Notes under the pieces: model-generated
Told to the model about the DNA's origin: nothing
Seen by the model: only the letters and a program-made list of their open reading frames with translations
Database searches by the model: none
Assembly (NCBI GenBank): GCA_045837725.1
Contig: JBEWZL010000266.1
Coordinates: forward strand, 372,001 to 436,000
Reading direction: 5' to 3'
Origin: Vermamoeba vermiformis
Lineage: Eukaryota
DNA length: 64,000 nt
Position numbers and translations under genes: made by a program
Shown here: positions 1 to 64,000 of the stretch, piece by piece
Layout: the number at the start of each line of letters is the position of its first letter
How positions within the stretch are numbered: the first letter of the stretch is position 1

Positions 1-1911
1 TAGTGAAACTGAATTAGGCCTTGGAATTCGTTCGCAAAATATTCTCAATGCTAACGCGCAGGTAAATTCATAATTTAATTTTGATTTTTTTCGATCGAGC
101 TAATTTAAGCTTTCAATCGTGTTGCGATTTGTTAGACTAAGACTCTTTGATATAGGGCGTTATATTCATTTTAAAGAACGATGAAGTCGAACGCAGCTTT
201 GCTTCTGCTAACGTTCGATTTTTGCGACTGGATTTGGCGATCCTTTTGATTTCTTTTGACGTAAGTACATATAATGAATTCAATATAGGCAATACTAAAC
301 TATTATAACTGTCGTTGATTACGATTAAATCGGCACCTGTCATTTAGACACGGGTGACAAGATTAACCCGGATCAGATGAACTAAATTTTATTAATTTAC
401 GAATTCCTATTGAATAGGACGGGCAAAGCATTAACGAAACAGTACTATCGAGCAATAATACAGTCTACGGCACCATAATCTCGGGTATGTCTGAGAATGA
501 AAGTTTATAAAAGTTGTCGCGCGAGTTTCGATCCAAATTTACACCTTAGATTCGATTCCATTAATGAATTTTGAATCAATTGCCTTAATAAGTGCATATA
601 CATTATGTAAAGCATTAAACTAAGTAATTCTATTCTTACAGACGACATTCCAGTTTTGGATGTTGGACGAACTCCCTGGCACATTGTCTTAATGACGATT
701 GGCTTAGCCTGCGACATATTAGCGTTAGTATGGACTGCAATTCAACTCAAATTCCACTATGGTTCTGATACTGCGCATATTTCAAGAACAGCCTTAATTT
801 TGCTAATTATTGGATGCTTTTGTAAGTGACGTTCATTTCTCAGAATCGCTTAAATATATCGATATTGACTCTTAGTATCTATAGCACTAATAGTAGAGCG
901 CACTTTGACGTTTGTTTACCTTTTCGGACCAACTTTTTATTTGGATCTGCTCACCGGTTTCATGGCTATGGGCATTATTTTGGTTACTTTTGCTTCAACA
1001 TTCATCGCACTATACTGGTAAGTATACTATCGTATCAATATAGTCCGTTCATTACTTAATTCTTGATTCTGAAGGAACACTTTGCTTTTCCCGCACAAAA
1101 AACGAACGCTCGAAAGCACGAAGATTTTTATTCCGCTGCTCTGCTTTTTCAGCGTAAGAATAGCATAGTATTACTACAATAAGCTAACATAATTATATTA
1201 TTAGGCCTTGGCTGTTATTTACATGGTTATGGAAGGACTTGGCATGTTGGCGTCAATTACAATTGTTGAGGGAATTTGCGTGGGCATATTAGGCGTAAGT
1301 AAATATGGTCCCATAGCTTCATATTAAGTTACTTACTATAATATGCTATCGATAGATTTTAGCGCTTTATTTCGTCATTAGTGGATTCCTTTTGTTCCGC
1401 ACGATGAAAACGTACTTTACGGCAGCTGTCAACAAGAAACAAATCGTTGAAAGAGTAAGTCCATTACAAAAATCATTAGTGCCCGACACCTTTTCGCATA
1501 ATCCCTATTATATACTCATACTCTATTCTTTCTAATTGAAATCCATGACCTCGAAGAACGGATCCGACAAATTTTTTCAGATTCATCACTGAGCTCATAG
1601 CAACATTAGTTTTTTCCTAAAGCTATTTCAGATAATAATACGCCCTTATTTTTTAGTTGAGAGTTAGTCTCGTGCTGGCGGGTATCAGCATGTTGTGCCT
1701 ACTTGTCGCCGTATTATTGGCCTCACCAGCACCCTATTTAGCCAACCAAGCGTACTACTGGCTCATTCGCGTGTTTATTAATTTGTTCGGTGCGTCGTCA
1801 GCCGCAGCACTAGCGTTCTTATTCAGAACCAGGTCCGCAAAACACCCTCGGTCATCAGCCGCTACCTCGAGTCAAAATCACTCGAAATCAACCGGTACAT
1901 CCGGCAATTAG
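1..1911 (+). CDS. PA-domain 7-transmembrane receptor-like protein, paralog 1 (5' end lies before the window; multi-exon)
   Basis: Exons match the 2889-5162 gene one for one (SETELGLGIRSQNILNANAQ; DIPVLDVGRTPWHIVLMTIGLACDILALVWT; LRVSLVLAGISMLCLLVAVLLASPAPYLANQAYYWLIRVFINLF). Intron positions are shared and the stop is TAG at 1909-1911. Confidence 0.75.
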
Positions 1912-2888
1912 CACCAGTAAATTATTTATACTATTTGTACACTAAAATCCCTCGCATCGCGTGATTTGTTTACAGATCCCAAGCCAAAAGTTGACACGTG
2001 TCACTCCGAGTGTCATACAGAATCATCGCTTCTGGTTTGCCTTTGACAGCTTCGTAGCGACAATCAAAAACATTTCACAGGCGGCGAACTGATTCGGTAA
2101 ATTTTGGCAATGCTTCAACAAAAATAGATCCGCGGACATTTCCCGCGACTGCAACCAATACCAATAACAAAAAGCGTACAACCAAATAACCGAATGAATT
2201 AAATATTGAATCAGATGAGAACGATATCCTTTTGGAAAGTTCATGAAAATTAATCAGGCGTTTGTTCCGCAGCCACTGCGGAGCCAACCGTACACTTTAC
2301 GAAAACATTGACCGAGTCTGCGAGGATTTTATTGGAATAATTCAAGAAAAGAATTTCAACTGCGAGACCTTTCAAGTTATTGCTGAGTACGCTTTCAGAA
2401 ATCGGTTTCAAATTCATTAACCAATATCTACCTAACCGCAGAGATCGTTTTATCAATTGAACTAATTTCGTATAAAATCGGAGGGTTGTTATTATAATTT
2501 ATTTGACACGCGTCTTATAAATTCACAGGTATCCCACAGAACACATCCCGCGATAATAACTTGAATTGGTATTTGATCGTAAAGAACGTCTTGTCAACAT
2601 CATTAATATATGTACGAAATTAGATCGATTTAGTCCGCGTACATTGCCGATAGTAAGTGGATGTGTTCGGAACAGATCCCGACAACACGGAACTTTGGCC
2701 TTCAGATTTCGAAACATAAGACGTAATGCATATTAAGCGTTAAATAATGCAAAATCGGACATTGTGTATTGTTCCGCTGCGCAGTACGAATGACGGGTGG
2801 GTTTTTATGTCTAAATAAAGACGTAAGGATACGGGTTCATTCCATTATTCAATTATTCTCGATGATGAGAACATAAATTCAACAAAAG

Positions 2889-5162
2889 ATGCGTCAAATA
2901 ATTCAAATATTCGTATTATTGTTATTTATTTTTGGAGCATTGGATGCAACTCTTGTAGTCGATGATGGCAATTCGCAAAAAGTTTACAGAGCTCCATTTA
3001 TATATTTTGGACAGCATCCGTTCAATATCACAGCACCACTAGTGATATTAAGTGATTATGATTCTTGTGAACAGATCGCGACAGATTTGACAGGCAAAAT
3101 TGCAATATCGCCTGCCTATCGCGATTGTCCCACAAGCGAAACTGAATTAGGACTTGGTATTCGCTCAGCCAATATTCTTCAGGCAAACGCTCAGGTAAAT
3201 ATGTCGAAAAAAGGATATAATTTAAATTATTTTTCCACCAAGACTTGTATTTTTGTTGTTCTGATTCAGAATACTAATTATTGGTGGTAAATATTTAGGC
3301 CGTAGTATTTATAATGAAGAATGATGGTATTGATAGAAGTTTTGCTTCGGCGAACGTTGGTTTCCTATCGTTAGACATTGCAATTCTCATCATAGCGTTT
3401 GAGGTAAGGATGATGCAATTTAATACACACACCTTCATTATTGGAGGCATAGCGCATGAAATCTCCTTTGTTGGATTTTTGTAGACTTTCAAACGTCAAA
3501 TCTGGACAGACAAACGTGATCCGTAGACAGATATTCAGTGAATTTCGATTATCGGGTCTTAAAATTGATTAATAACATATAAAATAGGATGGCAAAGAGA
3601 TTGCTACGACAATCAACTCAACTACTAACGAAGTAATTGGATGGGTCGTGTCTGGTAGGTAGATCTAATTTCGAAGTCAAACAGAAAACCTTTATTATTG
3701 ATGTTTATCATAACTTATGCAAACTAAATATGGTTTTGATGTCATTATTTTACTCTTTTATGTTTAAGACGAGTTGGAATGAACCTCCAGCAGCGGAGAT
3801 TTAATTTTGACTTTCAATTTCAGTTTTAAGCGCACAATCCATAAATTGCGATTACTTAATGGTACTCACCGCTATATATAGACGATATACCTGTTTTGGA
3901 CGTAGGCAGCACTCCATGGCACATTATCTTGATGACTATTGGTTTGGCATGCGACTTGTTAGCTTTAACTTGGACCATAATCCAGCTCAAAAATCACTTC
4001 TATTCATCGCAGAGCGCTGCTATTTCTAGAATAGCCTTAATTCTGTTGATTATTGGCTGCGTCGGTACGTGCGATCCGCCTCAAAGTTTTTATTCTTTTT
4101 ATATGGATTAAGTCTTCGCAAATACTAATCTAAATATACCTTACCATAGCACTGTCATTTGAGAGAATTCTTACGTTTGTTTACATCTTTGGCCACACTT
4201 TCTATTTGGATCTGCTCACCGGTTTCATGGCCATGGGAGTCATCTTGGTCACATTCGCTTCAACATTCATCGCATTATATTGGTAAGCATACTATCGTCT
4301 AAATATAGCCCTTTCATTACTTAATTCTTGATTCTGAAGGAACACTTTGCTTTTCCCGCACAAAAAGCGACAGCTCGAAAGTCGCAAAATTTTCATCCCA
4401 CTGCTTTGCTTTTTCAGCGTAAGTAATACAAATTCTGATAATAAGACTGTTCTAAATACCCTATCTATAGTCACTTGCAATCATCTATGTCATCATGCTT
4501 GGATTAGGCTTGTTGATGTCTATTACCGTTTTGCAATACATGTGCGCGTGTCTCTTGGCCGTAAGTTTGACTCATATTCATAATGTACGTTGTATATGAT
4601 GCTAAATCCATGCACAGGTATTGGCGTTGTATTTCGTGGTCAGCGGAATTATTTTGTTCAAGTCGATGAAGACGTACTTCACAGCAACTATTAACCGCAA
4701 GAAAGTCGTTAAACGAGTAAGTTAGCCTTTTATTATTATACCGTGTTCTAGTGCATATTTGAATACTCATTGTGCTTTGAAGACGCATTGAGATTACGCA
4801 AATTTCCTCGAAAGTCAGTTCCAAACGGATCTGAATTAGCACTTTTGGCCACAAACTTTTTCATCTGAATTGTCGAGAATATCATAATTAATCTCCTTTT
4901 ACAGCTTCGAGTTGGTTTGGTGCTCGCAGGTATCAGTCTCATGTGTCTTTTAGTCGCGGTAGCTCTCGCCTCTCCGGCCCCGTACTTGGCAGACCAAACC
5001 TATTACTGGCTCATACGTGTCTTTATCAACTTGTTCTCGGCAACCTCTGCAGCAGCATTAGCTTTTCTCTTCAGAACGCGTAATGATGACCCGTCCAACA
5101 AGTCGTCAAAGGGTCACTCGTCGAGCAACAATACGACTAAATCTGTAGGGCCTGTTGTGTAG
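2889..5162 (+). CDS. PA-domain 7-transmembrane receptor-like protein, paralog 2 (multi-exon)
   Basis: Signal peptide MRQIIQIFVLLLFIFGALDA, then a PA-like ectodomain (ITAPLV..DSCE..DLTGKIAI..CP..ANAQAVVFI). About seven hydrophobic helices follow across GT-AG exons, then a Ser-rich tail. Stop TAG at 5160-5162. Confidence 0.75.
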
Positions 5163-5270
5163 ACCTGTCCATGGATTTAACCACAAATGAAAATCAAACA
5201 CATAATGTAAATATAACGCTTTAATAAATTATTGTTACTGAGCCCGGGGCTCGTATCAGAGATCTGAACG

Positions 5271-6068
5271 CCTGGCTATGAAAAAGACGGGCAAGACGTA
5301 CCAGCAACTCTTCAGCTCTATCATTAAACAGCCACTTGGATTGACTGTGTCAGTGTTCCCGGGCTCTAACGCTCGTCCTTCATGTAAGTCAGAGGCGAAA
5401 AGTTGACCCCTCGCAGTACTTTGACACCCGGATCTAAGACATGCACTAATCCTTTTCGCTTTATACAGCCTCGTTAAACACTAACGTCATCGAGTACGAG
5501 AAGATTTTGCGCTCAATTTTCCTTAAGACGATCTTGCCTGCTGAAATTATTGACATGGAGCAGGATCAGACCAACTTCTCGATCACTTTGTCACCAGCCA
5601 CTGAATATAATGTTGGTTGGCATTATGGTAAGTTTTAAACCCCGACAAGGGAATTGCGTGTATAGTAATCTTACTGCTTATACAGCTTTGGGTCATTGGG
5701 TGGAGTGTCCGTATGAAAAGTGGAACCCAAGCTGCTTGACCGACATTTTCAGACGATCAAGTCCTGGTGCACTTGGCTTCTATCCTTGGATCGATCGTAA
5801 AATGAACTATTACGGCATCTTGGCAACGTACCAAAGCAAGGGAATTTTGTCAGCGTTGCAAGTCGATGCTTTCCGTGACGAGATCCACGCAGCTCTGGCG
5901 GCAGTGAGCGGAACGCCTGGTACTCAACCTACGGCATCGTCTAGCCCTAGTAGCTCCAATAGTCCGAGCAATACCAACCCCTCGCCAAAGAGTTTGGGAT
6001 CTGGATCAAGTCAAGTGTTAACAACCGTTTGGATGTCGATCGTTATGTGCTGTATCGCATTGTTGTAG
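5271..6068 (+). pseudogene. 5'-truncated copy of the beta-lactamase-family serine hydrolase (3' three exons only)
   Basis: Homology to 7410-8193 starts abruptly at KKTGKTY (~5280). The two introns and the SSPGALGFYPWIDR motif are conserved. It lacks the signal peptide and SxxK exons, although the remaining frame is open. Confidence 0.65.
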
Positions 6069-6501
6069 CTTAACTATAGTTGGTAATTCTTGTAAAAGTG
6101 TTATAAAACTTCATTCTTGTAACTTAGATCCTGCAGCTTGGCGCTACTCGTTTGACTTTTCTTTGTTGTAATAACGGACCTAGAATTATTAATGCTCATT
6201 ATTGTCACGTCTTTTTTTGTAGATTCTCGTCGCAGGCGTTGTAAGTCAATAATCTGGAGTGTCACTTCCATCCGACTGAATCCATCGTGCATCAACAGCT
6301 CAATAACGCCGAAAAAGTAATGGAAGAATCACATATGGACTATTAAAATGTCCTGTGCACAAAGAAGTGACTGCGGAATCATAGTTTTGGAAAGTGACAC
6401 TTGACGAGTCCACTTTCCAACGCAGCCGAAAAATTTAAAGATAAAAACTGAGAAATCGGAACATTTTCATTATGACACTTGAGATCAATACAACGAAAAA
6501 C

Positions 6502-8193
6502 ATGAAGATTTGCATCGCTTGTTTTGTTCTTCTTTGCTTCTACGCTGCTGGTAACGCTCAACCGTCTTCTCAAACAGTTTGGGAAGCACTGGATGCCAAA
6601 GTTGCAGCAGTCAATATTACTGACTTCTTCTTCCTTCTTGGCAACGAAGATGGAGTCTTCTATACTTATCAGAAAGGTAACGTTTTGATTCAATTAATCG
6701 GATCACGAAATTGAATTTTTGCTTCACGTCGATAGACTTCTTCGTGCAATTAAGTCTGCAATTTTAATATTTAAAGAAAAATATGTAGAATAAATCTTGC
6801 TACTTCCACTTACCGATCTGCTCCAGGAACCAAGATCACCAACACCACCTCAATGCCCGTCGCCAGTGGCTCCAAATGGGTCTCTAGCGTCGTATTCAAC
6901 ACCTTGATTATGAACGTAAGTGATTCAATATTTGATGTGATCCGATTATCGACGCTGCTTCTTACATCCATTTTTACCAGGGTACTTTGTCCTTCCTCGA
7001 CCAGCCTCAAGACTATATCGATTGGTGGACTAAGGACCCTGCTGATCCACGCTCTCGTGTAAGACGTACGTACTGAGTTAGCAAGCTAAATCCAGCCGAG
7101 GCTTCATCTAACGATCCGTGTCTAGTGCAACACTTGCTCAACTTTCAAAGTGGCTTTACTATCTCGCAAGACTGTGTGTTTGTTCAGACTATGAACTTGT
7201 AAGTACTATTCTTTCAATCAGCGTTGAAGATCCGTCGATCTGATCCGTTACTTACAGCGAGGACTGCGTCAAAATCATTTACGCGAACAGCTCCAATTTC
7301 GAGCCTGGCCAAGTATTTTACTACAGGTATGGTAAATAAGCGTTAAATTGAGCTTTTAAGACTTACGTCAATAATTTTCTCAGCGAAAATCACATGCACA
7401 TCTTGGGACTCATGGCACAGAAGAAGACGGGCATGACATACAACCAAATATTCGATGAGATCCTCAAGAAGCCACTTGGACTCACTGTATCGACTTTTCC
7501 GGGCTCCAACCCTCGTCCTTCATGTAAGTCGGTGTCCGAAAGTTGATGCTGAGCAGCACTTTGACACGTAGATCCATGCATCTCACTAACTATTTTTACC
7601 TTGAATAGCCTCGCTTAATACCAACGCCATCGAGTACGAGAAGATCTTGCGCTCTATTTTCTTGAAGACGATCTTGCCTGCCGAAGTGATTGACATGATG
7701 GATCAAGATCAGACCAACGTCACCATCGAGTTTTCTCCTGCACAAGAATACAACGTTGGTTGGCATTACGGTAAGAATCTAACACGCGTCTTGACTTACC
7801 ATATATGGCAATCTAACCGTCATGGCAGCTCTCGGTCATTGGGTGGAGTGTCCTCACGAACAGTTTGAACCGAGCTGTTTGACCGACATCTTCAGAAGAT
7901 CAAGTCCTGGCGCACTTGGCTTCTATCCTTGGATCGATCGTAAAATGAATTATTACGGCATCTTGGCAACGTACGAAAACAAGGGAATTTTGTCAGCTTT
8001 GCAAGTCGATGCTTTCCGTGACGAGATTGAAGCTGCTGTAAGAGCCGTCAGCCCTACTCCAGCTGCTGAGCCCACTAGCTCGACAAGCCCAAGCGACAGC
8101 AACACCTCTCCCAAGTCTTCAACGGCCACTGCTAGTCACGTGCCTGCATTGATTTCGTTAGCAACAGTTCTTTCAGGAATTATTCTTTTGTAA
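6502..8193 (+). CDS. Secreted, probably GPI-anchored beta-lactamase/transpeptidase-like serine hydrolase (multi-exon)
   Basis: Signal peptide MKICIACFVLLCFYAAGNA; SxxK motif (VASGSKW); HLLNFQSG; FEPGQVFYYSENH; SSPGALGFYPWIDR; Ser/Pro/Thr linker and hydrophobic C-terminus. Confidence 0.8.
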
Positions 8194-8259
8194 GAATGAT
8201 ATCCGATTTCTTTCCATAAACGTCATATTTCTACTTAACTCCGAATCTTGATCGATTAA

Positions 8260-8601
8260 ATGAATGATGGATCAAGATCAGATCCAACTCCGGGTCGGTT
8301 TTCTCCTGAGGCGACATAGATTGGTGGAGTATAGAAAGAGTATAATTTTATTTTAGCTCTCAGTCATTGGGCTTTGTCAGCGTCGCTAGGCGATGCTTTC
8401 CGTGACGAGATTGAAGCTTCTGTAAGAGCTGTGAGCAATAGTCCAGTTGCTGAGCCTAATAGCTCGACAAGACCAAGCAGTGGTAATGGTCCAAGCAATA
8501 GTAATACTTCTTCTAACCGCGTGGCTGCTGGATCAAGTCACTTGCACGCGAAGGTTTGGATGTTGTTTGTTTGGTTAGGAATCACGTTATTTTGCAAATA
8601 A
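8260..8601 (+). pseudogene. Degenerate third fragment of the beta-lactamase-family gene (3' end)
   Basis: Remnants atggatcaagatcaga, ttttctcctg, cagtcattggg and DAFRDEIEASVRAVS plus the S/P/N linker and hydrophobic tail. There are large internal deletions relative to 7697-8193. Confidence 0.7.
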
Positions 8602-8784
8602 TGCGTATAAAAGTGTCACTTATGTGCATTATTCATTTCATAGTATTATTATGTTTAAGTTTCGGTATGGTTGAATGGCCGATAAATATTTATTAATATT
8701 CCATCGTAATTACAAAAATTATTTAAATTAAACGGTGCTTTGCAACACCATTTAACACTATTATATTAACGCCTAAAATAGATC

Positions 8785-9754
8785 TTACTGTTGAAGAGCA
8801 AGGGTTAAAAATTTCTGATCGGCTTCACCCTTCTTGACCATATCTTGTAACAAAGTCTTGCCTTGTTCGCCGAGACTCTTGATCACCACCTTCATAATCT
8901 CGACGGTCGGCTTAATTTTACGCTTTCGCATATCAGTTACGAGTTCGGACATCTTTTGGGTGTCTCCTTTTTGTTGGAGCTGATCGAATACGTAGCCGAA
9001 CAGTGTTGTGCCTAATTCAGCGTCGAGTTCTGCTTGAAGCTATAGTATGAAGATATTAGTAACGCATTTGATATTAACTAGCGATGCTGGAGTGAAAATA
9101 TCTAAAAGTGCGCGTGATCCACAATATGGATGTTACCGCAAATAATTATACAATATTCGTTCGTATTATTCTACGTATTATAGTATGTAATTAATTGTAT
9201 ATAATTAAAGAATTCGAACGATATCATTACGACATAAATTATAAAAACTGGATTAGCGAAAAAATTAATTATCATCGAATGTGTCTCAGATAAAATTATA
9301 TAATAATTATAAATATTAATAATGCACGTACTCGTGACAAATCAGGCACTCGCTTGCTGGGAAGGACGCCCTTGTATTTTTCTTCGTGTCTAGCCTTGAG
9401 CATTTTTACGTGCAAGGCGTATGTTTGCATATCAAGAGCATAATCATGCTTTTTTGCATCTTCAATTAAATCCTCGACGGCTTGATAGTTTCCCTTCTCA
9501 AAATGGTCTCGCAAACGGTTGTTGAATTCGATGACTCGTGGATCTTTTGAAGTTCCGGGCAATTCCTCGTCTTCCCAGTTAGTAACTGTCCTCTTGGTGT
9601 TAAATATTTCAGCTTTGTTGGTTAAAAATACAGTGCTGGCCTTGGAAGCAGATTTGCTGTTGATGCCAAACAAGGATTTGCTTGCAGAGCTACGAGAACG
9701 GGTAAGCGCACTAGCTCTTCGTCCAACCAATGACACACAAAGCCTTTGAAGCAT
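8785..9754 (-). CDS. Probable mitochondrial PPR-like protein (2 exons)
   Basis: R/S-rich N-terminal presequence MLQRLCVSLVGRRASALTRSRSS. Two PPR-like helical pairs (FNNRLRDHFEKGNYQAVEDLIEDAKKHDYALDMQTYALHV; FGYVFDQLQQKGDTQKMSELVTDMRKRKIKPTVEIMKVV). Intron ~9040-9331. Confidence 0.6.
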
Positions 9755-10369
9755 TTTAATAATTATTGGTGTTGCACTCGTCACAGAGGAAAAAATAAAT
9801 AATCAGATCAAACACAATAGTTTTGTTGCATTAAAATCCAAACACATCAACCAAACATCACCAAAACTTCGATATTTGTATTACCAACACCTCTGCCAAC
9901 ATCCTGTATTCTCCTTGAAAATACTGAAATCGATCAAGGTTAGTTTTCTCGTGCCAACTATCCGTTACCAAGAGATGGGAATACATTTGTCAATTAAGAG
10001 TGGTAATTTATTTTAGTTATTAAGATAATTATATTATGATCACTACTACGGCATACTCTTCGCCGGCAATTTCTGAGGCTTTTTCTTTAATTTTTTTGAC
10101 ATCAAAATCTGTTTTTTTGATTTTCGCTCGACGCCAAATTCAGACTTACGTGCGCAAGCCGTTTCCTAAATTACCTAAAGTGGTGTTTAGGCACTACAAT
10201 TATCCCTTTTTTGGGTGCCCACTACGTCAGCATGACTGCTACGTCGTGCTTGAAACTTGCGTCAGCTTCTTCGGCGGAAAGTATATATTTCAATTTTTCG
10301 CACGGGGAATTAGTATAATTAAACCCGAAGAGCAACGAGAAGCAACACTTGAAACTCAATCTCGAATAA

Positions 10370-11335
10370 ATGGATTTACTTGGAGCCGTATTTGGATTTT
10401 TCAAAGGCATCTTAAGATACTTTAGTAAGTACATTATACATTTACTTTAGATCATTTGCACGATTAACCAATCCTTCCAGACTTGATCAATAGAGAAGCG
10501 ACGATCTGCCTTTTGGGGCTTGACAACGCAGGCAAGACAACGCTATTACATCTCCTTCGATATGGAACATTAAGAAGCTCCCCACCTACTCGCAAGCCTA
10601 GTAAGTCACAAGTTCACAAAGGGTAGTTGTACCTAGTCTAACGCGATCCAACAGACATGGAAGAAATGACTATGGGGCACATCAACTTTAAGGCCTGGGA
10701 CTTAGGCGGCGATATTCAAGGTACCAAAATAACTACGTTGTATAATATCGCTTAATATTTTGAAATAAGCGAGTTTTAATTGGTCTGCTTTGCTAATCCA
10801 TTTACAGGACGAACTCTTTGGGACACTTATTATCCTATTGTTGATGGCATCGTATATTTGATCGACTCCTCAACACCTGAGCGATTTGCAGAGTCTAAGA
10901 CAGTATTTAGTGTAAGTCTTCGTACTTCATCAGCGCTCGATCTAGGATCTCAACAGCAAAATCAAGCTGCTTCATGATCCTTCTTGAAGTATTCTAAGTA
11001 AATACTGATATATTGTCCGCGAGCAGAGATTGATAACTGCTAATGCAATCAAAGACGTGCCGATTCTCGTGCTTGGCAACAAGATAGATCAGCCAACAGC
11101 AGTGCGCGAAGAAGACATTCGACAGTACTTTGGCATTCCTTCGACGACATTCAGCCATGATGTGCGACCTATTGAGCTTCAGATGTGCAGCTTGGTGAGA
11201 AAACAAGGCTATGGCGAAGGTACGTTACACGCGATCCAAGATCGATCTTATCGGCTCGTCTAATTCGATTTTGTTATAGGATTTATGTGGCTTAGCAAGC
11301 AGATTGCAGATAGAGATAAGAAAGATGAGAAGTAA
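10370..11335 (+). CDS. SAR1: Sar1-family small GTPase, divergent (multi-exon)
   Basis: Amphipathic N-terminus [69 protein letters not shown], which is Sar1-specific. Confidence 0.85.
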
Positions 11336-11825
11336 GAGTGAGGAGAGCTCACAAACCCTATTTATTTTGCGGCCATAATAAATTGTAAGTTTACCAAATC
11401 CGTCGACTAAGACATACAGCACCCCCTCTGGTCTTCTTTAGTATAGTGTCGTCTACAACAATGATATCACGGATAAGCCCTCGAATGATTTCGAAGTAAG
11501 TAGTTGAGATTTTTTATTGTTCCTCTACACGTGTACTGAAAAATTAGCTAGTTCAGCGCCGTAAAATTTCTCGAGCTAAATTATAGCCTAAACGAGGTAA
11601 GTGCATTTATTTCTAAGATCTTTAGTGTACTGGCCTTAACTTTTCTTCCGCAAAAATCCTTCGGAAAATGGACTGATAATTTTTTTTTTGCCTCGCGCGT
11701 ACTGTAACAGTTGAACAGTACGCAAAGCAGTACACAGACCCTAATTTCGAAAATATATATTTGCTTATAATTAATTTAATTTATTTGCAAAATTAGTGGC
11801 GTAATTTCTGCGTGATCAACTGAAA

Positions 11826-14092
11826 ATGAGCGCAGATGAGGACACCATGAGCGAAGAGCTCGAAATAGAAGATGACGACGAAACTAAATTAGTTATAAAT
11901 AATGGAAAATACGAGTGCGATACGGATAACGAAGATGAATGGCCAGAGGAATATAAATCCGGATTCATCGAACCTCCAACGACTTCAAGTTCTGATGTTA
12001 AGAAAGAAAGCGAGGCACCCTCGAAAGGAATCACACGAGCAAAACCTTTTAGCGGATTGCAATGGAGCGTATTGGAGGCCAAACTCGGATCGCATCTTCA
12101 AGACTACATCCAGCAGTACGAAAAGAAGTACGTCGATCCTAAAAGTGTGGAACAAATAACTGAAGGTAAGTAACGATATTTCTAAGCTATATTAGTACAT
12201 TGCAAACGAAATTTACGAATTTTCTGCGTCGATCTTCCTTAACTTTCGCCTTAGGAAAATTACCTCTGTCCTTCAACGTGGTTACGCGAAATCATAAGAC
12301 AGTACTCGGGCAGTTCTGGAAATTCGTGCAGTTCTATGAACCAAAACACACCCTATCGCTTCTGGATGTTGTATCCAAAACTCGCCTAACCGCTTTCTCT
12401 CGATTTTTGATGAAAAGGCAAGTAATGCGTACCACGTGATATTAATGTATCTCTACGTTATTTTCATCCACAAATTTTTCATATTGTTCGTGATCCTGGC
12501 TAATTCTCAGCATCCAGGTACAACGAGCCTCAAACAATATCAAATAAGCTAGGCCATTTAACCCGCGTACTCGTGTGGTTAGGGGAGCACCCAGATTACA
12601 CGCCTCATCACAAGCACATCTTAGAGTGTCGCACTTACCTCCGCAGACTTATCAAGCCATTCGAGCAAGCCAAGCGCGAGAACAAGAGCGCGAAACAAAG
12701 TTTGAAGAAGGCTAAAGGTACGTCTAAACATTGCTAGTAACCAAGATTCTTTGCGAGAGAGGGTCTGGTCCCATTTGGAAATTTCATTGTGGATACATTC
12801 TGAGAACCAAGTTTTTTTGTCAAATTGAACCCATAACAATCATTTTCACGTCGTATCCTCATAATTAATAAGCGTGTTATGCTCATTTGCTGTTGGCGAG
12901 AGACATTGGTGCATGCAAGTGAGAATGAATTCTTACGTGGATGCGGGTACTGGAAAAGTTCCGTTCTGCGTTGGTATAGTTCTCACTGTGCAGTCCCATG
13001 GCGATACTTCGACTTCTTTCAATTTATCAGATAGTATCAATATGCGGGTGCACAGGAGGAGAACACACTACTAAATACTTCGTTGTTTGACTCTGACGGA
13101 GGCAACAGTCTCTGAAGGAGTCGTCATATCCCCCCACTGTAGCGCGAGTTACGGTGTACCATCGCTTGACGCAATCACCAGTCCCCGCCGTTCAATTCTT
13201 TTTTTTTTGGCATTGCCTTTCCTTTGAGCACTCACGTTTAGGCAAACTATTAATCGCAACATGACTAATCTGCATTACTTAGGACGATTCATGACGGGCG
13301 AAGAGATCAGCAAGTTAAAAGAAGAGTTGGAACAAGAACTGAAAAGATCGGAAAAAGAACTTACGGTGCTGATCCAAAGTAAGAGCGTCACCAAGAAGTT
13401 TGCTGTAGACTTCCAAACGAGGCTACAAACGCTACTGCTGCTCGAAAGAGATATCCATATTCGAGACGTGATCGTCAACATCGCTCAACATAAAGTCTCG
13501 CGAATTAGTGGGGTCAAGTCAGAAAATTCGCACGAAGAATTGCAACGAGGAAGTGAAGCACCGAGTTTCTCCGTTGCTCCTTTGAAGGTGTCAAGCTTAA
13601 GAGACTCCACTGATATGGCAGAAATAGCTATCAATGTCTTGTGCTCTGCAGCAACAAATCAAATCATGAGCGAGTGTCAGAACACAACTGAACCACGAGA
13701 CAATATTGCGACGTCATCTGACGAGACCGCACCGAATGTTAAGCACAATCCGAATAGCGTTATACAACTACCAGCTCAATTGTATGACTGGTATGTCTTG
13801 TTCAAGGAGAAGGTGAGTTGCACACCCCGAGATAATGCGTACACTTTTGTGTTCTAAATTTGAATTAATTAACGCAGATTCGACCGTATCTCTCCCCGAT
13901 AATATCGGTCGATTACGCGTGGATCGCAGCGAATACAGGCAGTGTACAGCAATCAAATCAAATGACGATAGCGATTCAAACTTTTCTTGCCCAGAAGTTT
14001 CCAGGGAAGAAAATCGGGCCTTTGGACTTGAAACGATCGATGACAGAAGCGAGAAAATTAATGAAATCGAATTGCGAGCAAGGTCTCAATGA
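11826..14092 (+). CDS. Uncharacterised protein with tyrosine-recombinase/integrase-like N-terminal and partial catalytic-domain similarity
   Basis: The spliced ORF reads: acidic N-terminus; TRNHKTVLGQFWKF; LTAFSRFLMKRYNEPQTISNKLGHLTRVLVWL; GRFMTGEEISKL; LQTLLLLERDIHIRDVIVN; IQLPAQLYDWYVLFKEKV. The 3' exon structure is uncertain. Confidence 0.5.
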
Positions 14093-14467
14093 GATTTAAG
14101 AACCGTAACTATGCGTATGTGGTCAAATATACTTTCTGTAAATAAATCGCCGAAGCGGGCATGCGAAAGATATTGTATATGCTTGTATAAGTGACGATAT
14201 AAAGAACAAGCGGATTGCTAGCTCGGAGTCAATTCCCGACGATTGGGGCACCATTTGATCCAAAATAGGATCCGTCAATAGGTGACATTTTGTGCTTTGT
14301 ACGAGATTCTAGCGGTGCTATCCGCCACTAACTTTAGACTAACTCTAAATGTAGCATATTTATCGTCATCGAGAGGCAAGCAAAAATTTATAATACAATG
14401 TAACAAAAAAAGGGGTTGCGCAATGAAAAGTTTTGTTTCAGTTTGCTAAATCATTTCAGCAACGACA

Positions 14468-16776
14468 ATGAGCGCTTCAACAACCGAGCAGGTTTCAAAT
14501 ATTACATTAAATGACGTTAAGGCAGCGGCTGAAAGAATTAAGGTAGATGTCTAAATCCGTTACTGCGATCTTTCGAAGATCTAGCCGGCATTTTTGCTTG
14601 CTAACAAATCAATAATAATTTTTAATATTTCTATACAATTATCCTCTTTATGGAACACTTGGCGGTTACCTTTGATTTAAATTCATCCAGTCAATTTAAA
14701 AATCCGTTTAAAAATTCGCTTTTATAATAACGGACACGCGATAGTACTGCTTTATAATATTCTTTAATTTTTGCACGGGCTATTTTAATTAAACTCTGCT
14801 ACTCAATTTTTTTTTACAGTTATGCCAAATTTCGGTGGCAGGAGCACGACACCCCAGCAGCCTTTATATTAATCATCTTCATATTGGCAGGGAGTAGCGC
14901 ACAGAACACCAGTATTGACGTGCTCAGCTTTGGATGAACTGGCTGGATCTCAATTACACTTCAAATGCGAGAACTTTCAAAAGGTGCGTGATTTTGAGGG
15001 TTGCTTGGCTATTATCTCGATAATATGCGAATATAAGCTAATTATGATGCACATCTAGGTCGGAGCATTCAAATTTCGAGGCGCTTACAATTCTGTATCG
15101 AAATTGCCTGACGAAGAGGTCAAAAAAGGAGTCGTATGTATTATTCAGCGTATTAATTCGCGTTTTATAAGTTATTTGCTCCAATAATCAATATTGGCGA
15201 TAAATTCTACGAATAATAACTTCGCAGAAATTATTTTGTACTGGATCCGTTTTCGTACAAATATTTTATGGCTTGGTTTTAGCCATAAATAAATTATCCG
15301 ACGCATCACTAATATACAAAACGTGTTATTAGGTCACTCATAGCAGCGGAAACCATGCGCAAGCTTTAGCTCTTGCCGCGAAATTGAAAGGAGTTCCGGC
15401 CTACATCGTTATGCCAGGTAATTTCAAATTACATTCAAACTTTTATTATATTAAGCTTAGTAATATAAAGAGGGAGCTCCTAAAGTCAAAAAGAATGCAG
15501 TTATCGGATACGGCGCCAAAGTTATCGAATGCGCGAATAATCTTCAAGCCAGAGAAGACACTGCTAATAAAGTAAGGATCTATATGACTTAACCATTATA
15601 TTCATATATAATATAGACTAATGCGATCTTCTTTAGGTCGTTCAAGAAACTGGAGCGACATTTATCCATCCCTATGATTATCAAGTACGAAAAGATTCGA
15701 GATGTATTTCCGACTTTACCGATTAATTTACGATTTTATTATTAAATAGCCCGTAATAGAAGGTCAAGGAACTGCTGGCTTAGAACTATTGGAAGAAGTG
15801 CCAGATCTAGACGTCATTGTCGCACCCGTCGGTGGCGGTGGATTAGTAAGGGCATTTATGATTTTTGTAGTATATATACTAAAGTATTAATTTAATGACA
15901 GCTGAGCGGAACTTGCATTGCGGCGAAGGGAATTAATCCAAATATCAAAATTATTGCTGGAGAACCAAAAGGTTTGGATGCGTTCGCAGATTCGTTTTAT
16001 GGAACCAAAACGCTTATAATATAATATGATAGGCGCCGATGATGCTTATAGGTCGATGCAAGCTGGAGTTCTCATCCCACAAACGAATCCCGTTACGATC
16101 GCGGACGGTAGGAAAATTCTTGAAACAAAATGTGATTGGTTCTTAATTAAAGATCTTTCCTTAAATATTCTAGTAATATAGTAACATGATTCAATATAGG
16201 TCTCAAAACTAGCTTGGGTAATTTGAATTGGGCTATTATTCAAAGGAATGTTGAGCGGATAATTACCGTAAGCGAAGAAGAAATCAAAAGAGCGATGAGG
16301 CTGATATGGGAGAGAATGAAAATTGTAAGTATATTACTTAAAGCATATAATTTAGTTGAATCAATACACAGCAAAGAAAAAATATTTAGTCGCGCGTGCA
16401 GATCAATCGTGCTTTTGTTTTCTTGACGTATTAAATAGATACTCTATACAACACGCGAAGGCGATAAAAGTGATACGACATAAATTAGCGATATTTTCTC
16501 GCGCCGTTCGGATTGAAATTAAAATACGCCATCCTGCGTAACGATCCAATTTGCAATGAGATTGGCATGAATTGAATTTTATGGATTACTTACTAAAATA
16601 CGTATCGATAGGTAGTTGAACCTTCAGGGGCGGTCCCGTTTGCCGTAACTTTGACAGATGAATTTCGGTCTTACGGCTTCAAAAAGGTTGGGATCGTGCT
16701 CTCGGGAGGCAACGTGGACTTAGACGAGTGGAATGGTCATGAGGCTTTAAGGTTTTGGGTGTGTTTGATTATTTAA
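14468..16776 (+). CDS. SRR: Serine racemase / catabolic threonine dehydratase family PLP enzyme (multi-exon)
   Basis: [26 protein letters not shown] (PLP lysine), [41 protein letters not shown]. The last ~14 codons abut a homopolymer block and may be unreliable. Confidence 0.9.
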
Positions 16777-16785
16777 AAATAATTT

Positions 16786-16787
<2 letters not shown>

Positions 16788-16824
<37 letters not shown>

Positions 16825-16850
16825 GAGAAAAAAAAAAAAAAAAGGGGGGG
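16788..16850. repeat. Homopolymer block: T-run, A-run, G-run
   Basis: About 32 T (16788-16819), 16 A (16828-16843) and 7 G (16844-16850), seen directly. Confidence 0.9.
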
Positions 16851-17556
16851 AAGAATTTTTATTAATTGATGTATTTCCATCATAGAGCTTAAGTACGACC
16901 GCTTACCGTTAGATTCTGACGGAAAAGCAGAATCAATCCGTCTTAAACTGGATAAGATCGAAGGAATTATGGCTTAATTTTAGGAAATTATTACTGAAAC
17001 ATGACGTTATGATGATAAATGCTTGAAATAGATCATTCGGGTATGGGCAGAGTTACAATCTGCAAACTCACATCGAAACCGCGGGCTCGTTTGCTCTGTT
17101 CGCAGCGGATGCATGTCGGCAATCCATGGATGAGTTTATCCGCAGTGGCATTATCGTTAGTAAAATCGGGCGTGAATTATTAGCCATTTACGATGAATTT
17201 GCAATCTTTTCTTCCAAATGCACGACAGCTCCGCGACTTGATGATCCAATAAATAACATTATTCTCGTGTTGCGCATCAATTCTACACTTAAAGTAAATG
17301 ATTTCGTTCGTGCGCCGAATTTTTAGGTGTAAAGATCCCAAATAGGCAAATTCAAGGGATGACTAATCCATAAGTCGCAAATAGGGTGAAAGATCCAGGG
17401 AAAGGATTTAATTTAACTTTAATTTGACTATTGGGGAGCACAAATATTCATCGAACGCAATTTAGGGGCGGACAAACCAAAAAATTCGTATTTTTTTTCT
17501 CTTCGACCAATGAACACCATAATTAAGATAGAATGGGATATATAAAGACATAAAAC

Positions 17557-19568
17557 ATGGTTAGATTCAAAACAAAACCGCATAGGAGCGTGAAGAAAGA
17601 AGAGACATCTGATCCGACTCCGAAACATTCGATTATTATTGTAAATATTAACAAAAGCCAAAATGAGAACAAAGAGGTGAAAGAACCATCGCCAAAGGTA
17701 TTATATAGATGCATCTGATTTAATCCAGGAAAAGAGATATTCTTAAAACACAGGTCCAATCCACGCGCTGTTTTTTCTGTCTACTTTTTGTATCACTCAA
17801 TACCTCGTATTAACGTTTCCTTATTTTTTCTTAAAGATAGTAGAGAGGACAAGCTCAGAAAAAACGGATGAGCTCAATAAGCATCCCTTAGAAGAGCTCG
17901 AGGGCGTTCCGAAGTTAACAGATCTGCAGCGTAAGTCATAAAGAATTAAAAGCACCGAATTATAAACCCTTTCGTTAGGGATGATAACATCTGCAATATT
18001 GATCCACGGAGAACCCTGTCCTTTTGATAAGATGGCAGAATTCATCTCTCAGGTAAGCACATCTACCGACCGAGAAAAAAAACGCAAAAGAAATTAGTTT
18101 CTTCGCATCCAAACGTCTTATAAATATACCTGTCTTCAAGCATGCGCTAAAATAGGACCCACCATTCTTTATCACAGCGAGATTTTGAAGCCGAAAAAAT
18201 TTCTATAAATAGAAATATTCCTTTTTTTCATCAGACCCTTTGCAAGTTAAAATTTATCACGAATAGATACGCAATAGGTCTGTGTTAGTTTCTAACTATC
18301 TATTTCACTTGGTTCTAGCGATGGCGAGGGCTTCGGATCCGCCGCCGAGACGGGACCCCTTACACGACCGATTATAGGCGCGCAATTAAAGCAAATTTGC
18401 GTCTTAATCCAAATCAAATTGCACTGTTTAAGGTAAATATAATCGCATTCAATTAATTAGAGTACAGTTTGTGGCAGTTGATTTAACGGTTCACTTTTCA
18501 GCGAGATCCACTCGATAAAGATATGTGGTACCTTGTTAGGACTATGGACGAAGCAATCAGCTTATCGGTAAATAGTTTTTCCCTTGACACCTCGTTACAT
18601 GCGGACGTTTTTACATGCACGCGCATTGACATTTCGACAGAAAACTGACGTGCGAGGGATGACGAAACGATCCCCGCTGCCTGAGCACGAAGATGAAAGC
18701 AACGTAGTAGACAGCGAGATGATCGATGAAGACGCATTATCGCTAGATCAGCCTGCATCCGCTTCGCGATCTGAGGATGACTTTAATTCTGATAGTAATA
18801 TGCCAAAATCTGAAAGCGAGCAGAATCAGTCGAATACGAATGTCATTACTTTGAAGAAAGAACCAATTACGCAACAGTACACCAATTGGGTAAGATCCGA
18901 GCGAGAAATTTTGGTTGGAATCACAAGTTTTTACTGAGTCACACAATAAATAGGGAAAGAAAGATATTGAAGAGAAGAAAGAGGATGATTACATAGAGCT
19001 TACGGAATTACAAAGTAAGAAGAGTATTATGTTATTAATTGCTTTTGAATCAAATATTCTCTTGCCGAAATGACAATTTACTCGATTTGCGTTTTATTGG
19101 TAAACTATTTATTAATCGACACTATTTTTAGCACTGGTCTCGACTGGGATCAAAAATATTGGCCAATACGCAACAGTTGATCAAATATATGAATATGTGT
19201 CACCAGTAAGTTGCGGCGGAACAAAGTTTTACTGTCATTTTTGATTAACGGCTTGTTTTTCCGTTTAATTTAGCTATGGGGCACTGTGCGAGGGCCTAAT
19301 AAGCAGCCGAAAACCACAGATTGTCGGCGTGCCATTATCACGTGCTTATCAAAAACAAGTTACCTCCAGCTATTCGTCGTAAGTCAAGAATTATACGCAG
19401 CGTTTAAATCGATGTATATGCATCCATATTAATGTATTTTAGCGAAATCCAACGGAGTACGCTTCGTGGGGATTAGGCGTGGATCATCCGTGGATAAAAA
19501 AAGCACGGCTGGAGCAATCTCCAAACAGCAATATAAGTCAAAACTCAAATATGAAATCAATCAATTGA
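17557..19568 (+). CDS. Protein with two tandem winged-helix-like domains (putative DNA/chromatin binder; multi-exon)
   Basis: The spliced exons give two internally homologous units: LTDLQRMITSAILIHGEPCPFDKMAEFISQRW..DGTPYTTDYRRAIKANL..LFKRDP..W and LTELQTLVSTGIKNIGQYATVDQIYEYVSPLW..KTTDCRRAIITCL..LFVRNP..W. An acidic linker separates them. Confidence 0.65.
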
Positions 19569-19869
19569 ACTACGCAATAGGCGTCACGTAATACCATTGC
19601 CTTACGGAATAATATACATAGTCTGAAATTAGTCGCGACTCCTCCAAAGGAAATTTTGTTAGTTTATCCTTTGGAAGTCGTTTAATACGTAAATAGTTTC
19701 ATCGAATAATGTGTTAAATAGTACTTTAATATATATTGAATAAATCGTAAATAACGCTACACAGTCGCCTAAAATTTCAATAATTCCAAAAAAGGAAACT
19801 TCGGTAAATTATCACAAGTTGTTCCCACGAAACAGAATCTCTCTTCTGCGAGGTCAAGGCTACGGAAAG

Positions 19870-21676
19870 TTATTCTTTAGCGTCGATGATACCTTCATCG
19901 GCAATCTGATAAACCTACAGCAAAGGATCCAGGTCAGCCCCAAAATTTGGCAAACGTTCGCCAAAAAAAAACTCTTACCGCTTCGGCTTCTGGTAAGCAC
20001 GGCGAGTCATATATCTTGCATACACGTTGCTCACCTCGTCCTTTTCTATATAGAGCGAATGTACATCAATAAGGGTAGCGCCAAATATGGTAAAATTCAA
20101 GTTGACTCACCTTAAATACAAACGGGTGGTGGAAGCATGCGCTAACACGTTGCCACCAATAGGTTTCTGTGTATATGTTAGCATGTTTGGCTCGAGCAGA
20201 CAGAAGTCACTTCGCTTACTTTTGGATCGGCAACGAACATCGCAGCGCCTCCGGGATCGCTCATGACTTGATTAGTGATGAATACTACATGAGCAGTAAG
20301 TCAAGTATTTACTTTGGATAAACTTAATGAAACAGATCTGCTTACCAGCGACGTTGAACTCCGATGCGATCTTGATCAGTTTGCTCAAGGTCGCTCCGAG
20401 CGCCTGTTGCCGAGCAGATAGCTCACCACGACCGCTAAAGTCGACCTAATTATTGCATGAATTAATTGGCAATTACTCAGAGAGAACGCTTACCCGAAAC
20501 AGCGCAGTTATCGAATCCACTACAAGCAGCGCGAATCGCTCTTCGACCATTTTGGCAGCAATCATTGTGATTAAAGCATCTTGGTGTTCGTACGTGTAGG
20601 CCCTTAGCAATGGGTAAGCAAGTTCAGAGCAGATTGGATCGAAACGTACCGTGCGTAAAAGATGTTGTTTAACGTTTGGTTAGGGTCCAAGCCAAAGCGA
20701 TCTAACACAAATGTAAGTGTTGTCCATTTTATCTTTAATCTCCCTTACTAGCTATCGGCGTAATTCTCTCCGGGCGGCTGAGATTAATTTCTATTATTAG
20801 AAATATCCAAAAAAGGAAAATCAACTCGAACTTACAATGTGCCTTCAGTGTCGATAAATGCAACGCGCCCGTTGCCACCTGTTTAGTACGTAAGTGACGA
20901 GTTGTTGCAACGAAGTAGAAAACTGACCGGATGCGTCTATCGGAAGTTGCGCCGTTACACAAAGAGTGTGGCATAGCTGTGTCTTTCCTATGATATGGAG
21001 CATTATAATCGAGCTCTAAATATGATATATAGGTGGTTGCCTACCGGTTCGGAACTCGCCGAAAGCCTCCGTAATTCCCATGGTCTCGACGCCGCCTCCT
21101 GTTGATGGTAAAGTTATCTATAGTGAGGGTCATTCTGTTAGACGTACCTAATAGCTTATCGAGAATACTACTGCCGGTTGTTAGCTTCAGGACTTGCTTT
21201 CTTTTGTTTAGGGCTTCGTACGCGGTAATGAAGGACGACGCCTGACAATTAGTGAGTACTTATTAGACAATGTAAACACTCTTACATGCAGCTTAGAGCA
21301 AGCCTCGATGAGCTTGTCCACTTTGGCTTCGGATAGGCCTTTGATCTGCGCGAGATCCTGTTGATCCGAGAAATGTCAACTTTCAATGCGAGACGAGTTG
21401 TTATCACTAATGAGCCGTACCTTTTTAGTTCTCATCATGACTCCTGCGACTGTATGAATTCCAGCGACTTTGAGCTTCGCGATGTCGCCTGTAACGAAGG
21501 TTTAGTTATCAATGTTGACAGAGTAGTAGCAGAGCCTTACCTGCATTGATACCGACGCTTTGAAGGCGATCAATGCTGACTATGCCATCGTCTTCTCCAT
21601 CGACGTCTTCCATCTCGTTGTCTTCCTCTTCGACTTCCTTCTCCTTCTCTTTCTCCTTGCGAACGGATCTGCTCAT
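19870..21676 (-). CDS. DMC1: Meiotic recombinase DMC1 (about 15 exons)
   Basis: [110 protein letters not shown] and DPKKP are DMC1-type rather than RAD51-type. Confidence 0.9.
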
Positions 21677-21782
21677 TGTTGATGCTTGCGTCGAGTAGTT
21701 ATAGCTAAAAGACTAGGCTTGTTGTATCGAATTGAAGTAAGCGAAATTGAATGAAACAAAGCGAACAAAAATTTCGTTTTGA

Positions 21783-21793
21783 ACGCGTCGCGT
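21783..21793. promoter_or_regulatory. ACGCGT/CGCGT (MCB-like) elements in the DMC1-UPRT divergent promoter
   Basis: gaACGCGTCGCGTac lies ~110 bp upstream of the DMC1 ATG. An ATTGG box (~21833) and TTTGGCGG (~21893) are in the same spacer. Function is inferred only. Confidence 0.25.
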
Positions 21794-22108
21794 ACTGGAA
21801 ATAAAATTGATAAAATTAAAAGGAGTTCGCGGATTGGTCAACTCGATCAAATTTTCAGTGAATGGTAAGCGATGTTATATTTAGAAATCGTTTTTGGCGG
21901 CAGCGTTTTCACTGAACCAGATGCATTAAGGTACAGCGAGCTATTGAGCCTTATTGAACTAACTAATTATATTATAGACATACCATATCATAACAAATGC
22001 AGGCAATAACTAGTATTCCATTGAGTCTATCGTAACTGAAACGAGCGCGATCCAAAATTGCCATTTCGTTAGTTTTTGAACTACTAGCAACACAGACCAA
22101 CATTCATA

Positions 22109-23359
<1,251 letters not shown>

Positions 23360-23869
23360 ACAGAACAATACCGCGTCAAATTCACTGAACCATTCGTTCA
23401 TTAATGAATGTAGTTGCGATAAACATAATCAATTACACTCACTCATATTGAAACACTCAACTGACCAACTTACAAACGTCCAATCGCTTTCAGCATGGTA
23501 CGTGCATAGTATACTTATTGACGTATTATTATATATTATATATTGTGCGATGAGCGGTGATAGTCCGCGCTTAACGACAGAATCACGCGAATCAAAGGTT
23601 GAAGTTGTCTAATTTTGGAAATGACACTTTTTGGCGACGGCCAATCGGGGATTCTAATTTGTGGGAGACACGATTCATGAAAACTGAGAACTATTCACGG
23701 ATTGTACGAATAACCGACCTAGAACTGCCAGGTAAGGCGATAAACAAATGACTTTAGGTCTTTTTATAGAGAATAGCATCACAAAAAGACACCTATTTGA
23801 GCGTTCTTTGGGTTCTATCTCGAAGCAGCTTAATTTTATTCAATTATAAGGCATTAACTAATTTACATT

Positions 23870-25829
23870 TCATTGGGTTAAACTATTTTTGCTACGCGAA
23901 GAACGTTGTTTGATCCATTGGACTACCGCTGTATTGTTTCTATACTTTGTTGCTATATTTAGAGCTTCTTGTGGGTCCCAAGGACATCCATTTTCAATTG
24001 CGTAAAGGAAGCACGGGAATACGTTCTCGAATGTTTTAAGACCGGAAGTGATGGTAGTTTCAGTCCAAGGTGCACCATTCTCATGCGCGTATTTCAGCAT
24101 TTCCAATTGTCCACTCTGCATTATAACGCTGCAGGTATCGTCGTTCCAGGGGATGCCTCTTTCGAACAAAATCTTGAGCGTTGCAAGCGAGTTCGAATTC
24201 GCGGCGTAATCCATTGTTAAGTCGTCCCAAGGACCTAAACACGAATAGTTGTGTAAATATATCGATTAAAAGGGAGTTCAAGTAGGCACTTACATCCGTT
24301 ATCTAGTGCATATGTAAGGCACTGAAGGTTACCGGCCTTTGCTGCGAATGCGCAAGTCAGCTCATCCCAAGGACAGTTGTTTTCGTGCAGATATTTTAAC
24401 AGGTCAAGATTTCCTAATCGAGCAGCAGTGGTGCATATATCGGCACTTGTAAACCGGCATCCGCGCTTGTGCAAATATTGAATTGTTGGAAGTAAGTTAT
24501 CGCTGGGATCGTACATCACCCTGTCAATAATATCTGTTGGCCATGGCAAACCGCGATCCATTAAATACTTCAAGCAGTCAATATTGCCACTACGCGCTAC
24601 TCGTAGTGTCACATTTGCCACTGTCATGACAAGTTAATAGCAGATCTTTAAGTATACTCGTATCATACGTACTTGCGCCGGGTCCCAAACTGCAACCGTC
24701 TCCTTCCCAAGGACACCCGTTATCAATTAAGTACTTGAGAACTTCATAGTTAGGGCAAGCTTGATGTATTGCATTGTCATCCCAAGGACCTACAATGTAA
24801 TTAGTATACGTGTCACAAAAGCAAGTGTCAAAGTGTCACTTGCATCCTTTCGCTCGTAATTCTTCGACAAGCTCCACGTCATTCATCTGTGCCACTGAGG
24901 CCATTAACTCGGTAGTCAACGGTACTCCATTTGCGATTGCCAATCGGAGGTACTCCACGTCTCCTCGCCTTGCTGCTGCCTTCCAGGCATCATCACCTTT
25001 CAATCGAAATCCTTTGTCTAGGAAGTACTGCAAGGTTGCTGCACTCGTTGCGTGGTTAATATTTTGTTCTTGCAAAGCGGCGTATTGTTCGAGGTATTTG
25101 ACCATTTCAAGATTTCCTGACTCCGCAGCGCACTGAGCAAGATAAGGAAAGTACTCGAAATTGTCCACAACTTTTCTAAGAATTAATATTATACTGAGCA
25201 TAATTCGGTAAACCGTACCACTCGAAAATAATTTGAACATCTCGACGTGACCGGATCTCACAGCACGTGGAATAGTATCGAGAAGTGTCGGTTTTACGCC
25301 TTTATCTATAAGATACTTAGCGATATGAATATGCTTTTGAGCTGTAGCCTCGAGAAGGGCGTCAGGATCTGGGGATCTTCCAAAATCTTCTACTATCACC
25401 TTCAAACAATCAACGTGCCCTGAACGAGCAATAATTCTTTGAGTATCTGCTTTTACTTGCGCGCCATTTTCCAACGCATATTTTAGTAGAGAGGCGAAGC
25501 CATTGGTGCCACAGTAGTTTGTAACGTTGTCGACAAAAGCTGCTATTGGCAGTTTTATATTATTTGTTAGTCGGTAGAATTGTTTGGATACTACTTGAAG
25601 GACGAGGATAATTGCTTTGCGAGATGCGACTGGAAACCCTGGCGCCGGATCGCAAATTGCAAAATTAAGTATCGTGGCCCACATCTCTGTCGGGAGCTAT
25701 AATAATGAATAGTATTTAATTTGTAAATCCTTAAGGAGGGCTCATAATTACGAAATAATTTAATAACGGCTAAAATTTATTCTTTACCTGGAGCACGTGC
25801 TGATATTCGTCTTGGAAAATATGTGACAT
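23870..25829 (-). CDS. F-box-like + ankyrin repeat (GCPW-type) protein
   Basis: The N-terminus LPTEMWATILNF..VLQVVSKQFY is F-box-like. Many AA..G.L..LKYL..NGCPWD repeats follow. One intron has a GC donor (24790-24843). Confidence 0.8.
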
Positions 25830-26218
25830 TTAATATCTTGGATATATATTTTCAGCTATTACAAAATAAAAAATAAATTAGGAAAAAAGTAATTTTTTTC
25901 TGTGCCATTGTCTTTACCACTCAGCGAGTCTGTTAGCCTATATAGGGTTTAATGTGTTTGTAAACGATAAGCAGCTGCTACGTAGTAAATCGTTAACTAA
26001 AAAATGCGCAAAAACCAATACTGCGTTAAGTTTTTAGCCTACGTCAAATTTTTGACATGACATTGTGCTTGTAGGGGTTAATAGCACTAGTACACTTGAT
26101 GCTCCTACAACCACTAGGGAGATCAGTTAGGGGCATAAATAACCTGGAAACCTTTGTGCAATTACGACACGTCATTTATGAATTTGGTTTTATTTACAGT
26201 TTGATAAATAAAGCTGGC

Positions 26219-29200
26219 TTATTTTGTACCCTTTAAGCCCTCAATAATTTCCTTAGCAGACTCTTCATAATCTTCAAAAGACGATTCATGAACTTCTTTC
26301 AAGCTTTGAATGACGCCGATCTCGCCGGAAGCAATCTTTTTCAAGAACTCGCTTTGTTCGGGTCCAGTGGCTTCAACCATCGATGAAAATATACCATTAC
26401 GGTTCTCTAATAGCTCGACTGGCTTGCCATATTCAGCAAGTTCTCCACGGTTCAACACTAAGATCTTCGTCGAATCCATAACAGTGTTCAATCTAAACAA
26501 TAAATTAGACACTATAATTGTTATAATATTGCTTTGTGACATACCTATGAGCGATAGTCAATGACGTTCTGTCGCTGAAGTTCTTTCTGACCATCGATTG
26601 GATCAGCAGATCCGTGTCAAGATCCACAGAGGCAGTGGCTTCGTCCATGAAAAATATCTTCGTCTTTCGCAACAAGGCGCGACTCATACACATAAGCTGA
26701 CGTTGACCGACGCTAAAGTTCGATCCGTTCTCTTCGACAACGGCATCCAGACCACCTTCGAGTGACTCGATGTAATTCTTCAAGTTGACCATAGCCAAGG
26801 CCTCCCATAAGTCATTATCGTTGTGTTCACCGAAAGGATCCAAATTATATCTAACAGTGCCTAAGAACAGCACGGGTTCTTGCGGAATAATTGACAGCTT
26901 GGATCGAAGATCTTCCAGACCAATCGTAGAAATATCAATGCCGTCAATCTCAATTGATCCTTCAGCTAACTCTACGATTCTGAACAATGCTTGCAGCAGA
27001 CTGTAGAAGAAAAGTTAGTGATCAGGTTTGGCACATCCACATATGTCACGTGTCAAAAGTGTCACTTACGTTGACTTGCCAGCGCCAGTTCGACCGACAA
27101 TTCCAACCTTTTCTTCACCTTCTACCGTGACGTTTAGTTTTTTCAGCACTAGGTCGCCTTGTCTGTATCTCAAACTGGCGTCCTTGAACACGATTTGACC
27201 CTTGTCAGGCCAGTTCTTGGGAGGTCTGTTCTCCTTGATAATCGCAGGAGCTTCTTGTTCGAGGTCATCGTACTCTTTAATGCGTTCTACGGAGTTGATC
27301 TTAGCTTCAGTTTCGACGGCATTGATCGCCAACAAACTCAAAATTGGAGTCAAACCAGCTGTGTTGGCAAGAGCGAAAGCTATGGTAAATGTTAGTAAGA
27401 TACCGCTACGAACAATTTGATTCATTGTAACGTACCAGCATAGCCACCTTGAAGAGCTCCGACACCCGAGACACGCAAGCTGACAATCAGAACCATCAAA
27501 ATCAACACGAGAACAGTACCCATGCCGTCTAGTACGAGCCCGAACCAACTAAAAGAGTTAGAAATCGACTAACGACATATCGCTGAATTGTGACTTACGA
27601 TAGCAAGAAGCGTTGAGCGACACGTTGCTTCGAGTTGGCATCTACGTTGTAGTAATTGACGTTCTTGAAAACATCTTCCATCTTATAAGCTCGGACAGTA
27701 GCAGCGCCTCGCATAGTCTCGCCCAATTGCGAGAAAATGGGAGCACGTGACAGGGCCTCCATTCGTTGGGTCTCCACGTATGTCTTTCTGAAGTACATTT
27801 GGAAGAAGTAATAACCAACGACTACGGCGGCAATAGCAATGACGAAGTAGGGAGAGGCAAAAGCCATACTAGCAAGTACACCCAACAGCGTGAAAATACT
27901 GTTGATGTACTGGTAAAGTTGGATCGGCAAAATTTTATCGATCAGATCCAGCTCTTTCGCAAATCGGTTAACAATTCTGAGAAATTTAATCAGTAATCCG
28001 TTGTTATAACATAATAGTAGGTGTGTTCTATTCTTACCTTCCCATAGGAGTGATGTCAAAGAAGGCGGTAGGAGCGCGAATGATTCGGCTTAACATGCCG
28101 TAATGAAGTCTCTTTGAAGCTCGAAGTGACAAACTGACATCGACCATCGATGCAACAGCGAATCCAATGACATCAGCACCAATCAAACCACCATAAACAC
28201 CGACATCTGAAACGGTGGTCAGTCACTTGCCAAATTAGGAAATTTTTGATTTTCACTTACAAACTGCGATGGTTAAGACGTAGCCAGTTGTAGCTCCATT
28301 TGACAGCCACACAGAGAGCCACCAACCACTCACAACACGAGCTCCGACAGAGATGGCCAAGAATAAAATCAACGTGAAAAACACGACCAGTCCTCCCTTC
28401 TTGAAGTAGTACCAGTAGACTCCGAATCCAATTAAACCTTCGGCCTTGCCTTCGTCGTTAACCAGCGTGCCAGATTTCTTTTCAACTTCCTTTTGAGGCT
28501 CGTCAGTCTTGGCAGGGGCGGGTTTTTCAGCGGGTTTGGGTTTCGGCTCTTCCTCTTCAGATTCTTCTTCAGGCTTGCCAGTGACACCAAACTTGATCAT
28601 TTGTTCTTTGAACTGCGTGTTTGATTGCATCAATTCTTCGAAATTTCCAGCCGCAACAGTGTCACCTTCGCTCAAGAAGATAATGTGGTCGGCATAAGGC
28701 AAGTATTGCAATTGATTGGCGGTGAGAAGCACGAGCTTGTCGGCTAAGTAGCCCTTGATAGCCTTGTGGAACAAGTGCTTGCCCACGTGACTGTCAACAG
28801 CGCTCAACGGATCATCGAGCAACACGATGTCAGCATCGGAGTACAACGCACGAGCGATAGAAATACGCTACAATAACGTTAGTACTGTTAATTATACTTG
28901 ATTTTCAACGTACTTGTTTCTGACCGCCAGACAAATTGACACCTCGTTCACCGATTTCGGTCTTATCGCCAGCAGTGAACTGGCCCAAGTCAGCCATCAA
29001 AGCACTGGCTTCAATGACTTTACGGTACTTCTCGGCATCGTAAGGTTTGCCAAAGATAATATTCTCGCGCACTGTTGCGTTGAAGATGAAAGCTTCTTGT
29101 GCAACATAGGCCATCGATCCATTGACGCCAACAGAACCGGAAGTAATTGCCAATTCTCCCAAAATAGCTGACACTACTGATGATTTGCCGCTACCGACAG

Positions 29201-31193
29201 GACCAACAATCATAACGAAATCTCCCTTCTTGGCCTGGTGTGCGAAAATTCGTTGAGTTCAAAAAAATGACACGTGTCACTCAGATCTCGTACCTTAAGT
29301 GTCAAATTTTTCAATGTAGGAGTGGCAGAAGTACCCCACTTGAAAGTTGCGTCGTTGATTTCAATGCCAGGCTGAGCAGACTCGAGTTTAGGCACGGGAA
29401 TGATGTCAGGATTGATCACGAATTCTTGGATACGGCGGAAGGTCGAGAAGTACATCTCGCCTAATACGACTGTAATAGGCAAGCCAACGAATCCTTGACG
29501 CACCAAGTTGAAAATAGCGACGATAGTGAAGGCCACGGAGAACGAAAAACCATTGCCGTACAAACCGTACAAGATCTGAGTTTCAAGTATTAGATTTCGG
29601 TTTAAATGGCATTTTCATGCTTTATACTTACCAAAGTCAAGCCTTGAGCCAGAGAACCGATATTTTGCATCAGTAAAATGGCGGCACTTCTTTCGACGGT
29701 CAGATCGTAGATATCTTTCAACTCTTGGTCGCGTTGATTCTCAACGTTGTTCTTGAAAGCATTCTCCCAAGCATAATACTTGACGATGCGAATACCTGTC
29801 GAGGACAAGGAAGTCAATACAGGCGAGATTCGGATATTCAGAAATTCCGTAGTGCGAAAGATCCGAAGATTTCTGGAACATACCTTGCAACAATTCGTTA
29901 GTTAGCTTCAATCGCTTATCTCCTTTGATAGAAGCAAGGTAATGCAAAAGACCAGCTCTGCGACCTAACTTGAGTGCGATCGGGAAGCAGATGGCCAAAA
30001 CACCAACAGTAATCACGAGGAAGTACGAAACTTGAATGCCAAGCAGTACAATCGAGACTATGAATATAGTAAAAATTAGTTTTCATTACTTTGACACCAC
30101 TAAAGCTTGCGTAAAGATAAAAAATTGTCGCAAAGCTAGTACCGGATCTTCCGAATCGTTACACAGTGAAGTGGTTTCAACACAAATTATAAATATGGTA
30201 TATTTGATACTATGATTACTATTTAGCAATATTGATTACTTACTGACTACTTGGAAGGGTCCTGACAAACCCATCACAAAGTAAGGGAACGAATCTGCCA
30301 ATAGAAACGCTTCACCACTGATTAAATTGACGACCTGACCCGAGTTGAGTTCTTTTTTAGGTGCCATCGTCAGTGACTTCCGATACACAAGTACAGCAAG
30401 GAGAGATCTGACCTATTGAGCGGTGCGCCAAAATTTAGTCCACATTAATTAAAACGTAATCACAATGCAGCTGGCAACTTACATCAACCCCAAGCACACC
30501 TCCCTTAAATACACCCAAATAATAGCAGAAGGAGCCAACGAGCTGCGAAATAATGATGCAGAAAACGTAGATGTAGCCTTGATAGGCAGGAAAAGTGGTA
30601 TCGACGACGAATTCGATCAGAAATGGTAAAATGACTGGGTTGATAAATGTACAAATACCTATAAGAAAGTTTACGACGTTAGTTAGATATTTTTTGTTCG
30701 ATCTAGATTCATTGCAACAATGAAAACTTACTGTAAGCAATAATCATGCCAAGAGCTTCAAGAAAATCTTTTTTAAATCGCTTAAATATGGCTTTTCTGA
30801 GCGAGGGTCTGAAAGTTAAGTGTGAGCAGGAGCACATCTGGACGATCTCGACAGGTCGACTTACTTTGGTTTTTTCTGCTCTTCTTCCCAAATAGGTTCG
30901 AATGTCTCCCATAAATCTCGAGCTGTGCTCTCTTTGTCTAAGCGCCAGATGTCCTCTTCGGTAATGTGTCCAGCTGATCCCTTTTTTATTAATCCAGATG
31001 CTTGGCCGTAAAAGCTTCGGTTGTTGAAGTCACGTCTAAGTTCAGGACCAGTGATAAAAGACTCTTGTGTCTTGAGATCCTAGCAAGCGGATGTCAGCGA
31101 TCTATCCTAGACACGACGACTCGAGCCACGATAACTTACCTTATTTTTTTCCAATATTCCTGGGGCATGATCTGGATCAATTAAATGAGCCAT
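26219..31193 (-). CDS. ABC transporter subfamily C (MRP-like, TMD-NBD-TMD-NBD; multi-exon)
   Basis: NBD1: [40 protein letters not shown]2: [50 protein letters not shown]. Also VKYYAWE and [14 protein letters not shown]. Confidence 0.95.
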
Positions 31194-31652
31194 GGTGTTG
31201 CTAACGCTCCAGAATAATTATTAACTGAGAGGTTAACCTCACGCGAAGTTTAAAACTTGTCTGGCGCGAAATTCCGGAGTATTCACACTTTAATTGCACC
31301 GCAGGCAACGTTAAAGCTCCGTTTCTCCTCTCTTGATAGATTATTTCCTAATATGGAAGTAGTTGAGAAGGTTTTTGTTCTTCTTCGATCCTTCCAGGAT
31401 GCTTCGATCAGCCAACCAAACACCACAACTTGCCACCAAACACCAACCAACCTATACGACAGGGTGTCAATGTATATTCTACAGTATTCTATTCAATTTT
31501 ACAGCAAAAGTAATAATATTTAAGGGAAAAATCGCCGCCAAGCGCGGAGCCGGGAACCGATAGTGCTCCGTCGCACACGGATCACCTAAGATACTCCGTA
31601 CTACTGTGCATACCTTAAATGGTACCTTTAACTATCAAGTGAAAGTTATTTA

Positions 31653-32785
31653 TTACAACAAAAGTTGGAGCATACCGGAAAACACAACGAAATATCCGAA
31701 TCCAACGGAACTCGCAGAGCTATTGATTTGAACTGAAGGAGAGGACGTAGTTGAAGGATTATTAGAGCTCGAAGAAGGAGTTACTCCATCGAAAGGAGCC
31801 GATCCGTCAGTAGGCGGAGCAGGCATTTCTGCGATTGCGTTAGTCTTCTGATCTTACAATATTCTGGATCTGGCTTACCCCGACCACCAACGATACTGTT
31901 AATGGCAAGTACTGCGACACAGCTTTGCGTAAATTGCAAGTTCCAGCCATTACCCCAGACCACGCGATAGTACCCATCTTCGAGGGTATCTGGGATCGTG
32001 ACAGTGAAGCTCACATCTTGCGTTGTACCAGCTGCCAATGAAGCCCATTGAGCTGTACGTAGGATCTTGGCTTGAGAGCTATTCGTATTCATCCAGCTTT
32101 GCACTTGCATCACCAAGTTGATAGTAGTCAACGCAGTGTTCACGTCAAAACTGAATGTGAAGGTTACATTGTCGCGTTGTTAGGTGTCACGGTCGGAGGG
32201 GCTCCGAAGGTGACTGAGGGCAAGGTAGGCAAAGTAGGCCTTGTGAATGGCAGACCCTCGCCGGGACCAGGCAAACTGACACCTCCTTCTGCCACGTACT
32301 TGTACGCACGAATGTAATCAACGTCCATATAAGCAGGGAACGGCGTTGTGGCATTTGGTGGACCGGGCCAGCCTCCGATAGCCAAATTGGCCAAAATAAA
32401 CATCGGGTACTTCGGCACGCACACAGTGACGTTGAATCGAGGTTATGTTTTTTCAATACCAATGCAACGCGCTCGGATTTCGAAGTAACCAAACGTCTGC
32501 TCGAATCTTCCGTTGGTAGTAATTACACCAGGCTGATAGTCGAATCCATTAACAGATTTTCCCTCGCCAACGATTCGCGAGGTAATCAGATCCAAAAGTA
32601 AATCCACCAGGCGAGTAGAACTGAAGTTCGGTGTTGAGAGTGCCAGGCGCGAATGAATAAGCAGCCAACCATGCAGAATTAACCATAGTTTGACCATTAA
32701 ATTCGTCTGCGAATGTTAGTTGCCATCCAGCACGAGCAAAAAAGACGCATCCTAGAGAAGCAATTAAAAATAGAAAAATACGCAT
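31653..32785 (-). pseudogene. GH16 beta-1,3-glucanase/laminarinase-like gene (signal peptide, Ig-like domain, GPI tail), disrupted
   Basis: WQLTFADEFNG, NTELQFY, FEQTFGYFEIRA and PMFILANLAIGGWPGPP..FPAYMDVDYIRAY are GH16 hallmarks. There is a frameshift near 32578, an in-frame TAA at 32443 and a frameshift near 32170. The WPAFW/EIDxxE catalytic segment is absent. Confidence 0.8.
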
Positions 32786-33188
32786 TGTGGTAACAAAATT
32801 CAAGGAGCTAAATTAATCGTTCGCAAGGCAAGGAAATGTGTTTAAATAAATAAGATTTTGTTATAAAATTGGTATTTGGGCTCGCAGTAACGGACTCACA
32901 CACAGGTTCACTAATATTAATATTACGGTAAAAATCACTACTCGTCACTTCCAAATTAATTTACTAAGATTCGTAGTATTTGAAAAGATTTCGATCTTAC
33001 CTCAAAAAAAAGTCGATTGCCGTATTTCCCCAGGTCATGCCAGCGGATTGCCATAATACGCACTTTGTATTGCTTACACGTACGAAAAATTGCAATTGTG
33101 CTCAGTTGTGGTGTCAAATAAATTACATTTTAGGTAAAGCCTCATTATTTTTCTCATGTTTCGACAACTAACACATTGTCATGTTGCT

Positions 33189-36100
33189 ATGCGTAGCACA
33201 AGCACTTTGTTTCGATGCGCGACAAACTTAAATTGCAGATTTGTGTCGCGGGAGAAGAAAAAGCCGGCAGATTCGGGTTTGGGTGAGTTCCTTCCGCAAC
33301 TCCAGACAAAGCCTTTGCAAATTATTAACAATTTCTTTAAAAGGTAATCGTACTATTACCTTCAAAATTGCAAGGAAGTCAATCCCAAAATCCGATCCAA
33401 ACCACTTAACGCAGCTCACAGCTGATGTACAGCGCACAAAAAAAATCCTTTCGATGTCATCGTCAACGTCAAAACAGCAGAGACTTTTTTCAGAGCGCGT
33501 TTTGATACCCAAACCGCTGAGTGATGATTTGCAAAAACCGAGGTGGAATCCGTTTTACTTTCGCGATTTTGGGATTGCTCAGCAAGAAGAAGGGAGAATA
33601 TTACCTTCTAATGGACTATCCATGCCAAATACAACCACAAAGACGGAAGAAAGCAAGATGCAAAAAGTTTTGAAGGATTTGGACCAAACTCTTCGAACTA
33701 GCGTTGTAATGCCCGAGCAAGAACGATATTTGACTATCCTTATTCAAGGTTAAAGTTTAATTGCTAATTTTGTACCTTAAATTCACACGTTTGCAGCGAG
33801 CGGTTATGGCAAAACACATCTGGCTCACCAATACTGTTTACAACACCGCACCTTATTAATGCAGTTTATGCCTTCGACCAGCTTAGAATTAATCAACATA
33901 TTGGAGGCGTTTATAATCGCACAACGAGACAAGCTCAACATTTCACCATCCGCAGTTGCAGATCGTGAAACAGAACTCGCATTCACCAAGCTAGCATTTC
34001 AGGCTACGTCGCTCATTCCTTTGACTTTCATTGAATTTGCCGAGGAATTTTTTGCTGTTGGTAAATATTTCTAGCCAAGTTTTGTTCACTGAACGAACTA
34101 ACATAGAAACTTTGTCAGCAAAGTTTGTGTCTAAAGCACAGGTGAATGAAGTTTTGCTTCGTGCAATACAGAATGGACAACAGCTAATCAGAGAAAAGTT
34201 TGCAAAGAATTTGAAGATGTATGCAACAAATAGCATGAAATTCATGGGTTTTAAGCAACGAATGTATGCAGCTGCCAAGTCAATGAAACTCGAAGCAATG
34301 ATCTATGATGAAGTGTTGCAATTTGAGAGGTTACCTGGCATGTTCTTGCATCATCCATTTGCAGAATCAGTATGAGCACAAATGAGAGAGCATTACTGAT
34401 CTATTTCACAGACATCATACTTGCACCTGCAAGAAGAAAGAAAGTCTCCTGATACCTCACATCAGTTTTCAGGACCATATCACCAAGTAACTTCATTGCT
34501 GTACTTGCTGCTCATTGCAATGGAAGACCTTGTGAAAGAAGCTGGTATACCAGTAAGTCAGTGAATAGTATGTGAAGCAACATTGATCATTTTCAAAGCA
34601 ACTCCTTCTTTCCACACATTATTCTGCCCAACAGTTTGAACTTCCTCAAGTTGGCACTGGCGCAAGGGATAGATTAAAAGTGCAGAAGTTTTATTGGACT
34701 GAGAGTTCTGCTGAGAGATGGAACAGATTTAACACTGAACTTTTGGCAACTTTTGATTTTTCAAACCAAGAGGAAATCAAAGAAAAGTTGCTCTCAACTT
34801 TAAAACCATTTGCTGTGCGACCAGTTTATTTATGGCCTTTTTGGACTATAGTAAGTATTGACATTGTCTTAATATGTTATTGTGCTAACATGGCTTCAGT
34901 TGTCAGAACACTTGACAAACAAAACAAAAACCTTTGAAGAAATCGTAACTAAAGCTTTGGAAGTTCATAAGTCAAATGTTACACAAACAATTTACCAATA
35001 TGCAGACAAACTGTTGCATTTTGAAAAGCAAGAGGTATGTACGCCTAACTTCTGTATTTGAGTTTGACTAAGGAATTCCTTTAAAGTGGAGAGACAAATT
35101 TCTCCTTCAAATTGCACTGGGTAGACGTTGCATCAAAGGCACTCAAGCTGACTTATCTCACTTGCTGCAAACTGGTCTGATTCCTCTCCCAGAAGGATTT
35201 GAAACATTCATGGAAGGAATCAATGATACTGCAAAGATCCTTATTCCACTTGGTGATCCATTCACTCTTCATTACTTGGAAGGCAAAGCACAGCAACAGT
35301 TTGATCAGGTAAATATTCTCACACACAATAATTACAAAGTATCTGAAACTTTTGCTAGTTGTTGGCAAAAATTGCCCACCCAATGAATTTTGGATATGAT
35401 GCTGGTCTATTTGGTGAAGTCTTTGCATTTGCACTTCTGAGACGTTCCCAAGGCAATGCTTTGAGTGCACTAGCCATGCCAGGCCTAGGACTTGAAAACA
35501 ATGTAGTTTTACAGCAATTCACAATTGGTGATGATTTAAGGCTGCGTGATTTTGTGGACTTAAATCTGACCAGTGATGGTGACTTTCTGAATAGCTTAGC
35601 AACAGGGTATGAGACAAATTCATTGTTTCAAAGTGACTCTAATTGATATTTCTTAGCTCTCAAAACAATGTTCTCAAGCCTTGCAATTCATTTCGTCCTG
35701 ATTTGGTTGTTTTACCTGATGTGAATAGACCTGAAGACTCCAGTCGAGAGCACATGTTCACACTTGGATTGAAACCATCAAACAACATTCAGGCTGTGTT
35801 GTGCATTCAAAGCAAGTTTCATGCTGCTCCAATCACACCTTCAATGGCTCAAACAGCCATAGATTCACTCGATCCAAAAAATGTCTACTCTGGTCGTGCA
35901 GCAAACTTAAGAGAAGCTTGGGAAGAAATGAAACAAACTCTTACCACACCTCATTATTGGATCAGGGTAATGTTATTGCATTTGCAGCTTAAGGTGACTA
36001 ACTTTGATAACTGTAGGTAATTTCTGGACAAGATGTGTCTCAATCTGTGATTGATGCCATTGCTGAGCACAACAAAAATAATCCTTACCAGCCAATTTTG

Positions 36101-36292
36101 ATATTTACTCCTAAGCTGTGGCCAGTGGATGCTGATTGGCTCAAGTTTTCTAGTGTGCAGGCTCCAAATCAATCAACAGCTACAGGACAGCTTGATGCTA
36201 ATTCATTGCAATTGACTCACTTTTTTGATAGTACAATTTTGAACGAAAGTGACTTGAACAAAATACATGGTGCTAGCCAAAGTTCAAAATAA
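33189..36292 (+). CDS. Crinkler-like P-loop NTPase fused to a C-terminal PD-(D/E)xK restriction-endonuclease-like domain (start uncertain: 33189 or 33454)
   Basis: Spliced Walker A LIQASGYGKT; Walker B AMIYDE; FAVRP (possible Arg-finger equivalent); GLFGEVFAFAL; nuclease-like RPDLVV...LCIQSKF. About 10 GT-AG introns. Confidence 0.6.
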
Positions 36293-36330
36293 ACTTTTTT
36301 GGGTTTAATTTATATTCTGCAGTGCATAAA

Positions 36331-39300
36331 TTACATGTTGAGCGTATCATCAAATACAGTGAAGAACTGAGATTGATGTGGGTTGAATAGCGTGATGCGT
36401 TGTGGACTCCAATCGAATTCTTTTGAATGGTAGATCAAGTTCCAAATGTACGGCGAGAAAAATTCAGTTGGATTTTCTTCTTCGTATTTAAATTGCATCT
36501 CAGCGAAGGGCTAATTAAGAATTAGTTTTGTACGTTATTTAAATGAAATTTCATGTTCGTGAAAATTAACTTACGTGAAGTACATCCGATTTCCAAATAA
36601 GGGAAGCGTGTTTAATTGTATCAAGCACTTGTTGTACGGTCCAAGCAGGTGCTTCAACTGTCGCTAATTCAGTCTGCGGCAGTGTTTGTGAAGATTCAAT
36701 GATCGATTGAGTTTTGCCTAATGTCGTCACAAAGTAGCTAATAATCTAGAAATACAATGTTAATAAATAAATTGTAACTAAATATGGTCAAACAATGTTT
36801 TGTACTTACGGCTTGAATGTTCATTAACATGTTTCGGAACTTTTGATTGGCCAAGTATTGATTATAAATCGAATCGAATAGCTGTTGTTGATGCACAATT
36901 TGATAAATTAAATGGCCGTTGTGTTGCAATTTGTGTTTGAGCGTTGAGTTAAATACTTGCAAAGTTAACGCGATGACGTCCTCACTTTGTTGAACCTGGG
37001 ACTACAGATCATAATAAGATATCAGGACTTATGACTATAATTATAATAATAGCCGACACCTACTTCAATATTAAGCAACATTTCGTCCTCTTCTAAAGTT
37101 ACGTCGTCAGATCCGTCTTTCTTTTCTTGAGGGTTCGCACTTTGATTTTCCGCAGCTCGTTTTGTCATTAATTCATTTCTATAATTACTGTACTGCATTA
37201 ATAATCGACCGTGTTTCTTGGTCAATAGCTGCAATGTGCTGATCAGCTTGAACGCCGCGAACGGATGCAGATCTTCAAAGTGCGGAGCCATGTTAGCAAC
37301 GCATGCAATACAATTTGATAGCAAATAATTATCCTATTGAAACAGCGAGATTAGTTATCGCTACTGGTATTATATCGGATCTAGATCTCGTTTTTTCAGG
37401 ACTTACTCTGAGTTGCCTAACACTAATTTGAGCTGTCCGTAATAGTACAAGAGTAATTATTCCGCCTAATGAAATATTCGACAAGAATTTTTCTTTGTAC
37501 CAAGGCACTGTTTTCAACGACTAAAAAAATTAGTTACGCGACCGGATCTTTCGACCAAGCTTTGCTCAGGTAAAAGTATAAACTTACTAAGGTTTGAGCG
37601 GCAGCACAGAAGGACTCGTCATTAGTGAGAATCAATAGTGTAATAAGGATAATATACACGCGTTGTGGTTTTTGTTCGACGACGTTGTACAGCACTTTCA
37701 GCATGGGTAGAATCTGATACAACGAATTAGTCATAACTCCGAGTACTATAGTAGCATAATAGGCCCTACCATAGTCTCAATATCAGTGCGTGAGAGCACG
37801 TAGGATGAAAACAAATTGTTGCCGTGAAGCAAAAAGTACAGCAGTAGCACGGTTCGTTCGTCATCGATTTTGTTCAAAATTGCGGTGTATAACCGCGAGA
37901 TTGATAATTTGAATGTTGTATTGGCTAGTGTTGAATCTGCTTCGAGATCTTTGTTCAATCCAACTATGAGTCGGTCGTTAGTAAAAAAGTTTTTTTTTCG
38001 ACGATCGGCCAACTTTTGCTTCATTCAAAATTGAATGACGGACGATAAAAATATTTCCAAATTAGGCAATGTTACTTACACTCATCGTCAACGAAAGTAT
38101 TCAACGCAAATTTGAACGGGTTGTGAAAGGTGTCAAAAGTCGTGTTTGTGTTGACATTTGCAGGCGTGTAATTGATCAAGATTAAGATCAGATCGAGTGC
38201 TAGATCAGCATAGGGCGTGGCAGCGGTTAATAAGTGCGCCAAGTCCTCGGGAATGGTTCTTTTGACTAACAAACTGTACGCATTCCACGGCAACTTCCAG
38301 AACGCAGCTGTGAAAAAAAATTGTTCAGTAAAACTACTCTAATACTCTTTCAGTATTAATATACTAGTATTTAGTATTGTACTTACATGCTGCGTAGCTC
38401 AACGACGTCAAAATTATTGATGACGCAGTCGCGTGACTGACGCCTTGTTGTTGCAACACAAAATGAAGCAGTAACGTTTCAATCTAATAAAGTAGATCGA
38501 TATTAATATAGTGAATGTAATGCGAAAAAAAATTGATAAAATTAGACTGTATGAGGTCAGAAAAGTAGTCGTGTGAGCACGTACCAAGTCAGCAGTGCGC
38601 AAGAATTGGCCTTGAGGCACATTAAACAAGAGGTTCAAAAACATGTTCTCGTGCTGACCGTTGCTATTTTGAAACATTTGCGTGGACAATAAGGTCAATA
38701 GCAACTTCATGACTTCTTCGTGAAGTGACGCGGTCATGTAGCTGAAATCTTTGTTGATCAGAAAGTTCACTATGGATTCTAATAACTCCCACGGCAAATT
38801 GATCTCTATAATAGGCATATTTAGTATTTTTAGAATGGCTACCATGACGAGTATGTGTTACTCGATGAAAATTTATAAAAATTATGCGGATCCGCTAGTG
38901 CAAATACTATTTCAAATATATCGCCGTAATAGCATTAGCATGATTATATAGGTTTATAATAATATCTAAATTACCTGTTGGCACATCAGCTGCTTCAATT
39001 TCCTGCACGGAGTTTTCAGGCTGAGCAATGTTCGTGTTATTTTCGTTGCTATTTGCAGAATTTTCGTTTGATTGCGTGGGATTATTATTAATATTAACAT
39101 ATTGCCGTAATATAAGGTGATTTTGTTGCTTGAAATTATTCGGCACGTCGAACAATAATTTCATCGGATCTGCACTCGTTGTTTCGATAAAGCTTTGCGT
39201 AAATATGCGTAAATTAAATACGGCTCTAATAGCTAATGTAATTTGCTCTTGATTGGTCACTGAAACATCGCCTAATAAGCCAATCACTTGCAAGATTAAC

Positions 39301-39767
39301 GAGGCATAGTTCTTCGTTTCATATGAATTGTCGCCTATAATAGAACATATTAATAATGATTAATAAGCATTATTCGGTAAAAATTGAATAATCAATTGAA
39401 ATATCGAAAAGATTTTTCGGATCTTCTGTCTACGTCGGCAAAAATTTGTGAAATATTATGTACACATATTTTACTATTACTTCACGTTAAATTCGTTATT
39501 TTCAGAATTTTTGGTGCTTGTTGATAATTTTTACGATTTTTCTGAAATATTTTTGTGCTTACGTAGCTGATCAGCGTAGACCCGAAGATTCGCCATAAGA
39601 TCGCTCGGTTCTATAGTCCAAGGATCTACAGGTATTGCCCATAATTCACGCCAGAACTTGTTTTGCTGCTGCGGATTGAGTGCGTGGATCTTCTCCTTGC
39701 CGGTGAATGCCGCAAAGAACGGGTGGTGCTTTAATCTGTCTACAGCTTTTGATGTTCCTATGCCCAT
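36331..39767 (-). CDS. DYM: Dymeclin (multi-exon)
   Basis: Myristoylation-type start [93 protein letters not shown]. Confidence 0.9.
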
Positions 39768-39954
39768 TGTGGTAATATCAATAAAAGGTGCTTTTAGAGT
39801 GTTACTGAAAAGATCACTTTTTGGCGGTCGATTTTGCCGTTTTAAGGGTCGCAAACCTGCGCGACCCTTATTAATTTCATTTACGTTATAAGAAAGTAAC
39901 AACTCTTCATATTATTTACATGTAACGAAAAATAATCAATTCAACAACGATCTG

Positions 39955-42038
39955 ATGGCGTGGACATTGAGTTTGATACTGATTATTCTTTCAATCGTTC
40001 TCGTGACTTATTTGCACCGTGGAATTCAGAAACTAAGAAAAGGAGCGTTTGTTTATCCATCAGAAGCAGTTATAGATCAACTACTTCCTCCTGTAAGTCT
40101 TGTTCGGGTTCTATTTTTTTTTTTGCAATTAATATTTGGCGTTGCATAATACTATCTTAGAGAATACAAAGGCTAAACTATTCCGTAATTTTGGTTAATT
40201 TTCGTAATTTTTAAAAGAATTATTTTGGATGTCATAACAACTCTCACTCTATTCATTATAGGAAGTTATGGAGCAGATTTTTCTTCATTCGGATTATAAT
40301 TCCATAATGGCATGCTCTGTAGTGAGCAAATATTGGCACTATCACGCGTCTAAAGAGCACGTCCAAGAGCACGTTTTTCGTAACGAGTAAGAAACGCACT
40401 CTTTGTTTGCAAACGAATTAATACTCATTAATATATTCCTATAGTACTTCATTAAGTATTAACATTGACGAATTGAAAGAAGTTGTTACGAAGGGAGCAC
40501 CGTATAGATCTAACTTAGATGAAAATTTTATTCCTCTGGCTTATCCGGTAAATATATTTGGCCAATTTATTTATTTTTCAACTATTATATACTATAATTA
40601 GTTAACTAATTATTAGAGCACTTATCCACCAAAATTTCGACTTGCGGATCAGTATTTTGCCAAACGACTGAATTGTCAATTGATTGAAACCAGACTCAAC
40701 AGCGCTAGAACCATATGTCATACAATGAATATTAAGGCTGATAAATCAGACGACCAAATCTCCAAGTAAGTTATAATTACTACGAATAACGAAATTTAAA
40801 TTTTATTTTTTTTATTCTTCTTTAAGATCATTCTAGTTCAATTTGTTTTTTATTAATTCTCGGAATTTCAGGTACTTGGTAAAACTCCAATGTAAATTAC
40901 GATATGGCTGGACAAATTACTGGTCCCTCGAAGATATCGCCAGCAAACATTCGTTTTCACTGAACGATTCTCAAGTCCCTGACTGCAGCAAATACGAATT
41001 TACAGAGGGCTTGGAGTGCGATGTGATAATGGACTTGAAAGCTGTTTGGAATGAAGGCGGTGATTTTACGAAAGGTATTAGACGACTTCGTGTGTTGGAT
41101 AATAGACCACAAATTGCCGGTACGTGTACCAGACCTAAAAAATCCGGATGACGACATTTTCGCGGAAAAAATACGCTATTGTCGGTCCGTTCAAAGGAAC
41201 CAAAACAAGTTTTTTTTGCACGGGAAATTAACGGTCCGCGTGAACTTCACTTCTTTTCCGATCGCTTTTTTTTTTCTTTTTGATACTGCATATGTTATTA
41301 TCAATAGTAATATATGTAAGTATATGTCAATATTCGAATGCTAACGCTTTGCCAATGTGTACAGGATTTCCGTTCAGTTCGGTGCTGATTCACGTCATTA
41401 TTCTATTAATGGTGCCGTGTCTATTCGTGGATTATTCCAAGAGCACGGCAGACGAAGCCAAATTTTACGTCAAACTGCTGATAACACTAATCTTTGAATT
41501 CGGTGCAATTTTCCTCTCAATCTACGAACATTTACCGCACGCAGATAACACTCCATCTACAAAACGAAAACGTAGAATAGGAATAATAAGTGGAATAAGT
41601 ACTGTATTGATTGGAGCAGTATTTTATCGATGGAGTTTGGAGTTGGCAATTTACGTGGCAATGTTGGGCGGATCTGCAGTTTATTATTTGCTTTGGGAGC
41701 ACTTCGTATTCAAGAAATATCGTAACACGAAGTTGGTTGGATTTATAACGGTCTGTTTGGTCATATTAATGAACGATTGGAAGTTGACAGTGGATGCGTT
41801 CAAAAGCGGAGAAATTTTATGGACGTTTGTTTATAATATCGTCATGCATATGCAACTAGGCGTTATATTTACGCTACATAATGCATTAACGACAGTTTTC
41901 TATGATGGAGGTAGCAGAAGAGAATGGCAGGATTACTTGAAATGGCGTGCCGAGTACAAAGACATGTACTTGTACGGATTAATAGCACTTGCATTTATCA
42001 CACTTTATGCCCCTACGACTACTAGTAAGATATTTTAG
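39955..42038 (+). CDS. Membrane F-box protein: N-terminal TM helix, F-box, linker, about 7 C-terminal TM helices (6 exons)
   Basis: Splicing 40092/40262 joins DQLLPP to EVMEQIFLHSDYNSIMACSVVSKYW (F-box consensus LP.E...IF......C..VSK.W). All later exons stay in frame into the hydrophobic terminal exon 41365-42038. Confidence 0.7.
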
Positions 42039-42268
42039 ACCCTAAATAAACTACAACCGGTTCATTTAATGACAAACTATCCACGACGTATTGAACATCG
42101 TTAGTATAATTATTAATCTTCAATTTCAAAAATTAAAGCTTATCGATACCGATCTTTTCCTAGTATTGATGCATATTTAAAGCTAGCTTAAAATACACAA
42201 TGCTAATTTTAAGGACTGTACATTTATTTACAACGGAATCACTAGATCTACACTTATACTACATCTAA

Positions 42269-44744
42269 CTACTCGATTAAGGCATTAATTGACAAGCCAC
42301 CAATCCTATGCTGATTATTATTGTCGTTATTATTCATATTCAATAGTGCCAATGACTGCGAGTTCAGTTCTCGGTACGTTGCTAGTCGTGGATAAAAATA
42401 GGACCAAGAGATCATATCGTCCACATCACCACGTGAAATTTCGTGGAATAATAATCCTCGCACGATATTTGCCGTGTCGAATTTTGCCGCCTCTCGTTGA
42501 AACTGGATCCAATACAAAATTAATTAATTTTCAAGCCTAATAATTAGAGTGATTACGTACCATCAAAAATTCATCTGTGTATGTTCCAAATAGCATATAA
42601 AATTGTCCTACGATAACTAGCGGCGTGAGGACAAAATATGGATTGTCGTACATCGTCGGATCCAATTCCGACATCAGATCTAATAACATCCTAGCAACCT
42701 ATTTTTCATTCAATAAATTAATCAAATACTAGTATAGAGATAATAGTACTATTATAGTACTTTTGCATACTTTTTTTGCGTCGTCATCTTCCGCGACAAT
42801 AATATGCAGGACGATCCGTGTTGCAAATAATCGCAATAATAAAGTACGTTGAAATTCATTCGGTAATTTCCTAATTAAGCCTTCAGCGTAATTCAATAAC
42901 GTGTGCATTCGACGCAAATTGTTCGGCTGCGCAAAATTCGGATTAATCTCGTGAATGGCTTTGATAGCCCATAACAAGACCTACACCGTCATTAATATCA
43001 TTAATATAAATAATACGTAACACTTTTAATACTTAAATACGAAAAATTAACTATTAGTAAATTTCAAACGAGACTTACGCTATTTTCAATATGTACGCCG
43101 GTCCAAGACATAACATCGAAATCATTTCCAGGCATTGCCACGATTAGTTCTGACAACTCTTCCCTGTTCATTAAACAATTAATCTTCTGTCAATCAACTC
43201 ACAAAAATCAAATTAAATCGTATTGGCAATAATTTTGGAGCTCATAGTTCGGTAACTCCGAGTAAAAAAATTTATGTAACGGAATCTGACGGGAGATGTT
43301 ACGACACTTTGACACTCGGAGTTGCGTTGCGCGATATTCCACTTACGTATTTTCCTCGCAAATTGTCTTTTTTATGTTGCAGCATTTGGCGACGCGGGCG
43401 ACATCGATGACGTCAGATTGAACTTTAGATCGCTTCTTCAGCACGTTAGCTATGGCCAATGCTCGATGATTGTACGTTGCTTCTTTGTTGCTGTCTCCGA
43501 GTGATGCAAAGTGACCGGACAGGATCATGTAGGCTCCGCATAAATACGGATTTACTTCGTCGAAAGATTGCTGAAGAGATGCTCTAAAATAGTACATAAT
43601 GTTATTAATGAATATGATATTGATATGAGATGGCTGGCACGACGGATCTTGCTTGAAAACTTACTCGATGGATCTGACAAAATTGCTGGCATGCAGCTTA
43701 TCGCCCATAAGAAGCGCTCCGACTCCAAAAATAGTGCTCATTAATATACTTTTACTTCCATCTGCAAAATAGCGTCGTTAGCTCAAATTTCGCGATTCGA
43801 TCGCAAAAAGGAAGAAAAAATTAAGGTAGAAATAGCTGCATATAATTTGATTTAACATGATACTCTTAGTTTTGATATTTGGCATCATATTATAGTAATC
43901 TTACTCTTTGAATAGTAATCATTCACGTTTTGAAACGGAGGTGATACTTGAAGGTATGCAAATCCGTTTCTAAGATAGCCGTTGAGGAATGAATTCAGTG
44001 CATTTACATTGCCCATGTGTCCTCCAATAAGCAAGTCATTATGCTAAGTAAAAGTAAAACGTGAGTTGCGAGATCACGTAAAGTTTCAAAAAATCAATCT
44101 TAAAATACCTCCATCTTCGCTAATAAAATTTGGTACTCGCGCTGTAATAGACTAGTCCTTTCCTTGTGCTCGAGTATATTACTCTTCAATTCTTTAATCT
44201 TTTTCCGAAGCACCTGAGCTCGGCCTAAACAATTTACGAGATCAGATCTCGGTTGCTTTTCTATTCCAAATAAAGCTAAAGTATATTGAATGTGCGAAAT
44301 ATTTACCTGGTGCCGGTCCAGTTTGCCCTCGCATATCAGGATAAACGCATTCAATACTATTGGCAAAGCATCGGGAGCAAGGCCTGGATTTATCGCCTGT
44401 TATGCTTAATTAGCAAATTTCAATATTGATTAATTTTATAAAACTGCTTGAAGACTATATGATAAAATGAAAATCGAATAATCATTTGCCCATCGTAAAC
44501 AATCTACATTGTTTATGAGATTCAGAAACTGGGTCAGAATAATCTTCAAAAATGAGAATAAATATTGTCAATGTAATTACATATGATGGTCATAATTATT
44601 TAATATAATAAACCAAATTTTATAATTGCAATAATTCAAAATACGTCGATCGTAAATTGACTTACATTTTACTTTTTTTACTCGACACGGTAAGCATGCG
44701 AGTTTCGCATTAAGGTTATTCACTTCATTAGTGTTAACCTCCAT
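42269..44744 (-). CDS. Zn(II)2Cys6 binuclear-cluster transcription factor (multi-exon)
   Basis: Splicing gives ACLPCRVKKVKCDKSRPCSRCFANSIECVYP (Cx2Cx6Cx5Cx2Cx6C), followed by a coiled coil (LRKKIKELKSNILEHKERTSLLQREY) and a helical C-terminal region. Confidence 0.85.
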
Positions 44745-45008
44745 CGCATGTATGCACCTGTTTACCTCTTCACGACCGCAAGAAAATTTTGTGTCACAAA
44801 TCGGCCTAATTTTTCTACAGAGAAAAAATCACGATATTTCTCGCTCTCCCTTGTTGATCATTTAAGCTAGATCAAAGAGCGTAAAGCACAGCTCGCTGAA
44901 TTAGACTAAGTCTTGCATTCACAACGTAAGTCGAGTGGATTTACAACCCAGCGCTTGATCAATAGGGTGTGACATGGGTTAACGTTAGTATTTATTTGCT
45001 AGGTGTCC

Positions 45009-46115
45009 ATGGGTAGAGAAGGTAATTACTACGAGTTGGTAATCGAGCAAGCACGAACGGCTGAAGATCTGCGTCAGATGGTAAAGACTTTCACAATAAT
45101 TACCTTTAATTTGTTTATATTAATTTATTATATTAATTTGGCAATATAATAAGCTTGTGTCGATCGATACGCACAGATATTTGTTGATATTTTTATTTTT
45201 CTCGACTTTTTCTTGACGTTAGTAAATTTCAGATGCACATCTCTGCGCAATGTCATGGTGACGACAATTGGTCCCTGGAAACATTTCACCAACAAATGTA
45301 CGGAAGTTCATCTTGTGGAGGAATTTACGCTCGTGTTAAGGTAAATCCGTCCAAAGCAGTTTCTAACGCGATCCACGCATTTCCTTAGCGTATAGCATGG
45401 TGCTAAATGATCTATATTTATTATAGGATGGAGACTACGCAGGAATTTTAGTATGGACGGTTTATCCAGAGAGAGGACTGGTCGACATTACAAATGTCGG
45501 TGTTTCTCCTGCTTATCGACAACTGGTATGTAATCGTAGAGTAAATATGTCGTAATTAATATAAGTGATAGTATTTTATCAAATGTAATGAATTTTTACC
45601 GACTCAAAGGCAGATGCTTCGATCCGAAAAAGTTGTTGCTAATTTTAAGTCTGTTCAATTAGGGAATCGCCAAGTTGCTATTCGAAGTATTTATGAATAC
45701 ACTACATCAACGAAATATAGTCTCTAAAGCGACATTACACGTCGCTGTTTCGAATTTTCCTGCGATGGCTTTGTACACGAAGTTTGGATTCGAAATACGA
45801 GAAGAAATTCCAGGATATTATAGCCCTGGAGACGCGTATATGATGCGGGCGTATATAACCAATACCTGGCCTTATTCAAGCGAAGTTATGGAAGAAAAAA
45901 TAGCGGATTCGTTTTCACTCAAAAATTTGGCGCAATCTCTGAACGAAATTGAGCAAGAAGATAATGCTATGAAAATAGAATATCAAAGCATTAAGTATCC
46001 TGATGACGCTTTGGTTGAAAAGCGAGAAGTAGAGTTTGATCAGCAAGAAGAAATTTTAAGCGATCCGTTGCTGAAGATCAAACCGATCACTTTTCGCCTT
46101 CAATGGGCAAAATAG
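45009..46115 (+). CDS. GNAT acetyltransferase, RimI/NAT-like (4 coding exons)
   Basis: ITNVGVSPAYRQLGIAKLL (acetyl-CoA motif A); LHVAVSNFPAMALYTKFGF..IPGYYS.GDAYMM. Confidence 0.85.
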
Positions 46116-46243
46116 ATTATAATGTATCATATAATAATTTTTATTGTAAAATTGGATGTAGATAGGATTTTTGTACATAAAAACTTTCGCTTTTGGATTT
46201 CAATAGGCAAATCGTTGTTGGAATTGCAGAACACAAAACAACG

Positions 46244-48225
46244 ATGGAAGAACTGCATTTATTCTCATTACCTAAAGAATTATTAGCTATTATATATAAC
46301 CTAGTAGGAGCTGAAAATTTGCTAAAGTAAGTTGGAATTCTGCATCTGCCTTACCAAAATTTAATTTTTTGTGGCGCATTAATTATTCGAAAATTATGAA
46401 TGTATTAAAGACAAATTCACTGATTATTTTGCGTTAAAATTCGAGAGCAATTAAAAATTAAATTATTTAATATCAATAGGACCGAATCTACAAGCAAACT
46501 ATGGCAAAAGCTGTCCTGGGACTCTTTACATGCTATAGACATTGGACCAAAAAAGAAAGCGACATTAAGCGACGAAGACTTATTGCAGGTATTGAACAAA
46601 GTAAATCCGCAAAAAATTCGCAAGATCAACTTGACTGGCGAGAAGAAAATTACAACGAGTTTAATGCACCTCGATAAATTCAACAATATACAAGCATTTT
46701 CGTGCCGATCTTTGAAAGGCTCAGTGATACGGTCGGTAGCTTTGCTATTGACATCCGTAAAAAAGCTGGATCTGAGCTCGCGAAAACTAAATGATGAATG
46801 CATCACTCTATTTGCCCAGAATATGCCACATCTAACCAAGTTGTTATTAAGCAATTCTTCAGAGCTCCAAGGTAATCTACAAAACATTGCATTATTTTCC
46901 TCGTACATTTTTTCGTTCTTTAAATTCTTTTTCCACCAAGATCGACCTAATTATATAACTATAGTATCATATATATATAATTTTGATTATCACGTTCGGT
47001 TGTGTTTTGGTTGACCTAACAGAATTTTCTTCTTCAGATTTGCCGGATCTGACACGCTTGACGAAACTAGAAACGCTCAATTTAGCGTTCAGTGAAAAAA
47101 TCACCAACCAAGGAATGGCTCAAGTATGCCTAATGACGCATTTACGACGACTTGACATTTGTTGGCTGAAAAATATCGACGGTCCTGGCTTCGAAAAAAT
47201 CTCAAAATTGACAAATTTGATTCATTTGGACATTTCAAACATTGCAGGAGTGTTAGATACGTATTTGACAGCATTACTGGCCTTGACGAATTTGGAATTG
47301 TTGGATCTCAGCTATTACAAACTTTTGTCCGATTTTGGCTTGTCTATAATAGGCCAATTAACGAATATGACTAGATTAATATTCGTCGATAATAGAAAAG
47401 TTACAGGCGATGGATTGAATTATTTGACAAATTTGACCAAATTGAACATGCTGTCACTTAGTTCAATGCCAAATGTCATCAACGATCATTATTTCAGTGA
47501 ATTATACAACTTGACACTTTTGCGTGTCAAAATGGAAGAAAAGAATTTCAGCGTGTTGACCAACTTGACCAAAATGCAAGAACTGTCTATTGCAGCCCTC
47601 TCTGATATCAACGAAGAATTTTTCAGCTATGTCTCTGTAATGACTGGCTTGCAGTCTTTATCCCTTCGTGCGACACGATGCAGCGTCGTTGTTGACACTT
47701 TGACATGTTGCACCAACTTGACGTGTCTAGAGCTCGATGATTGCATGAGTTTCACTGCCCCTGGAAACCCTTTGGATATTGGTACGTACCTTAATCATAT
47801 ACAATAGTAACTTATTTTATGCCTTTATGTTAAAACTTTTGTTCATAACTGATGTTAGTAACCCTTTTGCTACGCGAATGAAACTAATAATCTATTTGAA
47901 TGCAGATATTATCGATCGACTGTTGAAATTGACGACATTACAACAATTGCAATTGCGATTCGGCAAAGATTTCAACCGCCTAGCAGAGCTTACAAATTTG
48001 GAAATACTCGTCCTGGAAGTACCAGCATCGTCTACAGTACGAAAAGATGACTTTACGCAGCTGTTAACTTTGCCGAAATTGGCCTCGCTGCACTTGACTG
48101 CACCAATTCCAAGCGCAGAATTGAAAGAAGTGTTTGACCAGCACCGTCAATTGACCAATTTAATGGTCGAAACCAATCAGAGTGAGGCTGAAGATATTAA
48201 CATTTCAAGCGAAGACTTGTTTTAA
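46244..48225 (+). CDS. F-box / leucine-rich repeat protein
   Basis: N-terminal LFSLPKELLAIIYNLV..SKLW (F-box), then many LxxLTNLxxLDLS repeats. Confidence 0.85.
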
Positions 48226-48469
48226 CCTGCGGAAATAAATGCGTACTTATCCCACGTCTTCAGTAATTATAATACGTAATTTTATTTACGGATCAAAACA
48301 TTAGCACTGCATCCAGTTTTTTTTCTTCAAAATAGGATTATTCCTAACGACGTTGTTATAATTGAATTTTATATTACAACGATTATATCAGTGGCTAATA
48401 AATACAGTTTTAAGTCCACTGACTGTTCTTTACAAAAAAAATATTCAGGAATATTTATCGTTAATATTC

Positions 48470-50522
48470 TTATTGTATCTTATCGCCCTCAGGTGTCTTG
48501 TTATTATTTTCATATGCCTCTTCTATGGCGATAGACAACGGAACACGATACAGATCCGCAGTCGATTGCTCGTTGTTAGGCCACTCGACCACGATCGTGC
48601 TTTTCATGTCCCACGGTTCAATGCGGTTTTGAGCTTGAAGTTGTTGCAAGTCTTCAGCGCTGTATATTTGATATCGATCTAGCAAGGCCTGCAAGTTCAT
48701 CAAGGGTCTCAACGCGTTGTCGATTTCTCCTTGTGGATTCTGGTCGATCGACAAGAAAATTCGTTCTCTAGGGCGCAGTAATATGCACAACGCCAAGATC
48801 ATGCCCAATGAGATGAACTCGTTGTTGATAGTATTGATCCATGGCCAAGAGAACAAAAGTATGATCCGGAGCGAGTTGACCAACAAGATGCCGCCAACAT
48901 AAACCATAACAATCATGCGTAGATACTTGAATAGGCGTGCTTTAGCCTCGATATTAGGAGTAATTTCAAGGTTCAAGCGCGCGTTTTCGATGAGCCAAAG
49001 TTGGTTTTCCAACGATCGCAGATTCTGAGTCAAACTGGTGAAGATGCGAGGCAGCATGAAGAAGTACATGATAAGCAAGCTCAAGTAATAATATTCCTCG
49101 CTGTAGAACGTAAAGAATATTAATGTTGATAAGAGCAAGCCAAAAGCCATCGCAACGGATTTGACTTCTTCGCTAGAAAGAGTAGGTCGCGTGATGCGCC
49201 ATCCCTGTTATTAAAAATACGTTAATACATCTATATGATATGTACATAGCGATAATATGTCGATAATCAGGTGAGCAGCACGTCTATTAAGCAGATCTCG
49301 CGAGCCTATGGCGCGATGTGGATCTGGCTTAGCCGATCGTACTCAATATCAAATTTGATCTATTTTCATAGTACCAAGCATCTTTATGCTCGCTCATACC
49401 AAAAGATTCGTATAAGACATACCTTAGCGATGAGTAACAGCACACAAAAGAAGCTGGTTTCTGCGATCGCGTACAAGAAGCGTGTAGCGTTGTCCAAGGT
49501 GAGTATTCTAAAGCCACTAACGCTGAATATGTCCCAGTAGATGTATGAGACGATAACAACTGGTTTAAAGAATTGAATTAGTTCCTGAAAATGGTTTGGG
49601 ATCCGCTTCCGCAAATGACCGAAAACAAATAATTACCGCGAATAAAATAGGAAATATTAATAATATATTATGGATCCAAAATAAGATTCGCAGAGTGGGC
49701 TGGGCGAATTTTCCAGTGCATCTGACCGAATTTCGGAATAACAAATAATTACCTGCAAGCTTGACCGTAACCAAAGCAAATAATAAATAATGAATTTGAG
49801 TTGTTTTTCTTCGTCTTGTAATAATCGTCAGTGTCATCCATATCGCTAAGAGGGCTCCCCAAATAATTGTCAAAGCCTGAAAATTACAAAAACGGAATTA
49901 ATGACTAATATTCATAGCATCATAATAAATACGCATCATAGTAATTTTAGCGCGATAATAATATTTACAAGATTAAATTGAACAAAAATAATTAGTCATA
50001 ATTAGATTTCAAATTGAATAAGTATTTTACCTCGTATAATTTAGGTAACGGTGCTGATCCTAATGGCAATTCATCATCATATGGATTTAATAACGTGTAG
50101 TCAATCTCCACATCAAACGTTTGAAGCGGTCCAAAATCTCGATGCTGGTCACAATTGAAAAACGAGAATCTGTATGAGTCTCGCTTGGATATTTCTAATA
50201 AATGTCTATTATCGTCTAATGGTATTCTATGGCAGCCCAGCAAATCAAGCATGCTGAACTCGCAGAACTTCTCCGGATTCGGGTCATTTGCTAGAGCCAG
50301 GAAGTCCTTGTTTGGGCATATAATGATAGTAATGCGTGGTGAAGTGGGTCTAGCACTAGCTGTTATATTAACTGTTGCTCCTGCATCGAGGCCATAAGAC
50401 GTCTCGAAGGATTTGAGTCGCCGATTCGTCCAAAAAGAAGTATGCTGTCGAAGACCTTCGCAGGACTGTATTATATATACAAGTGCCACTAATAATAACA
50501 CTGCACGTCGAATATTATACAT
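48470..50522 (-). CDS. GPR107/GPR108/TMEM87-like (GOST / lung 7TM) protein
   Basis: Signal peptide, lumenal domain with YRFSFFNC and LLNPYDDELPLGSAPLPKLY, IHYLLFALV, LLLIAKGWRITRPTL, seven TM segments and LLRP. Confidence 0.8.
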
Positions 50523-50848
50523 TATAATTGAGCTCTTTGTGCTGTTGTGGCGTTCATTATGTAAATCTGGAGTAAAATGCAAACAGCGGAGAGTGATTTC
50601 TAACCCGTCCTCAGATACATCGTATGACCGCATACATTACGGTATAAGTAACCACGTAATACCCATTTTAGATGTACTAAGCCGTTATCAAGCTTTCTTT
50701 GACTGACGGTCATTCAATTGCAAAAACGTTGTGATCTAATTTTTTTACCTACGACCGCAATAGAGAACAATATCTGAATTATAAATTGTACTCGCGTTAA
50801 GGTGTTAATTGGCGAGGTCATATTCGATATTATCCGCTGTTTACACAA

Positions 50849-53800
50849 ATGACTGATCGGTTGGTAAGTCCATCTGCGTGTTGAAAACTCCAAATTTAAA
50901 ATTACCCCTCTGGTTATTTTTTCTTTAATTAATATACAATAATTTACTAAATGCCACGTGTAATCTCGCGCTCATTAATGATTTAATTAAAATTCTGTAT
51001 TCTCGCTAACGTTGCTTGAATATTAGAAAGTTCAGTCGTTGCTTAATTCAGGCAAAGAATGGATGCTCTCGGTAAGCTTAATTATCAATTTCGAATATGA
51101 TACCTCTGTGACACAACGAAAATTTATTTGAAAATTAGATCAGCTCACAATAATCTAAATAACTACTCTAACTATGATAGAAAATAGCACGAGATATTCC
51201 AATAAAATATAATCATAATAATTGTCATTTTATTGCAGATTTTTTCTGAATTTCGTACGGATGCTTTGTCGTTTCAGTTATTAATAGGCATATTTATGAA
51301 TTATAGGGCAATTTACGAGAGGCAGAGCAAAGTTATACAGATGCATTGGCTTATGGACCTGAATTCCCGCTCACCTATTTACTGAGGTACGCTGCGGATC
51401 CACCACTTTGAGCCATTATTTTAGGCTTAGCAATGACCTACTATACGAAACGATGATAGAAAAAGTCACTAACGGCGGCTATAATACATATAGAGCAGCG
51501 GTATATTCGAAACTAAACAACCAACAAATGAGCAATGACGATTTGATGAAGTACGCGAGCTATAAAAATGATTGGGTCAAGGTAAATTAATCGCTCTAAA
51601 TAGCCTATTATAGCAATACACAATATAAATATTATCCATAATATTAGCATTTGTTGCGGAAAGATTAGTTCTAGCAAACGAGGCACTTGTGACACGTGCA
51701 TATTTAGCCTTAACTTTAATTTGATTCGTTCACCTTTATCTTATTATTTATAATTAATATAACTACTAATATAAATGATTTCCCGATAATATGAGCATTT
51801 GTACGATAATTTTTATGCACGAGGAAAAGCAATCATTTTTTGATTCGAGGGTCCCAGCACAGCAATGCTATTAGCAAATTAATCCTTATTCTTATTAGAT
51901 CAAGCCGATCATCTCGGGTTATTTGCGCAAAGAAGCACCGAACAAAATGACCGGCACAGCGAAGAAAAGATATTTCTTTTTGAAGAACAGATTCATGTTT
52001 TATTACAAACAGCCATTCGTAAGTACTTAAGAATCATATACATTATTCCTATATTTTTAGAATTAAGGACGATGAAATCACATTTGCAAAAAGGTCCTTC
52101 TAGAAAATTCGAGATGTTTTTGTCCGGATGTCTTCAGAAAATGATTAATGAACCGAGACATTTGCATTAATCGGTCAATTATTGAATTAATATATCAATA
52201 TTAGTCGATATTAGCTCAAATATGAGCATTGCAAATGCAACTGTGGCAATTTTTGTTAACTTTAATTTTTTGTATTTGACAGGATCCGGAGCCTATTTCG
52301 ATCGTGTATTTGGGAGATTTCAAAGTGACAGCATTAGACCCACGCCGCAAAGAATTCAAAATAGAACTCCCGCACCGCGTTTTTGCACTTGAAGCGGATA
52401 CACCTGAAGACAAGACGGATTGGGTCAATGCATTGAATGCGGCCAACAAGACTGAAGCTTTTATGATCGATGTGTTGAATGACAGCACTTCGTTCAACCC
52501 GAAAGAGGTACGTTAATATTAATACTAATACGTGTACTATTCTACTATACACACGACAGCTAATCTTTTCGGTCAGATCCAATTTAGAATTTTTATCGAT
52601 TTTACGAAATTATTTTGTACCATTAATATTCATATTTTCATGAAATTATGTTAGTACGAGAATTATCGTAAATAATACTAGTCTAGAAGTCGACTGTTTT
52701 CGATCATTATTTTTTAATTGAACTGTAGCAATATTAACGTTCATTTTGTAACGATAGAAAGAAGTAATTAAAGAAGGGTTCCTATTCAAGCGCGGTCAAC
52801 ACAACAAATCGTGGAAACAGCGCTGGTTCAAATTGCAAGGACATTTCTTGTTTTATTCGGCTGCCAAAGCCGACGAGCCCTTAGGCCTGATTGATTTGCA
52901 AGCTGTACGCCGATGTGCTGCGCATGATGAAGCTGAAGGCACGAACATGTATCAGTTCTCGTTGGAGACTCCTAATCGCGTGTTCTTTATTTACGCTGAA
53001 GATCGAGGCGTACGAAACGAGTGGATGCAGGTCATTCAAAACATATTGGGCAGCGAAAACTTTGGTAAGTTTAATATATATGAGTCATCTCTATTATAAT
53101 CGATATACTATTACGCAATTGCATCCAGATCAGTTAAATTTTTTTCGCAAGGATCTGGATGCGCCGCACAATTTCAGCTTCAGTCATTTATTTAGCACTT
53201 TTATTTATATATGGATTTTATTAATATTCTATGGTTTTTAGTTCGTAAGTCAGCGCCCAACTCACGAGGCAACAGTGTACAACTAGGTCGCGCAAGAACT
53301 TCAATTCCCCCGACACCACTCACACCTGCTATTGGTGAGACTGACAGCAATGAAGAGTTGAAATATTCCAAGAAAATTTCTGGCTTCCATAGAAGTAAGT
53401 AACTCCATCGCATTACGCAATCTGATCGACCTTTACTCTTGCCTTATTTGGCAATTCAAACAATCGTAATGAGGAACTATAGTTGCATATAATATTAATA
53501 TAGTTACTAATGTATATATTTTGCAGCTGACAGTCCCGCTGATTCTACGGTTGAAGTTACAAAACTTGAGCCAGTGTCGTCAAAACGAAGAGACGAAACT
53601 GAAAAAGAAATTGAACGAAGGAGAAATGAGGTTAGTACCTTATAATGGCATAATATACAAAACTTAAATATATTTCATTTAATATAACGAAAATTAGCAT
53701 GCACGATGATCTGGATCGAGTTAATTTTGAAATGAGTACTAATTGTAATTCTATTAATAGGAAGCTATTCGAAAGAACAAGCTAAAAGCCAAGGTTAAAA

Positions 53801-53910
53801 AAGATGAATTAAAAGAGCCGTTCTTATTGGAAGACGATGAAAGTGTTGGCGAGCCAAAACAAGAAGGATTCTTTGCTCGAATATTTGGATGTTGTAGACC
53901 AAAGAATTAG
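50849..53910 (+). CDS. TPR + tandem PH-domain protein (multi-exon)
   Basis: TPR-like GNLREAEQSYTDALAYGPE..RAAVY; PH1 SGYLRK..KKRYFFL..RVFALEADTPEDKTDWVNAL; PH2 KEGFLFKRGQHNKSWKQRWFKL..EWMQVI; C-terminal FGCCRPKN. Confidence 0.8.
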
Positions 53911-54077
53911 TATAGTATTATCGGGTATTATATATAATATATAGATGTATATTAATAACTGGTAGTATTGTTATTTATGCTTTGTTGGATGTACAAACAA
54001 TTTTTGTAACGATTAATAACAACCTTATTTTTATTTTTACATGAATATGATACATGCATATGAACATATTATTAGCA

Positions 54078-55191
54078 CTAATTATTATCCTTTGTAATAT
54101 TAGTAGCATCAGTTTTGCTTTCTTTGACGGTCTTGCAGATCTCCTTGAAAAAATTCAATTTTTGTTCGTAGCTGTACAATTTAACTCGAGCTGATGTTGA
54201 AGGGACTACGAAGACCTTAATACTAGTCTTATCACTAAGTATAATAGGCTGAGGCTGCAATCCCAACTTATTGCAAGGACGACCAGTGGCGGATTCGTAA
54301 ATTCCCTTGCCGTTGAAACAAACTGCTTTTGGCTTGTATTTTTCTAATTTTTGCAGCAATTGTTGGTATCCTAAAAACAAACCTCAGTTAGATCGTAAAA
54401 ACAAAGCCAGATCCAGATTCGTACGCGGCAGATCTCGTTTCAAAAAATAGTGTTCGCGAGATTGTAGATAAATATAAATATACATAATGTATTCTTTATG
54501 TAAAATTAACTTGCCTTGTTTCCATTCGTCGTCTGAAAGTTCCGCCGTTGAGGATGTGGCACGTTGACACAAACAAGTCACGCCGAGTCCGTATTCATTT
54601 AACTTATGATCGTCCTTCGTTGTAAGCTTTACGGGCAATAGACCTAATGTTGAGATTATTACTCAAGCTTTTGTAAGGCAGCCGCGAAAGATCGATCTTT
54701 GGATGTAGGCTTGACCACAATGTTTAGCACTTACCTGAATCAAATAATAACGGCCAAAAGTGGTTTGTATCGTGGGCATACCAAGTTTGATTAGAGAAGC
54801 TCTTCAATCCTGGAAACAAAAAATTAGTTATTTGGATCAGCACCAATAATCATGATTACGGCTGATTTTATTTTAATAAATTAGTATTATTTATGTATAC
54901 GCGATATTTACCAGGATTGTCGCCAATAAGTATTAAATCCAGATTTTCCCGTAAATAATCAGGCAATCCGACTTTTGTCGCGGCATTTTGCTGATCCTTA
55001 TTGGCTGCGCCCGGCACAATAAATTTTGGCTTATTATTTGTAGCATTATTAGGCTTTGTTATGCCAGTGAACTTATTCGCAGCCAGATCTACTTTCGGTC
55101 GCTTATTCTGTTTCTCTTCATCTTGCTCGATTACTGCCTCGCTTGATCTTTTGCGTGAGGGAAAAAATGAACTGATTGGCTGCTGTTGCAT
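54078..55191 (-). CDS. TDG: G:T/U mismatch-specific DNA glycosylase (TDG/MUG family; 4 exons)
   Basis: LPDYLRENLDLILIGDNPG, YAHDTNHFWPLL, KAVCFNGKGIY, FVVPSTSAR. The N-terminal QQPISSFF resembles a PIP box. Confidence 0.88.
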
Positions 55192-55965
55192 GGTGCTGGA
55201 TTAACGAAAGTCTAAAAAAACGCGTAGCAAATTGCAATTTTTGACGTCGGCTTTGCTACGGCATTCCTGGAAACAGCGGTTAATCGCGGGTAGGCAGGGA
55301 TCATCACCAAAAGAAGGGACATTTCTGTGGCAGAAATCGATTTAATTTAAATTACGACAACCTTCCAATCATTCGCTTTCATTTCTTGTCTTTTGGCTGC
55401 GTCGAGCTCAGCTGGAATACTATTCGGATCGAACAAGAACGGTCGTTAAGTCTACTCCGCGGAGATTTCGTAATACGCTTCCGATGATGAGTAATATGAA
55501 CTTACAGGACATTTAGCCTATGCAGTCAGTGATTCAGTTAAGCCACTTTTTGCGCTCGTTAAACAATCCCTTCGTCATTCCCTTACGACTAGAATTATCA
55601 AACGAGTTCAAAATTAAAAAAGTCAATCTTTCAAAATCTTTACTGTCAATGTAATCATACCTCGCGTAATACGGTATTTTTGTAAATTTAGGGAAGAACC
55701 AATCTTTGCGTTGATTCCGGATCGGTAAAGATTTAAATTCAGAATTTCTTCTACCGTTATTATGCTCCTGTGTAAGTGTAAGAAATCAAAGAATCAAAAG
55801 TATTCAACGAATAACTAAGGGTCCGGAGTCTGAAATTTCCAAGGGTAATTAATTTTAACCTAAGAATAGAGCAGTTTAGTTTTTAACCGCCGGCAGAATC
55901 TTTTTCAATCATTATTCAAAAAAAAAAGAAAAGAAGACCACTTCTCCAAATTACATACTCAAATA

Positions 55966-56498
55966 ATGCAAGTTGTTCAAGTCACGACTCCAGGTTCTCC
56001 AACCCAAGGATCTGCTATGCTCGCACCGTTCTTTGGTCGCAAGGTTGCTATACGCAACCCCACTAACCGCCACTACTTTGTCGAGGATAACAATACTCTG
56101 CATGCACATCAGGAGGATCATGGCGCTAAAGGACATTTTGTTATTGTAATGTTGCCCAATGGTTTAATCCAGTTTCAAAGTAAGTTCATCGGCATAATTC
56201 CAGCTCGAACTTGATCTCTGTAACTCTGAACATAATCTATAAGTATATATTGACCATTTTCTATTTTAAAGCACACCATGGTCGATTCATCTCTATTGAT
56301 GCTCACGGTAAAGTCCATTCAAGTACGCACGCAACGCACGACGATAGTCATTTCTTCGTTGAGTGGCATAATGGTCGCTTTGCCTTCAGAAATGGGAGTC
56401 ATGGAAGACACTTGGGCATCACCCCGCATGGTCACTTGGAAGGACGACACTCCCTGTCTGACGATGAGATGTTTGAATTAATTCCTTTTGACTATTAG
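55966..56498 (+). CDS. Hisactophilin/fascin-like His-rich beta-trefoil protein (2 exons)
   Basis: Three trefoil-like repeats (KVAIRNPTNRHYF; IQFQTHHGRFISIDAHG; RFAFRNGSHGRHLGITPHG..EMFE), strongly His-rich. Confidence 0.7.
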
Positions 56499-57349
56499 TT
56501 ACCTAGTTTACTTATTTGTTGCCCTTCATTTAATAAACTCTCTGTGTAAAGTACCTATGCATGCCACTAGAGGAAATATATTTAAAGCCACTGTAAAGTG
56601 TTATAAAAAATAAACAAGGGGCGTAATAGCCAAATATTACTACTTCTATTAATAGAAGCTATGAATGCGAGTTCTATTTTTTTTAAATTAAACATTGCGG
56701 CGGCTCGACAGCGATACCCTCGTACGTAAACTTGAAATTGAAACGTCTTTCCACGCGATTTGAATTTCAGACTTTAATGAGCCAATTATACTATTTACCA
56801 TCGGTACTCGTTTCCAATATTGCACGCTCTCTGCTTACCGCACCTGCATCGCGTATACTAAAGCCCTGGATAAATTGGTTCGTTCGTAGATGTTGATCGT
56901 GTAGTCAGCGGATCAAAAGTGTCAAGAATCACCAAGTGAGTGTCAGTTGCGCGTAAGTGCTGGCATCTCCAGAGGCGGAATACACCGTTGGAGCTTCAGT
57001 GAAGTTTATACCTAAAATAAACGTTCGATCAGCCTTAAAATATTGACTATATAAATTTGAATATCGTAAGCGAATTAAATCGCGATAAACAGGATTGAAT
57101 TGCAAAAATTCAAATAAAGAATTTCCTTGCGTACACCATCCACTTAGAAAAGTTGAATAATTTATATATAAAAATTAAATTTATTAAAAATTATTGGAGC
57201 TTAATAATCAGATCTCGAACTACGAGTACAGCGATCCTGAGCATTAATGTTTGCTGCTCTCACGCTTATATTTCTTGCATCCATCGTGGGCAAAAAAAGA
57301 AATGAAATGCAATGTATTAGTGTTCGCTGGTGCTTTATCGCTTCGAAGT

Positions 57350-60300
57350 TCAAAAATTTTTGGCTTGCTCGATCTCCTGGACCAAGCGCCCCATTGAAGG
57401 TCGCATTTCAGGATTAACTTGCCAACACTCTTGCATCATAGAGGCTATTTTTTGAGGACATGAAGGAGGGATCGTTGGAACGAGGCCTTGATCTCTGATC
57501 TGTCGTGCAATGTCGATGGGATCTGCGGAATTGTGCGGCTCTTCCTGTGCCATAATCTCGTACATAAGAATACCAAATGACCACACGTCTATTTAAAATA
57601 AGATTAGAGCCCAAGCAAAATGACGATTTTGAGAGCAGATCCAGCGTCCAGTAACATACCTGATTTGTTCGAGTATTGTTTGTATTTTAGCGATTCGGGT
57701 GACATCCATCGGATTGGTCCAAGCTCTGATCGTGTTGTGCCTTTCTGATCTTCTTCGACAAACCGAGACATGCCAAAGTCAGTGAGCTTTGGTTCGTTCT
57801 GGTGCAACAAGACGTTTCGTGCAGCAACATCGCGGTGCACAATGTTGTTCGAATGCAAGTGATTGAGGCCCTGCGCAACTCCTGCAATCCACGACCACTT
57901 TTGTTGCGTTGTCAGCGGCTTCTGAGAGTCGTAAAGAGCGGCGTCTAGAGAACCACCATCACAGTATTCGATGATCAATATGACGCTGTTAGTCTCGGGG
58001 TGGATGCTAAAGCCGAACAATTGAATGACATTCGGATGAGGTCTCATGTTGATCATCACTTCGAGCTCGGAGATGACGCTGGAGTTCGCTTGAGTGGAGC
58101 TCACTTTCAACGCTACTTTCGTCTTCTTCCACGTGCCTTCAAACACTTGGCCGTTCGCGCCTTGGCCGAGTTGTATGCCAAACTGAATGTCAGAGAATGG
58201 CGTGAACCATTGTCCGTACCGCGATTCGAGCTCACTTGTTGTTGTCGTTTGTCTCTTCTTTTTCTTGTTTCTTCGTATCAGAAGTACCGCTAGGAGGACT
58301 CCTGCGATCACCACAGCTCCAACAGGGACGACCACTGCGATGATAATTGTGCTCGAGTTGTCCGCAACACTGTCAACAGTCGGCTCTTGCACCGTCAAAG
58401 GAGTTGAGGGCGGCGCAACAGGAGGAGCGACAGGGATTGTCAAATTAAGCACCAAAAACTGCACGGTGTCGGTGTAGTAATATCGCTCCCGATGAACTCC
58501 TCCAGCGATCATCAGCACTGTAGAAGAATTCTTGTCAGCGGGCAGTGTCTGAAGCACGGCGGGCAAGAAGCTGTTATCGAATGGCTCTGTTCCCCAACCC
58601 AAGTTGCTCGGATAAAAGTAGTTGATCTCGGATGTGCCGTTGCCAAAAGCCAGCAAAAAGTCGTCGTACATGACCAAAGAAAGAGCAGACTGTGCCACGG
58701 GGAACGATGAAGATTCAAAATGATCATCCTCGATGGTGTAGAATATAATTTGCTCGTAAATTCCAACTGTTGCCCTCGTAGCTAAAAAGAGCATCTTTGA
58801 CTGATATGGAACGATAAATCGTGTGATTGCAGTAGAACTGTCCGAAATTGGTGTGTCGTCAAATAGTGACTGCGTGACGCTGAGTGGCCATGACACAACG
58901 TTCATTCCAGGTCCTGCATATATGCAGTAGGCTTTGTCGTTGATCATCGGGATAGGAGCAAATGTCGGATTGTCTTGAAGGAGGTACGAAAATGCTGTAT
59001 CTTTTATAGTGCTCCAGCCCGTTTGATTGCCTTTGTGTATGACCGCTTGAGTTGGACTGAAAATCACCAAAGAGTCGTTAAATGCCACAGCCTGGTGATA
59101 TCCTTTGGCTGTTGGTGTTCCGCCAATTTTTATGCTCGGCTCCCATGTCTCTTCCACGTAGTTGTACACGTCAATGTACACGGAGTAATTCAAGAATGGC
59201 GGGGCAATGCCAGGGCCGAAAGCGGGTATCGCGAAAAATTTTGAGCCTTCTTGAACCCACAAAGAGGTCGGGGGCATCGGACTAAACGGCATTGTTGTTT
59301 CAGCGAAGGAGCTAACATCGATCTTGTTTCGGCTGAATATGTCGATGAGCTGTCCATTCACTAGAGCCATCGGAAGAAACGACGGGGAATGGGAATTAAC
59401 TACGTATGTGTCTGAATCCATTAAATCCATGTAATACGGACTGGCACCAGATATCAAACAAACGGTGTTATTGTTGATCGCGAAAAGGTACCGCGGCTGA
59501 GTGCTCGATACTGAAAACTGCGCGAACTGTCTGTTGCTTGCATCGTACTTGAATACAGATCCTCTTGGTGTAACGAATGCCATTACTGTTGCTGAGAGTT
59601 CGACGCTGTGTAGTATTGTTTCGGCTTGAAGTCCTTCTAGCAAGGCCTGTATCTCGACACTGGGCGTGGCGTTAGAATTGATAACAATGGTCCATGAGCC
59701 AGAGTTCTGATCGCGAGTAGAGTACAAGAACTGATCGGCAATAGCGAAGGCCAATGTCAACTCTGTAACGGGAGTCCAATTGTTCGACATTGTCGTCCAG
59801 TGTAGCGTCCAATAGCCGTCCGGCAAAAACACAATAGTGCTGTCGAAGTACGACACTGACGACACGAAGCCACTTGCATCACGATTGAGCCATTGCTTAT
59901 TCGGGATAGAATACACCACTACCATGTCGCTGTATTGAAACACCACCGCTTGATTGTTTGCATCGAGTGTTGACGAGAGGATTGCTTTCTCCGGTGCTTG
60001 GTTCGTGAACTCGACAGGGTCGCTTAAGGGCGCGTCAATCAACCACACACTGTTGCTCCAAACGTTGGTCTTCATGTCGTAGCCGCCGAATACAAACACG
60101 CAGTTTTGATGTGCAAAAGTTGTGGTACCATAAAGTGTCATCATTTTAGCGGTCAGTTTTGGATTGGTGGTCCAACTGCCAGTCTGCGTGTTGAAAAAAT
60201 CCACGGAGTAGGGTCCGACAACGGTCAATGTTGATCCATACAAAGCAAGTTTCGTTGGTGACCTAACTGTCGGTCCAGATGCGAAACTGGTGGTAAAGCT

Positions 60301-60663
60301 GTAGTCTGATTCTAACCGCCAAGGAGGATTGAGGTATTCATAACCACCTATGAAGTATATTCTAGGCTCAACTGCAACTGGTGTGATCATGCCGCGGGCT
60401 GATCCAAGAATAAGTTGGGTAATTGTATTGTTTGTCAAATCCAAAACGTCAACAATATTCGATGCAATGTAATCATGATAGCCAAAGCCTCCAGCAAAGT
60501 AGATTTTGTTGTCCACTTGAACGGATCCAAAGGACGTTCGAGGTGAAGAGAGTTGGATTGTGTGGTTCACAAAAACCGAACCAGATGCAAGACCCAATAA
60601 GGCAAAAATGAGCAAGTAAATAAGACTGCGATTTCCAGTGCGTACGAAGGTATTAAGCATCAT
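57350..60663 (-). CDS. Receptor tyrosine kinase-like protein with Kelch/beta-propeller ectodomain (2 exons)
   Basis: Signal peptide; Kelch motifs (KIYFAGG, RIYFIGG, VFVFGGY, LMIAGG); Pro-rich stalk; TM IIIAVVVPVGAVVIAGVLLAVLLI then RRNKKK; kinase GQGANG, VALK, HRDVAARN, DFGMSR, GPIRWMSPE, DVWSFG. Confidence 0.9.
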
Positions 60664-61384
60664 TGTTTGGCTCCTAAATAATAATGTGGGTTAATTTCTG
60701 AATCAAATCTGTTTTGAAATCGGGTAGCTGACCGTTGTAAGTTTATAACCAATCAAAATTAGCCGCATAGTATACTTACGATTAAAGAGGTCTTCTCAGA
60801 CTGAAAATTGGCCAAACTTATAATTTGGAAGCGTTGTCGTGGTTAATCCAAACGAGGTGCACGACGATCTGAAGTTCCAGTTCTCACCAAATATTTTTAC
60901 AGCATACTCGTGTGATGTTGTATGAAGGACAACATAAATTTGTAAAAGTCTGTGTAACTTACGTCTGATTGATTGACGGTCGTACACAGTTGGTTACATT
61001 CAATTGGGTAACACCAATGCTATCTCCAGCACTTAATTAATTGCCGCTTCCTGATAAGGGTCAATTATGGAAGGTCTTTCTTGCGAAGGGGTGAATATAA
61101 TACATCGATCCAGATGTGCATCTAATTTCCTATCTACTAAAATTAGCAAAATTAGTATTCGTAATTTCATATTAAAAATTCCACACATTAACTTACCATT
61201 ATCTCATCCTTCGTACGGTCCAGACATGTTGTAACTCTGGCAACACATTAGAGTACCGTTACTACCTTGCTAACTGCTTTACGAGCTATGTTCATTGTTA
61301 TTTTTAAGCTTTATAATTGAATGTTAGAAGATTAAACGAAGTCGTGTGCTTCTGTTGCTGGTTTCATTTAGAATTTAACTCACC

Positions 61385-62423
61385 ATGAACAGAGCAACAG
61401 CACTACTCACTACTGCGCTGCGAGTTACTTCTCGTACGTGCAGCAAGTCGCGGACATCACTATTTAAGACCGCAGCTCGATCTGCGCCAGTCAAAACGTG
61501 GATGCACAGCGCAAATCCGCTTTTGCAACAACGAGGCCTTGCCTATAGACCTAAAAACACTGCAAACCCACTTGAAATGATGCAGGAATATGAAGAAATT
61601 GTGAAAGAAGTTCAGGACGAAGAAATTGAATTGCCGGACAAACACGATCCGAAGCCTGAAGCGGTATGACAATATAACAACTAACATTAATTATTCGCCC
61701 ATTATGGCGTCTGTATTCGTGCAATTTTAATCCGCTTAGTTGACGTAGAAAGCGGGATCTTGTGTTTCGTTCTGAAAAATTATTATCTTGGGCCAACAAT
61801 TATTTCTAAAATTCTAATCTTGCTATCTTTAGCTTCTGCAACTCCCGCATGACACTATCTTCGCTAGGATTGTCGCGAAACAAATTCCTGCGACGATAAT
61901 TTTTGAAGACGAGAAAGTAATGTGTTTCCAAGACATAAATCCCATTGCTCCTCATCACTATTTAATTATTCCTAAGAAGCCTATTGCTGGTACGTGCCCG
62001 AACACAAATTATCCTGCATCTTGTCTCCTGTCTGACACGTAAATATTGCTACTTCAGGCATCGACCAAATGGAGCGAGGAGACTCCGAAATTGTAGGCCA
62101 CTGTTTATTTGTTGCTAAAAAGGTAACTACAGCCTTGATGGAATCTCGATCGTGTTTCGCCTTTGATCTATTTCCTCCTGCGTGCTGAAAGCGCTTCAAC
62201 GCACAATTTTTAATAACCATCGATTAAGAATATCAATACGCTATTTGTAGTACTTATGCGGCAGTTTCTAACTGGACTTTTTGCGCAGGTGGCAGCAGAT
62301 CTTGGCTTCGTCGAGACTGGTTATCGAATTGTAACGAATATTGGACGTGATGGGCAACAGAGCGTTCGATGGCTGCACTTCCATTTAATTGGCGGTCGTC
62401 GAATGAAATGGCCGCCTGGTTAA
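61385..62423 (+). CDS. HIT-family (HINT) nucleotide phosphoramidase with probable mitochondrial presequence (4 exons)
   Basis: [65 protein letters not shown], and an R/S/T-rich N-terminus. Confidence 0.9.
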
Positions 62424-62640
62424 ACCAAATCCGTGGATCCACGCATTTCACGTTTAGTCTTCCTTGTTAATAAATATCACTTGAACAAACATTAGTTGTG
62501 TACATAAACGGGCCCCACATAGTGTCCCGTTATTTCTTTGTTTTTTCTGACAGCCAAAACGTTTTAACTTTATCCAAATCGCCGCCTTAGCTCATTGCAC
62601 TTTCTCCCACGCCACAGTCCCATATATTGCGACTAGCATT

Positions 62641-64000
62641 ATGGACGAAAGATCGCAGGATGACATTAAGCGAGAGCTAGAGAAGCTCCAAGATTTGTTC
62701 AATTCAAATCTGATCTTAAAAGAAGAGTTTGACCAAAGAAGCACTGAATTATTGTCGACAAAAAGTGTAAGATATTTATAGTTATTATTAACGATACAAT
62801 CCATTCTCGGCTTGGTGTAATTTTAAATTTCCTGGTAAAATTGGCGCGGGTGTTAAAAATTATTAAAACGCTTCTATCGCATTTTAGGATGTGCACTTTT
62901 AATATTACTATTATTAATAATATTTTTTAATCGCTTTTTAGGTGCAAGATCCAAAGCCGGTTTTAGCAACCACCAGCCCCAGCCCGGCAAGTAAAACTAA
63001 GAAAAAGCTGCCTAAGGATCCCACTTGCAATGAGCCTGTATGCTAGCATAATGTTTGGTTTTTTGACAAGTACTTACCGTTGCGTGGCAGGCGGAAGTGC
63101 ACGAGGATTTCAGCTGCATGTTGAATCAATCGAACATTGGCTTGAACAACAACAAGTTCTTTGTGATTCAAGTGCTCACTGATGGCTCCAAATACTTTGA
63201 ATTCGCTCGGTGGGGTCGTGTCGGGGAAAGAGGCCAATCAAAATTGACACCGTTCACCGACCGTACTGCTGCTGAACAAGCTTTCAAAAGAAGGTACGTG
63301 CTGGAACTTTCACATAATTCATTATTTTTTAACTATCAGTGGCTAATATATTCGTATCAGATTCCGTGACAAAACTGGAAACGAATGGGACCAACGAAAG
63401 AACTTTTCTGCAAAACCTGGCAAATACACGCTGCTTGAAATCGATTACGAGGATAATTCGGTAACTAATGATAATAATTCGTTCCTATTATTTTCTTACT
63501 GACGCCCTTAAAAGTCTCAATTACCTGCTCCGATGAAAGTCGAGCCTTCATCAAATCTACCTGAAGTTGTTAGAGTCGCTCTGACAGAATTGAGTGATGT
63601 CAAATTATACGAGAAAAGTAAGGTTTAGCTCAACTTGACGGTTATTGATATTTTGTTGCAGTTTTGGAGTCACACGAGATCGACGTGCGTAAGATGCCTC
63701 CCTCTAGACTTAGCAAGAATGCCATCGAAACTGCCCGCGAAATTTTGATGCAACTAAATTCTGCAGATACCGATCAGCAACGCAGGGAACTTTGCAACAA
63801 ATATTACACAGTTATTCCGCACAATTTCGGATTCCAGCTCCCACCTCTTATCACCAACGTGTATCCTCACGTAGTTAAACTCGCTGTACTTGAAGATGTT
63901 ATGGAAGCTATGCGTGTGTTGGAAAGCGCACGTGACGAACCAAATATGAATCGCCTTGACGCCCTGCTAAAGAAACTTGACTGCGACTTGGTGCCCGAAG
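62641..64000 (+). CDS. PARP2/3-like poly(ADP-ribose) polymerase: SHOCT-like N-terminus, WGR, PARP regulatory domain (runs off the window)
   Basis: WGR: CMLNQSNIGLNNNKFFVIQ..RWGRVGERG..FRDKTGNEW..PGKYTLLEIDY. PARP-reg: KMPPSRLSKNAI..CNKYYTVIPHNFG. The catalytic domain is not in the window. Confidence 0.85.

Follow-up and report, generated by a model that had tools for sequence, protein, structure and literature searches.

In Acanthamoeba castellanii and Naegleria gruberi, sparse repressive 5mC is reported on 381 genes (2.4%) and 112 genes (0.6%), respectively; these protist genomes are described as otherwise unmethylated, with a few per cent of genes carrying the mark, which lies on silent genes and young TEs (PMC12344493). 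The account of Rhizophagus irregularis describes most highly methylated genes as orphans, with 80.2% of the highly methylated genes lacking a known domain, and reports that repetitiveness is not required and that Crinkler-domain genes make up 0.4% of the methylated set (PMC8647823). According to a cross-species survey, gene-body 5mC increases where 5' marks end, and gene-body methylation with low CpG o/e in the methylated genes, as well as an arrangement of 5' 6mA and downstream 5mC, is described from invertebrates, chlorophytes, and Amoebidium; the same survey finds CpG depletion and 5mC level uncorrelated genome-wide across protists, so that the step from composition to methylation is not automatic (PMC12695648). 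Single methylated orphan genes are already on record from both protists and fungi, and the locus presented here, a CpG desert over one gene, would join that known type and is no new kind of system.

The desert gene resembles the protist cases, as reported, in being an isolated, putatively marked gene in gene-dense and apparently otherwise unmethylated surroundings, and the Acanthamoeba mark is likewise CpG-specific. It differs in that many methylated protist genes have viral or TE relatives and none was found for the desert gene in searches with its exons 9 and 2, and in that the protist studies describe the mark itself, whereas here what is seen is the mutational footprint that such a mark would leave, in a gene whose protein is under selection (PMC12344493). 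Like the methylated orphans reported from R. irregularis, the desert gene is an orphan and single-copy within the window, the whole 64-kb stretch of DNA that was analysed (PMC8647823). With gene-body methylation as surveyed it shares a spared 5' end and a depletion that runs from a few nucleosome lengths in to the transcript end, but gene-body methylators have a large share of their genes affected and here it is one stretch in 64 kb (PMC12695648).

Results

CpG depletion at this locus is real and strong, as an earlier sequence-only reading had observed. The CG counts given there are exact (12 in 34321-36300, 6 in 20341-20400, and 6 in 36341-36460), and the sliding-window check proposed with them places the desert far below the background, which consists of 186 window segments each as long as the desert: CpG o/e (rho) is 0.20 vs a mean of 1.23 and a minimum of 0.97 (z -7.3), and the abundance of TG/CA noted at the same time corresponds to a CA/TG rho of 1.53 vs a mean of 1.04 (z +6.3). 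The 64-kb window as a whole has a G+C content of 39.5% and a CpG o/e of 1.19. One-kb windows within 34001-36500 have CpG o/e values of 0.16-0.36 and TG and CA o/e values of ~1.5; all remaining 1-kb windows are at 0.94 or higher, and CpG o/e falls below 0.6 nowhere else in the 64 kb (500-bp windows). Of all runs without a CG in the 64 kb, the three longest, at 370, 349, and 317 bp, are inside the desert, and the fourth longest is 171 bp.

The limits of the desert (Table 1) were obtained from a maximum-likelihood change-point fit to CG/(CG+TG+CA), which gave a length of ~2.3 kb and, at 2-lnL support, placed the 5' edge within 34010-34174 and the 3' edge within 36320-36398. CG accounts for 16 of the 432 CG/TG/CA sites inside and for 277 of the 1,027 in the flanks. 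The best segment by CG density, 34051-36390, contains 17 CG in 2,340 bp vs ~104 expected at background relative abundance (log-likelihood gain 63). With 16-17 residual CpGs, the loss is ~85%. CpG is not depleted in the window's other genes, among them those for Dymeclin, an ABC transporter, and a kinase.

Table 1. Features of the desert gene and its surroundings (positions in the window).
Feature	Position	Strand	Remarks
Divergent upstream neighbour	31781..32803	-	normal CpG; weak SKN1/KRE6-type glucan-synthesis match, PF03935 E 0.0013, below family cut-off
Intact gene, 10 exons, 797 codons	33454..36292	+	model predicted from the sequence alone; open frame from ATG to TAA
Exons	33454-33748, 33797-34060, 34119-34369, 34412-34552, 34599-34850, 34900-35034, 35087-35308, 35359-35606, 35657-35966, 36017-36292	+	
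Exons 1-2 and intron 1	33454..34060	+	normal CpG; exon o/e 1.11 and 1.08; CG share 0.23-0.27 (150-bp bins)
Walker A-like P-loop (ASGYGKT)	33748..33816	+	split by intron 1; motif level, with a single weak echo in PHROG 296 (E 0.022)
Intron 2	34061..34118	+	CTAAC branch-site-like motif; holds the 5' edge of the desert (best estimate 34102)
CpG desert	34102..36384	.	maximum-likelihood limits
Possible Walker B (AMIYDE)	34295..34312	+	within the desert; read by eye in the translation, without family support
Conserved AV[LI]CIQSKF block	35793..35819	+	possible (D/E/Q)xK nuclease-type motif; invariant in exon 9, P0017, and P0018
AATAAA signal	36288..36293	+	overlaps the stop codon
Last coding exon of convergent Dymeclin gene	36331..36510	-	normal CpG density (8 CG); Pfam Dymeclin on upstream exons; RNA joint 36510/36575

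The desert spans exons 3-10 of the gene, whose nine introns are all GT-AG, 42-58 nt long, and bounded by intact splice sites throughout. Upstream DNA through 34060 has a normal CpG content and the 5' edge is ~650 bp past the start codon; the fading toward the 5' part of the gene described in the sequence-only reading is borne out by the undepleted exons 1 and 2. That reading also had the depletion end at the stop codon, and it does so within ~50-100 bp. Because the AATAAA signal overlaps the stop, transcription of the gene probably extends no more than some tens of bases past it. The stop of the Dymeclin gene (36333-36331) is 38 nt from that of the desert gene. Of at least 25 second-haplotype indels, the three listed within the gene span (34570, 35323, and 36294) are all intronic or just past the stop. 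Two RNA runs gave 14 reads each, all but one 90-95% alike, and 0 on the gene; their source is a diverged lineage, and coverage is sparse on the neighbouring genes as well, so the runs are uninformative on the gene's expression.

The loss is CpG-specific and strand-symmetric, with TG and CA rising to match (214 TG and 209 CA, each ~143 expected). Simulated CpG to TpG/CpA decay of 19 host ORFs resulted in a G+C of 0.39, TG of 1.64, and CA of 1.58, and the coding sequence of the desert has the same composition (0.397, 1.62, and 1.52, respectively). Introns and exons are both depleted, as claimed earlier: the seven introns within the desert contain 1 CG in 339 nt vs 10-16 expected (Poisson 1.6e-6); intronic CG o/e is 0.11, and TA o/e is normal there (0.88). 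Methylated cytosines deaminate to thymine. The pattern is that of deaminated methylated CpG, as the sequence-only reading proposed, and we infer that 5mC caused the decay.

This symmetric decay of exons and introns took place on host-like sequence, in a gene whose protein was under selection. Compared with expectations from host usage, the desert has 0 NCG codons (~32 expected), 5 codon-boundary CpGs (~46 expected), and 9 CGN arginine codons (~18 expected). Nine of the 14 surviving exonic CpGs are at codon positions 1-2 vs 19% in host ORFs (binomial p 2.3e-4); since arginine codons hold a disproportionate share of the survivors, selection was acting on the protein as CpG decayed, in agreement with the earlier suggestion. 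The enrichment of CGN arginine codons among the survivors in 34321-36300 also holds, although the number reported, six of 12, should be seven of 12 (35126 was missed). Y-ending two-fold codons before G have a C:T ratio of 1:41 in the desert vs 139:115 in the host, and those not before G have ratios of 42:50 vs 343:336 (Fisher p 0.44). Four-fold sites outside CpG context are host-like and also like those in the 5' part of the same gene. The surviving CGs are preceded by T (7), A (5), G (4), and C (0), those of the host by T (986), A (832), G (659), and C (438).

RIP in fungi depends on a duplicated target, and the reading frame does not usually survive it. A RIP-like, repeat-induced hypermutation of a once-duplicated 2.3-kb segment would account for the sharp edges and for C-to-T changes on both strands, features that RIP and the desert have in common, but the gene is intact, a second copy was not found in the window, and depth is not raised (a weak indicator). 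All NCG contexts were hit and not one trinucleotide. In 611 codons 0 stop codons were created, and survivors are enriched at non-synonymous sites, both of which point to slow decay under selection and not to a burst; a RIP-like origin is highly improbable.

Selection against CpG in the gene, acting on DNA or pre-mRNA and for example avoiding a CpG-reading factor, would fit the almost full depletion of free sites, and TA is also low in the exons (0.40). However, depletion in introns is as strong as in exons, exons 1-2 of the same transcript are undepleted, the low TA is restricted to exons (including the undepleted 5' ones) and absent from introns, and the rise in TG/CA fits mutational decay, making such selection very unlikely. 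Low TA was also considered as a sign of foreign origin and dropped, as it is exon-only, occurs in the 5' exons that kept their CpG too, and results in part from the decay itself.

The segment may also have been imported already depleted, by gene conversion or introgression from a methylated paralogue or orthologue or from a CpG-poor donor, in which case the edges would be recombination break-points. Both edges are sharp (~80-160 bp), with the 5' one falling in intron 2, inside the gene, and the 3' one where the gene ends; a replaced segment would look alike, which counts against the methylation reading. Host-like codon usage outside CpG, combined with CpG-specific, symmetric loss in introns and synonymous sites, favours decay in place over a CpG-poor foreign donor: non-CpG codons and four-fold sites match host genes and the gene's own 5' part, and the seven desert introns have host length and branch-site style. 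No paralog of the gene was found within the 64-kb window, and no relative was found in viral contigs scanned with exons 9 and 2. In a relative from an independent water metagenome the gene is flanked by the same neighbours, and one contig there spans the 3' edge (36243-36396). Summed contig depth, which is not a copy number, stays flat across the segment in a source-like run, with means of 577 within the desert and of 521 and 566 on either side. The donor itself would, moreover, have to have been methylated. Import is therefore unlikely, and the recent transfer from a CpG-poor donor that the sequence-only reading had kept as its alternative is disfavoured. An assembly chimera or contaminant, raised there as well, would explain the abrupt change in composition and nothing further, and is extremely unlikely: the DNA run covers every one of the 30 depth bins, the 3' edge is crossed by a contig of that run (36100-36376) and by the unrelated metagenome-run contig, and the 5' edge is bridged by a single open reading frame with a canonical intron.

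The gene had been called Crinkler-like, TE-derived, and toxin-like, and none of these labels gained family-level support. Exon-by-exon searches of Pfam, NCBIfam, PADLOC, and PHROGs returned nothing significant, five exon-by-exon PDB sequence searches returned nothing below E 0.5, and terminal inverted or direct repeats were not found around the gene. Crinkler (CRN/CR) effectors are described, in a summary of Zhang et al. 2016, as having a C-terminal P-loop NTPase with HTH and REase (PMC5289972). Compared with that description, the protein has a Walker A-like loop close to its N-terminus, and its C-terminal part, which is rich in beta-strands, has a conserved QxK-type block; it differs in that the header domain, the LxLFLAK motif, and a Pfam PF20147 match are all missing (exon-by-exon scan; exon 1 is without a Pfam match at E <= 1) and in that exon 9, when searched, has no detectable sequence relation to any named protein. 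At the 0.4% Crinkler share reported for R. irregularis, a Crinkler link would not explain the marking anyway.

A phmmer search of exon 9 against 1.84 billion proteins found two unnamed exon-sized fragments (P0017 and P0018) and one spurious repeat protein. The end of exon 9 coincides with the end of homology in P0017, and P0018 is carried on contigs up to 504 kb. A word-indexed search of exon 9 against longer proteins gave no match, and metagenome contigs scanned with exon 9 and then with the three-sequence alignment gave no relative. The AlphaFold model of exon 9 (three sequences) has a pLDDT of 41. In the ESM Atlas, the look-alikes of exons 9 and 2 belong to unnamed eukaryotic clusters, most commonly with fungal labels; their scores are below the reliability mark and they serve as leads only.

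Discussion

The desert is likely the product of long-lived CpG methylation on both strands, restricted to 34102-36384 and absent from the rest of the segment. Both strands would have been methylated at CpG over a long time within a CpG-rich, compact genome segment, and through the change of methylated cytosine to thymine CpG would have become TpG or CpA wherever this was tolerated. The decay would have taken all NCG third positions, ~90% of codon-boundary CpGs, and the introns, and selection on the protein would have retained part of the arginine CGN codons. The methylated domain would track one transcription unit, from intron 2 to the 3' end of the transcript, and stop <100 bp from a convergent housekeeping gene. 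Methylation of the desert is probably continuing today. A maintenance-type methyltransferase, DNMT1- or DNMT5-like, would be responsible; no cytosine methyltransferase was seen among the 40 window ORFs scanned, which were chosen by length.

Such methylation may be of two kinds. One option is that a lineage-restricted gene is marked repressively and that the active divergent promoter it shares with its neighbour shields its 5' end; the other is transcription-linked gene-body methylation confined to a few genes. The layout expected of transcription-linked methylation is seen, with the promoter spared, the 5' end spared from the ATG at 33454 to the edge at 34102, and the other edge (36384) near the AATAAA at 36288. 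The many, mostly housekeeping, genes expected to be affected under gene-body methylation are not seen in the window; a single gene is affected there, which is unusual for gene-body methylation and counts against the methylation reading. The repressive pattern of TE or viral genes is not seen either, as the exon searches found no TE or viral relative, repeats were not found around the gene or in the window, and the promoter lies outside the block. In the Acanthamoeba repressive pattern, as reported, promoter and body are both methylated (PMC12344493), whereas the desert leaves out the promoter and the first ~650 bp of the gene, a difference that also counts against methylation. This sparing, taken with the selection on the protein, is no less compatible with a live gene that is methylated than with a parasite that is silenced. 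The pathway for targeted silencing or genome defence suggested by the sequence-only reading may be at work.

A further-reaching proposal, which we consider doubtful, is that a functional, lineage-restricted NTPase/nuclease-like gene lies under methylation that is very long-lived, has edges sharper than one nucleosome, and covers a single transcript. The transcript itself would set the domain, by RNA guidance or by coupling to elongation, in a lineage of protists or fungi from which no such targeting is known. On this view the gene would serve in conflict or defence under epigenetic gating, would normally be shut, and would be released on infection or when the life stage switches; it would be neither a parasite under silencing nor an ordinary body-methylated housekeeping gene.

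If methylation is confirmed, the locus would be an unusually clean natural record of a gene that lost ~85% of its CpGs under continuing protein-level selection. An edge <100 bp from a convergent unmethylated gene would make the precision of 5mC confinement measurable in a small eukaryote, as well as the duration over which such a state is inherited, and the gene would provide a test of whether orphan genes that are methylated do any work or are dead cargo. As an annotation rule, a CpG/TpG change-point scan can flag candidate methylated genes in unsampled lineages from nothing more than their sequence.

Extent of the CpG desert

The window is CpG-rich (39.5% G+C; CpG o/e, the observed/expected dinucleotide abundance, 1.19), and CpG o/e is at least 0.94 in all 1-kb windows outside ~34000-36500 vs 0.16-0.36 within it, where TG and CA each rise to about 1.5. 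Several 1-kb windows exceed 1.5 (e.g. 42501-43500 at 1.76). A likelihood scan of CG density returned 34051-36390 as the best segment (17 CG in 2340 bp; log-likelihood gain 63), and a change-point fit on CG/(CG+TG+CA) returned 34102-36384, with 2-lnL support of 34010-34174 for the 5' edge and 36320-36398 for the 3' edge. CG accounts for 16 of 432 CG/TG/CA sites inside 34102-36384 vs 277 of 1027 outside. Relative to 186 background segments of equal length, the desert has a CG rho (again observed/expected) of 0.20 (background mean 1.23, minimum 0.97; z -7.3) and a CA/TG rho of 1.53 (z +6.3). Of all CG-free gaps in the window, the three longest fall within it, and no 500-bp window outside 33951-36500 has a CpG o/e <0.6. 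The desert is real, is the sole example within the window, and has sharp limits at both ends, confirming what the sequence-only reading had observed; its CG counts of 12, 6, and 6 were reproduced exactly by recount.

The desert covers exons 3-10 of a gene whose nine introns, all GT-AG, measure 42-58 nt and have branch motifs of CTAAC/CTRAT-like type. CpG o/e is 1.11 and 1.08 in exons 1 and 2 and 0-0.34 in exons 3-10; across the 339 nt of the seven introns inside the desert there is a single CG (o/e 0.11), and TA is normal (o/e 0.88). Its 5' edge is inside intron 2 and its 3' edge shortly beyond the stop codon, which an AATAAA signal overlaps. Depletion had been described as common to introns and exons and as ending at the stop, and both descriptions hold. 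Selection against CpG itself fails as an explanation, as introns are depleted too and the 5' exons are not.

Coordinates of features in and around the CpG-poor gene and elsewhere in the window
Feature	Position	Strand	Remarks
CpG-poor gene	ATG 33454 - TAA 36292	+	10 exons, 797 uninterrupted codons; model made from sequence alone
Dymeclin gene	last-exon stop 36333-36331	-, convergent	Pfam PF09742 on three exons
Dymeclin intron	36511-36574	-	backed by RNA joints
Poly(A)-type signals	36288; 36304	+; -	
T32 run	16788-16819		sole tandem array
Overlapping long open frames	46420-47011	opposite	177 and 196 codons
Leucine-rich-repeat gene	46965-47807		adjoins the overlapping frames
Kelch+kinase frame	57604-60690	-	1028 codons, intronless; 47% G+C

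Nature of the CpG loss

The desert contains 214 TG and 209 CA (about 143 each expected) and 17 CG (about 104 expected), so that the change is strand-symmetric. Decay of CpG to TpG/CpA was simulated on 19 open reading frames (ORFs) of the host with non-synonymous sites partly protected, giving G+C 0.39, TG 1.64, CA 1.58, AG 0.95, and CT 1.08, vs 0.397, 1.62, 1.52, 1.02, and 1.13, respectively, in the desert coding sequence. By host usage, the desert has 0 NCG codons (about 32 expected), 5 codon-boundary CpGs (about 46), and 9 CGN arginine codons (about 18), and 9 of 14 exonic survivors occupy codon positions 1-2, vs a host share of 19% (p 2.3e-4). The decisive control comes from two-fold codons ending in a pyrimidine: before G, the C:T ratio is 1:41 in the desert vs 139:115 in the host, and not before G it is 42:50 vs 343:336 (p 0.44). 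Outside CpG context, four-fold sites are likewise host-like. The sequence is host-like and has lost CpG alone, wherever the protein permitted.

The low TA of the desert (rho 0.51) was considered as a foreign signature and rejected, as it is confined to exons: TpA in the gene's exons (33200-36300) is 0.40 in exons 3-10 and already 0.54 in the undepleted exons 1-2, vs 0.73 in host ORFs and 0.88 in the introns. It is a coding-sequence trait, read as independent of the CpG loss or partly a by-product of the decay.

The reading frame and splice sites are intact, and among the second-haplotype indels listed (22 further exist), the three within the gene's span are intronic or just past the stop. Together with the enrichment of survivors at non-synonymous sites, this indicates that the gene is probably alive. 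A RIP-like burst fails on the same intact frame and survivor pattern, and on the missing duplicate: the window holds no paralogue of the gene. In the best-matching DNA run, a second form of the locus is present at approximately one third of the depth; over 278 nt at 36100-36376 it differs at 22 places. A contig of this run omits 33287-33551, which would take out the predicted start codon, but the shorter side of the joint is only 30 nt long.

Origin, protein, and neighbours

Summed contig depth, which is not a copy number, is flat across the region in the DNA run, averaging 577 inside vs 521 and 566 on either side. Contigs from a water-metagenome run are 90-99% alike to flanks and gene alike, one spanning 36243-36396, and the gene is therefore not a private insertion or chimera. 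With coverage continuous and contigs across the 3' edge, an artefact is excluded. The sharp edges would follow if conversion or introgression had brought in a segment that was already depleted, but this is disfavoured: non-CpG composition is host-like, introns are of host type, synteny is kept in a relative, no donor copy was found in the window, and methylation somewhere would still be required. No terminal repeats were found around the gene, and no close relative in viral contigs. In RNA runs with the same species label, 27 of 28 reads are only 90-95% alike to the window (31500-38500), so the label seems to span clearly diverged lineages.

Exon by exon, Pfam, NCBIfam, PADLOC, and PHROGs gave nothing significant, nor did five PDB sequence searches with exons. 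A full HMMER search with exon 9 against 1.84 billion representatives gave three matches: a spurious repeat protein and two unnamed, exon-sized fragments (49% and 55% identity), one present on 7 contigs (longest 504 kb). Both fragments share the blocks AV[LI]CIQSKF and SLDPxN.YS with exon 9, and one has PHYWIRV at the same exon end. At motif level, the translation contains a Walker A-like loop (ASGYGKT, interrupted by intron 1) and, within the desert, a possible Walker B. The predicted exon-9 structure is unreliable (pLDDT 41), although its predicted element order, strand-strand-strand-helix, is the one expected of a PD-(D/E)xK core. A Crinkler, as summarised in PMC5289972, requires a header domain and C-terminal toxin domains; the CpG-poor gene lacks the header and its C-terminal likeness is one of motifs only, so it is not classed as a Crinkler. 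The earlier Crinkler or TE-derived label is accordingly not supported, with no header, profile or PDB match exon by exon, or terminal repeats behind it.

Downstream, the last exon of the Dymeclin gene has normal CpG density. The two coding ends are 38 nt apart (36292-36333), and from the poly(A)-type signals the 3' UTRs probably overlap. The upstream neighbour is divergent, also with normal CpG. The window is compact and repeat-poor, has no tRNA or Rfam matches, and encodes ABC-transporter, ankyrin, LRR, PH-domain, and Kelch+kinase genes. The last of these combines Kelch repeats with a tyrosine-kinase-like kinase at higher G+C, while the other genes are intron-rich; relatives (49-56% identity) occur several per metagenome contig (441-456 kb), and one at 93% in an ENA assembly.

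Proposed explanation

That 5-methylcytosine deaminates in symmetrically methylated CpG is established chemistry. Such deamination would explain most simply why exons and introns alike lost CpG, specifically and on both strands, and gained TG/CA to match: CpGs of the desert would have been symmetrically methylated, then deaminated to TpG/CpA. Approximately 95% of synonymous CpGs are lost and o/e is near 0.2, suggesting a state long-lasting relative to the 5-8% by which haplotypes or strains differ. The putative methylated domain would track a single transcription unit, starting ~650 bp past the ATG and ending with the transcript, <100 bp from a convergent unmethylated gene.

The trigger may be a repressive mark on a lineage-restricted gene whose 5' end is shielded by the shared divergent promoter, or gene-body methylation confined to a few genes; both would fit the domain, and both patterns occur in microbial eukaryotes. 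In two protists, 0.6-2.4% of the gene set consists of single methylated genes (PMC12344493). Genes with high methylation in one fungus are mostly orphans, repetition not being required (PMC8647823). Gene-body 5mC increases where 5' marks stop (PMC12695648); this last paper also warns that, genome-wide across protists, the level of 5mC is uncorrelated with CpG depletion. The original interpretation is partly supported: the methylation footprint is, as CpG-specific symmetric decay, but neither the Crinkler/TE label nor a targeting system shown to act here is. The desert would belong to a class already known, that of single methylated genes in small eukaryote genomes that are otherwise unmethylated. 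It would be an unusually clean case, very sharply limited and on a gene still under selection.
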